Under the pieces are notes generated by a model, which saw only the letters and a list, made by a program, of their open reading frames with translations, ran no database searches and was not told the DNA's origin. Of a stretch of 32,000 nucleotides of DNA, positions 1 to 32,000 are shown piece after piece (position 1 is the stretch's first letter; each line of letters starts with the position of its first letter). Made by a program: the position numbers and the translations under genes. This stretch comes from Erysipelotrichaceae bacterium (GTDB taxonomy: Bacteria; Bacillota_I; Bacilli_A; Erysipelotrichales; Erysipelotrichaceae). The DNA is taken from positions 60,001-92,000 of the forward strand of contig JAUVVC010000004.1 of the NCBI GenBank assembly GCA_030604855.1, in the 5' to 3' direction.

Positions 1-822
1 ATGGCCATCAAACACAAGACTCTTAAAGAAGAAAAGGAAGAAGCCTTGCGTGTCTGGTACGTCGCTCTGACACGAGCTGAGCAGAAGCTGATTATTGTGG
101 ATAAACATCATAAGAATTTGGAAGAAGAGAACTTAGATCTCAAGTTGATACTGGGCTCACGGGGCTATACTTTCTTAACCATGGCTGCGGCTAAGCAACT
201 GGAAGCGGGATTCGAAGTCAAACTAATTTCTCCAGAGACGATTGAAGATCGTTATCATGTTCGTAAGGAAACAATGAATGCCTTTAAGTACGACAAACGT
301 AAAGATGCTTCTCTACTTTTCAAACGTCCTTCAAGTCATGCGCATGTCTATGTCCCTAAGGCTTTAGAGCTCGAAAACTTTAATGATGGTAAGGAGCGTG
401 GGACACGCCTTCATCACTTGATTGAACACTTACCGCTTCAAGGATGGACAAGTGATCTGATCCTTGAGCTTGATCCCACCTGTACACTCGATGAGATCGA
501 AGCTCTGCTGGCCTTCCACAACAGTCCTTGGTATGGTCAGATGAAAACAATGGATGTGTACAAAGAGTTCCCTTTCATTCATCAAGACGGAAATGAAGTC
601 CTCCGTGGTGTCTTAGATATGTTTGCGGTGGATGACCAACAGGTATACTGTGTGGACTTCAAGACGGATCGCCATTTGAATGAGTCCGAATTGATGAAGA
701 TGTATCAATCTCAACTTGAAGCGTATCAAAAGGTGCTTCGTTCGATCTATCCCACGCACGAGCACCATACAGGAGTCTACAGTTTCAAACATCGAAAAAT
801 CATAGAACTTAAAAGCGAGTGA
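1..822 (+). CDS. addA: ATP-dependent helicase/nuclease subunit A (AddA/RexA type), C-terminal fragment; the 5-prime end lies outside the window
   Basis: The ORF is open from base 1. It has the UvrD-type helicase C-terminal motif VWYVALTRAEQKLIIV, followed by a RecB-type PD-(D/E)XK nuclease motif GVLDMFAV...VYCVDFKTD. Confidence 0.8.
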   Translation: MAIKHKTLKEEKEEALRVWYVALTRAEQKLIIVDKHHKNLEEENLDLKLILGSRGYTFLTMAAAKQLEAGFEVKLISPETIEDRYHVRKETMNAFKYDKRKDASLLFKRPSSHAHVYVPKALELENFNDGKERGTRLHHLIEHLPLQGWTSDLILELDPTCTLDEIEALLAFHNSPWYGQMKTMDVYKEFPFIHQDGNEVLRGVLDMFAVDDQQVYCVDFKTDRHLNESELMKMYQSQLEAYQKVLRSIYPTHEHHTGVYSFKHRKIIELKSE

Positions 823-836
823 AGCCACTCGCTTTT
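811..836. terminator. Bidirectional rho-independent terminator between convergent addA and the ABC exporter gene
   Basis: AAAAGCGAGTG-aagc-CACTCGCTTTT forms a perfect 11-bp stem with A/T runs on both sides. It overlaps the addA stop codon. Confidence 0.7.
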
Positions 837-838
837 GA

Positions 839-2611
839 TTAGACAAACTGAGCCATATAGAGATGATAATAATGTCCTTTGTTTTGCATGAGTTGAGTAT
901 GCGTTCCCTGTTCAACGACTTCCCCATCGTGAACCACCAGAATCAAATCCGCATTGATGATGGTGCTCAAGCGATGTGCAATGACGAAACAGGTTTTCCC
1001 ATGCATCAACTTTCGGGTTGCGGCTTGAATCCGCTTCTCAGTCAAGGTATCCACATTGGACGTGGCTTCATCAAAGATGACCATGGGTTTATCCGCCAAC
1101 ATGGCTCTGGCAATGGTGATCAACTGACGTTGGCCTTTTGAAATGTTGACACCGTCATCACTGATCAAAGTATCATAGCCGTTCTGCGTACGTTCGATGA
1201 AGTGATGAATATGCACTTCTTTCGCAATCCGGATCACTTCTTCTTTTGATACATGTTCATTACCATAGATCAAATTATCGTAGATCGATCCATAGAACAA
1301 CCATGAATCTTGAAGCACCATTGAAAACATTGAACGTAAGCTGTGTTGATTCATCGTTTTGATATCAACCCCATCCACTTCGATCGTTCCTTCAAGAACT
1401 TCATAGAATCGCATCAAGAGATTGATCAGCGTTGTTTTACCAGCACCGGTTGGGCCTACCACCGCAACCAAAGTTCCCGCTGGTATGTCCAGATTCACAT
1501 GTTTTAGTACAGGACGATGCTTATCATAAGCAAAGTTCACATCCTTAAACTTCACATGGCCTTTGACATCACTTATCGTTTGAGGATCTTCCATGATGTG
1601 TTCAATTGGTTCCTCTAAGACTTTAAAGACACGTTCCGCAGCCGCAAGGGTGGATTGAAGTTCCGCAATCATCGAAGCGGCTTCACTGATCGGACCAGAG
1701 AACTTTCGTGAATACAAGAGGAAAGATGAAATGTTTCCCAGGGTGATCGCTTGCAAGAGAAAGAGAATGGATCCAAACACCGAAATCAAGGTCATGGAGA
1801 TGTTGTTGATAAAGCCGACACTCGGACCCACGATGCTTCCATAGTAATCAGCTTTGTAATACGCTTCCGATGCATCATGATTCTGCGTCTTGAATGTTTC
1901 AAATATCGTATCTTGTGTGGCATAAGCTTTGATGGTTTTAAATCCCGACAGAGTCTCCTCAATGTATCCATTCAACATCCCCAGTTTTCGTGAACGTTCT
2001 CTGAAGAGTGGGCGTGTACGCTTAGTGAGATAACGTGTCGTGAGAATCGACAAGGGAATCGAAATAAAGAATACCGACAGCAATGGCAATGAAATCAAGG
2101 CCATCATCATGAACGCGCCTAACACAACCACAAACGATCCAAACAGTTGAATCAAATCCGATGAAAGTGAGGTGTTGATCGTATCGATGTCATAGGAAAT
2201 ACGACTGAGCAGATCACCGATGGGATGGCGGTCAAAATAACTAACCGGCATGGCCAAAAATTTCTTAAACACATCTTGACGCATCTTTACCACGATTTTC
2301 TGGCTGGTATAGATCATCAAACTGGACAAAACATACATCAGAATTGACGATGCCACATAAACCAAGCTTAAAGTGATCAGAAGTTGTCTCAATGTTGACC
2401 ACAAATCCAAGTCCTCTGGTCCTGATATCAAGTCAATGATCTTTCCGGTATAGAAAGGCCCCAACAACTGCAGACCATTGGCAAATAACGTCAATAGGAT
2501 AGCGATTCCCAATAACCATTTAACTCCTTTGACATACTGAAATAACTTAACAAGTGTTTTGCGAGTATCCTGAGGTTTTTCAATCGTTGAGAATCCGGAA
2601 CGTTTACTCAT
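839..2611 (-). CDS. ABC exporter, fused permease/ATPase subunit (canonical-NBD half of a heterodimer)
   Basis: 590 aa with an N-terminal multi-TM exporter domain. Walker A GPTGAGKTT, deviant signature ISKGQRQL, Walker B VIFDEATS with the catalytic E, H-loop IAHRLS. A GGAGG RBS is present, and the start overlaps the upstream gene's stop by 8 nt. Confidence 0.9.
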   Translation of the reverse strand: MSKRSGFSTIEKPQDTRKTLVKLFQYVKGVKWLLGIAILLTLFANGLQLLGPFYTGKIIDLISGPEDLDLWSTLRQLLITLSLVYVASSILMYVLSSLMIYTSQKIVVKMRQDVFKKFLAMPVSYFDRHPIGDLLSRISYDIDTINTSLSSDLIQLFGSFVVVLGAFMMMALISLPLLSVFFISIPLSILTTRYLTKRTRPLFRERSRKLGMLNGYIEETLSGFKTIKAYATQDTIFETFKTQNHDASEAYYKADYYGSIVGPSVGFINNISMTLISVFGSILFLLQAITLGNISSFLLYSRKFSGPISEAASMIAELQSTLAAAERVFKVLEEPIEHIMEDPQTISDVKGHVKFKDVNFAYDKHRPVLKHVNLDIPAGTLVAVVGPTGAGKTTLINLLMRFYEVLEGTIEVDGVDIKTMNQHSLRSMFSMVLQDSWLFYGSIYDNLIYGNEHVSKEEVIRIAKEVHIHHFIERTQNGYDTLISDDGVNISKGQRQLITIARAMLADKPMVIFDEATSNVDTLTEKRIQAATRKLMHGKTCFVIAHRLSTIINADLILVVHDGEVVEQGTHTQLMQNKGHYYHLYMAQFV

Positions 2612-4316
2612 TTTCAGAACCTCCTAACTGTAAGGCCATCAATTCTTGATAGAGCGGACAAGATTGAACCAATTCTTGATGACTTCCTAAACCGACCACT
2701 CGACCTTCTTCCAATACCAAGATCTGATCCGCATGCAAGACAGTACTGATGCGTTGCGCGATCAGAATTGTCGTCGCCTGGGTGTTTTGTTTGATGGCTT
2801 GTCTTAATTTCGCATCCGTTTGATAATCCAAGGCACTCGACGCATCATCGAGAATGATGATTTCAGGTCGATCCGCTAAGGCGCGTGCGATAAGCATACG
2901 TTGTCGTTGTCCACCGCTCAAGTTCGCTCCTGAACGCAAGATTTTCGCTTCATATTGATCTTGGAGCTGTTCAATGAAAGGTCGTGCTTGGGCCATTTCA
3001 GCAGCTTCTTGAACCATGTTCAACTCCACATCACGACCAAACTGAATGTTCTCTTTGATACTGGTACTGAAAAGCGCGTCTTGTTGGAAGACAACCCCAA
3101 ATTTGCGTCTCAATTCATGCACGTCATAGCTACGGATGTCTTGACCATCGATCCAAATCGAACCTTCATCAATCTCATAGAATCGCAATAAGAGTTGTGC
3201 GATCGTTGATTTACCAGAGCCAGTTGAACCAATGATGCCAAAGGTACTACCTCGCTTGATTTGAAAACTGATGTCTTCCAAGTCCGCCTTAGTTTGATTG
3301 TAAGAGAAGGATACCTGTTTGAATTCAATGATTGACGCAGCTTCCTGTCTTTCCACTTCCACAGTGACAACATCCTCTTTTTCATTCAGAATCATCGCAA
3401 TCCGATCTGAACTGGCATTTGATCGTGAAAACAAAAGGAAAATTCGATTGATGGCTAAGAAAGAATTCAGAATCAGACCAAAGTACGTTAAAAACGCTAA
3501 GATGGAGCCACTTTTACTTAAACCTTGGGTCACACGATACGCTCCAATGCCGAGAATCAAAACCAAGCCCCCATTGAGAATCAAGTTCATCAAAGGATTC
3601 AATGACGCAATCACATAGCCCGCTGTTCTTTCCTTGCGGGACACATCCTCATTGACCCCATCGAACTTAGCTTGTTCATGGTCTTCTTTCGCCAGTGCTT
3701 TGATGATGCGAATGCCTGTGATGTTTTCACGCACGACACGGATCAACTGATCCAACGACGTCTGAAGTCGATCGTAATAAGGAATGCCTTTACGTGATAT
3801 CCATATTATTACCCCGGTAATAATGGGGAGTAAGGCAATCAACACAAAAGCTAGGTAGGTATCAATGAACAACATCATCACGATGCTTCCCATTAATAAG
3901 ATGGGTGCACGAATCCCGATTCTTTGAATGACGTTGAACATGCGATAAACATGATAGGTATCCGTTGTCATGCGTGAGATCAAGGATGGAATGGTGAAAC
4001 GATCAACACTTCGATTGGAAAAGGCCATGATGTGTTGGTAGGCATCATCTCTTAGGTCACGAATCGCATCCGATGAGATCCGCGCCGCCATGCGATTGGC
4101 CACCACATTTCCCAACAACGCCAATAAAGAACTACCCAACATCAAACCCCCATAGAGCAGAACTTTAGGAATGCTTTTGGTCGGAATGATGAAGTCGACC
4201 ATATATGCCAATAACCAAGGTAGAAAAAGTTCCATGACCGTCGCAAAGCTTTTGACACTCAAGCCTTTTATGATCAGTTTCTTATAGGGTCTTAAATAAG
4301 CTAGGATTTTCTTCAT
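2604..4316 (-). CDS. ABC exporter, fused permease/ATPase subunit (degenerate-NBD half of a heterodimer)
   Basis: 570 aa. Walker A GSTGSGKST, canonical signature LSGGQRQR, Walker B IIILDDASS (D replaces the catalytic E), H-loop IAQRIS (Q replaces H). ATGA overlap with the marR stop. Confidence 0.9.
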   Translation of the reverse strand: MKKILAYLRPYKKLIIKGLSVKSFATVMELFLPWLLAYMVDFIIPTKSIPKVLLYGGLMLGSSLLALLGNVVANRMAARISSDAIRDLRDDAYQHIMAFSNRSVDRFTIPSLISRMTTDTYHVYRMFNVIQRIGIRAPILLMGSIVMMLFIDTYLAFVLIALLPIITGVIIWISRKGIPYYDRLQTSLDQLIRVVRENITGIRIIKALAKEDHEQAKFDGVNEDVSRKERTAGYVIASLNPLMNLILNGGLVLILGIGAYRVTQGLSKSGSILAFLTYFGLILNSFLAINRIFLLFSRSNASSDRIAMILNEKEDVVTVEVERQEAASIIEFKQVSFSYNQTKADLEDISFQIKRGSTFGIIGSTGSGKSTIAQLLLRFYEIDEGSIWIDGQDIRSYDVHELRRKFGVVFQQDALFSTSIKENIQFGRDVELNMVQEAAEMAQARPFIEQLQDQYEAKILRSGANLSGGQRQRMLIARALADRPEIIILDDASSALDYQTDAKLRQAIKQNTQATTILIAQRISTVLHADQILVLEEGRVVGLGSHQELVQSCPLYQELMALQLGGSENE

Positions 4317-4750
4317 AGAATATCCTCATGCTCGGCCAAAGATAAGGCTCGCTCTTTCAATCGTTCCAGATATTCCAAGAACTGAACCAAGTCTTCATCA
4401 CTGAAATCTTGAAGGATATAATCTCGTTGCTTATGCAAGATGCGCTTGATTTCATTGGCCAAAACCTTACCCTTATCGCTTGGATAAAGGCGCAAAACTC
4501 GAAGATCCTGTTCATCTTGAACCCGTTCGATATAACCCAACTCACTCAAATGAATCAAACCTCTCGCGACATTGCTTTTATCGATGTGCATGTTTCGTGT
4601 CAACTCTTCCTGTGAGATACCAGGGTGACGTGTGATTTCAAGGAGATAACTGGCTTGGTATCCTCTTAGGTTCATATGCTTGAATGCCTCATTGCGAAAT
4701 AATATATTGGATCGCTCTATGATGCTTATGGTTTTGTTTATCGGTAACAT
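4313..4750 (-). CDS. MarR family transcriptional regulator
   Basis: 145 aa with a winged-helix pattern GISQEELTRNMHIDKSNVARGLIHLSELGYIERVQDEQDLRVLRLYPSDKG. It is the first gene of a translationally coupled three-gene operon with the two ABC genes. Confidence 0.85.
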   Translation of the reverse strand: MLPINKTISIIERSNILFRNEAFKHMNLRGYQASYLLEITRHPGISQEELTRNMHIDKSNVARGLIHLSELGYIERVQDEQDLRVLRLYPSDKGKVLANEIKRILHKQRDYILQDFSDEDLVQFLEYLERLKERALSLAEHEDIL

Positions 4751-4771
4751 GCATCCTCCTCAACTGATATC

Positions 4772-4795
4772 GTTGCGTACGCAACTATTATAACA
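4772..4795 (-). promoter_or_regulatory. marR-ABC operon promoter (extended -10 TGTTATAAT) with an adjacent 14-bp perfect palindrome, a candidate MarR operator
   Basis: On the minus strand, TGTTATAAT (4787-4795) is followed after 1 nt by GTTGCGTACGCAAC (4772-4785, perfect palindrome). The palindrome covers the expected transcription start, about 20 nt upstream of the RBS. Confidence 0.6.
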
Positions 4796-4808
4796 GAATC
4801 CCCCACCA

Positions 4809-4836
4809 TAAATAAAACCACCTTTCACAAGGTGGT
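4809..4836 (-). terminator. Rho-independent terminator downstream of prs
   Basis: The minus strand reads ACCACCTT-gtga-AAGGTGGT followed by TTTTATTT. Confidence 0.75.
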
Positions 4837-4846
4837 CACTTTTAGA

Positions 4847-5818
4847 CTAATTATCTTTGTTCTTGTCATTGAACATGTTATACATTTCACTGACAGGTGT
4901 ATGGAGCTGAATGGCTTGAATGGTTTTCGCCAACATATAGCCAATCGAGATCTGACGGATCTTCGGTTCAGCCCTCTTCTCATCATTCAACGGAATCGAG
5001 TTGGTCACCACCAATTCTTTTATGGCGGAGTTATGAACGCGTTCCACCGCATTACCGGAAAGGATGCCATGCGAACAAGCACAATAGACTTCCTTCGCTC
5101 CGTTGCGATACAACATCTCGACGCCTCCCAACAAGGATCCACCGGTATCGACGATGTCATCGATGATGATGGCAATCTTTCCATTGACATCCCCGATCAG
5201 ATTCATCGCCTCAGCCACATTCGGTTTGGTACGACGTTTATCGATGATAGCGATCGTAGAGCCTGGAAGTGTATCCGCAAGATTACGCGCACGCGTCGCT
5301 CCCCCATGATCCGGAGAGACCACGACGACTTCATCTTTGAACTTCTTGGTTCTAAAGTATTGACCCAACATGGAGACAGCCGTTAAGTCATCGGTTGGAA
5401 TGTTGAAGAAGCCTTGAATTTGAGGCGCATGGAGATCCAAAGTCACGACCCGATCCGCTCCAGCGGATTGCAGGAGATCCGCAACCAGCTTCGCTGTGAT
5501 GGGTTGACGCGCACGTGCCTTACGATCTTGACGTGCATAACCATAATAGGGCATGACAACCGTCACTTTATCCGCCGACGCACGTTTACAAGCATCCAAC
5601 GCAATCAAGACTTCCATGAGCGTTTCAGAGACAGGGTTACACGTGGATTGGACCAAGAACACATGCTTACCACGAACAGACTCCAATGGTTCGACAATAA
5701 TCTCCCCATCCGCAAAGTGCTTAACCGAAATCTCACCGCGTTTGATGCCCAAGTGGACACAGATTTCATCCGCCAATGCAATACTGCTGGTTAAAGCAAA
5801 GACAACGATATCCTTCAT
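4847..5818 (-). CDS. prs: Ribose-phosphate pyrophosphokinase
   Basis: Has DLHAPQIQGFF and the PRPP-binding loop IAIIIDDIVDTGGS. I trimmed the start to MKDIVVF (ATG at 5818), which lies 9 nt after a GGGAGG RBS; the track start at 5836 has no RBS. Confidence 0.95.
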   Translation of the reverse strand: MKDIVVFALTSSIALADEICVHLGIKRGEISVKHFADGEIIVEPLESVRGKHVFLVQSTCNPVSETLMEVLIALDACKRASADKVTVVMPYYGYARQDRKARARQPITAKLVADLLQSAGADRVVTLDLHAPQIQGFFNIPTDDLTAVSMLGQYFRTKKFKDEVVVVSPDHGGATRARNLADTLPGSTIAIIDKRRTKPNVAEAMNLIGDVNGKIAIIIDDIVDTGGSLLGGVEMLYRNGAKEVYCACSHGILSGNAVERVHNSAIKELVVTNSIPLNDEKRAEPKIRQISIGYMLAKTIQAIQLHTPVSEMYNMFNDKNKDN

Positions 5819-5832
5819 TTTAACGACCTCCC

Positions 5833-7191
5833 TCATTTCTTCTCCTTGTATCGCAAACCATATCCCGGCTTATTGACTTGATGTGCTCGTGCAATCGCCA
5901 TATCCGTATCATCCACATTGCGCGTGATGGTAGAGCCTGCTGCCACAACCGCATTCTCACCCACCTCAATTGGCGCAATCAAATTGACATTGCTACCAAT
6001 GAAAGCATTGTTTCCAATAATGGTTTTGAATTTCGACTTCCCATCATAATTGACCGTTACGACACCACAACCAAAGTTGACCTTCTTCCCGATGATGGAA
6101 TCACCAAGATAAGTCAAATGTGCACAACGACTGTCAAAACCCAACTGCGTATTCTTCATCTCAACGAAATTTCCGATACGGTTGTTATCGTCAATGACAC
6201 AATGTTCACGAAGATGCGCGAATGGTCCGACATTGACTTTATTTCTAACGACGGAGTCGGTGATCCGTGATGAATCGATCTTACAGTTCTCACCGATCGT
6301 ACTGTTCACAATGAAGCTGTTGGGTAGAACAAGGGTTCCCTTCCCAATCTTTGTTTTCTTTTCCAAGTACACATTGGGATAGAGTGTCACATCCGCATCC
6401 AAGTGTGTGCTCAAAGAGATGTAGGTCTGATCCGGATTGACCATCGTCACACCTTTGCGCATCCACTTTTGATTGATGGTTTGCTGGATCCAACGACTCG
6501 CCTGTGCCAAATCGACACGGTCATTGACGCCCATGACTTCATTCACATCCACAACGGGGATCGCCTGCATCTTCAAACCATGATTCAATCCGATTTCAAT
6601 CAAATCCGTCAAATAATATTCCTTAGCCGCATTATCATTCTTGATCATCGCCAAGTATTCATGTAAGACCTTATTCTTGACACAATAGATACCCGTATTG
6701 ATCTCTTTGATCAATTTCTGCTCATCTGTACAATCCTTAAATTCCACAATCTTCTCAATTTCACCGTCCGCATTACGCACAATCCGTCCGTAACGTGCCG
6801 GATCATCAAAGATCGCCGTCAAGACCGTCAAATCTGCTTCTTTGTTTACTTCGTAGAGATTTGCCATCGTCTCTGCTTGGATACAAGGTGTATCCCCATA
6901 AAGAATCAAGGAGTCTCCCTCGATCGGAAGTAAGGGAAGACTCTGCATCACCGCATGTCCTGTCCCAAGTTGTTCACTTTGAACCGCATATGCGACGCTA
7001 TCCTTTAAACAAGCTTGGACCAATTCTGCCCCATGTCCAACCACCACAACGGTTTGATCGACATGTATTGTATTCAAATTTGTTAAGACATGTTCAACCA
7101 TGGTTTCACTCAAGATCGTATGCATGACCTTGGGAAGTTCTGATTGCATGCGTGTGCCTTTGCCAGCTGCTAAAACCACTGCAGTTCTCAT
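5833..7191 (-). CDS. glmU: Bifunctional UDP-N-acetylglucosamine pyrophosphorylase / glucosamine-1-phosphate N-acetyltransferase
   Basis: N-terminal motif VLAAGKGTRM and a C-terminal hexapeptide-repeat (left-handed beta-helix) region. I trimmed the start to MRTAVV (ATG at 7191), 8 nt after GGAGG; the track start is a TTG inside the RBS. Confidence 0.95.
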   Translation of the reverse strand: MRTAVVLAAGKGTRMQSELPKVMHTILSETMVEHVLTNLNTIHVDQTVVVVGHGAELVQACLKDSVAYAVQSEQLGTGHAVMQSLPLLPIEGDSLILYGDTPCIQAETMANLYEVNKEADLTVLTAIFDDPARYGRIVRNADGEIEKIVEFKDCTDEQKLIKEINTGIYCVKNKVLHEYLAMIKNDNAAKEYYLTDLIEIGLNHGLKMQAIPVVDVNEVMGVNDRVDLAQASRWIQQTINQKWMRKGVTMVNPDQTYISLSTHLDADVTLYPNVYLEKKTKIGKGTLVLPNSFIVNSTIGENCKIDSSRITDSVVRNKVNVGPFAHLREHCVIDDNNRIGNFVEMKNTQLGFDSRCAHLTYLGDSIIGKKVNFGCGVVTVNYDGKSKFKTIIGNNAFIGSNVNLIAPIEVGENAVVAAGSTITRNVDDTDMAIARAHQVNKPGYGLRYKEKK

Positions 7192-7210
7192 TCCATTTTC
7201 CTCCAATTCT

Positions 7211-7219
7211 ATTTTAACA
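7211..7219 (-). promoter_or_regulatory. Candidate extended -10 promoter for glmU-prs
   Basis: The minus strand reads TGTTAAAAT immediately after the upstream terminator T-run, about 10 nt before the GGAGG RBS. There is no clear -35 element. Confidence 0.4.
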
Positions 7220-7245
7220 AAAAAACCTTATAAGGAGCTTATAAG
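7219..7245 (-). terminator. Rho-independent terminator downstream of the ArsC-family gene
   Basis: CTTATAAG-ctc-CTTATAAG hairpin (8-bp stem) followed by TTTTTTT on the minus strand. Confidence 0.65.
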
Positions 7246-7300
7246 ATTCTTGATTCTCTTGGATTTGATCATTCCCCTAAACAATGTCTAGACACGTCCA

Positions 7301-7660
7301 TCACTTTTCGAGCGACGCATTCCAAACATTTTCATTAAACCCCACCAAAACCAGCTCATCCCCAATCAATAAAGGCCTTTTCACCAACATACCATCCGCT
7401 GCCAACAACGCAATGACTTGTTCGGTAGAGAGATCGTCTAAATGATCTTTGAAACTCAATGAACGATAGGATTGCCCACTGGTATTAAAGAATTTACGAA
7501 TGGGAAGCTTACTCAATGGAAGCCATCGGCTCAATTCGTCTTCCGTTGGACGATCCATTTTAATGTCTCTATAAGCATAGTCGACACCCTTCATATCCAA
7601 CCACTTTTGAGCTTTCTTACAGGTGCTGCAATTGGGATAACAGATAAATAGAATAGCCAT
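7301..7660 (-). CDS. ArsC/Spx/YffB-family thioredoxin-fold protein (arsenate reductase family protein)
   Basis: 119 aa. The N-terminus MAILFICYPNCSTCKKAQKWL and the later FFNTSGQSYR and LVKRPLL segments fit the ArsC-family pattern. Confidence 0.75.
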   Translation of the reverse strand: MAILFICYPNCSTCKKAQKWLDMKGVDYAYRDIKMDRPTEDELSRWLPLSKLPIRKFFNTSGQSYRSLSFKDHLDDLSTEQVIALLAADGMLVKRPLLIGDELVLVGFNENVWNASLEK

Positions 7661-7668
7661 ACGCCTCC

Positions 7669-8061
7669 TTATGGGACAAACGATCCAATTTCAATCAAAT
7701 TACCCTCAGGATCCGACACATAACAGGTCCTCTGCCCCCAAGACATGGTCTTAGGTGCCATGATCGATTCAACGCCTAAAGCCATCAAGTTTTGATAAAC
7801 CTCATCCACTGCCTTATAGTTCTCTGCCTTCAAGGCAAGCTCTGTATGACCCTGGATCGGTGAGGCATAATCAAAATGGCGTAACGTCATCTTCTCAAAG
7901 TCGTTTTGTCCATACAATAAAAACAAAACCCCATCTTTAATAAGATAAACATTTGAGCTGTGCTCATCCTCCTTGATCTCAAAACCCAAGACATCCCGAT
8001 AGAATCGGATCATCGTCGGCATGTCCTTCACAAAGAGTCCAAATCCTTCAAGCTTAAGCAT
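7669..8061 (-). CDS. VOC (glyoxalase/bleomycin-resistance/dioxygenase) family protein
   Basis: 130 aa with a typical VOC N-terminus, FGLFVKDMPTMIRFYRDVLGFE, and a C-terminus SDPEGNLIEI. Confidence 0.75.
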   Translation of the reverse strand: MLKLEGFGLFVKDMPTMIRFYRDVLGFEIKEDEHSSNVYLIKDGVLFLLYGQNDFEKMTLRHFDYASPIQGHTELALKAENYKAVDEVYQNLMALGVESIMAPKTMSWGQRTCYVSDPEGNLIEIGSFVP

Positions 8062-8063
8062 CG

Positions 8064-8249
8064 CTATTCCACATCATAGATCGGAGTGATCACAGGTCGA
8101 CCCTCACGATCCAGGAGAACCGTCAACCCCCCTGAATACCCAGCCGCATGATAGATGTAGTTTACACCCGTTTCCTTGTCCACCCAAATCTCTGTCACAT
8201 TCAGTTGACCTTGTGAATAGGTCTTGATAAAACGTTTATTGTTTGCCAT
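8064..8249 (-). CDS. Small conserved hypothetical protein (DUF6440-like)
   Basis: 61 aa from MANNKRF. The core VDKETGVNYIYHAAGYSGGLTVLLDREGRPV matches my recollection of the DUF6440 family. A TATAAT box and an AAAGGATGG RBS lie upstream of the ATG at 8249. Confidence 0.55.
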   Translation of the reverse strand: MANNKRFIKTYSQGQLNVTEIWVDKETGVNYIYHAAGYSGGLTVLLDREGRPVITPIYDVE

Positions 8250-8301
8250 AAAACCATCCTTTTCCATTATTATAGCGTGTTGAAAGCTTCTTTGTTCACT
8301 C

Positions 8302-8320
8302 GAAAAAAAGCCTTTCGGCT
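8302..8320 (-). terminator. Rho-independent terminator downstream of ispE
   Basis: The minus strand reads AGCC-gaaa-GGCT followed by TTTTTTT. The stem is short and overlaps the stop codon. Confidence 0.5.
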
Positions 8321-9161
8321 ATTTCGTTAAGATTTTGGTTTTACGGACAAAGCGAACCTGCTTACGGAAATGGCGGACACATTGGTCGATCACCTCTTCA
8401 TTTTGACTGAAACCCATGACCACCGAACCACTGCCCGTCATCATACTGACATCACAACCCAGCTCTACTAAACGCTGTTTGAGTTCTTGGATCTCCGGAA
8501 CCAATTCCAAAGCACGTGCCTCGAGACTGTTTCCTATGCTTTGACAGAAAGCTTCATAGTCATTGTTTTCAAGTGTCCTTTGTATCTGTGACACGTCGGG
8601 ATGAACCATGGACGCAAAGTTCAAGCCCTCAAAGGCTTTTTTCGTTGAAACGCCTTTACGGGGTTGAAGCAGGATGATCCACACTTCCAATTGGTTGCTA
8701 AAGAAACTCAATTTCTCCCCAATGCCCTCAACCAAGGCAGGTTTTTCAAACAAGCAGAATGGCACATCCGCCCCAACTTTGAGTGCCAGTTCAATCTTCT
8801 TCTCATCGCTCAATTTCCAATTGAATAATCGATCCAAATAATTAAGTACCGCTGCCCCATCACTGCTTCCTCCACCTAAGCCGGCTTGCGAAGGAATGTG
8901 TTTATAGAGTCGTATACGGAATTGTTCCGTGAATTGAAATTCTTCTCGACAGACTTCAATCATTTTGAGTAAGGTGTTTTTCTCTGGCGCAATGCGAAAA
9001 GGGGGAACACATTCAAAGACCGTTGTGTGATAAGGATGGATTTCAATCAAATCATGAAGTTGAATCGGAACCATGATGCTTTCAAGATCATGGTAGCCAT
9101 CTTCACGACGACGAATGACATTCAAGCCCAGATTGACTTTAGCGTACGCTCGACATTTCAT
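8319..9161 (-). CDS. ispE: 4-diphosphocytidyl-2-C-methyl-D-erythritol kinase
   Basis: N-terminus AYAKVNLGLNVIRRREDGYHDL and GHMP-kinase motif PSQAGLGGGSSDGAAVL. A GGAGA RBS is present. Confidence 0.95.
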   Translation of the reverse strand: MKCRAYAKVNLGLNVIRRREDGYHDLESIMVPIQLHDLIEIHPYHTTVFECVPPFRIAPEKNTLLKMIEVCREEFQFTEQFRIRLYKHIPSQAGLGGGSSDGAAVLNYLDRLFNWKLSDEKKIELALKVGADVPFCLFEKPALVEGIGEKLSFFSNQLEVWIILLQPRKGVSTKKAFEGLNFASMVHPDVSQIQRTLENNDYEAFCQSIGNSLEARALELVPEIQELKQRLVELGCDVSMMTGSGSVVMGFSQNEEVIDQCVRHFRKQVRFVRKTKILTK

Positions 9162-9960
9162 AAATTTGTCTCCATTGGTCCAAGGTCAAGGCTTCGGCAC
9201 GAATGCTTTCGGATACGTTCAATTCTTTGAGAATGGCTTTGATGTTGGATACCTCTTTTAGATTGTTTACCAAGGTTTTCCGACGTTGAACAAAGCCTTT
9301 CTTTACTAGACTGAAGAAGGGCTTAAGGCTCGCTTGATCCACGTCTTTACGAATCAATTGAACCACCGCAGAATCCACATTCGGTGCGGGATGAAAGACA
9401 TTCGGAGGCACCTTCATAACCATCTTGATATCACAAAGAGTCTGCAAGATGATGGAAAGCGCGTTGTAATCCTTGGTGTTCACTTGTGCATTGAAACGAT
9501 CCGCCACTTCACGTTGAACCATGATCGTAATCGTTCGAATGCTGGGCAGTTCCTCAAGGATATGGAAAAGAATGGGTGTGGTGATGTAATACGGTAGATT
9601 CCCCACACAGTGTGTCGCCTGTGTCGCTTCAATTTCCTCAGGTGTTGTGGTTAGAAAGTCTTTATCGATTACGGTCAGATTCGTTTTATCATGAAACTGT
9701 TCATCTAAAACTTTGATACAGTCTTTATCGATCTCATACGCCGTCACATGTTTCGCTATCATAAGCAACTGTTCCGTCAAAGCCCCGATTCCTGGTCCGA
9801 TTTCAATGATGTGTCGATCTTGTGCATCGGATAAGCGTGCGATTTTCTCTACGATCTTGGGATCAATGATAAAATTCTGACCGAATTTCTTCTTGGCCGT
9901 CAAATGGTGTTCCCGAAGGATCTTTATGGTTTGTGCATGGGAGCTTATTGGTTTTTGCAT
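9139..9960 (-). CDS. rsmA: 16S rRNA (adenine1518/1519-N6)-dimethyltransferase
   Basis: Contains KKKFGQNFIID, the SAM motif IIEIGPGIGALT, and GNLPYYITTPI. Confidence 0.95.
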   Translation of the reverse strand: MQKPISSHAQTIKILREHHLTAKKKFGQNFIIDPKIVEKIARLSDAQDRHIIEIGPGIGALTEQLLMIAKHVTAYEIDKDCIKVLDEQFHDKTNLTVIDKDFLTTTPEEIEATQATHCVGNLPYYITTPILFHILEELPSIRTITIMVQREVADRFNAQVNTKDYNALSIILQTLCDIKMVMKVPPNVFHPAPNVDSAVVQLIRKDVDQASLKPFFSLVKKGFVQRRKTLVNNLKEVSNIKAILKELNVSESIRAEALTLDQWRQIYEMSSVR

Positions 9961-10484
9961 GAGATGAGTTTCTTTTCTAGGTCTTCTTTCGTAAGATGTT
10001 TAAACTGACATTGTTTCAAGAAGCTTTTCGCATTACCTTCTTGGATATGGTAGATGTTCGCGAGTTGATTACGCAGTGCTTGGCTTTCAGGGTGACCGCT
10101 TAATTTTAAATCAATCAAATCATTCAGTGTCAGATCCGATGTTTGATCATCGATGGTATACAGGTTCTGAAGGGCTTCAAGAATGTGTTCATTCGATGCA
10201 TGTTCAACCCCGACCTTACGCTTGTCGCGTGCGACCTTTGAAGGTAGCACCGCATGCTTGAGCCCGGGGATCTTCGCATCCAATAAAGCTCTTAAACGCT
10301 TTCCAGGGTTGTCTGGGTCTGTAAATACGATCACGCCTGATGTCATTTGAGCTTCCTTGATCACTTCGATTGTCTTAGCTTTGATGTGTGAACCATTGGT
10401 GATGATCACATTGGCTTCCACAACCTTCAAAATGGCTTGTTTATCATGGTAGCCTTCGACTACGATCATTTCTTTTATCTTCAT
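9945..10484 (-). CDS. rnmV: Ribonuclease M5 (TOPRIM domain)
   Basis: MKIKEMIVVEGYHDK...VFTDPDNPG matches the RnmV N-terminus. I trimmed the start to the ATG at 10484; the track's extension runs through the promoter and terminator. Confidence 0.9.
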   Translation of the reverse strand: MKIKEMIVVEGYHDKQAILKVVEANVIITNGSHIKAKTIEVIKEAQMTSGVIVFTDPDNPGKRLRALLDAKIPGLKHAVLPSKVARDKRKVGVEHASNEHILEALQNLYTIDDQTSDLTLNDLIDLKLSGHPESQALRNQLANIYHIQEGNAKSFLKQCQFKHLTKEDLEKKLISCKNQ

Positions 10485-10491
10485 CGTGCTT

Positions 10492-10500
10492 ATTATACCA
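10492..10500 (-). promoter_or_regulatory. Extended -10 promoter (TGGTATAAT) of rnmV-rsmA-ispE
   Basis: The minus strand reads TGGTATAAT. Only 7 nt (AAGCACG) separate it from the rnmV ATG, and there is no Shine-Dalgarno sequence. Confidence 0.5.
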
Positions 10501-10511
10501 TTCACGACGAT

Positions 10512-10558
10512 AAAAAAAGTACTTCGATACAAACCCTTGGTCTGTATCCTGAAGTACT
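10512..10558 (-). terminator. Rho-independent terminator downstream of the 3D-domain lipoprotein gene
   Basis: The minus strand reads AGTACTTCagGATACA-gaccaagggtt-TGTATCGAAGTACT followed by TTTTTTT. Confidence 0.75.
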
Positions 10559-11399
10559 AACGACACACCCTCTCACCTGAACTATTCTTCGTCCATTTTA
10601 GGAAATTCACCACTGTCACCTTCGTATTTGCCGTACGTTTGTTTGTCACCACGTTTATATTTTTTTCACTTCCGACAAATAAATCCAGTTTATTGGTGGT
10701 GATTGCGCCACCACGATCGACGACGATCGCTTTGAACGCTACCCCTGGTGTTAAGCCCATACCACTAAAGGTATGATTTGAAATCTCTAAAACAGTACAA
10801 TTTGGGAAAGCTTTATCCGCTGCGAGGACATAATAGCCATCGTAGGTGATGCCTTCTTTCCACGTGCCATCCGATTGACGAACACTGGATCCATTCAAAC
10901 GAATGCCGGCTGAAGTTCCTGCCGCCCCATCCAAGCCGATATAACAACCCACACAGTCATAACCGTATTTGGTAATGACACGTGCATTGAAATAAGCGTT
11001 CTTGACGACTTTCGCGCCGTACTGGTAGATGGTTGGTTTCCCTTCGATATACACTTCTGAATCAGGTATGAATTCTTTGGATAGTAGATTGCCTTCACTA
11101 TCATAGGTCGAACGATAGCGAGTTTCTGTGTAGCCGACGCTACCATCACTCACTTTTGAGATGAGCCATGAATAACCTGTTCGCGAGGTATCCATAGGTT
11201 TAAGGACTGTTTTAATTGGTGTCGTATCTAAAGTAGTCTCAACGCTCTCTTCAAACGTAAAAGGCGAAACAATGGACGCGCTCAAGATGGCCGTATCTTC
11301 ACTTTTCTGAAGTACAATCGTCGTGCTCTCCGTTGTTTGTGTACATGCCGTCAGGAAGATCATCACTCCCAACAACCATGCTTTCTTGTTTTTAATCAA
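10557..11399 (-). CDS. YabE-like 3D-domain (RlpA-like double-psi beta-barrel) cell-wall lipoprotein
   Basis: The C-terminal stretch AIVVDRGGAITTNKLDLFV fits the 3D domain, and the gene sits next to rnmV as yabE does in Bacillus. I moved the start to the TTG at 11399 (AAAGGAG RBS 8 nt upstream). This gives the lipoprotein signal MIKNKKAWLLGVMIFLTAC, and the track start at 11450 lies upstream of the predicted promoter's -10 element, which falls inside the extension. Confidence 0.75.
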   Translation of the reverse strand: MIKNKKAWLLGVMIFLTACTQTTESTTIVLQKSEDTAILSASIVSPFTFEESVETTLDTTPIKTVLKPMDTSRTGYSWLISKVSDGSVGYTETRYRSTYDSEGNLLSKEFIPDSEVYIEGKPTIYQYGAKVVKNAYFNARVITKYGYDCVGCYIGLDGAAGTSAGIRLNGSSVRQSDGTWKEGITYDGYYVLAADKAFPNCTVLEISNHTFSGMGLTPGVAFKAIVVDRGGAITTNKLDLFVGSEKNINVVTNKRTANTKVTVVNFLKWTKNSSGERVCR

Positions 11400-11428
11400 T
11401 CGTTTGTCTCCTTTTTGATGACTTAGCG

Positions 11429-11457
11429 ATTTTAGCACATGTTTTTCCATATGGCAA
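11429..11457 (-). promoter_or_regulatory. Sigma-A type promoter of the 3D-domain lipoprotein gene
   Basis: The minus strand has TTGCCA (11452-11457), a 17-nt spacer ending in TG, then TAAAAT (11429-11434). Confidence 0.6.
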
Positions 11458-11580
11458 ATTTTTGGCTTACTTTTCGGTCAGTTTGGCTTAAAATAAGGGT
11501 TTTTTGATGATTTTATCTGCTTTTTTGACGATGAAAAGACATAATCTTGGTTAATTCTATTTAATACAAGATAATAATTG

Positions 11581-11620
11581 TTGACATTATGTATATAATA
11601 CTTTACATTATGTTTATATT
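11581..11620 (+). promoter_or_regulatory. Promoter plus tandem operator-like repeats of the membrane-protein/XRE/oxidoreductase operon
   Basis: TTGACA (11581-11586), 17 nt, then TACATT (11604-11609). Two 19-bp direct repeats, TTGACATTATGTATATAAT and TTTACATTATGTTTATATT (16/19 identical, 21-bp register), each contain the inverted motif ACATnATGT. Confidence 0.55.
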
Positions 11621-11648
11621 GATAGACATTCTAGAGGAGGAACCGAAG

Positions 11649-12143
11649 ATGACATATCAAACTAAGAAGACCATGATCAGCTTATTGACAAGTCTGATCC
11701 TATTATTCAGCTACTGCATCACTGTTTACAATGACTTTTCTAAGGGTTTGATCTTTGAGAATGATGCGCGTTTTTGGGCAAGAAGAATGCTTTTGTTCAT
11801 TGCGATCGGGGTCGTTTTGAACATCATCTCCTTTATTGTATTTCACATTTTATTGTCTGTAAATGTGTCTGTTAAGGGCAGTACAACAGATAGTAAAGAA
11901 ATCAATCGTAAACTCGAATTGGAAATGATCGAAGATGAAATGGACAAGCTGATTGAGCTCAAAGCACTGCGTGTTGGCTACATCGTTTCCAGTACAGGGT
12001 TCATTCTTAGTCTCATCTTATTTGCATTCAACATCGCCATTGCGATCGTACTAAATATCCTTTTTCTATCATTCTTCGTTGGTGGAATCTTTGAAGGCTT
12101 CAGTAACCTCTTCTTTTATTACAGAGGGATCCGCAATGCCTAA
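11649..12143 (+). CDS. Small 4-TM membrane protein of unknown function
   Basis: 164 aa from MTYQTKK (GAGGAGG RBS). Two hydrophobic helix pairs flank a charged segment, KEINRKLELEMIEDEMDKLIELK. The stop overlaps the downstream XRE gene's start by 8 nt. Confidence 0.7.
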   Translation: MTYQTKKTMISLLTSLILLFSYCITVYNDFSKGLIFENDARFWARRMLLFIAIGVVLNIISFIVFHILLSVNVSVKGSTTDSKEINRKLELEMIEDEMDKLIELKALRVGYIVSSTGFILSLILFAFNIAIAIVLNILFLSFFVGGIFEGFSNLFFYYRGIRNA

Positions 12144-12366
12144 GAAATTCAACATCACCAATAATGTTCGTACACTTCGGTTCTTTGCGAACGAAATGAC
12201 CCAGCAGGATTTGGCTGAGAAAGCTGGTGTCTCTCGGCAAACCATCATGGCCATTGAAGCGGGCAAATATGCACCCACTTTGGAACTGGCTTTTCGCATC
12301 GCGGACGCTTTCGACGTGTCCATCACTGAAGTTTTTGGTTTCGAAGCCAAGGAGGATGTCAAATGA
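12136..12366 (+). CDS. Short XRE/Cro-type helix-turn-helix transcriptional regulator
   Basis: 76 aa from MPKKFNI. HTH_3 pattern: MTQQDLAEKAGVSRQTIMAIEAGKYAPTLELAFRIADAFDVSITEVF. Confidence 0.85.
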   Translation: MPKKFNITNNVRTLRFFANEMTQQDLAEKAGVSRQTIMAIEAGKYAPTLELAFRIADAFDVSITEVFGFEAKEDVK

Positions 12367-13295
12367 AGGCTCTGATCTATAAGGATAAATCCTTTTCATT
12401 CAAGGACATCGATGTCCCCATCCCAACACAGGATGAAGTCTTGATCAAGGTATACAACACATCGCTCAATGCTGGTGATTATCGACTGATTCAATTGAAC
12501 GCTGGACTTCCGAAGTCCGGCATCCTCGGCAACGCAATCGCAGGTGTTGTGGAAAGTCTTGGATCAGATGTGAAGAGCTTGAATGTGGGTGACCGTATCG
12601 TAGTGGATACCTCGGATGCGGGTTTTGGTGGATTGGCTGAGTACGCCATCGCAAAAGCAAGTGTTTGTGTGAACCTACCTGATGCCGTTACGTTTATCGA
12701 TGCCTCCGCATGTCCTGTCGCATCCACAACAGCTCTTCAAGCGCTCACCCTCTTTAAAACAATCAAACAGAAGGATGAAGTCTTGATCGTTGGCGCTAGT
12801 GGTGGGGTTGGGACCTTTGCCGTACAGCTTGCCAAACATTTTGGAGCACAGGTGACAGCGGTATGCAGCACACAGAATGTCGATTCCACAAGGCAACTTG
12901 GAGCAGATGTCGTTCTCAACTATAAAAAAGATGACCTGCATGCCTTAAATGAAACGTATGATTTGATTCTTGCGATCAATGGGGCATATCCTTTGTCTCT
13001 GTATCGAAAGCTACTGAAAAAGGATGGGGTCTATGTCATGGTTGGTGGACCCATCAAGCAGTTCATTATGAACATGCTTCTATGTCCTGTTTACTCCTTA
13101 GGTAAGAAGAAATTCAGGATTCTTAATTCCAAATCCAATTCAAGTGATCTCAGTCAAATCATTGAGCTTGTAAGTGAACACAAAATCAAACCAAGCATCG
13201 AACTTGTCTATCCATTTAACGAAACCATTGAAGCCTTTAAAACCTTTGAAAAAGGGCATTCTAAAGGGAAGATCGTAATACAAATTCAAGAATAA
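12363..13295 (+). CDS. MDR-superfamily NAD(P)H-dependent oxidoreductase (quinone oxidoreductase-like)
   Basis: 310 aa with the GroES-like N-terminus DEVLIKV...VGDRIV and the Rossmann motif VLIVGASGGVGTFAVQLAK. ATGA overlap with the XRE gene's stop. Confidence 0.85.
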   Translation: MKALIYKDKSFSFKDIDVPIPTQDEVLIKVYNTSLNAGDYRLIQLNAGLPKSGILGNAIAGVVESLGSDVKSLNVGDRIVVDTSDAGFGGLAEYAIAKASVCVNLPDAVTFIDASACPVASTTALQALTLFKTIKQKDEVLIVGASGGVGTFAVQLAKHFGAQVTAVCSTQNVDSTRQLGADVVLNYKKDDLHALNETYDLILAINGAYPLSLYRKLLKKDGVYVMVGGPIKQFIMNMLLCPVYSLGKKKFRILNSKSNSSDLSQIIELVSEHKIKPSIELVYPFNETIEAFKTFEKGHSKGKIVIQIQE

Positions 13296-13297
13296 AG

Positions 13298-13323
13298 AAA
13301 AAGCGTCCTTCTTCTGACGCTTT
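13298..13323. terminator. Bidirectional terminator between the convergent oxidoreductase gene and tatD
   Basis: AAAAAGCGTC-cttcttct-GACGCTTT, with A/T runs on both sides. Confidence 0.65.
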
Positions 13324-14086
13324 ACGCATTTTCAACCAATCGTCTATAATTTGCCTCGAGGGCAAACTCCAATTCATTCAGAGCGATTCCTCGTAATTCC
13401 GCAATCACCTTTGCCGTCTCCACGACATAGGCACTTTCATTGCGTTTGCCCCGAAACGGATGGGGTGCCAAGTAGGGGCTATCCGTCTCGATAAGTAGCC
13501 ATTCAATAGGAATATCCTTTGCCACATCCTTTGGGATATGTGCATTTTTGAAGGTTACCGGTCCTGCAAGTGAGATGTAGAAACCAAGCTTAATGTATTC
13601 GCGTGCCATCTCTACACTCCCCGAATAACAATGCATGACGCCACCACGTTTAACGGGATGCGTTTTTAAGAGGTCGTAAGTTCTTTTGGAGGCATCCCGC
13701 ATGTGGATGGAAATGGGTTTATTGAGTTGATTCGCCCATTCGATCTGTTTGATGAAGAGTGTTTCTTGAAGTTTATGATGTTCAGGGTCTTTGTCCCAAT
13801 AGAAATCCAAACCGATCTCACCGACAAGTTTAACTTTAGGATCCTTCATCAATTCAAACATGCTGGATTCATCCCGATCTTCCAGAACAGCTTCAGGATG
13901 AAAGCCAATCGCCACATCAAACAGTTCATCCGTTGATGCCAGTGCAAGTGCACGTTTCGCCCCTTCCACATCACAGCCAATCAAGACAATCCTCCCTAAT
14001 CCGGCTTCTTTAGCCCGCTGGATGATTTCCGATCGATCCTCATCAAACGCATCGTCCGCAAGATGGGCGTGGGTATCAATCCACAT
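13322..14086 (-). CDS. tatD: TatD-family metal-dependent DNase/hydrolase (YabD-like)
   Basis: 254 aa with MWIDTHAHL, VGEIGLDFYW, SIHMRDA and LIETDSPYLAP motifs. Confidence 0.9.
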   Translation of the reverse strand: MWIDTHAHLADDAFDEDRSEIIQRAKEAGLGRIVLIGCDVEGAKRALALASTDELFDVAIGFHPEAVLEDRDESSMFELMKDPKVKLVGEIGLDFYWDKDPEHHKLQETLFIKQIEWANQLNKPISIHMRDASKRTYDLLKTHPVKRGGVMHCYSGSVEMAREYIKLGFYISLAGPVTFKNAHIPKDVAKDIPIEWLLIETDSPYLAPHPFRGKRNESAYVVETAKVIAELRGIALNELEFALEANYRRLVENA

Positions 14087-14510
14087 TGTAGACCTCAGTT
14101 CGTGCTAAGCGATCGTGTAAGGAGGATCTTGAGTCTTGCATCAAGATGATCAGTACGGAGATCAAACTGAAAACCCAGAAGAACATGTTCGTAAACAAAG
14201 CTTTGAACAATGATCTGAGCACCAACCTGAAGTTGGAGCTCGGAAGATCGATGGTTCGCACCTTTAGACGCATCAAACTCTTTCCAATCGTCGTCTTAAA
14301 GACAGATAAGGCAATGATTTCATAGATCACAAAGAAAACAGTGCTCGTGAGTTGAAAGCGCCAAAAAGGATGATTCAACCAACCCATGAACGGAAGAATA
14401 CTGAGCAATATTCTGAATAGTGAGAAGATCAGATTGAAGACAAAGCTTGGGATGCCCACAAGCACACTGTCGATCAGATGAGCAATAATGCGTTTAATTA
14501 GAAGTTCCAT
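14076..14510 (-). CDS. RDD-family membrane protein
   Basis: 144 aa from MELLIKRIIAHLIDSVLV, with a C-terminal HDRLARTEV typical of RDD proteins. I trimmed the start to the ATG at 14510 (GGGGA RBS), directly after the mnmE stop. It overlaps tatD by 11 nt. Confidence 0.7.
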   Translation of the reverse strand: MELLIKRIIAHLIDSVLVGIPSFVFNLIFSLFRILLSILPFMGWLNHPFWRFQLTSTVFFVIYEIIALSVFKTTIGKSLMRLKVRTIDLPSSNFRLVLRSLFKALFTNMFFWVFSLISVLIILMQDSRSSLHDRLARTEVYNVD

Positions 14511-14511
14511 G

Positions 14512-15834
14512 TTATTTCCCCAAACAGAAGCGACTGAAGATCTCATCTTGGATCGACACATCGTCCAAGGATCCAATCGCATGCAGCGCTTGATAAGCTT
14601 CACGTAAATCAATGTTAATCAAATCAATCTCATTCTCCACTTCAATCGATAGAAGCGCTTGACGCATCGCGTTGAGTGCTTGCATCGCCAAGCCTACCGT
14701 TCTTTGTGTGCTCAAGACAGGTCGTTTAAAGACGAACTGATGGACTTCATAGCGTGCGTTGATCGCATCGACCAAGCTTTGAATGTCGCGATGCATGGCA
14801 CTGATTTCCAAACGATCGGGTTTGGACTTGAGATCTTTTTTATTGTAGATAAGCATCAGCTTATCGGGATCGATCTTACTCAAGAGCGATTCTTCTTCCG
14901 TGTCCAAACCTACGCCGGCGTCCACGAGAAACAAGACCAGTTCCGCTTGTTCAATCATTTGATAGGTCTTATCAATACCCAGTCGTTCGATGCGGTCTTC
15001 ACTCTCGCGAATCCCTGCGGTATCCAAGAGATGTAGACTGACGTTCTTTAAGCGGATGAATCCTTCCACCACATCGCGAGTGGTGCCGGCGATTTCCGTG
15101 ACGATGGCTTTATCTTCATTGAGTAAAGCGTTCAATAAGGATGATTTCCCAACATTGGGCTTCCCAACAATGGCTGTTTTGACGCCATTGCGCATTGTGA
15201 TGCCACTCTTGGCTTCTTCCAAAAGGGTCATCAGCTTCTTTTCAAAGTCTTTGCATAAAGGATAGAGTGTTTTGCGTGTCATCTCTTCCAGATCGTATTC
15301 CGGATAGTCGATGTTTACTTCAATGTGTGCGATGATGGCGAGCAGCTCTTCTTTCAGAGGTTCAATCAATTGCTTGATGGAGCCTTTTAGGCCTTGGATG
15401 GCCAATTGTGCGCTTTGTTCACTGTCCGCATTGACCAAGTCGTTGATGGCTTCAGCCTGGCTCACATCGATGCGTCCGTTCATAACGGCACGTTGTGTGA
15501 ATTCACCATTGTTCGCAAGACGAGCACCCAGACCTAAGACTAAACTGAGGATCTTTTGTGTCACATAGATGCCCCCATGGCATTGGATCTCCACCACATC
15601 CTCACGTGTATAGCTGTGAGGTGCTTTCATAACCAATACAATGACTTCATCCACAAGCTGTTCATTCTCATGCACAAAACCATAGGTAAGCCTATGGTCT
15701 TGGTTGGATAGTGATTTTTTTAGAAGTTGTTCGGTGATTTCAAGCGCACGATCCCCACTCAAACGGATGATGGATACCGCTTGAATCGCTAATGCGGTTG
15801 AAAGTGAAACGATCGTATCGTGTAAAGGATTCAT
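14512..15834 (-). CDS. mnmE: tRNA uridine-5-carboxymethylaminomethyl modification GTPase
   Basis: G-domain motifs GKPNVGKSSLLNAL, DTAGIR and NKKDL, plus the C-terminal FCLGK tail. ATGA overlap with the parB stop. Confidence 0.95.
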   Translation of the reverse strand: MNPLHDTIVSLSTALAIQAVSIIRLSGDRALEITEQLLKKSLSNQDHRLTYGFVHENEQLVDEVIVLVMKAPHSYTREDVVEIQCHGGIYVTQKILSLVLGLGARLANNGEFTQRAVMNGRIDVSQAEAINDLVNADSEQSAQLAIQGLKGSIKQLIEPLKEELLAIIAHIEVNIDYPEYDLEEMTRKTLYPLCKDFEKKLMTLLEEAKSGITMRNGVKTAIVGKPNVGKSSLLNALLNEDKAIVTEIAGTTRDVVEGFIRLKNVSLHLLDTAGIRESEDRIERLGIDKTYQMIEQAELVLFLVDAGVGLDTEEESLLSKIDPDKLMLIYNKKDLKSKPDRLEISAMHRDIQSLVDAINARYEVHQFVFKRPVLSTQRTVGLAMQALNAMRQALLSIEVENEIDLINIDLREAYQALHAIGSLDDVSIQDEIFSRFCLGK

Positions 15835-16679
15835 TTTTCTAAGGCATCCAATGTTTCGAGGATGCGATTCAAATCCTCTTCACTATTAAAGTGAATCTGG
15901 ATCTTATGGCCTTCAATCAAGACTTTGGTCTGTAGTTTATTTCTAAGCAAGGTCTCCGCATAACTGTATTTCTGAACAGGCTTTGGTTTTGGAGTGGGCT
16001 TACGTTTAACCAATTGTTCAACTTCACGAGCACTGAATTTTTCTTTCGCAATCCGTTTCGCCAAGGCTTCAACTTCCTGCTTGTCTTCCATACTGATCAA
16101 AGGTTTGACCTGACCCATGCTTAACTCTTGGTTTTCCAACATGTGGATGACCGTTTCAGGGAGTTGGAATAAACGTAGCGTATTGGTGATGTGCACACGG
16201 CTCTTACCAACCTTCTTACCCAAGTCTTCTTGCGTCAAACCCAGTTTTTCAATCAAAGTCTGATAAGCACGTGCTTCTTCGATGATGTTCAAGTCTTCAC
16301 GTTGAATGTTTTCAATCAACGAAATTTCCATCATTTGTTGGTCATCAAATTCCAAGACGATGGCAGGGATTTTATCCAAACCGGCTTCTTTGGCAGCTCT
16401 TAAACGCCTTTCACCCGCAATGAGTTGAAAGCCACTTACTGCTTTACGCACCAAAATCGGTGTGAAGACACCGTGTTCACGAATACTTTGGGCAAGTTCC
16501 GCAATCTTATCCGCATCGAAGTGTGTACGCGGTTGGTAGGGATTGGGATGAATCAATGCACAGGCAATCTTTTCACTGTTTTGTGATCCACTATGTTGAA
16601 TCTCTTCTAGAACGGTACTGACATTATCCCCAAATATCGCAGATAAGCCTTTCCCTAAACGGTTCTTTTCATCACTCAT
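15831..16679 (-). CDS. parB: Chromosome partitioning protein ParB/Spo0J
   Basis: 282 aa with NPYQPR, the ParB box [11 protein letters not shown], and an HTH region [23 protein letters not shown]. Confidence 0.9.
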
Positions 16680-17455
16680 TTGTTTACCCCCTCATTCTGG
16701 AGTATGACTTCTTTGGCGAGTGCCGCATAAGCCTTAGCTCCTTCGGATCGAACATCGTATTCAAAAATACTTTGACCTCGTGAAGGTGCTTCCGATAACT
16801 TGATGTTTCGCGGAATGTAGGATTTATACACACGCTCTTTGAAATATTTACGAACTTCTTGTTGGACTTCGACACTCAACTTCGTACGCGCATCAAACAT
16901 GGTCAAAAGAATTCCTTCAATCATAAGTTTCGTATTAAACAACTTTTGAACCAAACGAATGGTAGAAAGAAGCTGTGTCAAACCCTCCAATGCATAATAT
17001 TCACATTGGACTGGGATGATGACGGAATCCGCAGCTGTTAAAGCATTGGTATTCAAAAGACCAAGCGAAGGTGGACAATCAATGACGATGTAATCATAAA
17101 GTTCCTTAACCACATCCAACTTATTCTTAAGCAGTTTCTCACGTCCTGCTTTATATTGAACCATCTCGAGATCCGCACCTGCTAAATCAATGGTGGCAGG
17201 AATCAGACATAAAGGCGGTTGCTTGATGCGTAAACGCGCTTGCTCAACACTGACCTCACCCATGACCACATCATAAATACTGTTCTTAATGGATTCACGA
17301 GAAGCACCCACACCTTGGGTGCTGTTGGCTTGCGGATCAAAATCCACCAGAAGAACCTTCTTACCCAAATAAGCAAGGCCTGATGCCAGATTGATGCTGG
17401 TCGTGGTTTTACCCACCCCACCCTTTTGATTTGCGACCGCAATGATTTTTCCCAT
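16676..17455 (-). CDS. parA: Chromosome partitioning ATPase ParA/Soj
   Basis: 259 aa with the deviant Walker [20 protein letters not shown] overlap with parB. Confidence 0.95.
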
Positions 17456-17468
17456 AAAATCCTCTTTT

Positions 17469-18227
17469 CTACTTCTTGAACCTCAAGACAACCTCAACGT
17501 ATTCCTCTTCATTATGTTCCTGAACATCCACATGCACACCTGTTTTTTGAATCATCTTCACAGCCGCATGAATCGTATTCAATGCGACACGCAGATTCCG
17601 TGTGATGCCTCGGGTTTTATTTTTCTCAACTTTAGGCTCTTTATGATTTTGAACGAGCGCTTCTGTCTGTTTGACGTTTAAATTCTGTTCCACAACTTTC
17701 GTAAAGACATGGGCTTGACGATTCGGATCCATACCCAACAAGGCACGCGCATGACGTTCTGTGATCACATGGTTGCTTACCGCATCCTGAATATTGGCAG
17801 GAAGCTGTAATAAACGGATCTTATTGGCGATACTGGATTGCGATTTGCCCATCTTCGCCGCAATCTTTTCTTGCGTCAAGGCATGGGATTCTATCATGGC
17901 TTTAAAGGCTTTCGCTTCTTCGATGGCCGAAAGGTCTTCGCGTTGAATGTTTTCAACCAAAGCCATTTCAGCCATTTGACTGTCATTGACTTCCAACACA
18001 AAACTTGGAATGGACGGTGCTTGAATCAAACTCATCGCACGATAGCGACGTTCACCCGCAATGATTTCAAAACGATCGCCGTTACGACGAACTGAAATGG
18101 GTTGGATCAGACCATTCTCTTGAATGGATAAGGCAAGCTCACGTAACGCATTCTCATCAAAATGCAAACGGGGTTGAAAACGATTCGAATCAATCAAATG
18201 CAAAGGTATATCACGTGTTTCTTTCAT
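17469..18227 (-). CDS. noc: ParB-family paralogue in the Noc position (nucleoid occlusion protein-like)
   Basis: 252 aa with [17 protein letters not shown], and the HTH region [23 protein letters not shown]. It lies between rsmG and parA, as noc does in Bacillus. Confidence 0.7.
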
Positions 18228-18228
18228 A

Positions 18229-18933
18229 CTATAGGGCTTTCTTTTTAATCTGGGCGTAGCTTCTAGGGTATTTGGAAGCCGTGGTGTTCAATTTCGTAAA
18301 GACACAATTCTTGCGTAAACCAGCACTCGGCAAATGGACATCAAAGATCTGACCTCCATCACAACTTAAAAGTTTTAAGGCTTGTTTGGCTTCTAAGACT
18401 TCTTCATCCGCACCGGGACCCTTCATCGCAATCATCTTTCCCTTCACTTTAAGTAAAGGAATCGACAACTCCAAGAGGACACTCAACTTCGCTACCGCTC
18501 TGGATGTGCTCACATCGTAATGTTCACGACGTTGGACATCTTCTGCGCGCTCATTCAAGACCGATACATTCTCAAGCTTTAATAAGCTCACCATCTCCTT
18601 GAGAAAGCCACAACGTTTCAGTGTGGGCTCGATCAAATCAAAGTGACAATCCGGCCGAACGATCGCTAGACACAAACCAGGAAACCCAGCGCCACTGCCG
18701 ATATCCGCAACCAAAGACCCTTTAGGAATCAAAGGATCGATGGCCAAACAATCCCAGAAATGTTTCTCCCGAATCGGGTTGGGCTCATCGATGGCCGTCA
18801 GATTCATGTGTTGGTTCACTTCGATGAGTTTCTGTGCGTAGACTTCAAAAGCTTCCGCATAGCTTTGTGTTTTGTCGCCATAGCGCTCTAAAAGAAGTCG
18901 ATCGAATTCTGCTTTTGATAGTCCAATTTCCAT
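18229..18933 (-). CDS. rsmG: 16S rRNA (guanine527-N7)-methyltransferase
   Basis: 234 aa with the SAM motif VADIGSGAGFPGL, immediately downstream of mnmG. Confidence 0.9.
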   Translation of the reverse strand: MEIGLSKAEFDRLLLERYGDKTQSYAEAFEVYAQKLIEVNQHMNLTAIDEPNPIREKHFWDCLAIDPLIPKGSLVADIGSGAGFPGLCLAIVRPDCHFDLIEPTLKRCGFLKEMVSLLKLENVSVLNERAEDVQRREHYDVSTSRAVAKLSVLLELSIPLLKVKGKMIAMKGPGADEEVLEAKQALKLLSCDGGQIFDVHLPSAGLRKNCVFTKLNTTASKYPRSYAQIKKKAL

Positions 18934-18961
18934 GAAAGCATTATACCAAATAAACGCTGGC

Positions 18962-20833
18962 TTAAGAAGACGACTCGTCCGTCTTTTTGGTTTTATTCAA
19001 GTGGGTCTTCAAGACCACGAGATCTGCAGGGTTGACACCCGAGATACGAGACGCCTGACCTAAGGTCAAAGGTTTGATCTTCGTCATGCGTTGTTTGCCT
19101 TCGATGGAGAGATGTGGAATCGTATTGAAATCCAGATCTATCGGAATGCGGACATTCTCAAAGGATGCGATGCGTTCCACTTCTTTCAAGGCTTTTTGAA
19201 TGTATCCTTCATATTTGATTTCAATCTCCGCAATGTTCAATGCATCAATATGATATGTAGTGAAATCAAAGTAAGTTGATAAATCATGAATGGATATTCG
19301 TGGTCTTTTAACAAGATCATAACCCGACAAGCCTTCATTGAACTGTGGATAACCTTTTTCTTCTAAGAACGGTAGAATTCCATCCTTCAAGGTAAAACGT
19401 CTTTCCTTCAACAGGGTAATAATTGAATCAATATCTGCTCTGAGTTTCAAGACCTTTTGGTAACGTTCTTCCTTTAACAAACCCACATCATGTCCATAAT
19501 GACTCAAACGCAGTTCCGCATTGTCATGTCTCAGCAATAAACGATGTTCAGCACGCGAGGTCAATAGACGATACGGTTCCACGACACCCTTCGTGACCAA
19601 ATCATCAATCATGACGCCGATATAAGCCTCATCACGCTTCAAAATCAAGGGTTCTTTACCCATGAGTTTTAAGGAGGCATTGATGCCCGCCATCAAACCT
19701 TGTCCAGCTGCCTCTTCATAACCGCTGGTCCCATTGATCTGACCCGCACTGAACAAACCTTCGATATTCTTCACTTCCAAACTTGGATAAAGTTGAGTTG
19801 GATCAATCGCATCGTATTCAATCGCATAGGCATATTTATCAATGACACAGTTCTCAAAGCCTGGTAAGGATCGAATCATCTCATCTTGTACATCGTGCGG
19901 CATGGATGTGGAAAAGCCTTGGACATAGGTCGTATCCAAGTGTTTGGATTCAGGTTCTAAAAAGATCTGGTGACGTTCTTTATCACTGAAACGAACCAGT
20001 TTATCTTCAATGGATGGACAATAACGTGGCCCAACCCCTTCAACCAAGCCGGAATACATCGCAGACTTATTAAGATTCAACTTAATCACATCGTGTGTTT
20101 CAGGTTGGGTATAAATGAGGTAACACGGAACTTGTTCCGTAGGATAATCTTCTGGCTGAGTATCTAGTGAGAAATGGATGAACGCTTCATCTCCAGGCTG
20201 AATCAAACCATGACTAAAATCGATGCTGTTTGTTTTGATGCGTGGCGGTGTTCCTGTTTTTAGTCTAAAGGTCTTCAAACCCAAGTCACGCAGGGATGCG
20301 GAAAGTTTATTGGTGGTACGTTGATCTTCAGGTCCACTGGGTGTAGCAGTGGATCCAACCAAAATCTTGGAACTCATGTAGGTTCCACTAGTCAGAATGA
20401 TCGCATCCGCTTCCAACAAGCCTTGGTTCTCCAAAATCACGCCGACTACCTTATTATTTTCAACAACGATGGATTCCACCATCGCTTCCAATACACTTAG
20501 GTTTTCGGTATCGTGGACCACATCATGCATCATCTTGGAATATTCTATTTTATCAGACTGCACACGCAAACACTGAACGCCCGGTCCCTTTGTACTGTTT
20601 AATAATTTGAATTGCAACGCAGTCTTGTCAGCTGTGATGCCCATTTGCCCACCTAACGCATCAATCTCACGGACAACGATGCCCTTAGCCGGTCCTCCGA
20701 TGGAAGGATTACATGGCATGATGGCGATACGACTTGCGTCCATGGTGATTAATACGGTTGGAATGCCCATTCGAGCACTGGCCAATGCGGCTTCGACACC
20801 GGCATGTCCTGCACCGATTACGAGTATCTTCAT
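18962..20833 (-). CDS. mnmG: tRNA uridine-5-carboxymethylaminomethyl modification enzyme (FAD-dependent)
   Basis: 623 aa with the FAD-binding N-terminus MKILVIGAGHAGVEAA and GPRYCPSIEDK. Confidence 0.95.
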   Translation of the reverse strand: MKILVIGAGHAGVEAALASARMGIPTVLITMDASRIAIMPCNPSIGGPAKGIVVREIDALGGQMGITADKTALQFKLLNSTKGPGVQCLRVQSDKIEYSKMMHDVVHDTENLSVLEAMVESIVVENNKVVGVILENQGLLEADAIILTSGTYMSSKILVGSTATPSGPEDQRTTNKLSASLRDLGLKTFRLKTGTPPRIKTNSIDFSHGLIQPGDEAFIHFSLDTQPEDYPTEQVPCYLIYTQPETHDVIKLNLNKSAMYSGLVEGVGPRYCPSIEDKLVRFSDKERHQIFLEPESKHLDTTYVQGFSTSMPHDVQDEMIRSLPGFENCVIDKYAYAIEYDAIDPTQLYPSLEVKNIEGLFSAGQINGTSGYEEAAGQGLMAGINASLKLMGKEPLILKRDEAYIGVMIDDLVTKGVVEPYRLLTSRAEHRLLLRHDNAELRLSHYGHDVGLLKEERYQKVLKLRADIDSIITLLKERRFTLKDGILPFLEEKGYPQFNEGLSGYDLVKRPRISIHDLSTYFDFTTYHIDALNIAEIEIKYEGYIQKALKEVERIASFENVRIPIDLDFNTIPHLSIEGKQRMTKIKPLTLGQASRISGVNPADLVVLKTHLNKTKKTDESSS

Positions 20834-20936
20834 ATTGTCACCTTTTGCTTATTAATTCTAACACAATCGTCAAGATGCTTTATGACTGACACACTTCAAT
20901 GAAAAGTGCTATCCTTAAAGTTAGAGGAAATACACA

Positions 20937-21809
20937 ATGCTCGATACTAAACTCATGTCCGTAGTCGAACGGATGCAAAAAAATGAAATAACTGGCTTTA
21001 AAGCCTACACAATGTTAGCCAAGAAGGCTAAAGATGAACATAACCGAAAAGTTCTTTTACGAATGGCTGGCGAAGAGAAGAAGCACTATGAGACATGGAA
21101 GAAGTATACCCAAAAAGATATCAAACCGAATTCTTTTGTGCTCTTTATCTATACAATCTTTAATACCGTATTCGGTTTCACCTTCACCTTGAAGTTCATG
21201 GAGAAGCTGGAAGATGCGGATGCGGCGAATTATGAACAGTACATCAAAGATCTGCCTGAAGCGCAACGAATCTCTGAAGAAGAAGAGGAACATGAAAAAG
21301 AACTCATCGAAATGTTGGATGAGGATCGTTTGAAGTATGTTGGATCCATGGTTCTTGGTTTGAATGACGCCTTGGTTGAGTTGACAGGAACATTAGCGGG
21401 TTTAAGTTTAGCTCTACAGAACACCAAACTCATTGCTTTATCTGGACTGGTCACAGGGATTTCCGCAACCCTTTCCATGATGAGCAGTGAGTATCTCTCT
21501 TCACGCAGTGAAGGGGCTGAACATCCATTCAAAGCAGCTGGATATACGGGAATCATGTACATCGCAGCGGTTGTCATGTTGGTTCTACCGTATCTCATCT
21601 TGGATTCTGAACACTACTTATGGGCCTTAGGTGCCATGCTTATCATTGTTATCTTGATTATCTTAGTCTTTACTTATTATGTTTCTGTTGCGCAGGACTT
21701 GCCTTTCAAGAAACGTTTCTTGGAGATGGCAACCATCTCAATTGGGGTAGCGGTCATTGCCTTCGTTATTGGGTTGATCGTCAAGAATGTCTTGGGGATT
21801 GAAGTCTAA
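20937..21809 (+). CDS. Ferritin-like domain / VIT1-CCC1 family iron-manganese transporter fusion
   Basis: 290 aa. The N-terminal ferritin-like region is MLAKKAKDEHNRKVLLRMAGEEKKHYETW...EEEEEHEKEL. The C-terminal VIT1 membrane domain has GLNDALVELTGTLAG and three or more TM segments. Confidence 0.8.
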   Translation: MLDTKLMSVVERMQKNEITGFKAYTMLAKKAKDEHNRKVLLRMAGEEKKHYETWKKYTQKDIKPNSFVLFIYTIFNTVFGFTFTLKFMEKLEDADAANYEQYIKDLPEAQRISEEEEEHEKELIEMLDEDRLKYVGSMVLGLNDALVELTGTLAGLSLALQNTKLIALSGLVTGISATLSMMSSEYLSSRSEGAEHPFKAAGYTGIMYIAAVVMLVLPYLILDSEHYLWALGAMLIIVILIILVFTYYVSVAQDLPFKKRFLEMATISIGVAVIAFVIGLIVKNVLGIEV

Positions 21810-21811
21810 AC

Positions 21812-21840
21812 AAAACGCTCATTGACTTGAGCGTTTTTTT
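21812..21840. terminator. Bidirectional rho-independent terminator between the convergent VIT and GNAT genes
   Basis: AACGCTCA-ttgact-TGAGCGTT, followed by TTTTTTT on the plus strand and TTTTGTTT on the minus strand. Confidence 0.75.
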
Positions 21841-21894
21841 AACGATATATAGAGTTCCGTCTTGCGTACAAGACAAAAACCAATGCATTTCGTC

Positions 21895-22389
21895 TTATGC
21901 GTAAGACAATCCATCCACCTTTTGATATGCCAAACGGGGTGTCCCATCCCCTACAATGATGATTCCGCAATAAACAAAGCCATTCTTTTCAATCAAGTGA
22001 CGCATTGGCGTATTGTCTTGATGGGTGTCGATGCGAAGGTTGGGACGAATGGACCATGAAAAATCAATGATCAATTTGAAGAGACCTTTTTGCGTACCCC
22101 TACTGGCGATGCGATGAAGGGTCGCATAAGGCTCATCATTCAACCATTTCCCATCAATCACCAGATAAGTTGGATCCTCACCCAGAATCAAAGTAAAAAC
22201 AGCTTGAATCGCTTCATCCTCAATAACATATAAAACCTTTTGCTCAATGTCATTATGTATGATTTCTTCACTGGGATAGCCATTTCCCCACTGTGTGAAG
22301 TTTCCTGTTGAACGCATGAATTGACGTGCATCCTCATAAATTTGTTCAATTGATTCCAAATCATTCTTGTTTGCGAGACGAATCTTCAT
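21895..22389 (-). CDS. GNAT family N-acetyltransferase
   Basis: 164 aa with the GNAT size and layout and an acetyl-CoA-loop-like segment RIASRGTQKGLFKLI. An extended -10 TGTTATAAT and a GAGG RBS lie upstream. Confidence 0.75.
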   Translation of the reverse strand: MKIRLANKNDLESIEQIYEDARQFMRSTGNFTQWGNGYPSEEIIHNDIEQKVLYVIEDEAIQAVFTLILGEDPTYLVIDGKWLNDEPYATLHRIASRGTQKGLFKLIIDFSWSIRPNLRIDTHQDNTPMRHLIEKNGFVYCGIIIVGDGTPRLAYQKVDGLSYA

Positions 22390-22434
22390 TAAGTAACCTC
22401 ATTTTTCACCATTATAACATTCGAATAAATATAC

Positions 22435-22474
22435 TTGCATTCTGTTTATCACTGTACTATATTTATAGTACAGT
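22435..22474 (+). promoter_or_regulatory. Promoter of the GntR-kinase-ABC operon with an overlapping 24-bp perfect palindromic operator
   Basis: TTGCAT (22435-22440), 17 nt, then TATATT (22458-22463). The palindrome ACTGTACTATA-tt-TATAGTACAGT (22451-22474) has 11-bp perfect arms and is followed by an extra AGTACA half-site. Confidence 0.65.
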
Positions 22475-22493
22475 AGTACACAGGAGGGCTCAC

Positions 22494-22859
22494 ATGATCA
22501 GTTTAAGCTCATTAAGCCGTACACCCATCTATCAACAAATCATTGATCAGATTTTGGCACAGATCGCATGTGGTGCGTTTCAAGCCGATGAACAATTACC
22601 CGGGGTACGAAATCTCGCCCAAGATTTAGGCATCAATCCCAATACCGTCGTTAAAGCCTATGCGGAACTTGAGAACAGTGGATACATCTACAGTCTTCAA
22701 GGCAAGGGTTCTTTCGTTAAGAAACGTGAGGATGATAACAATCATCTTATAACCATCAAACTTGAAGAAGTGAAAAAGGATTTGCAACTGTTGATGCAAT
22801 TGGGTTTACCCATTGATCGAGTCAACAGCTTGGTTCAGGAGGTCTATGGTAATTTATGA
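22494..22859 (+). CDS. GntR family transcriptional regulator, YtrA-like subfamily (short C-terminus)
   Basis: 121 aa from MISLSSL (AGGAGG RBS). Winged helix: PIYQQIIDQI...LPGVRNLAQDLGINPNTVVKAYAELENSGYIYSLQGKGSFV. Only about 50 aa follow the DNA-binding domain. Confidence 0.85.
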   Translation: MISLSSLSRTPIYQQIIDQILAQIACGAFQADEQLPGVRNLAQDLGINPNTVVKAYAELENSGYIYSLQGKGSFVKKREDDNNHLITIKLEEVKKDLQLLMQLGLPIDRVNSLVQEVYGNL

Positions 22860-23524
22860 ACAATTCTTTACCCATCTTAGCCCATGAGCTAAAGACTCCT
22901 ATCGCCACCATCCAAGCCATGATTGAAGTCCTCAATGCACAAGAACATAAATCCATTGAAGAATACGAATACACCATGTTGCAGATCCATAAACACATGC
23001 AACGCATGCAGGACATCATTGAGTTGATCTTGAACGCTCGTGCAAGTTTCAATGAAGATGATGAGATTGATGTGGATGAGATTTTAGGGGATGTCCTGCA
23101 GGATGTCCAAGCTAAAGCCGATGCAAAGAAGATTTCAGTCCAAGTACTGAACACTCTACAGCCTGACTTAAACATCAAAGGCTATCCCATCTTGTTCTAT
23201 CGAGCCTTGTATAATCTGCTTGAGAATGCGATCAAGTACAGTAGTGATCGATCAAAGATTGAAATCGAAGTCAATCAAGACAAATGTCTAAGTATAAACA
23301 TCAAAGACCAAGGCATCGGCATCGATCCCAAAGAACTCTCCAACATCTTCAAACCATTCTACCGCTGCGCAAACGAAGGCATTGAAGGCTCTGGTTTAGG
23401 ACTCTATTTAGTCAAGATGGTGGTCGAGATGCACAATGGTTCAATCGACATTAATAGCACCCCAAAACTGGGAACACACATTCACTTGTGCTTCCCACTT
23501 CAATCCCACAAGGAGGCCTCATGA
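22856..23524 (+). CDS. Soluble histidine-kinase catalytic core (HisKA + HATPase_c) with no input or TM domain
   Basis: 222 aa. H-box LAHELKTPIATI at residues 8-19, N-box NLLENAIKYS, G1 IKDQGIGI, F-box FKPFYR, G2 GSGLGLYLV. No hydrophobic segments. ATGA overlaps at both ends. Confidence 0.8.
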   Translation: MNNSLPILAHELKTPIATIQAMIEVLNAQEHKSIEEYEYTMLQIHKHMQRMQDIIELILNARASFNEDDEIDVDEILGDVLQDVQAKADAKKISVQVLNTLQPDLNIKGYPILFYRALYNLLENAIKYSSDRSKIEIEVNQDKCLSINIKDQGIGIDPKELSNIFKPFYRCANEGIEGSGLGLYLVKMVVEMHNGSIDINSTPKLGTHIHLCFPLQSHKEAS

Positions 23525-24411
23525 TATCACTACAAAACATACACAAACGCTTTGACACCAACATCGTCTTAGAGAAGGTGAATTGGGATATCCCCAAAGC
23601 TTCCATCTATGGCCTGGTTGGACCCAATGGGGCAGGTAAGAGTACTTTACTCAGAATCATTGCGGGCGTTCTAAAACCAGATGAAGGAAATGTGACTGTC
23701 AATGGTGTGGACACCTTTGATAATCCGTCCATCAAGAAACACATCTTGTTCGTATCTGATGATCCTTTTTTCCTCCCTCAAGCCAATATCAAAGAAATGC
23801 GTCAATTCTATGAACTCTTTTATCCAAGTTTCAACGATGCGATGTATCATACTTTATTGAAGAAATTCAATTTGGATGAAAATGCTCGTATCAACGATTT
23901 CTCCAAAGGGATGAAACGTCAGGTCAGCTTGATTCTTGCTTTATCCTGCACACCCGATCTACTCCTTCTGGATGAAGCCTTTGATGGTTTGGATCCGGTC
24001 ATGCGCTTAAGTTTGAAACGCATCATTGCGAACGAACTCTTGAATCGTGAAATGACCGTCATCATCTCTTCCCATAACTTAAGGGAATTGGAAGATATCT
24101 GTGATCGCATCGCCATGCTCAATCAACACCACATTTCAATTCAGGATGAAGTGGAAAGCATTCGTAATCAATATCACAAACTTCAATTGGCTTATACAGA
24201 GAAAATTGATTCATCGCTTCTGACTGATTTGAATCCTTTATACTTTGAACAGCGTGGTAATGTTTATCTTATGGTCATCAAAGGATCGATGGAAGACGTT
24301 CTCCCTAAAATTCAAGCAACACAACCCATCTTGAATGAGGAAATCCCAATCACGATGGAAGAAGTATTCGTCTATGAAATGGAGGCAAATGGTTATGGCC
24401 AATCAATTTAG
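23521..24411 (+). CDS. ABC transporter ATP-binding protein (ABC-2/DrrA-like, with a C-terminal accessory domain)
   Basis: 296 aa from MISLQNI (AAGGAGG RBS). Walker A GPNGAGKST, signature FSKGMKRQ, Walker B LLLLDEAFDGLD, H-loop SSHNL, plus about 85 aa of C-terminal extension. Confidence 0.9.
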   Translation: MISLQNIHKRFDTNIVLEKVNWDIPKASIYGLVGPNGAGKSTLLRIIAGVLKPDEGNVTVNGVDTFDNPSIKKHILFVSDDPFFLPQANIKEMRQFYELFYPSFNDAMYHTLLKKFNLDENARINDFSKGMKRQVSLILALSCTPDLLLLDEAFDGLDPVMRLSLKRIIANELLNREMTVIISSHNLRELEDICDRIAMLNQHHISIQDEVESIRNQYHKLQLAYTEKIDSSLLTDLNPLYFEQRGNVYLMVIKGSMEDVLPKIQATQPILNEEIPITMEEVFVYEMEANGYGQSI

Positions 24412-26656
24412 ACTCAGCAATAATCTGGATTACTTGCGCTTTGTCCTAAAACGCAATCGTCGTTTCATGATTCTGATGACCTCCGCCATGGTGGTTCTCT
24501 ATCCTGTTTTGGTTCTAACGATCTCATTGATCAATCCGCAAGTCAATGTGAATAATCTTCGTCCAGTCGGACAAGTCTTTACCTTGATCCTCTTGATCGT
24601 ATCTGCCTTGACCATCCCGATTCTTACCCTTGGATATATGAACTCCAAGAAACACTTGGATGTCTATCATGCTCTTCCAATCAAACATCGTGATCTTCTA
24701 AGCATCAATATCATCGCAGCATTTGTCTTGATGCTCATTCCCTTCACCATCGCATGGTTCTTGGGTGGCGTCGTCTCTTTATCCCTTGATTTCACACTTA
24801 TGGATTTAGGCATGACCTGGTTGGGCAGCTTGATGATCGTATCCGCCGTCATGTCCATCCTGATCTTCACCTTGATGCATACTGGTACGAGCATCGATGG
24901 TCTACTTTATGGTTTGGTCTTAAACTTTCTCCCCATCTTGACTTATGGCGCGTACATCGCTTTCAGTGCGATCGTTCTCTTAGGCTTCAATGGCGACTAT
25001 ATCGCTCGTTATGTTGGAATCATCTTCCCCATCTGGTCGATCTTTGAGAATGTGTTTGAGATTGAAATCCGGCTTTGGGATCATATCTTGCTCAATGGTT
25101 TGTATTGGTTGATCATTTCGGCAATCCTGCTTGCCTTGAGTCACATCATCTATGCCAAACGTCGCCATGATAAAGCAGAGAGTCCGTTTACCAACCCATA
25201 CTTCTTCCCAGCGGTCAGTGCGGTGGTATCGGTCGTTCTCATTTTCTTGATGTATGCAGGTTTCTATACCCTCAGTGAAGGAAACAATCAGAACTTCTTC
25301 AATCCATTGAATTTCATCTTCCCGTTCTTCTTCACAGCCGTGATCTACCTGGTGATGGATGTCATCTCGCAGCGCAGCTTCAAGTATTTATACAAAGCCA
25401 TGCTTCGGTATGTGTTTATAGCGGTGGTAGGTTTTGGCTTGTTGTTGGGGGGCTTGGCCTCCAAAGGCTTTGGATACATCACACGGATTCCAGATTTGGA
25501 CGATGTGACACAAATCGCCTTCCGTTTCGATGATTATCAAAACTTCGTCTTACCTGTTCAGTTGAACAACAATTATTACATGACCAATCAATCTGATTTC
25601 ATCTTTACCGATGAAAAAGGCATCGCAGCGATCCATGAACTTCATGAGGTCATTCTCAATGAGTACAAGTGGATCAACTACTCCAATCGCAACTATTGGT
25701 CTTACCCAAATGGTTTAGTGAACACCATTGAAGACTCTGCTGGGTATAAGAAGTCTTATGAAGATTTCCCATACAATGCATCCAGCTATGAAGGTTCTAC
25801 AGTCTATACTTCGATCACCTATACTCTTAAGAATGGCTCGACCATCTCTCGTTCCTACAACATTCCGTATGAATGGACACTGTCGATTCAAGATCTGGCT
25901 TACAACCCCGCTGTGATTAGAGCCCATGCCTTGGCCTTATTTGCGGATGTTCGTTACCCTTATCTCAAACAAATATCTTTAACCAATGCTTTCAGTGACG
26001 CCTACGTCAACTTGGATCCCACTTTCTTTGATTTAGAAAGCTTCAGACAGGTTTACACCGCTGACTTCAATCGTTTAGGGGAACTTGGCAATGAAGCCAT
26101 GGTGAGTCCAACGGCAGGCTACGTCAAGTTCAACCAATGTCGTATGGATACACTTACAAGTGACTGTACGGAATCCAAGATTCTCATCTCTGAGAGACAC
26201 ACCGAAACCCTTGCATACCTAAAAACCATGGATCGAGATTTCCCTGCTTTCGGGAGTGGATCAGATTACAAATTCTTATTATTCCTCCCCGATGGGAAAG
26301 ATGATGATTTCACCTTCTACATGCCGATCGGTCAGAATACTTGGATCAATCAATGGGGCAATTATAGTAAGCTGGGTCAATATTCAAGCACCTATGTCGA
26401 ACTCTCCAAAGAACAGTTTGAACTGATCAAAAATTACACAACGAATATTGGCATCCTCAGTGAAGCCAGTTATAGTTTAAGAGTTGGTAAGAAAATAGGA
26501 TCTGCCAGTCAAAGTGATGGACAGTTTAATCAGTATGAGTTCTTTGGCAATGCCCTTGTCTTGCCAGAATACAAAGATGAGGTGGAAGCACTCATCCAAG
26601 ATCTTCCACGCATCATCATCACCGATCCGTATCAGTTCATGAATCTTAAGCAATAA
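24395..26656 (+). CDS. Large ABC-2-type permease-like membrane protein with a roughly 360-aa C-terminal soluble domain of unknown function
   Basis: 753 aa from MANQFRL (GGAGG RBS 9 nt upstream; overlaps the ATPase gene by 17 nt). About 9-10 hydrophobic helices span the first 390 aa or so, followed by a hydrophilic Y/N/F/D-rich domain. From memory it may correspond to the DUF6449 class. Confidence 0.75.
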   Translation: MANQFRLSNNLDYLRFVLKRNRRFMILMTSAMVVLYPVLVLTISLINPQVNVNNLRPVGQVFTLILLIVSALTIPILTLGYMNSKKHLDVYHALPIKHRDLLSINIIAAFVLMLIPFTIAWFLGGVVSLSLDFTLMDLGMTWLGSLMIVSAVMSILIFTLMHTGTSIDGLLYGLVLNFLPILTYGAYIAFSAIVLLGFNGDYIARYVGIIFPIWSIFENVFEIEIRLWDHILLNGLYWLIISAILLALSHIIYAKRRHDKAESPFTNPYFFPAVSAVVSVVLIFLMYAGFYTLSEGNNQNFFNPLNFIFPFFFTAVIYLVMDVISQRSFKYLYKAMLRYVFIAVVGFGLLLGGLASKGFGYITRIPDLDDVTQIAFRFDDYQNFVLPVQLNNNYYMTNQSDFIFTDEKGIAAIHELHEVILNEYKWINYSNRNYWSYPNGLVNTIEDSAGYKKSYEDFPYNASSYEGSTVYTSITYTLKNGSTISRSYNIPYEWTLSIQDLAYNPAVIRAHALALFADVRYPYLKQISLTNAFSDAYVNLDPTFFDLESFRQVYTADFNRLGELGNEAMVSPTAGYVKFNQCRMDTLTSDCTESKILISERHTETLAYLKTMDRDFPAFGSGSDYKFLLFLPDGKDDDFTFYMPIGQNTWINQWGNYSKLGQYSSTYVELSKEQFELIKNYTTNIGILSEASYSLRVGKKIGSASQSDGQFNQYEFFGNALVLPEYKDEVEALIQDLPRIIITDPYQFMNLKQ

Positions 26657-26684
26657 AAAACAAAGCCCTAGAGCTTTGTTTTAT
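26655..26684. terminator. Bidirectional terminator between the convergent permease and glycosylase genes
   Basis: AAAACAAAGC-cctaga-GCTTTGTTTT. Confidence 0.7.
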
Positions 26685-27304
26685 TCAATATCTTCTTTAT
26701 AGCTGCTTGCTTCCCATAAGTAGAAGGAAGCTGTTGTTTGAAACGGCGCATAACGCAAACTCAATTCATTGAAGAAGTCCTTTGTGACTTCTTTTTTATG
26801 ATAGAGACGAGCAATGCCTTTTCGGATCGCCAAATCATCGTAACTGATCACATCTTGTTTTTTCAGGCTGAACATCGAGACCATTTCGACGGTCCACCTT
26901 CCAACTCCTTTGAGGGGCGTAAGGATGGCTTTGATGGCTTCAAAATCCAAGTCGTATAAAGCATCAAAGTCGATGTCTTCGTTCAACTTAGCGCTTGCGA
27001 TGCCAATGACATAATTGGCTTTAGACATCGATAAGCCTAACGCTCTGATATCCTCAAACGGTGCATCAAGAATCAAATTGGGATCTGCTTCAGGAAAACG
27101 TGTGTAGAAACGATTCGCAATCGTCTGATAGGCTTTGCTGGAAATCTGTTGGGATAAGATACAATCGATGGTCGCAATATAAGGATCTTCAATCCCTGTA
27201 CGTGTGATGGGCCCAACACCTTGAATGAATTTGCCTAGAATGGGATCAACGGAACTTAAGTATTCCATCGCCTCATTCGATGTCTTCATTTCAAAGGTAA
27301 TCAT
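26681..27304 (-). CDS. DNA-3-methyladenine glycosylase II family protein (HhH-GPD, AlkA/Mag-like)
   Basis: 207 aa with the HhH-GPD hallmark LTPLKGVGRWTVEM and an Asp-containing segment SYDDLAIRKG. ATGA overlap with the metG stop. Confidence 0.8.
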   Translation of the reverse strand: MITFEMKTSNEAMEYLSSVDPILGKFIQGVGPITRTGIEDPYIATIDCILSQQISSKAYQTIANRFYTRFPEADPNLILDAPFEDIRALGLSMSKANYVIGIASAKLNEDIDFDALYDLDFEAIKAILTPLKGVGRWTVEMVSMFSLKKQDVISYDDLAIRKGIARLYHKKEVTKDFFNELSLRYAPFQTTASFYLWEASSYKEDIE

Positions 27305-29214
27305 CGAATGATGGCGCCATCTTCCACACTGTGGAAATGCACGATCTCCATTTGCTTGTCCTTTTCACCGACAAGAATCATGCCTTCAGACACAACACCA
27401 CGAAGTTTGACCGGTTTCAGATTCACAACCACTGCGACTTTCAATCCAACAAGATCCTTCGCTTCAAACTTCGGACGCAAGCCACTGACTATTTGACGCA
27501 CCGTCCCATCGATTTGTACTTGTGAAACCAAAAGTTTATCGGAGTCCGGGTGGTTTTCACACTTGAGGATCGTCCCAACGCGTAGATCCAATTTCGCAAA
27601 GTCTTCAATGGTGACTTCAGGCTTTGTTTCAAGTTTAGGGGCTGGAGGATTAAGTTTATTCATGACTTCTTCCGCATCCAAACGCGCAAAGAGCATTTCA
27701 GGTTTCTCGGCCACCTTATGACCAACCTCTAAATTGCCAAAGGTTTCAAGTGATTGTAAATCTCGTTTCTGCGTATCCAGTTGATTTAAGATTTTTGTGG
27801 AGGTTTCTGGCATTGCAGGGGCTAATAGGACACCTGCAAAACGAATGCTTTCTAGTAGATTGTAGAGAACCGTACGTAAACGGTCGTGATTAGCTTCATC
27901 TTTAGCCAAGGACCAAGGCATTGTCTCATCGATGTACTTATTACAACGCTTCAAGAGATCGATCACATGATCAATGGAATCTTGAACACGTAATTTGTCC
28001 ATTGAATTACGAACCTTGCGAGGTGTATCCAAAGCCAAGCTGATCAACTCATCATCAAGCGGTTCAAACTTCTTAGGATTCTCGACATTGCCTTCAAAAT
28101 ATTTATTTGTCATTGCCAAGGTCCGATTGACCAAATTGCCAAGAATATTGGCGAGATCGGAATTGATGCGTTCAATCATGATGTCATACGTCAATGTGCC
28201 ATCTTGTGCAAAGGGCATTTCATGAAGCATGAGGTAGCGCACCGCATCCACACCAAAGAGTTTGACCAAATCATCCGCATAGATGACATTGCCCTTCGAC
28301 TTGCTCATCTTCCCTTCACCCACCAACAACCAAGGGTGACCAAAAACTTGTTTCGGCAATGGAATATCCAATGCCATAAGCATGATCGGCCAATAGATGG
28401 TATGGAAACGCAAAATATCCTTTCCAATCAAATGTAAATCTGCTGGCCAGAAGTCATTGAAACGCTCCGCATGATTTCCATCCGCATCATACCCGATACC
28501 AGTGATGTAGTTGCTTAAAGCATCGATCCATACATAAACGACATGTTTATCATCGAAATCAACGGGGATACCCCATTTGAATGAAGTCCGTGATACCGCG
28601 AGATCTTGAAGACCTGGTTTGATGAAGTTATTGATCATCTCATTCTTACGGGATTCCGGTTGAATGAAATCTGGATGGTCTTCGATGTGTTGAATCAAAC
28701 GATCCGCGTAATTACTTAATTTGAAGAAATAGGATTCTTCCTTCGCTTTATGGACAGGTCCACCGCAATCTGGGCAGTTCCCTTCATTAAGTTGTGTTTC
28801 TGTATAGAATGACTCACATGCCGTGCAGTACCAGCCTTCGTATTCAGATTTGTAGATATCCCCTTGATCATAGAGTTTCTTGAACATCTTCTGAACTTGA
28901 AGTTCATGGTAAGGATCGGTCGTACGCATGAACTTGTCATAACTGGTGTTCATCAAGTCAAAAAGACCTTGAATCACGCCTGCAACTTCATCCACAAAGA
29001 CTTGTGGGGTCTTATTTGCAGCTGCGGCTTTTTCTTCAATCTTCTGTCCGTGTTCATCGGTACCAGTCATGAAGAAAACATTGTGTCCTTCCATGCGCTT
29101 GTAGCGAGCAATGTGATCGGCTAAAACGATCTCATAGATGTTTCCGATATGGGGTTTACCGGATGTATAGGCGATTGCCGTTGTCATAAAGTAATTATTC
29201 TTGGGTTTGCTCAT
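27301..29214 (-). CDS. metG: Methionine--tRNA ligase with a C-terminal tRNA-binding (Trbp111/EMAP-like) domain
   Basis: HIGN motif (GKPHIGNIYE), KMSKS motif, zinc knuckle CTACESF...CPDCGG, and a C-terminal DLRVGTILKCENHPDSDKL. I trimmed the start to MSKPKNN (ATG at 29214) after a GGAGG RBS. Confidence 0.95.
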   Translation of the reverse strand: MSKPKNNYFMTTAIAYTSGKPHIGNIYEIVLADHIARYKRMEGHNVFFMTGTDEHGQKIEEKAAAANKTPQVFVDEVAGVIQGLFDLMNTSYDKFMRTTDPYHELQVQKMFKKLYDQGDIYKSEYEGWYCTACESFYTETQLNEGNCPDCGGPVHKAKEESYFFKLSNYADRLIQHIEDHPDFIQPESRKNEMINNFIKPGLQDLAVSRTSFKWGIPVDFDDKHVVYVWIDALSNYITGIGYDADGNHAERFNDFWPADLHLIGKDILRFHTIYWPIMLMALDIPLPKQVFGHPWLLVGEGKMSKSKGNVIYADDLVKLFGVDAVRYLMLHEMPFAQDGTLTYDIMIERINSDLANILGNLVNRTLAMTNKYFEGNVENPKKFEPLDDELISLALDTPRKVRNSMDKLRVQDSIDHVIDLLKRCNKYIDETMPWSLAKDEANHDRLRTVLYNLLESIRFAGVLLAPAMPETSTKILNQLDTQKRDLQSLETFGNLEVGHKVAEKPEMLFARLDAEEVMNKLNPPAPKLETKPEVTIEDFAKLDLRVGTILKCENHPDSDKLLVSQVQIDGTVRQIVSGLRPKFEAKDLVGLKVAVVVNLKPVKLRGVVSEGMILVGEKDKQMEIVHFHSVEDGAIIR

Positions 29215-29228
29215 GTTTCCTCCTAAAT

Positions 29229-29390
29229 AAAAAAGCATCCTCTAAGGACGCTTTCACGTGGTACCACCTTAGTTCACTTTCGTGCACTCTATCCGTAACG
29301 TGGATCAGCGGGATATCCAGCTCCAAGTTCATCTTCCATCCATTCAACCATAAGCTCTCACCAAACGCTTACTCTCTTGAGATTGAAAAC
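29229..29390 (-). promoter_or_regulatory. T-box riboswitch leader (candidate Met specifier AUG) controlling metG
   Basis: Read on the minus strand: stem I elements CUCAAGAGAGUAAGCG...GGUGAGAGC; a specifier-loop context GGAAG-AUG-AACUUGGAG (AUG at 29330-29332); the T-box sequence AACTAAGGTGGTACCACG (29257-29274); and the terminator AAAGCGTCCT-tag-AGGATGCTTTTTT (29229-29254). Confidence 0.85.
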
Positions 29391-29423
29391 ATGTACTCAA
29401 CTCTTCTTTGCTTTTTCAGTCCT

Positions 29424-29452
29424 ATTATAGTGTCCGAAAAGCACTTTGTAAA
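29424..29452 (-). promoter_or_regulatory. Sigma-A type promoter of the metG T-box leader
   Basis: On the minus strand, TTTACA (29447-29452), a 17-nt spacer, then TATAAT (29424-29429). Confidence 0.7.
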
Positions 29453-29462
29453 GCTGTGAACT

Positions 29463-30083
29463 TTACTGGGTTGAACACTTAACAATGGCTTCCAAAACAC
29501 TTCCACATTGCTCAACACTCAAGCGATCACTGTTGAGAATCAAGTCGTAAGTCGTCCGTCCTCCCCATGGCATAGAGACAAGCGCATCGTGGTAGTGACG
29601 ACGGATATGGTCTTGATTGTGAATATAGTCTGTGATCCAAGGACGATCTTCTTCTTTGATGAAATCCACCTTGGCTTGGATCGGATTCACCTTGGGATCA
29701 ATGTGCGCATACAACAACTTCTGTTCGAAATCATTGGCTTGGATCATTACGGTAAACAAAGCTTCATGATCTTTCAGTGCAGCCATTGCGGCTCTTTCAT
29801 GGATGACACAAGGTCCTAGTTCCGCAGCTTTGATGATCACAGGTTTCAAACGTTCATGGATGGTATGTATTTCCTGGGTAATAGATTCATTGATTATTTT
29901 ATTTTTGAGCTTCTCATCGAGTTCTTGAAGATCATTGAATAAAGTATGATTGTTTGATAAAGCGCATAAAGCTTGATCATCATAATAGGTAAAACCACTT
30001 TTCTTAGCAAAATCCATGGCAATGAAACGACCACGACTGCAGTATTCACTGCTCAATGCAATGACTTTAATATTGGAGTTCAT
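29463..30083 (-). CDS. Cytidylate kinase-like family protein (degenerate P-loop)
   Basis: 206 aa. The N-terminus VIALSSEYCSRGRFIAMDFAKKSGFTYYDDQAL resembles the ITISREYGSGG...YYD pattern of cytidylate-kinase-like proteins. This assignment is from memory only. Confidence 0.5.
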   Translation of the reverse strand: MNSNIKVIALSSEYCSRGRFIAMDFAKKSGFTYYDDQALCALSNNHTLFNDLQELDEKLKNKIINESITQEIHTIHERLKPVIIKAAELGPCVIHERAAMAALKDHEALFTVMIQANDFEQKLLYAHIDPKVNPIQAKVDFIKEEDRPWITDYIHNQDHIRRHYHDALVSMPWGGRTTYDLILNSDRLSVEQCGSVLEAIVKCSTQ

Positions 30084-30196
30084 ATTATGTATTACCTCTC
30101 TAACTTAAGTCTAGTGTAAATCATTTTAAGCATCATTCTGTATATAAATATGATTGAGTACGTCATAAACAATCGTCGTGATATAATAATTGAGTT

Positions 30197-30757
30197 ATGA
30201 AAAAAATCTCTACTTTTGAACTCTTCATCTCCTTCTTCAAGATAAACATGATCACCTTTGGGGGTGGTTATGCCATCATGCCCATCATTAAGAAGGTGTA
30301 TGTGGACGATAAAAAGATCTTGCATGAGGAGGATATGTTGGACCTGATCGCCTTGGCTCAATCCATTCCAGGCGCCATGGCCATCAACACTTCAATGTTG
30401 GTGGGTTATAAACTTCGTGGCACCGTAGGTGCCTTGGTCTCTTTGATTGGGGCGTTCTTACCCCCCCTATTGATCATTTCGATTATTTCCGTATTCTATC
30501 AAATCTTTCAAACCAATCCCATCATTCAAGCCATCCTTGGAGGCATGCGAGGTGCTGTCAGTGCCGTTATGATCTATGCGGCCTATAACATGTTCACATC
30601 CTTACTCAAAACCAATCGAACATTTTCTTTGATTCTTATGTCCGTCGCCTTCCTCTTGGCTTGGTTCAGCAACATTTCCGTTGGGTATATTATGCTCAGT
30701 GCTGGCCTCATCGGTTTCTTGTACTTTGGATACATTAAAGAGAGATTAAGTCTATGA
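30197..30757 (+). CDS. chrA: Chromate transporter family protein (short ChrA, first half of a split pair)
   Basis: 186 aa with the FKINMITFGGGYAIMPII motif and multiple TM segments. Confidence 0.85.
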   Translation: MKKISTFELFISFFKINMITFGGGYAIMPIIKKVYVDDKKILHEEDMLDLIALAQSIPGAMAINTSMLVGYKLRGTVGALVSLIGAFLPPLLIISIISVFYQIFQTNPIIQAILGGMRGAVSAVMIYAAYNMFTSLLKTNRTFSLILMSVAFLLAWFSNISVGYIMLSAGLIGFLYFGYIKERLSL

Positions 30758-31314
30758 GCCTCTTCATTTCACTCTTCATAACCTTCATGCTTATTGGTGT
30801 TTCTGCCTTTGGTGGTGGTTATGCCGTCATGCCATTGATTCAAAACTACATCGTAGAGAATCAGGCTTGGATCACCATGAATGAATTGGCAGACATCACA
30901 TCCATATCGCAGATGACGCCAGGTCCCATCTTCATCAATGCCGCAACCTTCGTAGGCATCAAGGTTGCTGGTCACTTGGGTGGTTTGGTTGCGACGGTTG
31001 GCTCTGTTCTTCCTTCGTTTGGTTTGGTTCTGATTCTTGGCTATCTCTTCGCTAAACACGGTGATCTCTATTTCATCCAAAACATCATGAAAGGTTTGCG
31101 TCCTACCATTGTTGGTTTAATATGGGTTGCGGCGATCACTTTATTCACAACCTCTCTCTTCGTAAGCAATCCCGATGGTTTCTCCATTGAATGGCCAGCA
31201 ACATTAGCCTTCATCGTCGGCTTGATCATCAGTATGAAAACCAAGTGGGATACGCTGGTTATTGTCCTCTGTGGTGCCGGTATTGGTTTACTCTTCTACT
31301 TCTTACCGTTCTAA
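30754..31314 (+). CDS. chrA: Chromate transporter family protein (short ChrA, second half of a split pair)
   Basis: 186 aa with the IGVSAFGGGYAVMPLI motif. ATGA overlap with the first half, the arrangement seen in ywrA/ywrB. Confidence 0.85.
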   Translation: MSLFISLFITFMLIGVSAFGGGYAVMPLIQNYIVENQAWITMNELADITSISQMTPGPIFINAATFVGIKVAGHLGGLVATVGSVLPSFGLVLILGYLFAKHGDLYFIQNIMKGLRPTIVGLIWVAAITLFTTSLFVSNPDGFSIEWPATLAFIVGLIISMKTKWDTLVIVLCGAGIGLLFYFLPF

Positions 31315-31336
31315 GACTGGAAACAGTCTTTTTATT
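31313..31336 (+). terminator. Rho-independent terminator downstream of the chrA pair
   Basis: AAGACTG-gaaa-CAGTCTT followed by a T-run. It overlaps the stop codon. Confidence 0.7.
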
Positions 31337-31414
31337 ACTATGATTATTTAATTTGTCTTAAGTATATCGTGTTGTAGTATATCGCAATATAGCTTTTAAG
31401 TATCCTTTTATCCT

Positions 31415-31440
31415 ATTATAAAGGGTTGAAAACTCAACCC
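31415..31440 (-). terminator. Rho-independent terminator downstream of rsmI
   Basis: The minus strand reads GGGTTGA-gttt-TCAACCC followed by TTTATAAT. Confidence 0.55.
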
Positions 31441-32000
31441 TTAATGTTCCTTATGATGATACGAGGCATAGACCTCATTTTTACTGAGTCCAACCTCTTG
31501 AGCCACCAATTTAATGGCTTGTGATGCGCTGACACCGCCTTCGATGTAGATCTGAATCCTTTGATGAATCTCTGTCAAATCCACAACCTTCTCACGATCA
31601 CTGATATTCCCTTCCATGACCAAGACGATCTCACCTTTTAGATCGTCCGCGATCTCAATCAATTCTGAGATCGTTCCGCGTATAAATTCTTCATACACTT
31701 TGGTCAACTCCCGTGCCAAGACCGCTTTGCGATCTCCGACAATGGGAAGCATTCGCTCCAGTGTTTTTTTGATGCGATGAGGTGCTTCATAGAAAACCAA
31801 GGTATACGGATAGGCCTTAAGTTGATTCAACTCTTGGCGACATTCCTTTTCCTGTAAAGGTAAGAAGCCATAAAACAAGAACGGTTGAGCTGGAAGTCCC
31901 GATGCGATCAAGGCATCCAGAACAGCGCTTGCCCCAGAAATGGGTACGACATTGAAGCCGGCATCTAAAACGGTTTGCACAACGGTTGCGCCGGGATCAC
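31441..32000 (-). CDS. rsmI: 16S rRNA (cytidine1402-2-prime-O)-methyltransferase, C-terminal part; the 5-prime end lies outside the window
   Basis: Contains SGASAVLDALIASGLP, FLFYGFLP and LVFYEAPHRI. The frame stays open to the window edge. Confidence 0.85.
   Translation of the reverse strand, partial: DPGATVVQTVLDAGFNVVPISGASAVLDALIASGLPAQPFLFYGFLPLQEKECRQELNQLKAYPYTLVFYEAPHRIKKTLERMLPIVGDRKAVLARELTKVYEEFIRGTISELIEIADDLKGEIVLVMEGNISDREKVVDLTEIHQRIQIYIEGGVSASQAIKLVAQEVGLSKNEVYASYHHKEH

Follow-up and report, generated by a model that had tools for sequence, protein, structure and literature searches.

Organization of the locus

The window analysed here (the whole 32-kb stretch, 32,000 nucleotides) carries an operon of four plus-strand genes with a single promoter and a palindromic operator, encoding in order a GntR repressor, a histidine-kinase core, an ABC ATPase and a permease. 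Its features are:

22435..22463, plus strand: putative sigma-70-type promoter, read from the sequence; -35 TTGCAT (22435-22440), 17-nt spacer, -10 TATATT (22458-22463)
22451..22474, no strand: putative operator; perfect palindrome (11+11), ACTGTACTATA-tt-TATAGTACAGT, which overlaps both the -10 box and the region where transcription starts
22494..22859, plus strand: YtrA-type GntR repressor, 121 aa; winged HTH and short C-terminal two-helix tail; true ATG at 22494
22856..23524, plus strand: stand-alone histidine-kinase core, 222 aa; DHp helices 4-28 and 34-64, CA domain 70-214
22883..22885, plus strand: codon of the predicted phospho-acceptor His10, in an H-E-L-K-T-P motif aligned to QseC, CpxA and HK853
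23521..24411, plus strand: ABC ATPase, 296 aa; PF00005 at 8.6e-29; C-terminal extra domain of ~75 aa
24395..26656, plus strand: permease, 753 aa; N-terminal ABC-2-like membrane domain (~9 TM) and C-terminal alpha/beta domain of ~390 aa
26657..26682, no strand: bidirectional intrinsic terminator, 11-bp stem followed by a T run, common to the convergent HhH-GPD gene

Pfam searches, ORFs and the palindrome bore out the four-gene anatomy with shared promoter and operator that had been read from the sequence in the original prediction. The coordinates likewise agree with the predicted overlaps, which are ATGA between the GntR and kinase genes, ATGA between the kinase and ATPase genes and 17 nt between the ATPase and permease genes.

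Segment 22435..22463 is a candidate promoter by its sequence, and a TTGACA/TTGCAT-17-TATAAT-like arrangement also precedes the GntR gene in related loci. The palindrome ACTGTACTATA-tt-TATAGTACAGT has one match in the window and none in 100 shuffles. Its core, TGTA[CT]TA-N4-8-TA[GA]TACA, is found exactly once per locus in the window and in 43 related loci, always 5′ of the GntR gene, whether the kinase is present or not. By what is known of the YtrA family, this palindrome would be bound by the YtrA-type repressor. No plus-strand promoter-like site was found inside the operon between the operator and the kinase gene. No receiver domain (PF00072) was detected by Pfam in any ORF of at least 100 aa across the 32-kb window, and none adjoins the operon in any related locus compared.

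The encoded proteins

The kinase core matches HisKA (residues 7-59) and HATPase_c (111-216), both over the Pfam gathering scores, and carries no TM, HAMP, PAS or receiver domain. The claim of a kinase without input or membrane domain, in a 32-kb stretch without response regulator, was thus confirmed by Pfam. The ORF is limited to 222 aa and cannot be extended upstream, where the GntR gene occupies the space in another frame. His10, the predicted phospho-acceptor from family knowledge, is invariant in the kinase alignments A2, A3 and A4, and the Thr at +4 of H-E-L-K-T-P is the residue tied to phosphatase activity in HisKA kinases. The alignments show no variation in the H, N, G1, F and G2 boxes; since the N, G1, F and G2 boxes are intact and invariant, the core is predicted to be a true kinase. 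The AF2 model (pLDDT 77) shows a canonical DHp hairpin and CA domain, and the best Foldseek matches are HK853, the CusS core and WalK (probability 1.0).

PF00392 is the sole domain of the GntR protein (1.1e-13), and its orthologues in more than 50 loci carry no lineage-specific extra domain. In NCBIfam the operon is closest to PmtR and PmtA, with scores far under the equivalog cut-offs: the best full-length match of the repressor is PmtR (69.6 bits, cut-off 200 bits), and those of the ATPase are PmtA-like and DrrA-like, both under cut-off (171 versus 350 bits for PmtA). The ATPase has 296 aa and the same domain set in kinase-bearing and kinase-less loci alike. The 753-aa permease has no Pfam or NCBIfam match; its family extends from 93% down to ~21% identity in Erysipelotrichaceae and some Clostridia. 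Its AF2 model (pLDDT 80) comprises a helical membrane part (22-355), which resembles NosY and ABC-2 exporters (TM-score 0.6-0.7 on the target, probability 0.96-1.0), and a mixed alpha/beta C-terminal domain (~365-753). By the positive-inside rule applied to the loops this domain is probably extracytoplasmic. The model makes the proposed large extracytoplasmic domain plausible, its outside location being deduced from that rule.

Distribution of the kinase gene

The GntR-ATPase-permease operon is ancestral, widespread and ancient, and its chromosomal site is fixed in these Erysipelotrichaceae. It lies without a kinase at the same site (mnmG-VIT1-…-HhH-GPD-metG) in 37 Erysipelotrichaceae and related loci, and a genome scan found the GntR gene followed directly by ATPase and permease genes in 35 loci. 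L067 and L068, the nearest outgroups without kinase, have this three-gene order and share the synteny. The kinase is confined to two sister lineages of uncultured Erysipelotrichaceae, W (window type; 19 kinase clusters, 75-100% identity) and X (L013 type; 25 kinase clusters), and its ORF is intact throughout these 44 sequence clusters, with a length of 221-229 aa. A YtrA repressor separated from its ABC genes by a kinase core had been called unusual, a view upheld by the 37 related operons without kinase and by a literature search, in which no description of such an arrangement was found. As to orthologous operons of relatives, the kinase is absent from most and is retained under selection in two diverged sister lineages. 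None of the relatives compared has a full-length kinase together with a regulator at this position.

W and X are mutually closest (MnmG 83%, MetRS 86%, ATPase 80%, GntR 79%), whereas their kinases share 38-39% identity, far under the 58-86% of the neighbours. Within each lineage the kinase evolves with a dN/dS of 0.05-0.11 (dS 0.8-2.1), in the range of neighbour genes, with which its GC and GC3 also agree. The core is catalytically intact and held by purifying selection; it is not decaying, as shown by its low dN/dS, invariant catalytic boxes and canonical predicted fold. Of the decayed two-component system earlier offered as an alternative, the part that stands is a captured, truncated histidine-kinase derivative; the decay does not.

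Junctions and origin of the core

In the ancestral three-gene operon the GntR and ATPase genes overlap by ATGA and the ATPase and permease genes by 17 nt. The kinase gene overlaps the repressor gene by ATGA in W and by 8 nt in X, and in both begins ATGAAYAAWTC. At its 3′ end, the W kinase gene carries AAGGAG and the ATGA overlap into the ATPase gene; the gap to the ATPase gene is 9 nt in L004 and 21-31 nt in L013, L014 and L054. X loci have a relic ATGATTAACC at the kinase stop, a copy of the ATPase start ATGATTAAT, with a duplicated RBS and start behind it. The overlaps had been taken to argue for fixed stoichiometry; they are weak evidence for it, because they are largely inherited from the three-gene operon and the kinase/ATPase overlap is not conserved.

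A kinase core has been captured into the transporter operon in a lineage-specific manner. The W and X junctions look shared. In the W/X ancestor, a DHp+CA core truncated 8-9 residues ahead of the phospho-acceptor histidine would have been inserted between the repressor and ATPase genes, taking the RBS and the ATGA junction that formerly joined them. The case for a single capture rests on synteny and junctions and not on the kinase tree, because the W core is no closer to X than to the paralogue family described below or to other Erysipelotrichaceae HAMP kinases (35-43% identity in all cases), and never clusters with X in distance trees.

The best profile matches after W and X are histidine kinases of 360-372 aa encoded in OmpR-type RR(223 aa)-HK-HAD operons near secA/prfB. 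In one complete genome such a kinase (P0222) lies ~87 kb from the X operon on the same 2.0-Mb chromosome. Another (P0454) is present in ERZ9284047 and ERZ9284071 at coverages of 55.0 and 42.1, where contigs of the W-type operon have coverages of 50.1 and 40.2 and the same GC. The paralogous RR-HK-HAD system is therefore present in both lineages. The X core clusters with its kinase family (bootstrap 89-97%), and judged by sequence the captured and truncated core appears to come from the kinase family of this resident system. At positions His+7, +8, +11, +12 and +15, which are known to set HK-RR specificity, the full-length paralogue has S,I,T,H,V; the change is mild in X (T/A,I/V,A/T,Q,V) and strong in W (A,T,A,M,V). 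These differences could mean that the core is insulated from the regulator of the paralogue.

Comparison with known systems

As in ytrGABCDEF of B. subtilis, clnRAB of C. difficile and pmtR-pmtABCD of S. aureus, a short GntR repressor leads an ABC ATPase/membrane operon. The small C-terminal tail of the GntR protein and the palindrome at its own promoter, the putative means of autoregulation, are also those of YtrA-subfamily operons. Known examples of the subfamily respond to envelope-active antibiotics or peptides (PMC7828314; PMC6117091). None of those described has a histidine kinase, whereas the window operon has one, together with a single 753-aa permease that has a large C-terminal domain and belongs to no Pfam family.

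BceRS-BceAB resembles this locus in that a kinase without its own sensor is tied genetically to an ABC transporter with a large external domain, and by analogy the transporter could supply the signal. The Bce permease is however FtsX-type, with 10 TM and a loop domain, where we find an ABC-2/NosY-like membrane fold and a C-terminal domain; the Bce kinase contacts it by two TM helices whereas the window kinase is soluble; and the Bce regulator adjoins the kinase, where here there is none and control is by a GntR repressor. Of the Bce analogy made in the original prediction, family membership is rejected for want of an FtsX-type permease, a membrane-anchored kinase or an adjacent regulator, and a functional analogy is possible.

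In domain content, size (217-258 aa) and predicted fold the window core is like HK853cp, EnvZc, QseC 3JZ3 and CusS 7ZP0, of which the crystallised QseC and CusS cores have 222 and 217 aa. Such laboratory cores are typically constitutively active in autophosphorylation, transfer and phosphatase reactions. They are engineered truncations, whereas the window core is a natural gene retained by selection; it begins only 9 residues ahead of the histidine and lacks the upper DHp bundle that normally receives the signal. Spo0B and ChpT are also stand-alone proteins of ~200-225 aa with a DHp-like bundle, a CA-like domain and no sensor, but their CA-like domains have lost the ATP-binding boxes, while the window core keeps N, G1, F and G2.

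Possible targets of the kinase

One explanation, which we consider rather unlikely, couples the kinase to the transporter. The soluble core would dock on the ATPase dimer, possibly on its C-terminal domain, or on permease loops, and its kinase/phosphatase balance would track transport cycling; the sensor would be the transporter, which has a large outer domain, and an unlinked regulator would receive the output. Such a mechanism would parallel, in soluble form, BceAB-BceS flux sensing or PstB/PhoU-PhoR. BceS-type sensing via the transporter is established (PMC7828314), and BceS (8G3A) is a detectable homologue of the core; yet BceS meets BceB by transmembrane helices and PhoR uses PAS, and the core has neither. 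An obvious way to regulate a kinase without its own input is through a protein partner, and the permease with its ~390-aa, probably external domain is at hand. The kinase gene directly precedes the ATPase gene, with translational coupling of the two in most W loci, but the overlap is gone in L004 and in all X loci, and ATPase length and domain set are unchanged with or without the kinase. A His of the ATPase C-terminal domain that is otherwise invariant is changed in kinase-bearing lineages alone (H241Y, with L242F); the ATPase substitutions specific to these lineages nevertheless number 8, within the range of control clades (5-20), and give no positive sign of docking. Nor does a conserved docking interface predict 38% identity between W and X kinases against 80% for the ATPases. 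A direct action on proteins of the operon, with the YtrA-type repressor or the ATPase as substrate or binding partner of the kinase and feedback independent of a response regulator, seems very unlikely. The kinase gene follows and overlaps the repressor gene, no response regulator is nearby, and in Myxococcus, according to a recent preprint (10.64898/2026.07.28.741289), an orphan kinase reportedly controls a non-receiver transcription factor. Against this, the repressor lacks a receiver domain and, relative to repressors of kinase-less operons, shows neither insertions nor extensions specific to its lineage, and repressor and operator are conserved whether the kinase is present or not. To our knowledge, nearly every HisKA kinase studied passes its phosphate to a receiver aspartate.

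The core might also have no output of its own and interfere with or boost the paralogous RR-HK-HAD system, either by DHp heterodimerization with the full-length kinase or by serving chiefly as phosphatase or sink of the regulator; induction of the pump operon would then reset that system. We regard this as improbable. It agrees with the apparent derivation of the core from that kinase family, with the presence of both genes in the same genomes and with the intact H-E-x-x-T motif, required for HisKA phosphatase activity, which DHp-CA cores keep in isolation. DHp identity to the paralogue is however only ~40-50%, paralogous kinases normally evolve away from heterodimers, and selection has kept all the ATP-binding boxes, of which a pure phosphatase or sequestering protein needs none. 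A non-functional remnant, a truncated fragment carried along in the operon, would be shorter than every full-length relative, missing from most orthologous operons and strongly divergent between W and X, as is the case here, but it would not be expected to keep an intact ORF of constant length, low dN/dS at these dS values, invariant catalytic motifs and a confident predicted fold; it is effectively refuted by the selection analysis.

We tentatively favour the view that the YtrA repressor sets the dose of a captured kinase core and that this core has an unlinked response regulator as its target. Because the core has no input domain, its amount, set by the YtrA operator, is the only regulated quantity visible. 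The locus would be an autoregulated YtrA-type repressor/ABC-2 exporter operon of the ClnRAB, PmtR-Pmt and YtrA kind, with, by analogy, an envelope-active compound or peptide as derepressing signal. Upon derepression, the pump would be made together with a constitutively active kinase/phosphatase dimer, whose target would be an unlinked response regulator of the OmpR family; the regulator of the paralogous RR-HK-HAD system is the leading candidate. The pump switch would thereby probably also feed a separate two-component circuit encoded elsewhere in the genome, and pump induction would be coupled to a second regulon. For this reading we infer operator function, kinase activity, dose control and partner identity.

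Some observations sit less easily with a dose-controlled kinase. Had a single conserved partner simply been kept, an identity as low as 38-39% between W and X kinases would not be predicted; the loci carrying the RR-HK-HAD system lack the YtrA operator motif; the specificity residues differ from those of the full-length paralogue; and the translationally coupled placement between repressor and ATPase genes also fits a transporter complex.

Kinases whose output depends on expression level or on a protein partner are known from the KinA threshold model, NtrB-PII, PhoR-PhoU/PstB and FlgS with the flagellar export apparatus. The likeness lies in an output that does not come from the kinase's own ligand-binding domain. 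These kinases differ in having PAS or other N-terminal domains and known regulators, and none is encoded inside a GntR-ABC operon.

Organization of the operon and its control signals

The operon comprises four plus-strand genes, for a GntR repressor of YtrA type, a kinase core, an ABC ATPase and a permease, and the following signals:

22435-22463, promoter TTGCAT-17 nt-TATATT, 5′ of the GntR gene
22451-22474, putative operator, a perfect 11+11 inverted repeat ACTGTACTATA-tt-TATAGTACAGT lying over the -10 box
22494-22859, + strand, GntR protein, 121 aa, PF00392 at residues 14-76, no second domain
22856-23524, + strand, kinase core, 222 aa, Pfam HisKA (residues 7-59) and HATPase_c (111-216)
23521-24411, + strand, ABC ATPase, 296 aa, Pfam ABC_tran (PF00005)
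24395-26656, + strand, membrane protein (permease), 753 aa, no Pfam match
26657-26682, bidirectional terminator, 3′ of the permease gene

The first two gene junctions are ATGA and the third is a 17-nt overlap; upstream of the kinase gene, the operon showed no internal promoter-like site. The original prediction, which had described this four-gene anatomy, the overlaps and a lone kinase core, was right wherever it could be checked. It had also stated that no response regulator is encoded in the 32 kb. This was correct, as a receiver domain (PF00072) was found in none of the ORFs of the window, by Pfam search and in the precomputed annotation of the identical contig.

The inverted repeat is present in a single copy in the window and was absent from shuffled sequence. 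Its core, TGTA[CT]TA-N4-8-TA[GA]TACA, occurs once per locus in the window and 43 related loci, always 5′ of the GntR gene, and is kept both with and without the kinase gene.

The repressor and the exporter

Repressors of the YtrA subfamily usually regulate their own expression and accompany ABC transporters. The GntR protein has the dimensions of this subfamily (a winged HTH followed by a very short C-terminal domain of ~50 aa, 121 aa in total) as well as its operon arrangement, with ABC genes and a conserved palindrome, the putative operator, at its own promoter. Studied YtrA-type examples answer to envelope-active compounds (PMC7828314; PMC6117091), and one of them, ClnR, binds LL-37 directly (PMC6117091).

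The AF2 model of the permease (pLDDT 80) has an N-terminal membrane domain with a fold like that of NosY and other ABC-2 exporters (Foldseek against NosY: target TM-score 0.6-0.7, probability 0.96-1.0), followed by a C-terminal alpha/beta domain of ~390 aa; the whole-chain search gave no PDB match. Applied to the loops of the model, the positive-inside rule suggests about nine TM helices and would place the C-terminal domain outside the cell. An ABC-2/type V exporter has a separate NBD with Walker and ABC signature motifs and a 6-TM ABC-2-like fold; the PF00005 match of the ATPase and the NosY-like fold of the permease agree with this type, and DrrA and GldA subfamilies were among the best NCBIfam matches of the ATPase.

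The kinase core is intact and under constraint

The kinase core matches PF00512 above cut-off (7e-9) and PF02518 at 1.6e-27, which identifies a DHp domain of the HisKA class and a CA domain. The phospho-acceptor H10, within HELKTP, is invariant in alignments, as are N120/N124, D151xGxG155, F165 and G178xGLGL183 (N, G1, F and G2 boxes). All of these boxes, H box included, remain invariant when the two lineages that carry the kinase, window-type (W) and its sister (X), are compared with full-length relatives. The same is true of the threonine of H-E-x-x-T, which HisKA kinases need for phosphatase activity. In the AF2 model (pLDDT 77) a DHp helical hairpin (4-28 and 34-64) precedes an alpha/beta CA domain; Foldseek matched the model to HK853, the CusS core and WalK with probability 1.0.

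The original prediction that this kinase has neither input nor membrane domain was borne out. The H-box histidine (MNNSLPILAHELKTP) comes after just nine residues, the ORF can be no longer than 222 aa, no sensor, TM, HAMP or PAS region precedes the DHp domain, and all 44 orthologue clusters are 221-229 aa long. Crystallised kinase cores are of equal length (QseC 3JZ3, 222 aa; CusS 7ZP0, 217 aa). A frameshifted or fused full-length kinase was rejected, since the ORF has fixed bounds and the space upstream is taken up by the GntR gene.

Within each lineage dN/dS of the core is 0.05-0.11, at dS 0.8-2.1, in the same range as for the repressor, ATPase and permease. The other possibility offered in the original prediction, a decayed two-component system, does not agree with this constraint, the invariant catalytic boxes and the canonical fold. 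Judged from sequence and model, the core is functional and not a relic; it is predicted to be a true kinase, which would autophosphorylate and transfer phosphate. Horizontal acquisition of the gene was rejected, its GC and GC3 being equal to those of its neighbours in both lineages.

The kinase gene was inserted into an old three-gene operon

To compare the operon, 46 loci from species-representative genomes were collected and their ORFs scored with the four window proteins. The permease family is found mainly in Erysipelotrichaceae, from 93% down to ~21% identity. At 35 of the 46 loci the kinase is absent: the ATPase gene comes straight after that of GntR, in most cases overlapping it by ATGA, and the permease gene overlaps the ATPase gene by 17 nt as in the window. 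Of the kinase-less relatives the nearest two, with permease identities of 49% and 46%, have exactly the neighbourhood of the window, mnmG, VIT1, operon, HhH-GPD, metG; the operon site is a conserved core-genome location. The three-gene operon is old and the kinase a recent insert.

The kinase was found only in W (19 protein clusters, 75-100% identical) and X (25 clusters). W and X are mutually nearest for every flanking marker (MnmG 83%, MetRS 86%, ATPase 80%, GntR 79%, permease 58%). A response regulator adjoined the kinase core at none of 15 kinase-bearing loci, and the receiver search of related loci returned only weak matches to a 333-aa minus-strand ORF downstream, at two kinase-less loci. 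The original prediction had made its reading of the core depend on occurrence in relatives and on the lack, at this position, of a full-length kinase with its regulator. The outcome is mixed: the kinase is missing from most relatives yet kept under selection in two sister lineages, and neither a full-length kinase nor a regulator occupies the operon position in any locus compared.

The slot between VIT1 and the operon is variable. It holds a 164-aa ORF without Pfam match in the window (21895-22389, - strand), a 159-aa ORF in the related locus L008, an AAA_14/DUF4143 gene and a 138-aa ORF in L004, and ~2 kb of other sequence in L013, of the X lineage. In the nearest kinase-less relative (L067, 8351-11058) the permease gene is followed on the same strand by two extra genes without Pfam match; their products are of 175 aa and 727 aa, and the larger may be a further permease-like protein. 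On the other side of the window operon, the methionyl-tRNA synthetase gene is preceded by an ordinary T-box leader (29241-29417, - strand), which scores 97 bits and exceeds the gathering score.

Origin of the kinase core

With a profile of W and X cores, the best matches after the cores themselves were a family of 360-372-aa kinases. All instances inspected are encoded in an operon of OmpR-type regulator (223 aa), kinase and HAD gene (RR-HK-HAD), near secA and prfB. One such kinase (P0222) lies ~87 kb from the X operon on the same 2.0-Mb chromosome. In assemblies ERZ9284047 and ERZ9284071 the system of another (P0454) has coverage 55.0 and 42.1 and the W-type operon contigs 50.1 and 40.2, with the same GC (0.40). 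From this co-occurrence and the matching coverage and GC, both lineages very probably carry the paralogous system. In every case a HAD-family gene (185 aa) comes next after its regulator and kinase genes, with a start that abuts the kinase stop or overlaps it, and the block lies near DEAD helicase, cspA, secA and prfB (L057 7328-9664; L058-L060, L062, L066, L069-L073).

X cores cluster with the 360-372-aa family (bootstrap 89-97%, identity 50-54%). The W core is about equidistant (35-43%) from X, the paralogue family and other Erysipelotrichaceae HAMP kinases, as was also the case when 1.8 billion representatives were searched exhaustively. In distance trees with several gamma corrections X always groups with the paralogue family, and W is unplaced on a long branch, never with X. 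The W and X cores are 38-39% identical (window 22856-23524 against L013 6437-7105), compared with 58-86% for operon and flanking neighbours. Such divergence between lineages, despite tight constraint within each, suggests very fast change or replacement of the core on one branch.

We favour one capture in the common ancestor of W and X followed by fast asymmetric divergence, because the insertion site is identical in these sister lineages and the start and 3′ junction are common to both. The start is ATGAAYAAWTC, encoding M-N-N/K-S. At the 3′ junction the W kinase ends AAGGAG…ATGA, overlapping the ATPase start. In X (L013 ~7085-7130, L014, L054) ATGATTAACC at the kinase stop almost repeats the ATPase start ATGATTAAT, and a second RBS and the true ATPase start are found 21-31 nt beyond ATGATTAACC, as if an ancestral ATGA-overlap junction had undergone a small tandem duplication. 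It is also possible that W and X took up different cores independently at the same gene junction, or that later replacement or gene conversion took place. Two independent captures at one junction, if true, would mean strong and repeatable selection for such wiring.

A 234-aa match elsewhere (P0312, L061 1821-3697) was rejected as another natural core: an ordinary kinase is split there into a 167-aa N-terminal ORF and this C-terminal half, which adjoins its own regulator. Short HisKA+HATPase_c matches on small contigs often prove to be fragments, not natural cores.

Relation to known systems

The locus is an operon of the YtrA/ABC-exporter kind combined with a kinase of the HisKA class. The analogy with Bce-type modules made in the original prediction does not extend to family membership. 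In BceRS-BceAB the permease has FtsX domains and a large TM7-TM8 loop, whereas the window permease has no PF02687 or other Pfam match, carries its extra domain at the C-terminus and has a NosY/ABC-2 membrane fold. The Bce kinase has two TM helices and an adjacent OmpR-type regulator; the window kinase is a soluble protein of 222 aa, with no regulator in the window. Both the input region and the neighbouring cognate regulator of a canonical two-component system are lacking from the operon. A phosphotransferase of the Spo0B/ChpT type, in which the CA-like domain is degenerate, is excluded since the core keeps every ATP-binding box.

PmtR and PmtA, the best NCBIfam matches, were rejected as equivalogs because their scores fall below the curated cut-offs (69.6 bits against 200 and 171 bits against 350). 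An anti-phage defence system was rejected as well: PADLOC gave only generic HK and ABC/AAA matches (PDC-M43B, 58 bits; mad3, 87 bits) and none for the permease. In the literature we found no description of a GntR-ABC operon with a kinase core within it, or of a natural sensor-less kinase in such an operon.

Possible roles of the kinase core

Two-component kinases are usually regarded as sensors. Here, with no input domain and no internal promoter-like site, the sequence reveals abundance as the sole variable under regulation. Our tentative reading, held at somewhat less than even confidence, is that the YtrA operator would set the abundance of the kinase. Derepression would yield the pump together with a constitutively active kinase/phosphatase dimer, and the dimer would act on an unlinked OmpR-family regulator, the paralogous one being the first candidate. 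Pump induction would in this way be tied to a second regulon. Against such control by dosage, drift from the paralogue at specificity positions is mild in X and strong in W, and the divergence of the kinase between W and X is far above that of any neighbour. A motif search found no YtrA operator upstream of the paralogous RR-HK-HAD system.

An unlikely but serious alternative is that the core docks on the transporter in a Bce-like or PhoR-like manner, close to the transporter sensing of the original prediction. In its favour are the gene order and two changes in the C-terminal extra domain of the ATPase: His241, invariant in 15/15 kinase-less ATPases, is Tyr in every kinase-bearing lineage (window 24241-24246), and the neighbouring Leu242 is replaced by Phe in those lineages; nothing else positive was found. 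The kinase-lineage-specific ATPase changes number 8 overall, not above control clades, a count that gives no sign of adaptation of the ATPase to the kinase. Somewhat less probable still is that the core is a cytoplasmic reporter of the transporter, which would bind the ATPase dimer or C-terminal domain and be toggled between kinase and phosphatase by the ATP cycle. It would then be the soluble equivalent, free of the membrane, of flux sensing by BceS, in a three-layer circuit (repressor, transporter-as-sensor, kinase) reaching a distant regulator. We give less weight again to the possibility that the core modulates the parent system, by forming heterodimers or acting as a phosphatase. That it acts on the repressor or the ATPase is very improbable; no differences in the repressor were seen at kinase-bearing loci. 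A dead remnant is scarcely credible, being effectively refuted by the selection analysis.

The window operon is a neat example of regulation rewired by partial gene duplication: a natural kinase gene has been pared to its bare catalytic core and kept by selection in an operon under a one-component repressor. Its importance is lessened by the narrow range of the feature, found in two lineages of uncultured Erysipelotrichaceae, and by a mechanism that we infer. If control is by dosage, the core of a resident kinase would have been duplicated and dropped behind the promoter of another regulator, a simple evolutionary route to wire a one-component switch into a two-component regulon; the product would be connector-like, yet itself a kinase. 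If the core is coupled to the transporter instead, transporter-as-sensor signalling would extend to soluble kinases. The small size of the system (four genes, a 222-aa soluble protein) suits it to in vitro phosphotransfer profiling, with the kinase-less sister operons as natural controls.

Other features of the window

Three ORFs, 184-297 aa long, matched nothing in Pfam at E <= 1e-4 (1-822, + strand; 10557-11450, - strand; 11589-12143, + strand). At 839-4750 on the minus strand, the gene of a MarR-family regulator precedes two ABC exporter genes, each a fusion of ABC_membrane and ABC_tran (570 and 590 aa); this looks like an ordinary MarR-controlled heterodimeric exporter operon.
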